Origin: Aquifex aeolicus VF5
Lineage (GTDB): Bacteria > Aquificota > Aquificia > Aquificales > Aquificaceae
Direction of reading: 5' to 3'
Assembly: GCF_000008625.1 (NCBI RefSeq)
Contig: NC_000918.1
Span: 690,001 to 722,000 of the forward strand
Length of the DNA: 32,000 nt
The position numbers were made by a program, and so were the translations under genes. The notes under the pieces were generated by a model, which searched no databases, was not told the DNA's origin, and worked only from the letters and a program-made list of their open reading frames with translations. This document shows positions 1 through 32,000 of the stretch, one piece after another (within the stretch, counting starts at the first letter, position 1; the number at the start of each line of letters is the position of its first letter).

Positions 1-1992
1 TAAATAGCTCTGGTGATTTGGTGCAATTATAAAGGGAGGCTTGGGCAGGTTTTCAAGACCTCTCACGTCTATCCTGTGGTATAGCTTGAAGTAAAGTTTT
101 AAAAGCTTTCTTCCGAGTTCAAAGATGAGGGGGTAGTGGTAAAGCTCGTAAGGCTTTGCCTTTGTGAGTATATCTTTCCAGGAAACTTCTTTAGTATCCA
201 CACTTTTTTTCTTACTGCGAACGAGTTCTATGAGGTCCTTTACCACTAAATTTTTTGACAATTCCTCTTCCGAAAGACTGACTCCGAAGTTTGTCTCTAT
301 AAATCCAAGAAGTTCTACCTTAGCAAGGGAATCAAGCCCCAAGTCAATTTCGAGGTGATCTCCGGGTTTTACTTCCTTCTGAGAAATTTTTTCAAGAAAT
401 TCCTTTATTATTCTTCCTTCCTCCGTTTCAAATACGCTGTAATCCTCCGTTTTTTCTTCTTTTATTTCTTCAGCCTTTTCGTAAATTTGCGGAAGCAAAA
501 ATCTCCTCAGTTTCCCCAGTCTAGTTTTGGGAAGTTCCGTTTTCACGATTTTGAACCCGACTACCCTCTTCCACTCCGGGAGTTCCCTGTTTACTTTGTC
601 TATTACTTCCCACTTTATCGTTTCTTCCAGATTAGTTATTCCTAATTCTTTAACTTTTTCAAAATCGGGGTAAATTAAAGCGAGGAGCTTGCCATCTTTT
701 TCAAAAACCCCGACTTCCTTTATGTATGGAGCTTTTGCAAGGATTTTACTCTCTATTTCCTCCGGGAATACGTTCTTACCGCTTCCGAGGACTATTATTT
801 CTTTCTTCCTTCCCGTTATGTATATATATCCTTCTTCGTCTATCTCTCCGAGATCTCCCGTGTAGAACCAACCGTTTATTATTACCTTTTGAGTTTCTTC
901 GGGTTTTTTCCAGTACCCCTTCATTACGTTGTCTCCGCGAACAATGATTTCCCCTTCACTCGTGGTCATCACTTCAACGCCTTTTATCGGTACACCCACC
1001 GAGCCCAGTTTTATTCTGTTCGGAGGATTAAAAGAAACTATCGGAGAGGTTTCCGTGAGTCCGTAGCCTTCTATTACGGTAAACCCGAGTGTTGTTAAGT
1101 CCTGGGCGATATCCAGAGGTAGTTTTGCCCCTCCGCTTACCATGTACTTTATCCTTCCACCAAAGGCATCGTGAACTTTTTTAAAAACCGTTTTTCTTAT
1201 TTTCTGGTTTTTAACTTTTTTCATTAATTTAAATAAATTTTTCGCGAGAACGTTTTTGTTTATCTCCTCCATAATCCTTCTGTGGAAGAGCTGGTAAAGC
1301 CTCGGAACACCTATTAAAACGGTTATCTGGTACTTCTGAAGTTTCTCGATTATGTCTTCCGGTGTTAACTTATCCAGAAAAACTACCGTTGCACCAAGGT
1401 AAAGAGGCAATAACATAGTAGTCATAAGCGGGTACATATGGTGGAAGGGGAGAATGGCGAGGGTTTTGTCTTCCTTTCCCGCTATTCCTACCTCCGATAC
1501 ACCTCTTATATTTGACATGAGGTTTTTGAAGGTAAGCATAACACCTTTTGGATTTCCCGTAGTTCCAGAGGTGTAAGGAAGAACGGCTACATCGTCTTCA
1601 TCTCTCCTCACTATACCTTCCCACGGAGTGGGTAGTACAAGGTTGTCCACGTTTACGATTTCTACTTTCAAATCTTCAGAGGCTTCCCTGACCCTCGGAT
1701 AAGTTTCATCTGAACAGAAAATTATTGAAGGTTCTGCGTCTTCAAGAATGTACCTTATCTCTTGAGGAGTTGACATAAAGTCTATGGGAACGACTATTCC
1801 ACCCTTTTTCCACGTTCCGTAAAAGGCGTAAACCCATTCGGGTCTATTTTCCATTACTATGCCTACTCTTTCGTTAGGCGTTATGTCCATTAAGTTTGCG
1901 AAAGAGGCTATATTTTCGAGGAGTTCAGCGTAGGAGATTTCGTTTCCTTGATGAATTAAAGCAGTTTTCCCGAAATCCCTCAAAAATTCCAT
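1..1992 (-). CDS. AMP-dependent acyl-CoA/acyl-carrier synthetase fused to a phosphopantetheine carrier domain and a PlsC-type acyltransferase (3' end runs off the window)
   Basis: Minus-strand frame is open from the ATG at 1990-1992 to position 1 (664 codons). It is absent from the ORF track because no stop lies in the window. Translation MEFLRDFGKTALIHQGNEISYAELLE... contains adenylation motifs LPYTSGTTGNPKGV and GYGLTETS, then the carrier motif DLGLDSL (Ser codon 328-330), then NHQSYL (start of the HX4D acyltransferase motif) at 1-18. Confidence 0.85.
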   Translation of the reverse strand, partial: MEFLRDFGKTALIHQGNEISYAELLENIASFANLMDITPNERVGIVMENRPEWVYAFYGTWKKGGIVVPIDFMSTPQEIRYILEDAEPSIIFCSDETYPRVREASEDLKVEIVNVDNLVLPTPWEGIVRRDEDDVAVLPYTSGTTGNPKGVMLTFKNLMSNIRGVSEVGIAGKEDKTLAILPFHHMYPLMTTMLLPLYLGATVVFLDKLTPEDIIEKLQKYQITVLIGVPRLYQLFHRRIMEEINKNVLAKNLFKLMKKVKNQKIRKTVFKKVHDAFGGRIKYMVSGGAKLPLDIAQDLTTLGFTVIEGYGLTETSPIVSFNPPNRIKLGSVGVPIKGVEVMTTSEGEIIVRGDNVMKGYWKKPEETQKVIINGWFYTGDLGEIDEEGYIYITGRKKEIIVLGSGKNVFPEEIESKILAKAPYIKEVGVFEKDGKLLALIYPDFEKVKELGITNLEETIKWEVIDKVNRELPEWKRVVGFKIVKTELPKTRLGKLRRFLLPQIYEKAEEIKEEKTEDYSVFETEEGRIIKEFLEKISQKEVKPGDHLEIDLGLDSLAKVELLGFIETNFGVSLSEEELSKNLVVKDLIELVRSKKKSVDTKEVSWKDILTKAKPYELYHYPLIFELGRKLLKLYFKLYHRIDVRGLENLPKPPFIIAPNHQSYL

Positions 1993-2062
1993 ATAAATAC
2001 TTTAAAGCTAAATCTGGATAAGAAAAGTTATGCGAGAAAGAGAAACGATAGCGTATTTCCAA

Positions 2063-2224
2063 GGAACAATCCCTTATTGTTAGGGCGTAACTGACACCAG
2101 CAGGTCCTATCACAAGTCCCATCAAAAGGTCGCAATCCCTCACTATTAGGGCGTAACCGGTCCAAGTTGTTCCATCAGAAGAAACAGAAATGGTGTCGCA
2201 ATCCCTCACTATTAGGGCGTAACC
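2063..2224 (-). CRISPR. Orphan mini-CRISPR array: 3 repeats of 30 nt and 2 spacers of 36 nt
   Basis: Identical repeats gtcgcaatccctcactattagggcgtaacc at 2129-2158 and 2195-2224, period 66 nt. A degenerate copy ggaacaatcccttattgttagggcgtaact sits at 2063-2092 (about 7 mismatches). Unique spacers lie at 2093-2128 and 2159-2194. The reverse complement GGTTACGCCCTAATAGTGAGGGATTGCGAC starts GTT and ends ATTGCGAC, which is ATTGAAAC-like. The degenerate copy is then the trailer-end repeat, so minus-strand transcription is inferred. Confidence 0.7.
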
Positions 2225-2466
2225 CTGCGTGCCTGTGTCTAAAAAATAACGCTTTATCAACAACTTATTAGACACCCGATCCTCCCGAAACGAATGTTAA
2301 TTTCCGCTAACCCGAGGTTCCGCAAACTTGAGCATACCTTTATAAAATTTCCATCCTTGATTTTCAATCCCTTAAAGCTTATTGCATCATGATTTCATCT
2401 CATCACGCCCTCAAAACATCACTCGTTAAGACCCATAAACCATATTCACTTGCCAAGGAGCCCGAA

Positions 2467-2482
2467 AGCCCTCAGCAGGGCT
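2467..2482 (-). terminator. Possible terminator hairpin downstream of the motA-motB-motB operon
   Basis: AGCCCT-CAGC-AGGGCT forms a 6-bp stem 14 nt beyond the motB stop at 2496. The U-tract is only TTT on the minus strand, so support is weak. Confidence 0.3.
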
Positions 2483-2495
2483 TTAAATTATTATA

Positions 2496-3170
2496 CTACT
2501 TCTTTTCTCTCTTTACGTAAATGTTTATCTCCACTCTGTTGTTCCTTTCAATCAGGACGCTCTGGCGCCACCTGTAAAGGGGACGTTTGTCGCCGTAGGA
2601 TACCGCAACGAGTTTATCGTGGGGAACGCCTCTGTTTTCGAGGTAACGGATAACTTCGGTTGCCCTTCTGCCCGCGAGTTCCCACTTGTTTCTAATAATT
2701 GGATTTTTTATTTCTACCGTAGGGCCAACGTGCCCTTCCACCCTTATACTGGAAATTTCGTCAGAAAGAGCTATCAAAAGAGGGGCTATTTCTTCAAGGG
2801 TTTTTCTTCCCTTTTCTGTTAACTTATAATCGCCGTTTTCAAAGAAAATCCTGTCAAAAAGTCTGAGTTTTATGTATTCTTCCGCAACTACAACCTGATA
2901 AGCCCAGGGAGGCAAAACCTTACTTATACGTTTTTTTATCTTGACCGCGTAATCCTTCGGATGAGTAATAGGAGGGACAACGGAATTCTTAGGAGGATAA
3001 AGTTCTGGATTTTTCCTGAAGTAAGATAAAAACTTTTCAAGGGCGGGTATCTCAAGGGTACTCATGGCGTACAAGAGTATGAAAAATGTAAGAAGCAGGG
3101 ACATTAAGTCGGAAAAGGAAGTGAGCCAAGCTGGCGGTTTTGGACACTCTTCCTTCTTCTTGTAAGCCAT
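2496..3170 (-). CDS. motB: Flagellar stator protein MotB paralog (distal copy), OmpA-like C-terminal domain
   Basis: 224 aa. N-terminus MAYKKKEECPKPPAWLTSFSDLMSLLLTFFILLY carries the conserved Asp and a single TM segment. The C-terminus has the OmpA/MotB peptidoglycan-binding pattern (NRVEINIY). It follows motA and another motB. Confidence 0.85.
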   Translation of the reverse strand: MAYKKKEECPKPPAWLTSFSDLMSLLLTFFILLYAMSTLEIPALEKFLSYFRKNPELYPPKNSVVPPITHPKDYAVKIKKRISKVLPPWAYQVVVAEEYIKLRLFDRIFFENGDYKLTEKGRKTLEEIAPLLIALSDEISSIRVEGHVGPTVEIKNPIIRNKWELAGRRATEVIRYLENRGVPHDKLVAVSYGDKRPLYRWRQSVLIERNNRVEINIYVKREKK

Positions 3171-3180
3171 GTTTCCCTCC

Positions 3181-3888
3181 TCAGGGAAGGAGCTTTACGC
3201 AGAACTCCACTCTCCTGTTTTTTTGCCTGCCCTGTGGTGTGTCGTTGCTCGCTATCGGCTTTGTGTCCGCGTAGCCAAGGGCACTGAGTTTGTCCGAAGG
3301 GTAACCGCATTCTTTTTCAAAGACCTCTATTACGCTTATTGCCCTTGCCATAGAGAGTTCCCAGTTGCTGGGAAATCTCGGCGTGCTTATGGGTCTGTTG
3401 TCAGTATGACCTTCTATATCCACGGGTAATGCGTAAGGTTTTAACTTGTAGCAAAGACCGAGTATAAGCCCCTTTGCTTCCTTCATGAGTGTGTCCTCGC
3501 CGGGTGGGAAAAACTTATCCGTGTTTACACGTATCCTCAAACACTCACCTGTTAGGGCGTAATCGCTCCATATGCCTCTTTTGCTCATCTCGGCCTTTAT
3601 CTCCTGAGCTACTTTCTTGAGTTCCTTGTACTTTATTTTCCGAAAGTGAAAGTTCTCCATAGGTATTTCTATCCTTCTACCTTCAGGCATAGTTCCTTCT
3701 TCAAAGACTACGGACTGCGCCCCGAAGGCTGAAACTATTCCCTTCAGAACCTGATAAAACTTCTCAAGGGAGATTATGCTCATGGAGTAGAGAAGGATAA
3801 AGAAGGTAAGTAGGAGTGACATGAGGTCTCCAAAAGACGTGAGCCATGCGGGCGGTTTTGGACATTCCTCCTTTTTCTTGTAAGCCAT
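3181..3888 (-). CDS. motB: Flagellar stator protein MotB paralog (proximal copy), OmpA-like C-terminal domain
   Basis: 235 aa. N-terminus MAYKKKEECPKPPAWLTSFGDLMSLLLTFFILLY; C-terminus ...GRQKNRRVEF is OmpA-like. It lies 3 nt downstream of motA. Confidence 0.85.
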   Translation of the reverse strand: MAYKKKEECPKPPAWLTSFGDLMSLLLTFFILLYSMSIISLEKFYQVLKGIVSAFGAQSVVFEEGTMPEGRRIEIPMENFHFRKIKYKELKKVAQEIKAEMSKRGIWSDYALTGECLRIRVNTDKFFPPGEDTLMKEAKGLILGLCYKLKPYALPVDIEGHTDNRPISTPRFPSNWELSMARAISVIEVFEKECGYPSDKLSALGYADTKPIASNDTPQGRQKNRRVEFCVKLLP

Positions 3889-3891
3889 CCG

Positions 3892-4656
3892 TTAAACCTC
3901 TTCGGGCAGTTCAACGCCGAGCATAATGGCGGCTTCCTGCTTGACGACGTTTGGATTTTCTCCCTTCTGTATCTTTTCAATAGCCTCTATGTAAATGGTC
4001 TTTACGAGAACTTCCATGTCCTTTGCTTTTTTGAGTTTGTTTGCCACGGGAATTGCAAAAGCGTTTGCGAGGATTGCACCGTAAAGGGTCGTTATCAAAG
4101 CAACTGCCATACCGGGCCCAAGAGCGGAAGGGTCGTTTAAGTTCCTGAGCATCTGTATAAGACCTATCAGCGTTCCTATCATACCGAAGGCGGGGAAAAG
4201 GTCTGCGAGCTTTTCCCACACCGCGACTTCCGTTGACATCTTTTCGTCCAGTTGTGCCAGCGCCATCTCAGCTGTGGCCTTTATGTCGTTTATGTCTATG
4301 CCGTCCACGAGCATTCTTATCATGTCTCCCAGAAGCGGATCTTTCTGGTAGTAAAGTTCTATGTCTCCCTCAAGGGCGAGTATCCCTTCCTTCCTCACCT
4401 TTGAAGCTATCTCACCAATCGTCTCTATAACGTCGTTGAGGTCGGGAGGTTTCCAGAGGAACGCCTTTTTTATAGCGAGAACGCCCCTTATAAAGTCCTT
4501 TAAGGGAAATGCTCCCATGGCGGCGGCCATACCACCGCCAACGACGATGAAGATTGAAGGAACGTTTATGAACGCAGTTATACTTCCGCCTATTAAAATA
4601 GATATGAGTATGAGTAAGAAGGCAGCGATAATACCTATAATCGTTCCTACGTCCAT
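3892..4656 (-). CDS. motA: Flagellar motor stator protein MotA/PomA
   Basis: 254 aa with four TM segments. Contains the MotA/TolQ/ExbB channel signature ...FPAFGMIGTLIGLIQML...ALITTLYGAILAN.... Confidence 0.9.
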   Translation of the reverse strand: MDVGTIIGIIAAFLLILISILIGGSITAFINVPSIFIVVGGGMAAAMGAFPLKDFIRGVLAIKKAFLWKPPDLNDVIETIGEIASKVRKEGILALEGDIELYYQKDPLLGDMIRMLVDGIDINDIKATAEMALAQLDEKMSTEVAVWEKLADLFPAFGMIGTLIGLIQMLRNLNDPSALGPGMAVALITTLYGAILANAFAIPVANKLKKAKDMEVLVKTIYIEAIEKIQKGENPNVVKQEAAIMLGVELPEEV

Positions 4657-4698
4657 TTCTAAATAAATTTATCGGATTTCCTTTTTAAAATTTAAATT

Positions 4699-5013
4699 AT
4701 GAACGGATACTACGTAGTTTTAATAACCGTGCCCGTGGACAAAGGGGAGGAGCTTTCAAACTTTATAGTGGAGAATAAACTCGGAGCATGCGTTAACGTT
4801 GTTCCGGAAGTTAACTCCGTTTACTGGTGGAAAGGGAATATTGAAAAGGACAAGGAAGCCCTTCTCGTGGTAAAGACCTCCGCACAGAAGTTCAAGGAAT
4901 TATTGGAGAAGGTAAAGAGCGTTCATCCCTACACTGTTCCCGAAATAATAGCCCTTCCGATACTTGCAGGAAATCCAGATTATCTAAACTGGATTGAGGA
5001 CAGCCTTAAATGA
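4699..5013 (+). CDS. cutA: Divalent-cation tolerance protein CutA
   Basis: 104 aa with a typical CutA1 pattern: LGACVNV..V.S.Y.WKG.I....E..L..KT......L...V...HPY..PEI. Confidence 0.9.
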   Translation: MNGYYVVLITVPVDKGEELSNFIVENKLGACVNVVPEVNSVYWWKGNIEKDKEALLVVKTSAQKFKELLEKVKSVHPYTVPEIIALPILAGNPDYLNWIEDSLK

Positions 5014-7946
5014 GACCTCTAAAGCTTGAAGTAAAGGGCTTTACCGTTTACAAAAAGCCACAGGTAATAGACTTCACTCCCTTGAAGTTCTTCGTCATAC
5101 AAGGGAAAACGGGAGCGGGAAAGACGAGCATAATAGACGCAATCACCTACGCTCTCTACGGAAAAGTGCCGAGGTACGGGGCAAGCGTTGCAACGAAGTA
5201 CGTCCTTTCCCGTGGAGAAAAAGAGTTAAAGGTAGCCCTCGACTTTTCCCTGAGGGGGAGAAATTACAGGGTTGAGAGGTATTACAGGGAGTTCCCAGAG
5301 GACTCTCAGGTAAGGGTGTACGAGGAGGGAAGAAGGCTAAACATAAAAGCCAACGAGGTGGAAAAGTGGCTCTTTAAGATTTCAGGGCTCGATTACAAGA
5401 CCTTCACAAAAGTAATACTCCTTCCACAGGGGGAGTTTGACAGATTTTTAAAGGAGTCCTCCGAGAGAAAGAAAATACTCATAAACCTCCTCGGACTGGA
5501 AGAACTTGAAAAAGTAAGACAACTCGCAAGCGAAACCTTCAAGAACTTAGAGGGAAAGAGGGAAGCCCTAAAGAAAGAGTACGAACTCCTCAAAGACTAC
5601 ACACCAACAAAAAAAGAAGTTCTGGAAAAAACCCTGAAAAATTTAGAAGAAGAACTGAAAGAACTGAAGGAAACGGAGGAAAAATTAAGGCAGGAACTCA
5701 AAAAAGCGGAAGAAAAAGATAGCCTTGAAAGGGAACTTTCTCAAGTTGTGACAAAATTAAAGGAACTGGAAAATTTAGAAAAAGAAGTAGAAAAACTAAG
5801 GGAAAAGTTAGAATTCTCAAGAAAGGTAGCTCCTTACGTTCCCATAGCGAAGAGGATTGAGGAAATAGACAAAAAATTAACGGAATTGAAGGTCAGGAAA
5901 AATAAACTCACCAAGGAGCTCGCAGTTTTAAAAGATGAACTTTCCTTTGCACAGGAAGAATTAAACAGGATTGAAGCGGAAAAGGAGAAGTTCAAGGAAG
6001 AAAAGGAAAGGGAAAAGGAACTGGAGCACAGGCTTAAAAAACTGCAGGAAATAAAGGAAATCTTAAAGGAACTCTCTCAACTCTCATCAAGCTTGAAGGA
6101 AAAAGAAAGAGAATACGAACAGGCGAAGCAAGAGTTTGAGGATTTATCCGAGAGGGTGGAAAAGGGGAAAAAACTCGTTGCTGAAACCGAAGAAAAACTT
6201 GAAAAGATAAAGGAACTTTTCTCTGAAGAGGAATACACGAGCTTAAAAATGAAAGAAAGACTCCTCGTTGAACTTCAAAGAAAGTTAAAGGAACTAAAAG
6301 AAAAGGAAGGACAACTGGAAAATTTAACGCAAAAATACAAAGAAAAGAAAAAAGTTCACGAAAAAGTTTTAAATGAATTGAAAGAGCTTGAAAGGGAGTT
6401 AAAGGAAAGGGAACTCCACTACCACGCTCACATGGTAGCCAGCTATCTCTCTCCCGGAGATACGTGTCCCGTTTGCGGAGGAATATACAGGGGAAAGGCT
6501 CTGGAAAACGTGGACGCGGAAGGCATATCCGAACTGAAGCACGCTAAGGAACTGAAGGAAAAAGAAGAGAGGGAAATCGACACAACTCTGAAACTCTACG
6601 CCCAGAAGATTAATTCCTTAAAAGAGGAAATGGAGAAGTTAAGGAATGAGGTGGAGGAACTCAGGAAAGAAATCCCTGAAAACCTTAAAGAAAGGATAAA
6701 GAAACTTGAAGAATTAAGAATTGAAAAGGAGAAATTAGAACATAAACTGAATAAGTACAGAAAGGCTTTAGAAGATAGACAAAAGCAAAAGGAAGAAGCA
6801 CAGGCAAAACTCCACAAAGCTCAAACAGAATTAGAACTCCTGAAGGAGAAAATAAGGGAAAAGAGTAGGCTCGTTAAGGAATTTAAAGAACTCTACCGTG
6901 TTGAAAGACTAGAAGACTACGAAGAAAGCTTAAAGGAGGAGATAAATTACATTAACTCAAAACTTCAGGAAATTGAAGAAAAGGAAAAGAAACTCAGGAA
7001 ACACTTTGAAGAACTCAGCTCCAGAAAGTCAAAGCTGGAAGGAGAACTCTCTGCCTTGAACGAAAGCATAAACTCCTTAGAAGAAGAGAGAAAGGAAAAA
7101 CTGAAGGAACTCGCAAACATTTACGAGGTCGCAAAATCTCCTAGGGAAGTTGTAGAGCTTTACCTCGGAGACAAAGAAGCGGAGCTTGAGAGGAAGATAA
7201 AGGAGTTTGAGGAAAGTTTTCAGTCTCTTAAACTCAAAAAGTCGGAAATTGAAGAAAAGCTTAAAGAATACGAAGGTATAAGGGAGTTAAGCGATATAAA
7301 AGGAGAGTACGAAAGTGTAAAAACGCAATTAGAAGAAAAACACAAAAAGCTCGGAGAGGTTAAAAGGGAGCTTGAACACCTCGGAGAAAGGCTCAAGAGA
7401 AAGGAGGAGCTCCAGAAGGAGATTTCCGAACTTGAAAAGAAGTTAGAAGTATACAGAGTGATAAGCAATGACTTCCGGGGAGACAGGTTCCAGAAGTACG
7501 TCTCGGAGATAATGCTCCAGAAGGTTGTAGACAGGGCGAGTGAGTACTTCTACAAATTTACGGGAAATTACTTCTTTGAGCTCGAAAGGGCGACGAAGGG
7601 AAGGGACAAGGACATAGTAGTTGTTGAGAGTTCTACGAGCCAGAGGAGACCGGTGAGCAGTCTGAGCGGTGGAGAGACCTTTTTGGCTAGCCTTTCCTTT
7701 GCCTTTGCGGTAAGCGATCTGCTTTCTGGAAGTGCAAACCTCGAGAGCCTCTTCATAGACGAAGGGTTCGGAAGTCTTGACCAGGACATGAGGGAGAGGG
7801 TAAGCGAAATTCTGGAAGCCATAAAGACAAACGTGAACAAGATGATAGGTATAGTCTCTCACATTCCGGACTTTGCGGAGAGATTTACGGAAAGGATAGT
7901 GGTGGAAAAGAAAGGGGACTACTCGGAAGTAAGGGTTATTTACTAA
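5010..7946 (+). CDS. sbcC: SbcC/Rad50-family DNA repair ATPase with zinc hook
   Basis: 978 aa. Walker A QGKTGAGKTS at the N-terminus, a long K/E-rich coiled coil, a central CPVCGG zinc hook, then the ABC signature LSGGE and Walker B LFIDEGFG at the C-terminus. The start overlaps the cutA stop (ATGA). Confidence 0.88.
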   Translation: MRPLKLEVKGFTVYKKPQVIDFTPLKFFVIQGKTGAGKTSIIDAITYALYGKVPRYGASVATKYVLSRGEKELKVALDFSLRGRNYRVERYYREFPEDSQVRVYEEGRRLNIKANEVEKWLFKISGLDYKTFTKVILLPQGEFDRFLKESSERKKILINLLGLEELEKVRQLASETFKNLEGKREALKKEYELLKDYTPTKKEVLEKTLKNLEEELKELKETEEKLRQELKKAEEKDSLERELSQVVTKLKELENLEKEVEKLREKLEFSRKVAPYVPIAKRIEEIDKKLTELKVRKNKLTKELAVLKDELSFAQEELNRIEAEKEKFKEEKEREKELEHRLKKLQEIKEILKELSQLSSSLKEKEREYEQAKQEFEDLSERVEKGKKLVAETEEKLEKIKELFSEEEYTSLKMKERLLVELQRKLKELKEKEGQLENLTQKYKEKKKVHEKVLNELKELERELKERELHYHAHMVASYLSPGDTCPVCGGIYRGKALENVDAEGISELKHAKELKEKEEREIDTTLKLYAQKINSLKEEMEKLRNEVEELRKEIPENLKERIKKLEELRIEKEKLEHKLNKYRKALEDRQKQKEEAQAKLHKAQTELELLKEKIREKSRLVKEFKELYRVERLEDYEESLKEEINYINSKLQEIEEKEKKLRKHFEELSSRKSKLEGELSALNESINSLEEERKEKLKELANIYEVAKSPREVVELYLGDKEAELERKIKEFEESFQSLKLKKSEIEEKLKEYEGIRELSDIKGEYESVKTQLEEKHKKLGEVKRELEHLGERLKRKEELQKEISELEKKLEVYRVISNDFRGDRFQKYVSEIMLQKVVDRASEYFYKFTGNYFFELERATKGRDKDIVVVESSTSQRRPVSSLSGGETFLASLSFAFAVSDLLSGSANLESLFIDEGFGSLDQDMRERVSEILEAIKTNVNKMIGIVSHIPDFAERFTERIVVEKKGDYSEVRVIY

Positions 7947-10900
7947 ATTATGACCTTCACTCCCAGTTTTTCTATCTCCTCTACAACCTTTCTGTCAGCC
8001 TTTAGTTTCATATCTTGTGGGAGTGCTAAATCAACGAAGTAGTCTCCCAGATCAACCGTGAGAACCAAGTTGTATCCGTCCTCCGTCCTGTTGTTTTCAA
8101 TAATTCCCTTTAGTTTTTCGGCAACGCCGTTTAGGGCTTGCTCTCTTTTTAAGAATATATAAAGGGTATTCCTCATCTCCTTTGCGAACTCCTCAGGGGA
8201 GAAAACCTCTTTCACCACGAACTTGACATTTTCCGTTTCAAGGTCCTCGTCCAGAAAACCTTTGACTACCACTACTCTGTCCTCTTCTATCAGTTCCTTT
8301 GCCTCTTCGTAAACTCCCGGGAAGACGACACACTCTATTAGTCCCGTCTTGTCAACGAGGTTGAAGACCGCCATGTAATCTCCGTTTTTCGTCTTTTTTA
8401 CTTTGAGTTCCGTGATAACTCCTGTAAGCACCGCTTCGCTTTCCTTGTCCCACTCTTCTAAATCTTCAATGGGTGTGTAGCGGTTCTTGAGGAGCTTTTC
8501 GTAGTTGTCAAGGGGGTGCCCTGAAATGTAAAAACCGAGAACTTCCTTTTCAAGCTTTAAGGGGTCGAGTTCTTCCACTTCTTCTTTCGGTGCACCGAAA
8601 AGGGAGTTTTGTGTAGCCATTAATGCTTTTTCAGAGTTTGCCACTTTAGCGAGTAGTTCTTTCCTCTTTTTCTTAGTAAAGTCAAAAGCCCCTGCCTTTA
8701 CGAGTGCTTCCACGACTTTCTTGTTTATCTTCCTGTTCTTGGTTTTGTTTATGAAGTCCGCAAGCCCTTTGAACTGCTTATACTTCTTTCTAGCTTCAAC
8801 GATTATCTTAGCAGTTTCCTCTCCCACTCCCTTTATCCTCGCAAGCCCGAACCTTATCCTGTTTTCACCTTCTATCGTAAATCCTACATCACTCTTGTTT
8901 ATGTCGGGGGGAAGTATCTCAAATCCGAAGAGTTTAGCGTCTTTTATGAGGTTGAGGAACTTGTTGTCGTTCTTTTCAGTTGTGAGTTTTACCGCGAAGA
9001 ACTCCGCGGGATAGTGGGCTTTAACGTAGGCGGTCCAGTAGGAGATGTACCCGTAAGCTACCGAGTGAGACTTGTTGAAGGAGTAGGAAGCGAACTTCTC
9101 TATGTCTTCCCAGAGCTTCCTTATCTTTTCTTCAGGGTATCCCCTTTCCACCGCTCCCTGTATGAACTTGTCTTTCATCTGAGCCATTAAATCCGCTTTC
9201 TTCTTACCTATCGCCTTTCTGAGGGTATCCGCCTCTCCGGGAGTAAAGCCGGAAAGTATCTGAGACATCTTCATCACCTGTTCCTGATAAACGATTACTC
9301 CGTAGGTTTCCTTAAGGACGGGTTCAAGCTCCGGGAAGGGGTACTCAACGGGTTCTTTTCCGTGCTTTCTCTTAATGTATGTGTCAACGAGTCCGCTCTT
9401 TAGAGGTCCGGGTCTGTAGAGTGCGAGGACCGCAACGATGTCGTCAAAGCTGTCGGGCTTTAGTTTCTTCAGGAGTTCTTTCATTCCCCTGCTTTCGAGC
9501 TGGAACACTCCCGTGGTTTTTCCTTCCTGAAGGAGTTTGTAAACTTTCGGGTCGTCAAGGGGAAGTTCAAGGAAGTTTATATCCACTCCGTGTCTTTCCT
9601 TTATGAGTTCTTTCATGAGTTTCAGTTCTGTGAGGGTTTTGAGTCCGAGGAAGTCCATCTTCAGGAGACCGAGTTCTTCGAGCTGAACCATGTCGTACTG
9701 GGTTGCGACTTCGCCCTCTTTATCGTAGTAGAGGGGAACGAGCTCGCTCAAGGGCTTTGGTGCTATAACCACTCCCGCGGCGTGGAGGGAGGTGTGTCTC
9801 GTGAGACCTTCAAGCTTCAGGGCCGTCTCAACGAGCTGTTTTATCTCCGGACTTTCTTCGCATATCTGTCTGAACTTCTTTACGTTGTCCTCTATGTCCG
9901 TTCTGTGTTCTCCGTACTTCTGAAGGAGTTCCTCCACAGGCGTTTTGTACATCTCTTCCAGACTGAGCCACGTTCCCTGAACGTCCCCCTGAGGAATGAG
10001 TTTTGCGAGTTTGTCCGCGGTGGAGTAGGGGAGTCCCATGGCCCTTGCGACGTCTCTCAGTGTTTGCTTCGCCTTCATTACGTTGTAGGTGATTATCTGA
10101 GCTACGTTGTCGTGTCCGTACTTGTTCCTTACGTACTCTATGACCTTTTCCCTGTTGTCCTGACAGAAATCCACGTCTATATCCGGCATGGAAACCCTTT
10201 CGGGGTTTAAGAACCTCTCAAAAAGGAATCCGTGCTTTATAGGGTCAACGTCCGTTATTCCGATGGCGTATGCGACGAGGGAACCTCCAGCACTTCCCCT
10301 TCCGGGTCCAACAGGTATGTCGTTTTTCTTAGCCCAGTTTATGAAGTCCTGAACTATCAAGAAGTATCCCGCAAAGCCCATTTTGTTTATAACTTCCAGT
10401 TCGTACTCGAGCCTCTCCCAGTACTCTTTAGTATCCTTAGCTTGTCCCCTTTCTATCCTCTGTCTTAAACCTTTGTACGCGAGTTCTCTGAGGTATTCCT
10501 CAAGGGTTTTGTCGGGCGGAACGTCGTACTTGGGAAGGAGGTAGGTGGAGTTTTCAAATATCTCAAAGCTGTCCGCTGTCTTTTCCATTACCTCGAGAGT
10601 GTTCAGGAGTGCCTTTTCCCAGCCTTCGAACTTACCTTCAAACTTTTTCCACATGTACTCGGGTGGAGCAAAGTGAAGGTCTTCGTTTGAACACTTGAAG
10701 TTTCCCGAACTCAGTTCGTGAATGGTCTTTTTCATTTGAAGTGCCATAAGAACCGTGTGGGCGTACCTGTCTTCGGGATTGAGGTAGTGGGCGTCCTGCG
10801 TCGCTATGAGTTTCACATCGTACTTTTTGGCTATCTCTATTAAGTTCCTGTTTGCCACTTCCTGTTCTGGAATGTTGTTCGCTTGAAGTTCTAAATAAAG

Positions 10901-11428
10901 GTCATCTCCGAATATATCCTTGAACTTCTTTACCCATTCCTCCGCCTTTTTCACTTCGTTTATAGAAGCGTAGTAGGTGGGAACACCTTTCAGGCATGCG
11001 GTAAGGGCTATTAGGCCCTCCCCGTACTTTTCAAGGAGTTCGTAATCAATTCTGGGTTTGTAGTAAAAACCTTCTTTGTAGGCGAGGGTTGAGAGCTTCA
11101 TTAAGTTCTTTAGACCTTTGTCGTCCTTTGCTATAAGTATGAGGTGGTGGTTGTACTTGTCGGTTATGTTGTCCTCGCTCGTTTTAGTCTTTCTGTCAAA
11201 CCTCGAACCCGTGGTAAAGTAGGCTTCCATGCCGATTATGGGCTTAATTCCTTCCGCCTTCAGGGCTTTGTAGAATTTATACGAACCGAAGAGGTTTCCG
11301 TGGTCTGACATTCCGACAGCTTTGTATCCATACTCCTTTGCCTTTTTCACGAGCTCGTCTATCTTTATAGCCCCGTCCAGGAGTGAGAACTGGGTGTGCA
11401 GGTGAAGGTGGACGAAATCCTTACTCAT
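7943..11428 (-). CDS. dnaE: DNA polymerase III alpha subunit
   Basis: 1161 aa. N-terminal PHP domain HLHLHTQFSLLDG, polymerase core (PDIDVDF), and a C-terminal OB fold. Confidence 0.97.
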   Translation of the reverse strand: MSKDFVHLHLHTQFSLLDGAIKIDELVKKAKEYGYKAVGMSDHGNLFGSYKFYKALKAEGIKPIIGMEAYFTTGSRFDRKTKTSEDNITDKYNHHLILIAKDDKGLKNLMKLSTLAYKEGFYYKPRIDYELLEKYGEGLIALTACLKGVPTYYASINEVKKAEEWVKKFKDIFGDDLYLELQANNIPEQEVANRNLIEIAKKYDVKLIATQDAHYLNPEDRYAHTVLMALQMKKTIHELSSGNFKCSNEDLHFAPPEYMWKKFEGKFEGWEKALLNTLEVMEKTADSFEIFENSTYLLPKYDVPPDKTLEEYLRELAYKGLRQRIERGQAKDTKEYWERLEYELEVINKMGFAGYFLIVQDFINWAKKNDIPVGPGRGSAGGSLVAYAIGITDVDPIKHGFLFERFLNPERVSMPDIDVDFCQDNREKVIEYVRNKYGHDNVAQIITYNVMKAKQTLRDVARAMGLPYSTADKLAKLIPQGDVQGTWLSLEEMYKTPVEELLQKYGEHRTDIEDNVKKFRQICEESPEIKQLVETALKLEGLTRHTSLHAAGVVIAPKPLSELVPLYYDKEGEVATQYDMVQLEELGLLKMDFLGLKTLTELKLMKELIKERHGVDINFLELPLDDPKVYKLLQEGKTTGVFQLESRGMKELLKKLKPDSFDDIVAVLALYRPGPLKSGLVDTYIKRKHGKEPVEYPFPELEPVLKETYGVIVYQEQVMKMSQILSGFTPGEADTLRKAIGKKKADLMAQMKDKFIQGAVERGYPEEKIRKLWEDIEKFASYSFNKSHSVAYGYISYWTAYVKAHYPAEFFAVKLTTEKNDNKFLNLIKDAKLFGFEILPPDINKSDVGFTIEGENRIRFGLARIKGVGEETAKIIVEARKKYKQFKGLADFINKTKNRKINKKVVEALVKAGAFDFTKKKRKELLAKVANSEKALMATQNSLFGAPKEEVEELDPLKLEKEVLGFYISGHPLDNYEKLLKNRYTPIEDLEEWDKESEAVLTGVITELKVKKTKNGDYMAVFNLVDKTGLIECVVFPGVYEEAKELIEEDRVVVVKGFLDEDLETENVKFVVKEVFSPEEFAKEMRNTLYIFLKREQALNGVAEKLKGIIENNRTEDGYNLVLTVDLGDYFVDLALPQDMKLKADRKVVEEIEKLGVKVII

Positions 11429-11439
11429 AAATCTAAATT

Positions 11440-12180
11440 TTAAACTCCCGACCCCGCTATGTGCCTCCCACCGTCCACGCAGATTATTTCTCCGGTGATA
11501 CTTTCCGTTTCCAAAAGAAGGAGCGTTGTGCTTACCACGTCTTTAACGGAAACTTCCCTTCTCAGGGGCGTTCTCGCGAGTATCTTTTTCCACTCCTCCT
11601 CCGAGTAGTTTTCCGCCTTCATCACGGGACCGGGAGCAACGCAATTCACGAGAACGTGAGGTGCAAACTCCTTTGCCAGAACCTTTACCGCTGTGTGAAG
11701 GGCTCCTTTGGCGATAAAGTAAGCACTGAAACCCTTATAAGGGGATATGTTTGTAGCCCAATCGCCGAAGGCAACTATCCTTCCCTTTACGTTTCCTTCA
11801 TTTTTGAGCATAACTTTATAACACTCCACAGAGATAAAGAAGAAAGCTTCCGCTATGGGTATGAAGTGATAGTAAAGATCCTCCCGCGTTGTTTCTGTGA
11901 GCTCTTTTCTCTCATAGGGTGAGGCGAGGTGAACGAAGGCGTCTATCCTGCCGAACTCCTCGTAAGTTCCTTTTACAAGTTTTTCATAGTCCCCGTACGC
12001 GCACAGATCTGCCCGAAATCCCTTTACCTTAACTCCTTTTCCCTTTGCATACTCGGTCAGTTCCTCCACCGCTTCTCTGCTTGACCTGTATACGACGCTC
12101 AGGGAATAACCTTTATCTATCAAAGCTTTAGCAACTTCCTTTCCTATCCTCCTTACACCTGTGATTAAGGCAACGTTCAT
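11440..12180 (-). CDS. Short-chain dehydrogenase/reductase (PTR1/FolM-like glycine motif)
   Basis: The ORF track gives 11440..12204. MNVALITGVRRIGKEV starts at the ATG at 12178-12180, which is the more likely start. It has the Rossmann motif TGxxRRIG and catalytic YxxxK (YFIAK). Confidence 0.8.
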   Translation of the reverse strand: MNVALITGVRRIGKEVAKALIDKGYSLSVVYRSSREAVEELTEYAKGKGVKVKGFRADLCAYGDYEKLVKGTYEEFGRIDAFVHLASPYERKELTETTREDLYYHFIPIAEAFFFISVECYKVMLKNEGNVKGRIVAFGDWATNISPYKGFSAYFIAKGALHTAVKVLAKEFAPHVLVNCVAPGPVMKAENYSEEEWKKILARTPLRREVSVKDVVSTTLLLLETESITGEIICVDGGRHIAGSGV

Positions 12181-12643
12181 GAAAGAAACTATAATATCTT
12201 CCATGGAGAAGTTTATTCAAAAATTTTTTGAAGAGCTTTACTTAATTCTTTTTGACTACGCTCTTAAGATAGCTCAAAATCCAATAGATGAGCTTTTAAT
12301 ATTTGGAAGTATAGCAATTGCCTACACGGTAATTTACATATCGGGTCTATTCTTTGCAAGAAAGATAAATCTACCCTACATAAGGAAAATCCTTGAAATA
12401 GGTATTAGCGTCATATTTTACTTCTTAGTTTCTCTTTTGGAAGGGAAATTCCCCCAGGTAGAAAGCCTGCTACTATTAAAAACGCTCTTTCTAGTTCAAA
12501 CAATTCGTGTATTCATCCTTTCCCTTGAGGCTTTTCAGGCTTTTGGATTTACTACCAAGCTTTTAATAAACATTTTTTCTATCCTCGGCGGTATTTCCTT
12601 TTTCATTATAAAACTGTCTCCCTTTACAAGAAGAAAAATATAA
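12161..12643 (+). CDS. Hypothetical integral membrane protein
   Basis: Multi-TM hydrophobic ORF directly upstream of the MscS gene. The start is uncertain: GTG 12161, ATG 12179 or ATG 12203. Confidence 0.5.
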   Translation: MIKATFMKETIISSMEKFIQKFFEELYLILFDYALKIAQNPIDELLIFGSIAIAYTVIYISGLFFARKINLPYIRKILEIGISVIFYFLVSLLEGKFPQVESLLLLKTLFLVQTIRVFILSLEAFQAFGFTTKLLINIFSILGGISFFIIKLSPFTRRKI

Positions 12644-12654
12644 AGTTTCTGCTA

Positions 12655-13965
12655 TTGAGTAAAACGTTTACGTTCCTCTACAAATTCTCTATTGCCCTGC
12701 TTTTGTGGATATTCTTAAGGACCCTTTTTAAAGTCGCGATTAAAAGGTTTAAAGGTAGCGGTTTTGAATCCGTGCTTAATTCCCTCTGGTTTGTTTTGAG
12801 TGCGTCTTACGTGGCGTTTACAGGCGCATGGATACTGAATCTCGTTAAGTTCTCCGTGGACTTTATAGTAGACGTTGCGGTATTTTTCGTAATTTTCTTG
12901 GTCTACGCTGCGGTATTCGGTTACTCGGTTTATCTGATAGGTAAATTCTTCGGCGACACGGACGGTTACGAGAATCTCCTGAAGAGCTTTAAAAAGTTCG
13001 CTTATATGTTTTCCATATACATACTCTACAAAAGCCTTATCTACTTGACGAACATTGAAGTCCTCGTAAAGAAGCTTGAAAGAATATACATACTTGAGAC
13101 GGAACTCGTTAAGATTTCTCTCTTTTCCTTTGTGGAAGGGATATACGTCTTCTTTGTTCTGAAGTACTTCTTTGAAACACTCGGAAACCTTTTCTACGTT
13201 GTGTATATGAAAAAGGACCAAGAAGTAGAAGCGGGTTCCTTTAGAACAATTACCGTAAACCTCGGTTTACTCCTTTCTCTCCTGATAGCGGGTGTGAGTA
13301 TAGGGATTACGTGGAAAGCTGCTGTTCCCATAGCGGGCGCCCTCGGCATAGGTTTGGGTTTTGGACTTCAGACCATTTTCAACAACTACGTCAGCGGGTT
13401 TATACTCCTCCTTAGCAAAAACATAAAAGTGGGTGATTACATAGAAATTGAAGGAAAGGCCGGCGCCGCTGTAGGAGCTGGAGGAGACACGATTTTCGGA
13501 AGAGTAGTCAGTATAAATATCCTTACAACCATTGTAAGGACTTGGGACAACGTGGAAGTCGCCATACCAAACTCCGAATTCCTGTCGAGCAAAATAGTCA
13601 ATTACTCTATGACTAACCCAATAGTGAGGGTCAGGATTCCCTTCGGAGTTGCTTACTCTTCGGACCCAGAAAAGGTAAGGGAAGTGCTAATAAGAGTGGC
13701 AAAGAGGATGCCCCACGTACTGCCATCTCCTGAACCGGACGTCTGGTTCCACGAAATGGGAGACAGTGCACTTATATTTATCCTGCTCGTATGGGTGGAC
13801 CTGAGGAGGTTAAGGCGACTGAAAGCTTTAAAGAGTTCCATTTATTATGAGGCGTGGAAGGAACTAAAAAAAGAGGGAATAGAAATACCGTTCCCGCAAA
13901 GGGACGTGTGGTTCAGGAACAAACTGAAGGTAGAGATAGAGAAAGACATCAAGCCCGAGCAGTGA
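12655..13965 (+). CDS. Mechanosensitive ion channel, MscS family
   Basis: 436 aa with a TTG start. N-terminal TM helices, then the MscS pore helix and beta domain (IFNNYVSGFILLLSKNIKVGDYIEIEG...V..I.....R..DN..V.IPNS). Confidence 0.85.
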   Translation: MSKTFTFLYKFSIALLLWIFLRTLFKVAIKRFKGSGFESVLNSLWFVLSASYVAFTGAWILNLVKFSVDFIVDVAVFFVIFLVYAAVFGYSVYLIGKFFGDTDGYENLLKSFKKFAYMFSIYILYKSLIYLTNIEVLVKKLERIYILETELVKISLFSFVEGIYVFFVLKYFFETLGNLFYVVYMKKDQEVEAGSFRTITVNLGLLLSLLIAGVSIGITWKAAVPIAGALGIGLGFGLQTIFNNYVSGFILLLSKNIKVGDYIEIEGKAGAAVGAGGDTIFGRVVSINILTTIVRTWDNVEVAIPNSEFLSSKIVNYSMTNPIVRVRIPFGVAYSSDPEKVREVLIRVAKRMPHVLPSPEPDVWFHEMGDSALIFILLVWVDLRRLRRLKALKSSIYYEAWKELKKEGIEIPFPQRDVWFRNKLKVEIEKDIKPEQ

Positions 13966-15178
13966 GCTCTTCTTCCTTTTCTACTTCTACGATAAGGTAA
14001 ACCTTGTCCCCTTCCCTTACCTTATCTACCGTTTTCAAACCTATAACGCTTCCCTTTTGAGCCACTTCGACAGGCTTTCCGTCTATTTGCATGCTTTCAA
14101 CTTTCTGCCTAACTACTCCCGTTTTCTTGCCTATTATGTGTATCGTGTCTCCGAGTCTCAGGTCTCCCGCTTCAAGTTTTACCTCTGCAACGCTTATCCT
14201 CGGGTAGAACTTCTGAACCTTTCCGACGTAAACCTTTTTCTCCTTAGCCACGCTCTCGTTAACGCCGAAGCTCGCCTTTCCGAAGTAAAAACCGCTGTCC
14301 CACTCCCTGTGGTAAACTCTGCTCACCATGTCTATGAGTTCCTGTCTGAGTTTCTCGTTAAAGCTTCCTTCAAGGAGGGCGTCCCTTGCGGTTCTGTAAG
14401 CTTTAGTAACCATGTAAACGTAGTCCGGATTTTTGCTCCTTCCCTCTATCTTCCACGCGTCTAAAAACATAAGGTGCTCTATTATGTCAAGGGTCATCAA
14501 ATCCCTTGCGGAAAGGACATAATCCTCTCCGAGAACGTACTCAGCACCTTTTGCGTTAGGATTGAGGTCTCTTATTACTACCTGAAACTCGTGCCTGCAC
14601 ACTTGATAACACTCTCCCCTGTTTCCGGACTTTTTGAATACTTCGTGACTTAGGAAACACCTTCCCGATATAGCCATACACATAGCACCGTGGACAAAAG
14701 CCTCAATTTCAAGGTTTGTGTTTCGCTTTAGCCTTTTTAATTGCTCGAGGTTTAACTCCTTTGCGGGGACAATCCTCTTTATCCCGAGGTTCTCAAAGAA
14801 CTTCGCACTTACCGAGTTCGCTATGCCCGTCATAACGGAAGCGTGAGTCTCTATTCCCATCTCAAGGGATTTGGTCATAACCGCAAAGTCCCAGGCTATT
14901 ACTGCGTCTATACCGCTCTCTTTTACTCTGTGGAGAACTTCCTCAACGTAGGGTATGTCCTCGTCAAAGACTATGGAGTTCAGGGTGAGGTAAGCCCTCG
15001 CTCCGTGCTCCGCACAAAACTCCTTTATCTCCCCAAGCTCATCCATGGAAAAGTTTTTCTTCAGGGAACGCTGGTTTAATTTATCAAGACCGAAGTAAAC
15101 CGCTTCCGCTCCGGCTTTCAAGGCTGCGGATAAGCCTTCCCAGTTTCCCGCGGGTGCCAAAATCTCAGGTTTTCTCAT
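13949..15178 (-). CDS. Peptidase U32 family protein
   Basis: 409 aa. MRKPEILAPAGNWEGLSAALKAGAEAVYFG is a typical U32 N-terminus, with the internal E..VHGAMC...SGRC motif. Confidence 0.9.
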   Translation of the reverse strand: MRKPEILAPAGNWEGLSAALKAGAEAVYFGLDKLNQRSLKKNFSMDELGEIKEFCAEHGARAYLTLNSIVFDEDIPYVEEVLHRVKESGIDAVIAWDFAVMTKSLEMGIETHASVMTGIANSVSAKFFENLGIKRIVPAKELNLEQLKRLKRNTNLEIEAFVHGAMCMAISGRCFLSHEVFKKSGNRGECYQVCRHEFQVVIRDLNPNAKGAEYVLGEDYVLSARDLMTLDIIEHLMFLDAWKIEGRSKNPDYVYMVTKAYRTARDALLEGSFNEKLRQELIDMVSRVYHREWDSGFYFGKASFGVNESVAKEKKVYVGKVQKFYPRISVAEVKLEAGDLRLGDTIHIIGKKTGVVRQKVESMQIDGKPVEVAQKGSVIGLKTVDKVREGDKVYLIVEVEKEEELTARA

Positions 15179-15208
15179 GGCACAAAATATTAAACTCTCT
15201 CAAAGCCC

Positions 15209-15236
15209 TTGACTATGATTAAATTTTAAGTAAAAT
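15209..15236 (+). promoter_or_regulatory. Candidate sigma70-type promoter of the toxin-antitoxin cassette
   Basis: TTGACT (15209-15214), a 16-nt spacer, then TAAAAT (15231-15236), about 20 nt upstream of the toxin GTG. Confidence 0.45.
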
Positions 15237-15252
15237 TTAACTTATAAGTTAA
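15237..15252. promoter_or_regulatory. Perfect 16-bp palindrome, candidate antitoxin operator
   Basis: TTAACTTATAAGTTAA is its own reverse complement. It sits between the -10 box and the toxin start, overlapping the expected transcription start. Confidence 0.45.
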
Positions 15253-15254
15253 AT

Positions 15255-15662
15255 GTGGATACGAAGAACTTTTACAGGTTGGATGATGGAAGCGGTAAGT
15301 ACGAGCTATGGATATGGAAAGGTTTCGATGAACAGTTTGAAAAAGTTACAAAGGGAGACACTAAAAGTCGGAAGAAAATTCTTACATGGATTGAAAGACT
15401 GTCACATGGAATTCCTACACAACCTGAAAAGGCAAAAGTGCTTAAGGGAAATGCGTGTAAAGGGTTATCAGGTCCAGTAATGGAGCTCAAACCTAAACCT
15501 TACAGAGTTTCATTTATTTGTTTGTGTAATAAGTACATCTTAGTAGGCACTATATGGAGGAAAAGAGCTAATTCAAGGGATAGTTCGGAAATAGACAAAG
15601 CTTGTAAATTGATGAAGGAACTTGTGGAGATGTTTTTAAAGGAGGCCGGTACATGCTGTTAA
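15255..15662 (+). CDS. HigB/RelE-superfamily toxin (Gp49-like)
   Basis: 135 aa with a GTG start. The segment ...VMELKPKPYRVSFICLCNKYILVGTIWRKRANSRDSSEIDKACKLMKEL matches the Gp49/HigB-like pattern (ELR...YRI.F......I.LL..F.KK......EI..A). It lies upstream of, and overlaps by 10 nt, an XRE-HTH gene. Confidence 0.7.
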   Translation: MDTKNFYRLDDGSGKYELWIWKGFDEQFEKVTKGDTKSRKKILTWIERLSHGIPTQPEKAKVLKGNACKGLSGPVMELKPKPYRVSFICLCNKYILVGTIWRKRANSRDSSEIDKACKLMKELVEMFLKEAGTCC

Positions 15663-16033
15663 GGACGTTGAAGAAAAACTTACAGGGTAACGCTGATTAC
15701 ATATACGAAAAATTGAAGTTTGATATTTCGGAAGAGCTTGCAAAACTTATGAAACAGAAAGGTATTACGAAGAAAGAATTGGCACATAGAATGGGCGTAT
15801 CACCTGCATACGTTACTAAAATATTTAGTGCGGAAAATATCTCACTTAAGGTTATAGCAAAGGTACTTTCCGCTTTGGAAGCAGATAATTACACCCTAAA
15901 GTTAATTCCTGAAGATAAAAGCTTACTAATAGATGAACTGGATAAATGGTACTATAGCTTTAAAAAGACTTACAGATATATACAACCAGAGGAGATAGAA
16001 AATGAAATTAAAGAAATCCCCACTGCAGCTTAA
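15653..16033 (+). CDS. HigA-like XRE-family HTH antitoxin with a C-terminal extension
   Basis: 126 aa. HTH segment GITKKELAHRMGVSPAYVTKIFSAENISLKVIAKVLSAL. SD AGGAGG about 7 nt upstream of the ATG. A roughly 40-aa aromatic-rich tail (LIDELDKWYYSFKKTYRYI...) follows the HTH domain. Confidence 0.8.
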   Translation: MLLRTLKKNLQGNADYIYEKLKFDISEELAKLMKQKGITKKELAHRMGVSPAYVTKIFSAENISLKVIAKVLSALEADNYTLKLIPEDKSLLIDELDKWYYSFKKTYRYIQPEEIENEIKEIPTAA

Positions 16034-16459
16034 AACTGTGAAAATAGTTCTTTTCACATAGATTGGGATTTAGAAAACATAAACGTAAGGGAAATTAACC
16101 CTCAAGAATACGTTGTTGATTTAGATTTTGATATATTTAGCGTTCAGGGGAAAAATACTTCCAATAATCTTTTTCTTATAGAGCTCCTTATAAAGATAAA
16201 TTATTCAAAAAGAAAAGAAAAGAAATTCCCTTTCAAAGCTAAGTTGAAGCTTAAAGCGTTATTTGATTTTATAGAAGATGTAGATGAAAGCAAAAAAACG
16301 CAGTATTTGTTATACAACGGCCTATCCATACTGTACAGTTTTGTGAGAGGGTATCTATTTGAAAAGCTCGATTTACTTGTTCCTGATCACAGGATAATTC
16401 CCACAGTAAACCTTTTAGATTTGATTCAGAAGAAGGCAAATGTAAAATCAAAATTATGA
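16002..16459 (+). pseudogene. SecB-like chaperone gene interrupted by a 1-nt frameshift (third gene of the TA cassette)
   Basis: ATG at 16002 with SD GGAG 7 nt upstream gives MKLKKSPLQLKTVKIVLFT, then TAG at 16059. The frame shifted by -1 is open from 16034 to 16459: ..FHIDWDLENINVREINPQEYVVDLDFDIFSVQGKNTSNNLFLIELLIKINY...FKAKLKLKALFDFIEDVDESKKTQYLLYNGLSILYSFVRGYLFEKLDLLVPDHRIIPTVNLLDLIQK. This aligns by eye along E. coli SecB (..EV..GGIF.I......L...CPNILFPYARE.I......G.FP.L.L.PVNF..LF). The track only shows a 71-aa tail from 16244. Confidence 0.65.
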
Positions 16460-17454
16460 AAAAAATTCTTCTCTCTCACGGAGGAGGCGGTGAAGAAACG
16501 CAGAAACTTATAAAGAACCTCTTTTTAAAGTACTTTTCAAACGAAATTTTAAACAAACTTGAAGACGCCTCACTCCTTAATCTGAGCGGTAAGGTTGCCT
16601 TCACAACGGATGCCTTCACGGTTTCACCGATATTTTTCAGGGGAGGGGATATCGGAAAACTGGCCGTTGCCGGGACTGTAAACGACCTTTCGGTTATGGG
16701 CGCAAGGCCTAAATATCTTTCCGTTTCCTTCGTAATAGAGGAAGGTCTCTCCTTTGAAGAACTTGAAGAGGTAGTAAAGAGTATGGCACAAGAAGCGTCA
16801 AAGACGGGCGTTCAGATAGTAGCGGGGGACACGAAGGTAGTTCCCAAAGGGCAGGCGGACAAGTTGTTCATTTCCGCGTCCGGAATAGGAGAAGTCGTTT
16901 ACGAAGGGCTTTCCGCCCACAACTTGAGAGAGGGAAACGTGATAATAGTTTCGGGAAGCGTGGGAGACCACGGAGCTTGTATCCTGGCACAGAGAGAAGG
17001 TATGGAGTTTGAAGTTCCCGTGGAGAGCGATTGTAAGAGTTTGTGGAACATGATTGAAAAGGTTTTGAGTAGCGGTGCTGAAGTTCACGCCATCAGGGAC
17101 GCAACGAGAGGCGGACTTGCAGGTGTTCTGAACGAGTGGGCAGAGCAATCAAAGGTAACCATAGAAGTTGAAGAGGAAAAGATTCCCGTAAAAGAAGCCG
17201 TGAGGGGACTTTGTGAACTCCTCGGATTTGAACCGACTCACCTCGCAAACGAGGGAATGGCAGTATTTGCAGTGGCATCCCAAGACGCCCAAAAGGTTTT
17301 AGAAATCCTTCGCTCCACTCCCGAAGGCAAGGAAGCCCAGATTATAGGAAAGGTGGTTAAAAAGGGAGAGCCGAAGGTAATACTTAGCACTCCTTACGGA
17401 GTAAAGAGGGTTATGGAACCGCCGGCGGGAGAACTCCTTCCGAGGATTTGCTAA
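16456..17454 (+). CDS. hypE: Hydrogenase maturation protein HypE
   Basis: 332 aa. MKKILLSHGGGG..., AIR-synthase-like fold, and the C-terminal PRIC motif. The start overlaps the preceding stop (ATGA). Confidence 0.95.
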   Translation: MKKILLSHGGGGEETQKLIKNLFLKYFSNEILNKLEDASLLNLSGKVAFTTDAFTVSPIFFRGGDIGKLAVAGTVNDLSVMGARPKYLSVSFVIEEGLSFEELEEVVKSMAQEASKTGVQIVAGDTKVVPKGQADKLFISASGIGEVVYEGLSAHNLREGNVIIVSGSVGDHGACILAQREGMEFEVPVESDCKSLWNMIEKVLSSGAEVHAIRDATRGGLAGVLNEWAEQSKVTIEVEEEKIPVKEAVRGLCELLGFEPTHLANEGMAVFAVASQDAQKVLEILRSTPEGKEAQIIGKVVKKGEPKVILSTPYGVKRVMEPPAGELLPRIC

Positions 17455-17801
17455 TGCACGAGTTTTCAATAGTTCAGAGTCTTCTCACACTGATAGAAGA
17501 TTACGCAAGGGAGAACAACGCAAAAAGCGTTACGAAGGTCGTTGTAAGTATAGGCGTCCTTTCTGGCGTAGAACCGCACCTTCTTGAGATGGCTTTCAAC
17601 ACCTTTAAAGAAGGAACGGTTGCTGAAAAGGCGGAGCTTATTATGGAAATAGAGAAGTTGAAGATAAAGTGTATGGACTGCGGGAAAGAGAGCGAAAAGG
17701 AAGAACTGAATATGCTCTGCCCCGGGTGCGGTTCCCTGAACACTCAGATAATAAGCGGGCAGGACATGTTTTTAAAGAGTTTGGAATTAGAAGTTGATTG
17801 A
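17454..17801 (+). CDS. hypA: Hydrogenase nickel incorporation protein HypA
   Basis: MHEFSIVQSLL N-terminus and two CxxC pairs (CMDCG, CPGCG). The ATG at 17454 overlaps the hypE TAA (TAATG). The track start at 17448 adds 2 residues. Confidence 0.92.
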   Translation: MHEFSIVQSLLTLIEDYARENNAKSVTKVVVSIGVLSGVEPHLLEMAFNTFKEGTVAEKAELIMEIEKLKIKCMDCGKESEKEELNMLCPGCGSLNTQIISGQDMFLKSLELEVD

Positions 17802-18835
17802 TGTTAATTTTACTGGACACAGGTATTCACGAAGTTGCATTCTTTACAAAATACGAAAATTACACGCTCTGCACCGTTGGGAGGAGGGAAAACTCAAAGG
17901 AAGAGGCACTACTCGGCTACAATTTGAGGTTCTTTACCTTCGGGAATTCCTCTTATTCTTACACGGTAGAGACCGTAAAAAGAAAATGTCTTGCGGGAGT
18001 AGTTACTAAAGGGAATATAAACCTCGTGCTTTACACGGGAAATGGAATACAAAATGTTTACGAGTTTTCTTCAAACGGAGAACTTATGCTGTGGCAACTG
18101 CTAAAAACGGAAAAGGGTTACTTTTTGGTCGGCGGTGTGAAGCGAAACAACTGGGACGCCTTCGTAGCATTTCTTGACAGGAACTTTAAGGTTAAGTGGA
18201 AGAAAAGGCTTGACTTTTTGGAGGAGTACTTTTACTCGGTTGCCGAGAAAGGGAACAAAGTTTACGCGGTAGGGAGAATAAAGAGGGGGAAAAACTGGGA
18301 TGCCCTCGTTTGCATCTTTTCGGATAACGGAAAACTTCTGGAGAGTTATTCAATAGGTTCTGAGGGGAAGGACTACTTCAGGTTTGTAAAAAATTTAGGC
18401 GGAGAAGTAATAGCCGTAGGAAGGAGCGAGGATAAGTTCGGAGACAGCGATTTTTTAATTTACGACTTTAAAAATTACTACCTCTACGACTCGGGGGAGT
18501 ACGATTACGCAAGGGCTGTAAACTCCTACGGAAACAGCTACGTGATTGCGGGTGAAACGAGGTTTAAGGGAAATAACGACGGGATTTTTATTCTTCTCAG
18601 CAAAAACTTCAGACCTGTTAGGGCATTTAAAATCGGCTGGGAAAACACGGATGCGGTACGCTTTATGGACAACCTGTTTTTCACAGGATACACTTACTCC
18701 CTTTCCTTTTCCGCGGACCTGATTTTGGGAGTGTTTTCAGAAGATTTTGAAAAGGTTGATGTAAAAAAGGTAAATAGAGTTCTTAAAAAGGAAAAAGTTC
18801 ACTTGAGAGACTTCCTTTCAAGCTCCTGCGTTTAA
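17801..18835 (+). CDS. Hypothetical protein with about 7 degenerate 45-aa repeats (SBBP-like beta-propeller pattern)
   Basis: Recurrent units such as YFLVGGVKRNNWDAFVAFLDRNFKVKWKK, VYAVGRIKRGKNWDALVCIFSDNGKLLESY, VIAVGRSEDKFGDSDFLIYDF and VIAGETRFKGNNDGIFILLSKNFRPV. No signal peptide. The ATG overlaps the hypA TGA (TGATG). Confidence 0.6.
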   Translation: MLILLDTGIHEVAFFTKYENYTLCTVGRRENSKEEALLGYNLRFFTFGNSSYSYTVETVKRKCLAGVVTKGNINLVLYTGNGIQNVYEFSSNGELMLWQLLKTEKGYFLVGGVKRNNWDAFVAFLDRNFKVKWKKRLDFLEEYFYSVAEKGNKVYAVGRIKRGKNWDALVCIFSDNGKLLESYSIGSEGKDYFRFVKNLGGEVIAVGRSEDKFGDSDFLIYDFKNYYLYDSGEYDYARAVNSYGNSYVIAGETRFKGNNDGIFILLSKNFRPVRAFKIGWENTDAVRFMDNLFFTGYTYSLSFSADLILGVFSEDFEKVDVKKVNRVLKKEKVHLRDFLSSSCV

Positions 18836-19945
18836 GATGAGGCTTTCGCCTTTTCAAGCGTATCCTTTACTTCTTTCCTTACCTCTCCTCCTCTCCAGGG
18901 GTCCTTTAGGGTTTCGAGCATGTACGAGCGGTCCACCTCGTCGTCAAACTCTTCAAAGTCTATACTCTTTAAAAGCTCTTTTGCTTTATTGTTTAGCTTT
19001 TCCGGCACTTCCCTTCCCGAAAGCTCGCACCAGATTAGGGTCCATGCCCTTGCGAGGGCGTAAGGATGGTATCCGCCTCCTCCGAGGTATACTCCCTCCC
19101 CGAAAACCTCACGAACGATGTTGAAAGCTTTTAAAAAGGCAACGTTTGAGAGGTTGAACTTGGAAAGGTAATCTTCAAGGAGTGGGTCAGTTCCGAGTTG
19201 AAGAAGGTAAACCTCGGGCTCAAATACTTCTTTGACTATTTCCAGAGATTTTTCTAGGGCAAAGAGGAACTCGTTGTCGTTCAAGCCCTTTGGCAGGGGA
19301 ATGTTCAGGTTGTAGCCCTTTCCTTTTCCTTCTCCTATCTCCTCCAGGAAGCCCTTCTCAAAGGGAAAGGCGTACTCGGGCGACTGGTGAAGGGACAGGA
19401 CGAACACCTGGTCTGTATCGTAAAAGGCTTCCTGAACACCGTCGCAGTGGTGGGCATCAAGGTCTATGTAGAGTATTCTCTTAAAGCCTTTTTTTCTCAA
19501 GTACTCAATTCCCACAGCGGGGTCGTTTATGTAGCAAAAGCCGTTTGCCCTGCTTTTAAAAGCGTGGTGCATACCTCCCGCGGGATTGAAAGCTACATTT
19601 CCCTTTAAAAATTCCTCTATCGCCTGCACTGTTGAACCCGTTGCGAGAGAAGAGCCTGTAAACATCGCGTAAGATACGGGGTTTTCGTATCCGCCTATGT
19701 TGTACTTTTCCCTAGCTCCCTTCGGAACGCACTGACACCTTTCCGCTTCCATTAAAGTGTTTATGTAGTCTTCCGTGTGGAATAAAAGGAGTTCTTCTTT
19801 AGTTGCGGGTCTGCTCTTGATTAATTCCTTCTCATCTATAAGGTTCATGGCATCTAAAAACCTAAGGAGTAGGGAAACTCTTGGTATTTTAAGAGGATGG
19901 TTTTTGGGATATCTGTACTTTCCGTAGTCTAAAGTTCCGATAAGT

Positions 19946-19959
<14 letters not shown>
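18832..19959 (-). CDS. acuC: Histone deacetylase-like / acetoin utilization (AcuC) family zinc deacetylase
   Basis: 375 aa. Class I HDAC fold signatures GGMHHA, DLDAHHCDG and GGGGY. I recall a 375-aa A. aeolicus HDAC homologue (HDLP) of the same length and family, and this may be it; not verified here. Confidence 0.93.
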
Positions 19960-23174
<3,215 letters not shown>

Positions 23175-23570
23175 TTAACTAGTCAGCCCCTCCTCCTTGA
23201 GCTTTTCTTTTTCCCCTTCTTTCAAGGGTTCGCACCTGTTCACGTTTCCAAAACACTCGGGACAAAGGTCAAAAAACACCAAGACTCCGAGTCCCCCGAG
23301 CATCATGTTAACCTGAGTCACCACGAGGTTTTCCTGCCTTTCGGGGAGTATCTGATACTCCTCTAAGGTTTTACCGCAGAGGGTTTTGTTTTCAGCGTCC
23401 CCCAGCATGTGGAACTGAAAGACGAGCCTCTTTGTCCTCCTGCACTTCATCCACTTGGGCTTTAGGTCAAGAATCACGAACTTTATCTCAACGTTCTGGT
23501 CCGCTATCCAGCCTTTTTCCTTTGCCTTTTCTAAGAGTTTTTTCATCTTTTCAGGGTCCATCAACTGCAT
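23175..23570 (-). CDS. Hypothetical small Cys-containing protein upstream of gyrB
   Basis: 131-aa ORF, 15 nt upstream of and co-directional with gyrB. Contains CPECFGNVNRC plus two further Cys. I recognise no family. Confidence 0.5.
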   Translation of the reverse strand: MQLMDPEKMKKLLEKAKEKGWIADQNVEIKFVILDLKPKWMKCRRTKRLVFQFHMLGDAENKTLCGKTLEEYQILPERQENLVVTQVNMMLGGLGVLVFFDLCPECFGNVNRCEPLKEGEKEKLKEEGLTS

Positions 23571-23653
23571 TCTCTTTCCTCCTCCTTTTCAGAATATACC
23601 TCTCAAGAAGTTAATTCAATGAGACTCTTCACTTTTGTTAAAAAGTGATATTC

Positions 23654-23836
23654 ATGCGTTTGTTCGTTATGGTGTTTTTCTTAATTTACGGCCTCATGCA
23701 TTACTACCTCTACAGGAAAACGCTTTCCGCCTTCAATCTGTCCCCAATACGTAGGATGCTTTTTGCACTCTTTTTTATTTTCACAACTGAGAACGCCAAG
23801 TTAAGGGTGAGGAGAGTGGGGAATTTATACTTTTAA
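23654..23836 (+). pseudogene. Possible 5' remnant of a membrane protein gene, truncated at the low-GC island boundary
   Basis: MRLFVMVFFLIYGLMHYYLYRKTLSAF... looks like the first TM helices of a larger membrane protein. The ORF stops after about 60 aa, 3 nt from the selD stop, where base composition changes. Confidence 0.3.
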
Positions 23837-23838
23837 TT

Positions 23839-24849
<1,011 letters not shown>

Positions 24850-24927
24850 ACTACTTAAGTTTATAAAGAATGTTCCACTCTTTTGTTTTTAATTTTCTAA
24901 ATGAGCAAATGGGGAAAATTTGAAATT

Positions 24928-26286
24928 TTATATACTTAATAGTTCTTGTAAAGTTTTTTTAATAGTTTTCAAGTCTTCATGGAATACCGTTCGCATATCA
25001 AAGAGCAGTTGGTCTTCCCTTATTCTACACACAATAGGTGGTTCCGCTAATCTTAGTCTTCTACTTAATTCCTGAGAAGACAAACGATCGTGTCTAATTG
25101 CCACACAGTAAGTAGGAAGTTCTAATTCAGGCAGGGATCCACCTCCTGGTTTTGCTTTATCCTTAATAACCGATATTTTAAGCCCAGGTATATCTTTTAA
25201 AAGTTTTTCTAATCTCTTTGCCTTCTGTCTCAACGCTTTTTCATCCTGTGTAAGCATGCGTATAACAGGTATATCCTCGTATCGCTTCTCAAAGTATAGT
25301 TTAAGCGTCATCTCCAGACCTGATAAAGTTAACTTATCTATCCTTAAAGCCCTTGCAATGGGATTTTTCTTTATTTTTTCTATTAGGTTCTTCTTTCCTA
25401 CAATAATTCCCGCTTGAGGTCCACCTAATAACTTATCTCCACTGCCAGAAACTAAATCTATTCCTAAGGATATACAATCTCTGAAATTAGGTTCATCAAC
25501 TGATATTCCAAATTCTTTAAGATTTATCAGTAAACCACTACCAGCATCATAGTACGTAGGAATACCGTACTTATGTCCTAATTTTACAAGGTCTTCCAAT
25601 TTTACTTCTTCTACAAAACCTTCCATGTAGAAATTACTTTTGTGTACTTTCATAAGTAAAGCTGTGTTTTGGTTTATAGCACCTTCGTAGTCGCTCACCT
25701 TTGTCTTATTTGTTGTTCCCACTTCTCTTAAAATAGCTCCTGATTTTTTCATTATGTCTGGAATTCTAAAACTACCACCTATTTCTACAAGTTCTCCTCT
25801 AGATATGATTACTTCTTTGCCTTCTGCTAAAGTATTTAAAACAAGAAATACAGCTCCAGCATTGTTATTGACAACAAAAGAAGATTCTGCTCCCGTAAGT
25901 TCATTTAAATACTTTTCTATATGTGCTATTCTTGAACCTCTTTTTCCTTCCTCAAGGTTGTACTCCAGATTTGAATAACCATTAGCTATTTCGGATATGA
26001 AATTAATTACATCCTTACTAAGAGGTGCTCTACCCAAATTTGTATTTATCACCACTCCCGTAGCATTTATTACTCTTTTTATATTAGGCTTCATTAAACT
26101 TTTTATTTTTCTCTCTACATCTTCTAAAAAACCATTTAAATCCTTTCTTTTACCCTCTATTATTTCTTTTCTATATTTTTCCGCAACTTCTCTTGCTGCC
26201 TTAACCACATATATTTCTGGATATTTTTTTTTAAATATTTCAACTACTTTTGATATTTGTGGTATCTGTCTGAGTAGACTTTTCAT
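24928..26286 (-). CDS. selA: L-seryl-tRNA(Sec) selenium transferase SelA
   Basis: 452 aa. N-terminus MKSLLRQIPQISKVVE..., the motif VINATGVVINTNLGRAPL, and a PLP-fold core (SGSGDKLLGGPQAGII) with the Lys in GDKLLGG. Confidence 0.93.
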   Translation of the reverse strand: MKSLLRQIPQISKVVEIFKKKYPEIYVVKAAREVAEKYRKEIIEGKRKDLNGFLEDVERKIKSLMKPNIKRVINATGVVINTNLGRAPLSKDVINFISEIANGYSNLEYNLEEGKRGSRIAHIEKYLNELTGAESSFVVNNNAGAVFLVLNTLAEGKEVIISRGELVEIGGSFRIPDIMKKSGAILREVGTTNKTKVSDYEGAINQNTALLMKVHKSNFYMEGFVEEVKLEDLVKLGHKYGIPTYYDAGSGLLINLKEFGISVDEPNFRDCISLGIDLVSGSGDKLLGGPQAGIIVGKKNLIEKIKKNPIARALRIDKLTLSGLEMTLKLYFEKRYEDIPVIRMLTQDEKALRQKAKRLEKLLKDIPGLKISVIKDKAKPGGGSLPELELPTYCVAIRHDRLSSQELSRRLRLAEPPIVCRIREDQLLFDMRTVFHEDLKTIKKTLQELLSI

Positions 26287-26313
26287 AGATATTAAATTTA
26301 ATTAATAAGAGCA

Positions 26314-28062
26314 ATGAAGTATATTTTATTTGCAACGGCAGGTCATGTTGATCATGGAAAAACGACTTTGATAAAAACCCTCACAGGCATTGATACAGAT
26401 AGGCTTCCTGAAGAAAAGAAGAGAGGGCTTAGTATCGATATAGGGTTTGCTTATATAGATTTCCCCGATATAAATACAAGGTTAGAGATCATTGACGTTC
26501 CTGGACATGAAAGGTTTATAAAAAATGCTATAGCGGGTATTTGTTCAGCATCTGGATTGATTCTCGTAGTAGATCCAAATGAAGGGATAATGCCACAAAC
26601 AATAGAACACCTAAGAGTAGCAAAAAGTTTTGGTATAAAACATGGTATAGCTGTATTGACTAAGATGGATAAAGTAGATGAAGAACTTGCACATATAGCA
26701 GAAGAAGAGTTAATAGCATTTCTGGAAAAGGAAGAAATGAATATGGAAATCGTCAAAGTCTCTGCAGTAACAGGGCAAGGCATTGAAGATTTAAAAAATT
26801 CTATAAAAAAGCTATTGGAAAGTATTAATAATCTGAATAAACATAAGCCGCTACGTATATTTGTAGATTCTGCGTTTGTTGTAAAAGGATACGGGACAGT
26901 TTTAAGAGGAAGCTGTTTTGAAGGAGAGGTTAAGGAAGGTGATAAGGTAGTAGTAGAACCTATAGGGGTTATTTCAAGAGTTAGAAAAATGCAGAACCAC
27001 GGAGTGTTCGTAAAGAAAGCTGTTGCAGGAGAAAGAATTGCTTTAAATTTACCCGAAGTGGATGCAAAAAAAGTAAAAAGAGGCTTTTTAATTTTAAAGC
27101 CTGAAAGTTATGAGAAGAGTAATGTTCTTATTGTAAAAACCGAAATAGATCTTAAACCAGGGAAAATATATCAAGTATTTTTCGGTATGAGAGAAACGGT
27201 TGGAAAAATAAGTGTTATTGATAAGGGTATTTATCTGGTCAGACTTAAGGAAAATGCAATTGTACGCAGGGGAGACAAATTAGTCGTACTTGATTCTTCC
27301 GGAAACTTTTTAGGAGGTGCAGAAGTATTACATCCAAAAGTGAGAGTAACTAAAAAAGCTTTTATAAAAAAGAATATAAAAGATTTATTAGAAAACTTTG
27401 AATGTTATTTGCTGAAGGAAAGGGGACCCATAGGTCTAAAACTTGAGTTCTTTAAGAGAATTACAGGAGTAAGCCCAAAAGTAGCAAATTTGAAACCTGA
27501 AAGTATTGAAATAAGAGGGGTTTATTACTTGAAAGGATTTATTGAAAACTTAAAATTAAAGATAAAAAAATTTTTGGATACAGAACTTCAAAACGCTTTT
27601 GGTGTTGATAAAGAAAAAGTTAAAAGTATGTTTTCCTTAAATGAAGAATTACTCAAGTATATACTTGATGAACTAAAAACCTATAAAATTGTCAACGAAT
27701 TAATAATTGACGAAAGAAAAAGTGATCTTGAGAAGAATGAAGACTTTCAAAAGTTAATGTCTATTCTTAAAGGAGGAATAAAAGAGGAAAGGGAAATTAT
27801 ATTGGAAGGAATACCAAAGGAAATTCTCACTCTTTCTATAAAAAGAAAATACGCTCATAGAATAGGTGAATATCTCATAATATCCGATGAACTCTTAAAA
27901 AAGTATATTAATGAGCTGAAAGAACTTGGAAAGACGTTCAATGTTCAACAAGCTAAAAATAAACTTGGATTAACGAGGAAGTACCTTATCCCGCTTCTTG
28001 AGTATCTCGACTACTTAGGACTTACGGTAAGGGAAGGGAACGAGAGGAGGTGGAAGCGCTAA
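26314..28062 (+). CDS. selB: Selenocysteine-specific elongation factor SelB
   Basis: 582 aa. GTPase motifs AGHVDHGKTTL, DVPGHERF and TKMD, followed by EF-Tu-like domains II/III and a long winged-helix C-terminal extension. Confidence 0.93.
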   Translation: MKYILFATAGHVDHGKTTLIKTLTGIDTDRLPEEKKRGLSIDIGFAYIDFPDINTRLEIIDVPGHERFIKNAIAGICSASGLILVVDPNEGIMPQTIEHLRVAKSFGIKHGIAVLTKMDKVDEELAHIAEEELIAFLEKEEMNMEIVKVSAVTGQGIEDLKNSIKKLLESINNLNKHKPLRIFVDSAFVVKGYGTVLRGSCFEGEVKEGDKVVVEPIGVISRVRKMQNHGVFVKKAVAGERIALNLPEVDAKKVKRGFLILKPESYEKSNVLIVKTEIDLKPGKIYQVFFGMRETVGKISVIDKGIYLVRLKENAIVRRGDKLVVLDSSGNFLGGAEVLHPKVRVTKKAFIKKNIKDLLENFECYLLKERGPIGLKLEFFKRITGVSPKVANLKPESIEIRGVYYLKGFIENLKLKIKKFLDTELQNAFGVDKEKVKSMFSLNEELLKYILDELKTYKIVNELIIDERKSDLEKNEDFQKLMSILKGGIKEEREIILEGIPKEILTLSIKRKYAHRIGEYLIISDELLKKYINELKELGKTFNVQQAKNKLGLTRKYLIPLLEYLDYLGLTVREGNERRWKR

Positions 28063-29107
28063 GCCCTCACCAGTTTTATCCTGTAAACGAAGCTCTTTGG
28101 CTCGAGCCAGTTCAGGGGTTCACCTTTCACCTCCGCGTAAGGGTATCCAAACAGGTTCAGGGGTTTTACCCTCTGAGGGGGTTCTAAGACGAAGTCCCTT
28201 CCCCAGTTGTAGGCTATCCAGTGGGGATCCCAGTTTCCGAAGAAGTAGCGACGGGCGAAGTTCACCCTCGGATGATTGCGTGGAAGTTTTTCTTTGAGTA
28301 TAAGTTTTGTTACGTCCGCGGGATCTACCGGTATCCACTCCCCCGCCCAGAACTCTGCCCTGCAGTGCTGTGCCTTAGTTATGTCTTTACTTCCAGGCTT
28401 TATGGAGAGCCCCTCAGAAAAGCTCGAGGGTAGCACCCTTATACCGAAGACTTCCCTTGCCGGAATGCCCACCGATCTGCACAGTGCGACAAACAGGGAA
28501 CTCTGATCAGCAGACTTCCCTCCTATCTTCTCTCCCTTCTCAAGGAGTTCGAGCATGAGGTTAACGTCTCCTGGTCCACATCCATTTACCTTCTCGTCCC
28601 TGTAAGTATTATCCACAACAACCAGTTGTATATAGCCCAAGCCTTCTGAATGGGTGTTTTCTTTCCTTCGGTTATCCTCATCGCTATCTCTTTAACCTTT
28701 CCCTCGGTAGGGAGGTGTTTCGTGGATTGCAGGTAGAGAGCAAGTTCCTTAGGAGTTTTAAAATCTTAATCTACGAGACTCACCCTTCTGGGAGAAAACT
28801 CTACCGAAACTTCGAGCTTAAGAACTTTTTTGCTCTCCCCTCGAGGAAACTCGGCGTAGAGGGTAGGAGATCCATAGACCTTGTCCCTATAAATCCCTGC
28901 ACGCCTATAAGTTCCCTCAAACCTTAGATCTAGAACCCTCTGGTAATCAGTGTTTATAGGAACGGGAAGCCAGGGGCAAGCTTCTCCCTTGTAAGGTAAA
29001 TCTACATCGTAGCTAAAAGTAACTTTCCTTGAAGAGAAAGAGAAACTCGATAGCGTAAAGGATAAACCTAAGGCGGATGCTCCTTTTAGAAAATCTCTTC
29101 TATCCAT
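28059..29107 (-). pseudogene. Tat-signal transglutaminase-like protein gene, disrupted by a nonsense codon and a frameshift
   Basis: N-terminal piece MDRRDFLKGASALGL... ends at TAA 28766-28768. The same frame continues DFKTPKELALYLQSTKHLPTEGKVKEIAMRITEGKKTPIQKAWAIYNW. A 1-nt shift near 28620-28628 is needed to join VVVDNTYRDEKVNGCGPGDV...SLFVALCRSVGIPAR...HCRAEFWAGEWIPVDPAD. The expected catalytic Cys position reads Ser (GKSADQSSLF). Confidence 0.7.
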
Positions 29108-29237
29108 AGTTAACAATCTCTTAATCCTAAAAAAATTCAAACGAAAGTTTAAAATTCTCCAAATTTTTTCTTCGAAACTCTAAATATAAATATCTTTTAA
29201 TAATTTTTATTTTATAAATGTAAAATATGGGAGGTTC

Positions 29238-29681
29238 TTAACGAAACAGATGATGGATAGAGAATAGAGCAAGAGCATAGCGAAGATAAAGGAAAGAGCG
29301 AAAAAAAGCTTTAGTTTTTCGTTTAAAGGCTACTAACTTATCCCTTAACTTAGAATGCAGAGCTTCATTTCTATTGACTCTCCCATACTTCCTCACTATG
29401 TGTCTGTCCCTCGGTAACCATTCATATACTCTATACGCATCCGTCTCATACTCCTCCGCTTCAGGCATTTTCGCCAAAATCTTTAAAAAAGTCCTTAAAC
29501 TCCTATCTCCCGCAAATAGAAATTTTTTTATGGTTCCATCTTTCAGTTCCACTACTACAGACCATATCCACACTTCATTCCCTTTTGTTCCTACATAACT
29601 CCACATCTCATCAGTAGGTTTGTTTTCCATGTTGTCTTCTGTTTTTACCACCTTTTCGCTCCCGTACTCAGGACACCTCAT
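29238..29681 (-). mobile_element. IS1-family (InsB-like) transposase remnant lacking the N-terminal DNA-binding region
   Basis: 147 aa. DDE-region motifs by eye: TDEMWSYVGTKGNEVWIW, YETDAYRVYEWL and NRNEALHSKLRDKLVAFKRKTKAFFRS, compared with IS1 InsB DE.W.YVG.K, TD....YE and E..N..LR..L.RL.RK...FSKS. Only a vestigial zinc-finger start CPEYGS precedes it. No terminal inverted repeats were identified. Confidence 0.6.
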
Positions 29682-29698
29682 AGCTTATATTCTCTTAT

Positions 29699-29734
29699 CA
29701 TCTCTTTTGTGAACTACCATATGGAAAAGAGATG
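29699..29734. repeat. 10-bp inverted repeat with a 16-nt loop between the transposase remnant and lysR
   Basis: CATCTCTTTT (29699-29708) pairs with AAAAGAGATG (29725-29734). The loop gtgaactaccatatgg contains the palindrome CCATATGG. Confidence 0.4.
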
Positions 29735-29758
29735 GTACGAAATTTATTTTTTCATTTT

Positions 29759-30652
29759 ATGAAGGATATTGATTTGAAATTGATTGAAATATTCTGTTAT
29801 GTTTATGAATATAAAAGTGTTACAAAAGCCTCAAGTGAACTTAATATGTCTCAATCTACTATTTCATTTCATATGAAAAATTTAGAAACTCAATTAGGCC
29901 AAAAGTTATTTTATCGTAAGGGAAAAACGCTGATTCCAACTGCGTTTGCGGATAAGTTATACGAGTATGCCACAGAGCTAACAAATTTCAAGAGACGTAT
30001 GCTTGAAGATATAACAAAGTTTTCTGGAAAAAACGGGGGTGTAATCAGAATAGGTGCCAGTAGTATTCCAGGAAACTACCTTCTTCCACAATTACTTGGG
30101 GAATTTATTGAAAATTTTAAAGGTTATGTAAACGTGGAGCTTAGAGTAAGTGATAGCCAGGATATATATGAAAAAGTAATAAATGGAGACGTAGATTTAG
30201 GAATTATAGGTTATCTGCCGAGAACAAATAAAGTGGATGCTATTAAATTTTATACCGATAGAATACTAATTGTAGGCAATCCAGAACTTGAAGATAAGGT
30301 ATATACCTTAGAAGAGCTGATAAACTTACCTTTAGTTATAAGAGAAGTTGGTTCAGGAACGAGAAGTATTGTTGAAGACAAATTAAGAGAAAAAGGTTTA
30401 TCCTTAAAAGAAATGAATATAGTAGCTGTATGTAACAGTAATGAAGCCGTTAAAAATACGCTTAAATACGTTAAGGGATTTTCCTTCCTTTCTAGCTATG
30501 TTGTAAAAGATGATAAGTTTTTGATTAAATTAAAAGTAAAAAATTTTGACGATATAACCAGACAGTTTTACTTAATTCGAGACAAAAAACGTCCCTTACC
30601 ATTTCTTACACAGGAGCTTATTAAGTTCTTAATAAAAGACATTTATGTTTAA
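29759..30652 (+). CDS. LysR-family transcriptional regulator
   Basis: N-terminal wHTH LKLIEIFCYVYEYKSVTKASSELNMSQSTISFHMKNLETQLGQKLF and a periplasmic-binding-protein-like effector domain. The track start at 29732 lies inside the inverted repeat, so ATG 29759 (MKDIDLKL) is more plausible. Confidence 0.85.
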   Translation: MKDIDLKLIEIFCYVYEYKSVTKASSELNMSQSTISFHMKNLETQLGQKLFYRKGKTLIPTAFADKLYEYATELTNFKRRMLEDITKFSGKNGGVIRIGASSIPGNYLLPQLLGEFIENFKGYVNVELRVSDSQDIYEKVINGDVDLGIIGYLPRTNKVDAIKFYTDRILIVGNPELEDKVYTLEELINLPLVIREVGSGTRSIVEDKLREKGLSLKEMNIVAVCNSNEAVKNTLKYVKGFSFLSSYVVKDDKFLIKLKVKNFDDITRQFYLIRDKKRPLPFLTQELIKFLIKDIYV

Positions 30653-30873
30653 TTTTTCGAACATTTTCATTGAATAATTAAATAAATAAGTTATGTGATA
30701 TTTGAATATAAGGAATTTATTAACATGCAATATGCATTGATACACAATAAAAAAATGTTCATATGCCTATTTTTAAAATATTGTTTTGAAAATTTTGTCT
30801 TTTTTTTAAATTTTTTCATGATTTGAAAGGGGAATAAACTAAAAACTAAGAATGCTTAAAGGAGGTGAATTAC

Positions 30874-32000
30874 ATGGATATTTCAAGGAGGGGTTTTTTA
30901 AAACTATCAGTAGGTAGTGTTGGAGCTGGGATATTAGGTGGTCTCGGTTTTGATCTTACACCTGCTTATGCACGTGTAAGAGATTTAAAAATAACAAAGG
31001 CAAAAGTAACAAAAAGTATATGTCCTTACTGCTCCGTATCCTGTGGAATACTAGCCTACTCCCTTTCCGACGGAGCGATGAATGTTAAAGAAAGAATAAT
31101 ACACGTAGAGGGTAACCCGGATGACCCGATAAATAGAGGAACTTTATGTCCTAAAGGGGCAACCTTAAGAGATTTCGTAAACGCTCCTGATAGGCTTACC
31201 AAGCCCTTGTACAGACCTGCAGGATCTACAGAATGGAAAGAAATAAGCTGGGACGAGGCTATAGAGAAGTTCGCAAGATGGGTAAAGGATACGAGGGATA
31301 GGACCTTTATACACAAGGACAAGGCTGGAAGGGTGGTGAACAGATGTGACTCCATAGTTTGGGCTGTGGGCTCACCCCTTGGGAACGAAGAGGGGTGGCT
31401 CATGGTAAAGATCGGTATAGCCTTAGGTCTCTCGGCACGAGAAACGCAGGCGACTATATGACACGCACCTACGGTGGCCAGTTTGGCCCCAACCTTTGGA
31501 AGAGGAGCAATGACTAACAACTGGGTGGACATCTCCAACTCTGACCTCGTATTCGTAATGGGAGGAAACCCGGCGGAGAACCACCCCTGTGGTTTTAAGT
31601 GGGCCATAAAAGCTCGTGAGAAGAGGGGTGCAAAGATAATATGCATAGACCCAAGGTTTAACAGAACCGCCGCTGTGGCAGATATCTTCGTTCAGATAAG
31701 ACCGGGAACAGATATAGCTTTCCTCGGAGGTCTGATTAACTATGTCCTTCAGAACGAGAAGTATCAGAAGGAGTATGTGAGACTGCACACAACAGGACCC
31801 TTCATAGTGAGGGAGGACTTCGGCTTCAAGGACGGACTCTTTACGGGATACGATCCTAAGACGAGGAGCTACGACACGACCACCTGGGACTACGAGTTCG
31901 ATCCTGCTACGGGATATCCCAAGATGGATCCCGAGATGAAGCATCCCAGATGTGTTCTCAACATCCTGAAGGAGCACTACTCGAGGTATACCCCGGAGGT
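30874..32000 (+). CDS. fdoG: Formate dehydrogenase alpha subunit (FdnG/FdoG-type), Tat-exported selenoprotein, UGA-Sec at 31459-31461 (3' end off window)
   Basis: SD GGAGGTG at 30861-30867, then ATG 30874. Twin-arginine signal MDISRRGFLKLSV...AYA and the 4Fe-4S motif CPYCSVSCG...CPKG. The frame stays open after TGA 31459: ...ETQATI-U-HAPTVASLAPTFGRGAMTNNWVDISNSDLVFVMGGNPAENHP..., matching the FdnG selenocysteine site (..U-HGPTVA.LAPTFGRGAMTN.W.D). Confidence 0.93.
31473..31490 (+). promoter_or_regulatory. SECIS hairpin for the formate dehydrogenase UGA
   Basis: GG-U-GGCC AGUUU GGCC-CC. Numbering the U of UGA as 1, the pairs are G15-C32, G16-C31, G18-C30, G19-C29, C20-G28 and C21-G27. U17 is bulged and the loop A22-U26 contains G23 and U24. 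Confidence 0.8.

Follow-up and report, generated by a model that had tools for sequence, protein, structure and literature searches.

A probable HigBA-SecB-type toxin-antitoxin-chaperone cassette, horizontally acquired and decayed, in Aquifex aeolicus VF5

Introduction

Toxin-antitoxin-chaperone (TAC) systems are established in Mycobacterium tuberculosis, where they belong to the stress response, and in Escherichia coli, where they belong to phage defence. Sequence comparison and structure prediction indicate that positions 15209-16459 of a 32,000-nucleotide stretch of the Aquifex aeolicus VF5 chromosome (hereafter the window) are very probably a horizontally acquired TAC cassette of the HigBA-SecB type that has decayed in this strain. 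The cassette is a heat-loving example of an already known type of TAC and not a new kind. In the literature searched, with the supplementary table of the TAC survey by Sala et al. lying outside the search, there is no mention of the VF5 locus, nor of any TAC in a hyperthermophile or in Aquificota.

Organization and Genomic Setting

The cassette comprises one predicted promoter, a palindromic candidate operator and three overlapping genes on the same strand; toxin, antitoxin and SecB-like chaperone are co-oriented and tightly linked behind a single promoter-like site. An initial annotation of the window had described three consecutive overlapping small genes, and all three reading frames were found where it had placed them. 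The toxin and antitoxin genes overlap by 10 nt, the antitoxin and chaperone genes by 32 nt, and the second and third genes are each preceded by a Shine-Dalgarno sequence. The same toxin-antitoxin-chaperone architecture, including the 32-nt overlap, is found at homologous loci (L002, L005, L006-9, L010, and L017-19). The gene order had been likened to that of the M. tuberculosis TAC, a comparison that fits these data.

In VF5 the cassette is flanked by a U32 peptidase gene and by hypE. Mobility is suggested by a GC content of 31-37%, as compared to 45-50% in the flanks, and by the presence of the cassette in at least five unrelated genomic contexts. A search of genome contigs returned two loci, one in an Aquifex sp. 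metagenome-assembled genome (MAG) and one in a vent MAG; VF5 itself was not among them, and the result says little about distribution. Over its full length, the window gave no match to Rfam and no tRNA, so neither an RNA gene nor a tRNA integration site is indicated. The toxin (aq_1017, O67130) and the antitoxin (O67131) are both encoded on the 1,551,335-bp chromosome of VF5 and are carried in public records as “hypothetical” and “HTH domain-containing,” respectively. The cassette gives names to two uncharacterized VF5 proteins.

The Toxin

The first gene, aq_1017 (15255-15662, + strand), is an open reading frame of 135 aa with a GTG start and no obvious Shine-Dalgarno sequence. By predicted fold and family profile, its product is a HigB/Gp49-type toxin of the RelE superfamily, as the initial annotation had suggested, and it is presumed to be a ribosome-dependent mRNA endonuclease. 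As a single sequence, aq_1017 matches Pfam Gp49 (PF05973) with E = 0.002 and 18.6 bits, below the cutoff of 23.9, and its homologues reach up to E = 1e-4 (best score 22.7 bits), with Gp49 the top family match for every close homologue scanned; the profile of the toxin family, on the other hand, reaches HigB (6AF3) in the PDB at E = 0.008. No NCBIfam model matched aq_1017, and PADLOC returned no match for it.

The AlphaFold2 model of aq_1017 has a pLDDT of 87.5, with only two of the five models confident; the alignments behind the AlphaFold2 models of the cassette were shallow (4 and 10 sequences). The aq_1017 model displays the RelE-type order of elements, beta-alpha-alpha-beta-beta-beta followed by a C-terminal helix. 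When searched with Foldseek, the model is placed closest to Streptococcus pneumoniae HigB (6AF4/6AF3; E = 5e-4, probability 1.00, 23-26% identity), followed by Vibrio cholerae HigB2 (8A0X/5JA8) and Methanocaldococcus jannaschii RelE (3BPQ) at probabilities of 0.99-1.00, while a Foldseek search against viral structures returned mostly unnamed proteins and added nothing. In an HMM alignment, E77, K79, R84, W101, and K103 of aq_1017 correspond to E66, R68, R73, F90, and K92 of S. pneumoniae HigB, and all five are invariant across 10 toxin homologues. Catalytic roles have been described for HigB residues, the M. tuberculosis set being E66, R68, R77, F93, and K95 (PMC9098466).

The Antitoxin and Its C-Terminal Tail

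The second gene (15653-16033, + strand; O67131) encodes 126 aa, which comprise a short N-terminal segment, an XRE-type helix-turn-helix (HTH) at residues 29-75 (15737-15877), and a C-terminal tail. Its ATG at 15653 is preceded by the Shine-Dalgarno sequence AAGGAGG (15639-15645, + strand), an arrangement shared by all homologous cassettes. The assignment as an XRE-HTH antitoxin is upheld by Pfam matches to HTH_3 (E = 1.9e-10, with 41 bits where the cutoff is 23) and HTH_26 (E = 1.4e-8). NCBI lists the exact protein under the name [quoted passage not shown] and the PADLOC models PDC-M64B/C match it at about 1e-7. A Cro/C1-type HTH protein encoded downstream of its toxin is the HigA-type arrangement; the NCBIfam HigA equivalog TIGR02607 was not matched (E = 0.16), which indicates that the antitoxin is not an orthologue of canonical HigA.

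The tail, DKSLLIDELDKWYYSFKKTYRYIQPEEIENEIKEIPTAA (given as LIDELDKWYYSFKKTYRYIQPEE... in the initial annotation), spans residues 88-126 (15914-16030, + strand), about 38 aa. It features an aromatic patch (WYY) and an Ala-Ala C-terminal end, and it is a candidate chaperone-addiction (ChAD) segment. In known TACs, the antitoxin carries a C-terminal extension that is missing in chaperone-less homologues (PMC5105189). The same pattern was found here, in a small sample of only 10 related loci: the tail is present in all six distinct antitoxin loci that have a SecB-like gene downstream and in none of the four that do not (Fisher p = 0.005, uncorrected for relatedness). A syntenic pair of loci, L017 and L020, 85-87% identical on both sides, differs by a 481-bp block that contains the tail plus the chaperone. 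The tail and the chaperone have thus been gained and lost together in relatives, and the earlier suggestion that the tail could serve as a ChAD is consistent with this history.

Ala-Ala terminates five of the six tail-bearing types and Ala-Gly the remaining one, and in M. tuberculosis HigA1 a Val-Ala ClpX degron lies inside the ChAD (PMC8165232). The Ala-Ala end of the antitoxin falls in the 32-nt overlap with the conserved N-terminus of the chaperone (MKxKxSxLQL), so its conservation may stem from the other reading frame.

The SecB-Like Chaperone

The third gene (16002-16459, + strand) had been missed by the open reading frame track and was proposed to resemble SecB along its whole length. 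Its ATG at 16002 lies 7 nt downstream of the Shine-Dalgarno sequence GAGGAG (15989-15994, + strand), and in VF5 it appears to be a pseudogene of the SecB-like (SecB-TA) family, with a 1-nt deletion between 16047 and 16048. The intact allele (P0001) encodes 152 aa. [quoted passage not shown]

A SecB profile search with the single sequence fell short of this conclusion: Pfam SecB is matched with E = 7e-4 and 19.9 bits (cutoff 26), NCBIfam offers only a weak SecB match below its cutoff (E = 0.003), phmmer against the PDB gave chance-level matches only, and a profile of four sequences found no match in the PDB. For a profile of 79 relatives, in contrast, the match to SecB (1FX3) has E = 7e-11 and spans the full length; of these relatives, 47 match Pfam SecB. 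The AlphaFold2 model (pLDDT 78, pTM 0.74) shows four strands followed by two helices. Its top Foldseek match is 5MTW, the SecB-like chaperone Rv1957 with a ChAD peptide (E = 4.6e-7, probability 1.00), followed by SecB structures 1OZB, 1FX3, and 1QYN. The full-length profile match, together with the Foldseek probability of 1.00 obtained for the toxin and chaperone folds, puts these resemblances beyond chance. In PADLOC, the chaperone is matched by PDC-M64C (4e-8) and by the chaperone model PD-T4-9_C (E = 7e-8 over residues 26-145), the latter more strongly than by the Pfam or NCBIfam SecB models.

It might be asked whether the cassette is simply a two-gene HigBA pair, with the SecB-like gene a neighbor that has a separate role, such as export, and the tail unrelated to it. 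Chaperone-less versions with the same operator do exist (L011-13, L015/16, and L020), and VF5 apparently tolerates the loss of the chaperone with its toxin intact. Against this, the SecB-like gene always shares 32 nt with the antitoxin gene and accompanies the cassette wherever it turns up in unrelated contexts; tail and chaperone either both occur or are both missing, as in the L017/L020 block indel; and the closest structure is the TA-dedicated Rv1957, with the PADLOC chaperone model outscoring the SecB models of Pfam and NCBIfam. The two-gene explanation is accordingly very unlikely. A housekeeping role in export was rejected for the SecB-like gene on its context: it is never found apart from a TA pair, its surroundings vary, and in VF5 it appears to be a pseudogene.

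Promoter and Candidate Operator

Upstream of the toxin gene, a sigma-70-like promoter (15209-15236, + strand) consists of a -35 hexamer TTGACT (15209-15214), a 16-nt spacer, and a -10 hexamer TAAAAT (15231-15236). It is the best promoter-like site within 15000-16700, with 10 of 12 positions matched, and is a predicted promoter by consensus match alone; promoter-like sites in that interval do not exceed the mean of shuffles (6 found, with 4.6 expected). In the homologous cassette L005, the same place is occupied by TTGACA, a 17-nt spacer, and GATAAT.

A perfect 20-bp palindrome, ATTTAACTTATAAGTTAAAT (15235-15254), separates the -10 hexamer from the toxin start codon and is a candidate operator to which the HTH antitoxin may bind. 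Its 16-bp core occurs once in the window, where 0.07 chance matches with up to two mismatches would be expected. In five cassette types (L001, L002/3, L005, L011-13, and L021), whose toxins are only 57-70% identical, the core recurs exactly, either where the toxin gene starts or just upstream of that point. More distant cassettes feature symmetric half-site variants, among them ATTTCACTTATAAGTGAAAT of L007, itself a perfect palindrome. A second inverted repeat, TTAAATTTTA / TAAAATTTAA (15219-15240), has 10-nt arms that are 100% complementary and separated by a 2-nt gap; it overlaps the -10 hexamer and has the half-site TTAAAT in common with the main palindrome.

The Chaperone Deletion and Its Allelic States

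The chaperone frame that opens at ATG 16002 reads MKLKKSPLQLKTVKI and stops at TAG 16059-16061, after 19 codons; the body of the chaperone is read on from 16049, in the -1 frame, as far as TGA 16457-16459. At the deletion site, ATA GAT TCT of the intact allele corresponds to ATA G-T TCT of the window, a single A being missing at 16047/16048. Truncation after 19 codons makes the VF5 copy a degenerate TAC, in which two of the three genes, and not all three, are intact. This reveals a previously unannotated SecB-like pseudogene in VF5.

The initial annotation had recognized the frameshift and treated it as something to be corrected. The frameshift is indeed present, whereas its status as an artefact is not borne out. 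An error in the Sanger genome sequence of 1998, behind which VF5 would possess an intact TAC, was the first explanation to be considered. The full-length intact allele P0001 is carried by L001, a contig 99.93% identical to the window, and relative to it the window has four single-base deletions, an error-like pattern; one deletion breaks the SecB-like gene and another interrupts an MscS-family channel gene, which L001 carries unbroken. Yet the two also differ by four substitutions, which indicates that L001 is a different strain. A 27-kb contig of the Logan de novo assembly of SRR29904085 matches the window at 100% identity across 8,381 bp, with both the 16047 deletion and the split channel gene included. 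In SRR29904083, known from a gene listing without the chaperone region, the genes upstream are arranged alike (channel gene split, 135-aa toxin intact). These runs are independent only if their reads were not simulated from the reference. Since the deletion recurs in a separate read assembly, the VF5 chaperone gene appears to be a pseudogene and not a sequencing artefact, and sequencing error, largely rejected after the match to SRR29904085, is now an unlikely explanation.

A further alternative is that the broken gene is still expressed through recoding, either by a -1 ribosomal or transcriptional slip at about 16040-16058 or by read-through of the antitoxin TAA (16031-16033) to yield an antitoxin-SecB fusion. 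The SecB body downstream of the deletion (from 16049) lies in the antitoxin frame with a single TAA between them, the region holds short A and T runs (GTGAAAATAGTTCTTTTC), and recoding would account for the tolerance of an intact toxin. The sequence, however, offers neither a canonical X XXY YYZ slippery heptamer nor a stimulatory structure, and, compared with intact alleles, the lesion is simply the loss of one nucleotide outside any homopolymer; for these reasons programmed frameshifting was rejected. A read-through fusion would, moreover, lose most of strand beta-1, through which SecB-type subunits pair into dimers (PMC6377645). Expression by recoding is thus highly improbable, and decay of the chaperone gene is the preferred reading of the VF5 allele.

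Other alleles show that the cassette has been damaged in more than one place. One near-identical strain has a toxin broken by a 1-nt deletion next to an intact chaperone, and another is intact at both the toxin and the chaperone sites, as far as its contig reaches; at L025, the chaperone allele is intact over its first 62 codons. The natural toxin-dead and chaperone-dead alleles represent two routes of TA decay.

A Working Model and the VF5 Allele

A model of six steps may be drawn, in which the first five draw on homology, cassette anatomy, and the comparison of genomes and are inferred, and the sequence differences of the sixth were observed directly. The general TAC mechanism is known from other systems (PMC5105189; PMC6377645; PMC9098466; PMC8165232). 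First, all three overlapping genes would be transcribed from the one sigma-70-type promoter, and the 20-bp palindrome that closely follows the -10 hexamer would act as an operator, at which the HTH antitoxin, bound as a dimer, would repress transcription of the operon. Second, free aq_1017 toxin would enter the ribosomal A site and cleave mRNA, bringing translation to a stop. Third, the antitoxin would bind the toxin and neutralize it. Fourth, the tail of about 38 residues, with its aromatic patch and Ala-Ala, would leave the antitoxin unstable or open to degradation as long as the chaperone is not bound to it, and the Ala-Ala end may serve as a ClpX-type degron. Fifth, the SecB-like chaperone, presumably a tetramer, would bind the tail and keep the antitoxin functional, so that titration of the chaperone by stress-unfolded proteins or by a phage protein would release the toxin. 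Sixth, the VF5 copy would be a decaying TAC whose chaperone gene is a pseudogene.

The last step sits uneasily with the fourth and fifth. VF5 keeps an intact toxin and an intact tail-bearing antitoxin alongside a dead chaperone, a combination that should be harmful under strict addiction; either addiction is leaky in VF5 or the toxin is kept silent. If the allelic states are real and stable, it is conceivable, though rather unlikely, that chaperone addiction in this hyperthermophilic TAC is conditional and not obligatory. The tail would then perhaps not be destabilizing at 85-95°C, or another chaperone would substitute, or the broken gene would be rescued by recoding or by an antitoxin-SecB read-through fusion. 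Were this the case, the three natural alleles would constitute a ready-made series for following TAC decay and the contribution of the chaperone in vivo.

Relation to Known Systems

The closest counterpart is HigB1 (Rv1955)-HigA1 (Rv1956)-Rv1957 of M. tuberculosis, which shares with the VF5 cassette the toxin-antitoxin-chaperone order in one operon, a Gp49/HigB toxin of RelE fold, an XRE-HTH antitoxin with a C-terminal extension that bears aromatic residues and has a small-hydrophobic end (Val-Ala in HigA1 and Ala-Ala in VF5), and a SecB-fold chaperone; indeed, the best PDB match of the VF5-type chaperone model is Rv1957 itself. The two chaperones are nevertheless only 16-19% identical in the structural alignment, and the tail is of about 38 aa with WYY here as opposed to 45 aa with WHRLSSYR there. 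The VF5 cassette further differs in its 32-nt antitoxin/chaperone overlap, its hyperthermophilic host, and its frameshifted chaperone.

A HigB-HigA-SecB-like architecture is also shared with HigBAC of E. coli NT1F31, a prophage-borne system that defends against phage lambda and whose chaperone recognizes an aromatic pattern in the ChAD (bioRxiv 10.1101/2024.02.24.581848). There, the ChAD is 96 aa long, the locus is a prophage defence locus, and the trigger is the tail protein gpV, whereas the Aquifex window has no prophage context and no known phage or trigger. The match of the Aquifex-type chaperone to PADLOC PD-T4-9_C (E = 7e-8) links it as well to CmdTAC/PD-T4-9, an anti-phage TAC that follows the same logic of a chaperone-stabilized antitoxin (PMC11618068). 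The CmdTAC toxin is an mRNA ADP-ribosyltransferase, unlike the putative RNase of predicted RelE fold found here.

Proteobacterial housekeeping SecB (1QYN, 1FX3, and 1OZB) has the same fold, and its homology is detectable through the family profile. In contrast to housekeeping SecB, the Aquifex-type gene is always TA-linked, mobile, dispensable (as the VF5 pseudogene attests), and below the Pfam and NCBIfam SecB cutoffs.

The current picture of how TACs work is left unchanged by the VF5 cassette. Its relatives form a small family in which chaperone-plus versions are matched by chaperone-less ones and the candidate operator is conserved, and thermostable SecB-TA/ChAD pairs could help structural work. 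S. pneumoniae HigBA (6AF3/6AF4) and gp49-gp48 of phage N15 resemble this family in their toxin-first order and XRE-HTH antitoxin, and the S. pneumoniae HigB is the best structural and profile match of aq_1017, at 23-26% identity with the catalytic residues aligned. Both of these systems lack a third gene and an antitoxin tail, while the Aquifex-type family includes two-gene (L011-13, L015/16, and L020) as well as three-gene forms. Only some of the chaperone-less relatives lie inside a type I restriction-modification locus.

Gene organization

The cassette lies on the Aquifex aeolicus VF5 chromosome, between a U32 peptidase gene (13949-15178, minus strand) and hypE (16456-17454), and its three overlapping ORFs were found where the initial annotation had placed them, the third one frameshifted. 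The toxin ORF (15255-15662, plus strand, 135 aa, GTG start) is publicly labelled "hypothetical protein" (aq_1017, O67130, WP_010880631.1) and the antitoxin ORF (15653-16033, plus strand, 126 aa) "HTH domain-containing protein" (O67131, AAC07091.1); both stem from a 1,551,335-bp source record. The third gene, also on the plus strand, begins MKLKKSPLQLKTVKI at the ATG at 16002, meets a TAG at 16059 and continues in a stop-free -1 frame to a TGA at 16457-16459. The genes overlap by 10 nt (toxin/antitoxin) and 32 nt (antitoxin/third gene), with AAGGAGG (15639-15645) ahead of the antitoxin gene and GAGGAG (15989-15994) ahead of the third. GC content is 31-37% in the cassette vs 45-50% in its flanks. 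The third-gene stop overlaps the hypE start (ATGA, 16456-16459), and hypA follows at 17448. Because the cassette directly abuts these genes, transcription from its promoter may run on into hypE-hypA, and the frameshift could alter translational coupling to them.

The best sigma-70-like site of the region (15209-15236; TTGACT, 16-nt spacer, TAAAAT) is directly followed by a perfect 20-bp palindrome (15235-15254) that ends at the GTG start. Its 16-bp core occurs once in the window. Five cassette types, the chaperone-less L011-13 included, share this core without a mismatch where the toxin gene begins, although the toxins of the five are only 57-70% identical. More distant cassettes carry variants, and in one of them (L007, ATTTCACTTATAAGTGAAAT) both half-sites are symmetrically changed, which fits a candidate binding site of a dimeric HTH protein. 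The annotated toxin ORF of several homologues takes in the palindrome, such that the N-terminal NLTYKLN of the toxin homologues P0008-P0013 is the translation of the conserved candidate operator TTAACTTATAAGTTAA (L002 1780-1810); in VF5 it sits just upstream of the GTG start.

Identity of the chaperone and toxin

As a single sequence, the third protein matches Pfam SecB at E=7e-4 (19.9 bits, under the cutoff of 26) and NCBIfam SecB at E=0.003, and a four-sequence profile of it found no match in the PDB. An exhaustive profile search recovered 438 relatives at E<=0.001. Pfam SecB is matched individually by 47 of 79 aligned relatives (best 5.5e-12), and the 79-sequence profile gives full-length matches to SecB of H. 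influenzae (1FX3, E=7e-11) and to that of E. coli (2e-7). The AlphaFold2 model of the intact allele P0001 (pLDDT 78, pTM 0.74) has four strands followed by a long and a short helix; its closest PDB structure (E=4.6e-7, prob 1.00) is 5MTW, in which Rv1957, the chaperone of the M. tuberculosis TAC, holds the HigA1 ChAD peptide, and SecB structures come next. By family profile and predicted fold, the third protein is thus SecB-like, as had been proposed from the sequence, although the single sequence stays under the Pfam cutoff. PADLOC models PD-T4-9_C (7e-8) and PDC-M64C (4e-8) also match it; PD-T4-9 has since been given the name CmdTAC.

The toxin is similar in this respect, in that Gp49 is its top Pfam family but at E=0.002 falls below threshold, with homologues reaching E=1e-4. 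Its AlphaFold2 model (pLDDT 87.5, confident in only two of five models) is closest to S. pneumoniae HigB (6AF4/6AF3; E=5e-4, prob 1.00, 23-26% identity), followed by V. cholerae HigB2 and M. jannaschii RelE, and a 10-sequence family profile matches S. pneumoniae HigB at E=0.008, in agreement with the suggested Gp49/HigB-like toxin of the RelE superfamily. In the profile alignment, E77, K79, R84, W101 and K103, all invariant across the toxin family, fall on S. pneumoniae HigB E66, R68, R73, F90 and K92, positions reported to correspond to the catalytic residues of the TAC toxin from M. tuberculosis (PMC9098466).

The antitoxin tail accompanies the chaperone gene

Antitoxin residues 29-75 match HTH_3 (E=1.9e-10), as expected of the XRE-HTH protein first described, and the aromatic-rich tail of about 40 aa is seen as residues 88-126, with a WYY patch and an Ala-Ala end. 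The strongest evidence for a putative TAC system is the joint distribution of tail and chaperone. A SecB-like gene follows, with a 32-nt overlap each time, in all six tail-bearing cassette types (window, L002, L005, L006-9, L010, L017-19), the third genes of L010 and L017 matching the family profile at 7e-40 and 1e-36, and in none of the four types with a short or unrelated antitoxin C-terminus (L011-13, L015/16, L020, L014; Fisher p = 0.005 over 10 cassette types, kinship ignored). The syntenic loci L017 and L020 are 85% identical through toxin and HTH and 87% in a downstream phosphatase-like gene; between these flanks, L017 has 481 bp (tail and chaperone) vs 75 bp in L020. This distribution matches, at the sequence level, the published definition of a ChAD as an extension without counterpart in two-gene homologues and transferable as a module (PMC5105189). 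The tail ends in Ala-Ala in five of six types and Ala-Gly in the other. By analogy with the Val-Ala ClpX degron within the M. tuberculosis HigA1 ChAD (PMC8165232), this end might be a candidate degron; its conservation may stem from the chaperone frame, since the codons overlap the conserved chaperone N-terminus.

Two chaperone-less relatives (L014 2-2689, L015 852-1709) lie between type I restriction-modification genes, with a specificity gene (Methylase_S, E=7e-11) on one side and one for an HsdR-type R subunit (HSDR_N, E=3e-31) on the other. Such a place in a defence locus is suggestive of a defence function of the cassette family.

Allelic states

L001 (Logan ERR15087784) is 99.93% identical to the window and encodes an intact 152-aa third protein; relative to it, the window is one A short between 16047 and 16048 (ATA GAT TCT vs ATA G-T TCT). 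A 1998 sequencing error was suspected at first, because the window has four single-base deletions against L001, one splitting an MscS-family channel gene, and the initial annotation had treated the frameshift as something to correct. The frameshift is present, but as an error it is disfavoured: L024, a de novo 27-kb contig of SRR29904085, is 100% identical to the window across 8,381 bp and shares both the third-gene deletion and the split channel gene, which counts as independent evidence only if its reads were not simulated from the reference. For SRR29904083, where the match covers the upstream genes only, the gene calls agree in that the channel gene is split and the 135-aa toxin is intact. 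In L025, a 900-bp contig of SRR22575695, the extra A is the sole difference from the window; the toxin is intact from residue 13 onward, as is the chaperone start. It was L024 and L025 that moved the interpretation away from sequencing error. In L001 the chaperone is intact and the T at window 15521 (L001 5520) is missing, truncating the toxin to 95 aa. Near-identical genomes thus present three allelic states: chaperone-dead VF5, toxin-dead ERR15087784, and SRR22575695, intact at both lesion sites within the 900 bp covered. On these alignments, the VF5 chaperone gene appears to be a pseudogene and the VF5 cassette therefore a decaying copy.

A 1-nt deletion at 12615 divides the MscS-family gene (12161-13965), intact in L001 (587 aa), into ORFs of 160 and 436 aa; since L024 has the same split, VF5 probably does carry this gene as a pseudogene. 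The other two 1-nt deletions, at 18809 and 18840 (31 bp apart), fall where a 345-aa ORF (17798-18835) and a minus-strand gene of the histone-deacetylase family (18832-19959) meet at their 3' ends, altering both C-termini (345 vs 346 aa; 375 vs 380 aa).

Proposed mechanism and distribution

Homology, comparative anatomy and analogy with characterised TACs (PMC5105189, PMC6377645, PMC9098466) suggest a mechanism in which the antitoxin would repress the operon at the palindrome and neutralise a HigB-type ribosome-dependent RNase, the tail would render it dependent on the SecB-like chaperone, and titration of the chaperone would free the toxin. The chaperone-dead state of VF5 is not impossible under such a model, as M. 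tuberculosis without its TAC chaperone is reported to be viable and slow-growing (PMC3581621).

The cassette belongs to an already known TAC type and brings no new mechanism; it is of interest for its occurrence in a hyperthermophile and for the series of alleles found in nature. The searchable literature holds no description of a TAC in a hyperthermophile, no mention of Aquifex in connection with TACs and none of the cassette's locus names. The subfamily is rare, and its known members come from Aquifex spp. and from metagenomes of hydrothermal vents. The contig of the most divergent three-gene cassette (L022 / L008) carries the database label "Gammaproteobacteria bacterium MAG 128" (GTDB or NCBI). 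An IstB/IS21-type helper gene (L005 7271-7963) lies two genes away from the cassette of an Aquifex sp. MAG, consistent with cassette mobility.

Follow-up and report, generated by a model that had tools for sequence, protein, structure and literature searches.

The stretch of Aquifex aeolicus VF5 DNA analysed here (32,000 nucleotides, referred to as the window) carries a toxin, an antitoxin and a SecB-like chaperone as three adjoining genes on the plus strand, and the same three genes lie in one orientation in an intact allele of the locus. Exact protein look-ups identified the toxin as aq_1017 (15255-15662), the HTH antitoxin as AAC07091 (15653-16033) and, beyond the chaperone gene, HypE (aq_1019, 16456-17454) and a U32 peptidase. 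The 135-aa toxin is HigB/RelE-like (Gp49-type) and full length when compared with its orthologues, and the 126-aa antitoxin consists of an XRE-type HTH (residues 29-75) followed by a C-terminal extension of ∼45 residues. The antitoxin stop codon is TAA 16031-16033, and the intact chaperone gene starts 32 nt before that stop in a different frame, at ATG 16002. Its Shine-Dalgarno sequence, GAGGAG (15989-15994), lies within the antitoxin coding sequence 7 nt upstream of the ATG, and the GG core of this element was invariant in an alignment of seven sequences. By gene order and predicted fold, the locus is a HigB-like / XRE-HTH / SecB-like toxin-antitoxin-chaperone (TAC) cassette that is unannotated in A. 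aeolicus VF5.

Upstream of the toxin gene, a promoter-like site on the plus strand (15209-15236; TTGACT, 16 nt, TAAAAT) agrees with the consensus at 10 of 12 positions, a consensus match only. A perfect palindrome of 10+10 nt, ATTTAACTTA/TAAGTTAAAT (15235-15254), with 100% complementary arms, abuts the toxin start, and its core, AACTTATAAGTT, is kept in L008 and L009, two distant cassettes homologous to this one. This palindrome is a likely candidate for an operator of the HTH antitoxin. Rfam at the gathering threshold found no family, and ARAGORN no tRNA, anywhere in the window. Away from the cassette, three copies of the 30-nt repeat GTCGCAATCCCTCACTATTAGGGCGTAACC occur at 2063-2224 with a spacing of 66 nt, two of them identical and one 77% identical; judged from the repeats alone, this looks like a minimal CRISPR-type array.

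The toxin matched the Pfam Gp49 family with an E value of 0.002 and 18.6 bits, below the cut-off of 23.9. Its structural model (pLDDT 87.5) gave as best PDB matches HigB of S. pneumoniae (6AF4, E 5e-4), HigB2 of V. cholerae and RelE of M. jannaschii, and the toxin is thus predicted to adopt a RelE-type fold. The antitoxin matched HTH_3 with an E value of 1.9e-10, and alignment with three orthologues showed that the tail following the HTH contains an aromatic/basic stretch, WYYSFKKTYRY. By analogy with characterised systems (PMC5105189, PMC6377645), we regard this C-terminal extension as a candidate chaperone-addiction (ChAD) segment; such segments show no sequence similarity between systems (PMC5105189).

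The initial annotation, made from the DNA letters and their open reading frames, had placed a SecB-like chaperone after the toxin and the HTH antitoxin, and profile and fold matches support that identification. An AlphaFold2 model of the intact chaperone (pLDDT 78, pTM 0.74) contains four strands, one long helix and a helix at the C-terminus, and the top 19 Foldseek matches in the PDB were all either Rv1957 of M. tuberculosis (5MTW, E 4.6e-7) or SecB (1OZB, 1FX3, 1QYN), so that the protein is predicted to have the SecB fold. Against Pfam SecB (PF02556), the intact allele scored 20.0 bits, below the gathering cut-off of 26 bits, and five of nine relatives tested gave similarly sub-threshold scores of 19-25 bits. 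A PDB search with a sequence profile built from a four-member alignment returned no match even at E = 10, and NCBIfam gave nothing above cut-off for either the toxin or the chaperone. It is thus only through the fold that kinship with SecB can be recognised. A search with the SecB-like profile produced 438 matches, and the 150 listed were mostly of 130-180 aa.

Searching with the repaired protein gave a match of 152 aa, 99% identical over the whole query, encoded on a Logan contig of 22.6 kb from run ERR15087784; this contig and the window are collinear. Three further homologues, at 61%, 54% and 37% identity, are encoded by single ORFs of 145-152 aa. The toxin-antitoxin-chaperone order recurs in three other Aquificae-type contigs, within neighbourhoods that are unrelated to one another, which suggests that the cassette is mobile among Aquificae. 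All three homologous cassettes have a toxin-antitoxin overlap of 8-10 nt and a chaperone gene that begins 32 nt ahead of the antitoxin stop codon. Across these cassettes (L005, L008 and L009), the neighbours are a PAPS-reductase-like gene, IstB and TonB genes, and dxr and ribosomal protein genes. A scan of genome contigs with the repaired SecB-like protein found no relative, the source genome being seemingly masked there.

Relation to known toxin-antitoxin-chaperone systems

The gene order is that of the M. tuberculosis TAC system (HigB1-HigA1-SecB^TA, Rv1955-Rv1956-Rv1957) and of the HigBA-type TAC system of Geobacter lovleyi (PMC5105189, PMC6377645), with which the VF5 cassette also shares a HigB/RelE-like toxin and an XRE-type HTH antitoxin bearing a C-terminal extension. 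Rv1957 is the best PDB match (5MTW) for the predicted fold of the VF5 chaperone, with an identity of only 16-19% over the structural alignment. Unlike these two systems, the VF5 cassette has a 32-nt overlap between chaperone and antitoxin genes, kept across four cassettes, its chaperone falls below the Pfam SecB gathering cut-off (20 versus 26 bits), and its chaperone gene is split in the VF5 record. The predicted four-stranded sheet, long helix and C-terminal helix are also those of export SecB from E. coli (1QYN) and H. influenzae (1FX3/1OZB), which matched with Foldseek E values of 2e-6 to 2e-5, TM scores of 0.45-0.56 (normalised to query length) and identities of 10-15%. However, the VF5 gene lies in a TA operon and not in the housekeeping context of export SecB, and no SecA-binding role is implied. 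The tripartite design is also that of the HigBAC/CmdTAC-type antiphage TAC systems of E. coli, in which a SecB-like chaperone guards a ChAD-bearing antitoxin (10.1101/2024.02.24.581848; PMC11618068), and the VF5 cassette resembles mobile defence modules in occurring in differing genomic contexts among relatives. The toxin of CmdTAC is, however, an ADP-ribosyltransferase, whereas that of VF5 is predicted to be of the RelE fold, and phage sensing is not evidenced for the VF5 cassette.

On the model of the TAC systems of M. tuberculosis and others (PMC5105189, PMC6377645), the C-terminal extension of the antitoxin would be bound by the chaperone; the antitoxin in its bound form would stay soluble and be shielded from degradation and, preserved in this way, would keep the RNase toxin silent. 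We infer that an antitoxin held by its chaperone in this manner may be the mode of action at the VF5 locus. In a search of CC-licensed PMC and bioRxiv articles, three papers were found to name Aquifex together with a SecB-like protein, and none of them connects the genus with a TA chaperone; nor does PMC5105189.

Position of the lesion in the chaperone gene

In the window, the chaperone gene is broken into two frames, as the initial annotation had described. The ORF that begins at ATG 16002, preceded by a good Shine-Dalgarno sequence, ends after 19 codons at TAG 16059-16061 and reads MKLKKSPLQLKTVKIVLFT; codons 1-15 of this 5' fragment (16002-16061) are authentic and the last four are out of frame. 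The body of the gene lies in the antitoxin frame, which is open from 16034 to TGA 16457-16459, reads NCENSSFHIDWDLEN...KSKL and, as had been claimed, contains no ATG, GTG or TTG until TTG 16244. Codons 17-152 of the intact allele, with the stop codon, correspond to 16049-16459.

The initial annotation had proposed that one T was missing from the run TTTT at 16051-16054. Adding a T there does give an ORF of 152 aa (about 151 had been predicted), but T is not the base that is really missing. This repair (...VKIVLFHIDW...) was rejected, the TTTT run being the same in intact and broken alleles. Near-identical alleles indicate instead that the window lacks an A between G16047 and T16048 (ATAG[A]TTC), within codon 16, which is GAT (Asp) in the intact allele; contigs from ERR15087784 and SRR22575695 read ATAGATTC, whereas the window and SRR29904085 read ATAGTTC. 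The intact allele encodes 152 aa and reads ...TVKIDSFHIDW..., and since the homologues have KINEL, NIESE and FFEKE at this point, KIDSF fits better than KIVLF. The lesion is separated by only four codons from the antitoxin TAA. It falls in the middle of the predicted strand β1 (residues 8-22 in the model of the intact allele); in Rv1957, the β1 strand forms the dimer interface and carries the ChAD-contacting residues D27 and R29 (PMC6377645). The lesion thus divides a strand used for dimerization and ChAD contact in Rv1957, and by this analogy the split product should be inactive.

The gene body does share the antitoxin frame, which the initial annotation had pointed out, but this is uninformative: in every cassette the intact chaperone gene is read in frame +1 with respect to that of the antitoxin, and any 1-nt deletion would therefore bring the two into register automatically. 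A comparison with orthologues had been proposed as a check for a shared break, and none has it; every homologue encodes the chaperone in one frame. This bears directly on the idea that recoding might bridge the split, two forms of which had been suggested. Programmed -1 ribosomal frameshifting or transcriptional slippage would restore a full-length chaperone, and a P-site slip of tRNA-Phe from UUC (16053-16055) to UUU (16052-16054), giving ...KIVLFHIDW..., is sterically possible. A small hairpin also spans the site (z = -2.0 for a 121-nt stretch), formed by the short inverted repeat GTGAAAA...TTTTCAC (16038-16058, plus strand, ∼-6.7 kcal/mol) with the lesion in its loop, to which we assign no function. 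However, the split is missing from near-identical alleles in two read sets and from every homologue, a codon listing of 16034-16058 is free of X XXY YYZ heptamers, Rfam finds nothing, and the only local hairpin encloses the candidate slip site and does not lie 5-9 nt downstream of it. For slippage, the longest runs are A4 (16041-16044) and T4 (16051-16054), far shorter than known slippage tracts, and the A whose insertion repairs the gene stands in non-repetitive sequence. We therefore regard frameshifting or slippage as highly improbable. Readthrough of the antitoxin TAA (16031-16033), which would yield an antitoxin-chaperone fusion, has in its favour that the frame stays continuous past the stop, but that continuity is the automatic one just described and intact cassettes use the other frame. 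Neither a readthrough context nor conservation is present, and the fusion would be without the N-terminal half of β1, a strand that in Rv1957 builds the dimer interface of SecB and contributes to the ChAD site (PMC6377645); the chance that readthrough operates here is close to negligible. Slippage and readthrough thus fail as explanations, the intact allele and all orthologues using one frame distinct from that of the antitoxin, and recoding of any kind at the split is very unlikely. This negative outcome spares experimental effort on the candidate.

Alleles in other sequencing projects

Beside the reference, exact-protein look-ups returned the locus from three sequencing projects. SRR29904085, together with a second sample, showed no difference from the window over 20,216 nt, missing A included, and SRR29904083 gave the same gene calls as the window. 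The extra A is present in SRR22575694/5 (contigs of 900, 7681, 5426 and 2271 nt); the 900-nt contig of SRR22575695, assembled de novo, is identical to the window save for this base and encodes an intact chaperone of 152 aa. The 22.6-kb contig of ERR15087784, also assembled de novo and 99.95% identical to the window, likewise has the extra A and an intact chaperone, and differs from the window by five substitutions and five single-base indels over 19,041 aligned columns. The ten sites are 8425, 10228, 12615, 14633, 15521, 16047/48, 18809, 18840, 19991 and 21185. SRR22575694/5 share all five of the differences of ERR15087784 that fall within the stretch they cover, namely an extra A after each of 16047 and 18809, an extra G after 18840, and the substitutions C to G (19991) and A to G (21185). 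A literature search of CC-licensed PMC and bioRxiv articles found the run accessions and their prefixes in no paper, and nothing relevant on VF5 resequencing, reference errors or mock communities containing VF5.

The ERR15087784 contig is the reciprocal of the window, with a broken toxin gene and an intact chaperone gene. Its toxin gene lacks one T (window 15521, equivalent to position 5520 in L001 and 9520 in L013) in TTTGTTTG, leaving a product of 95 aa from which the conserved C-terminal part is gone, and this loss is private to ERR15087784 and not seen in SRR22575694/5. Three haplotypes thus exist at two sites 526 nt apart: both genes intact (SRR22575695), the chaperone gene split (window, SRR29904083/85) and the toxin gene split (ERR15087784).

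We polarised the differences using five Aquifex MAG loci, relatives of DnaE and solved DnaE structures as outgroups. The window was derived at all seven polarisable sites and the other branch at none, an asymmetry with a binomial p of ∼0.008 under equal branch rates, and the derived changes on the window are gene-damaging or at conserved residues, of a sort that selection tends to eliminate. Errors in a record are expected to leave such a pattern. Besides the SecB-like gene, split at 16047/48 in the window and intact with 152 aa in the other allele, an MscS-type gene is split at 12615 into a gene call of 146 aa (160 aa if counted from the first GTG) and a 436-aa product, as against an intact product of 587 aa. 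At 18840, the HDLP protein ends in KAKASS in the window, in KAKALILNAGA in ERR15087784, and in KAKALILNA or close variants in the five MAGs. On the minus strand, gyrB of the window has F659 (21185) where five of five MAGs have L, and dnaE has F401 (10228) in place of the L found within the strongly conserved motif LLFERFLNPER in the Thermus aquaticus and E. coli chains, and T1002 (8425) where seven of eight relatives have A; these three residues of the window are peculiar to the reference. The remaining site, 19991, polarises weakly, with a Usp codon CTG in the window and CTC in three of five MAGs. ERR15087784 has L, A and L at DnaE 401, DnaE 1002 and GyrB 659, with which SRR22575694/5 agree (GyrB only).

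Several observations accompany these sites. The MscS-type ORFs of the window (12161/12203-12643 and 12655-13965) are separated by a missing G after 12615 (CTGTC versus CTGGTC), and the SRR29904083/85 contigs share the split. The gaps at 18809 and 18840, 31 nt apart, alter the C-termini of two convergent genes with respect to ERR15087784 and SRR22575694/5: the gene at 17798-18835 encodes 345 aa in the window versus 346 aa, and the HDLP gene at 18832-19959 encodes 375 aa versus 380 aa. The HDLP structure 1C3P was considered as an arbiter of the 18840 site and rejected; it ends at residue 375 as the reference does, an end that would be imposed by any 3' PCR primer based on the reference sequence. 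1C3P also differs from the genomic translation of both the window and ERR15087784 at residues 35 (K versus L) and 146 (N versus D), for which PCR changes or a choice made at deposition are possibilities.

Error in the record or mutation in the organism

The initial annotation had offered four explanations for the split, of which an error in the record and a genuine inactivating mutation survive. It is probable, though by no means assured, that the split is an error in the 1998 Sanger record of VF5 and that the organism would carry an intact gene. We favour such an error over a VF5-specific frameshift because the window is derived, and often damaged, at all seven polarisable sites. The intact alleles of two other projects and the single-frame homologues also speak for it. 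The 1998 VF5 genome was reportedly a low-coverage Sanger assembly of the 1990s, and the density of differences is compatible with that. This reading has ERR15087784 and SRR22575694/5 represent VF5 itself, which we infer to be more likely than a wild sister population: two 30-nt probes that accept either allele, for the SecB-like and the GyrB sites, had no match in JGI metagenomes, and the nearest MAGs reach a protein identity of only 80-89%, so that contigs with 99.95% identity to the window more likely come from VF5. The initial annotation had named a homopolymer sequencing error among its explanations, but the lesion lies outside that homopolymer, and a missing A away from a homopolymer is not at the classic place of an undercall. 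Also against an error, the contigs of a third project (SRR29904083/85) match the window exactly, missing A included, and four of the five substitutions run from G:C to A:T toward the window, which fits real mutation at high temperature as well. Should SRR29904083-85 come from actual sequencing of DNA from VF5, the record would stand and the frameshift would be genuine.

The less likely reading is a genuine mutation, private to the sequenced clone or the VF5 lineage, which would have lost a functional TAC chaperone with an intact toxin and an antitoxin that keeps its C-terminal extension. In that case the cassette would be in decay, or its antitoxin would have no strict need of the chaperone, and the sister lineage of ERR15087784 would have inactivated the toxin instead. 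The contigs of SRR29904085 and SRR29904083 that are identical to the window including the lesion, the three haplotypes, which resemble those expected from relaxed selection on a TA cassette, and the substitution spectrum biased from G:C to A:T are all consistent with this. However, all seven polarisable differences fall on the window branch within 19 kb, among them the splits of two conserved genes and a substitution in a strongly conserved DnaE motif. Extrapolated to 1.55 Mb, this corresponds to roughly 700 private changes, far more than drift in the laboratory would bring about, and such a one-sided set is not what natural sister strains would show. In characterised TAC systems, moreover, a cell that loses the chaperone but keeps an intact toxin would be expected to suffer (PMC5105189, PMC6377645). 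We consider a genuine mutation possible but on the whole doubtful, and return to an error in the record as the reading that we prefer.

For users of the genome, about one base in every 2 kb of the reference record appears questionable in these 19 kb. Among the features touched are the split gene for an MscS-type channel, the C-terminal end of HDLP, a deacetylase that has been much studied, and residues in DnaE and GyrB; these entries should be checked before cloning or modelling. It is rather unlikely that the frameshift is real in living VF5, with a toxin and a ChAD-type antitoxin tolerated without the chaperone and a near-clonal sister that broke the toxin. If true, this would provide a natural reciprocal knock-out pair showing the decay of chaperone addiction, or would point to some means of compensation, for example -1 slippage at a low level at CUU UUC or an antitoxin that is independent of its chaperone at 85-95 °C. 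Structural studies of chaperone addiction could conveniently draw stable proteins from a TAC system of a hyperthermophile such as this.
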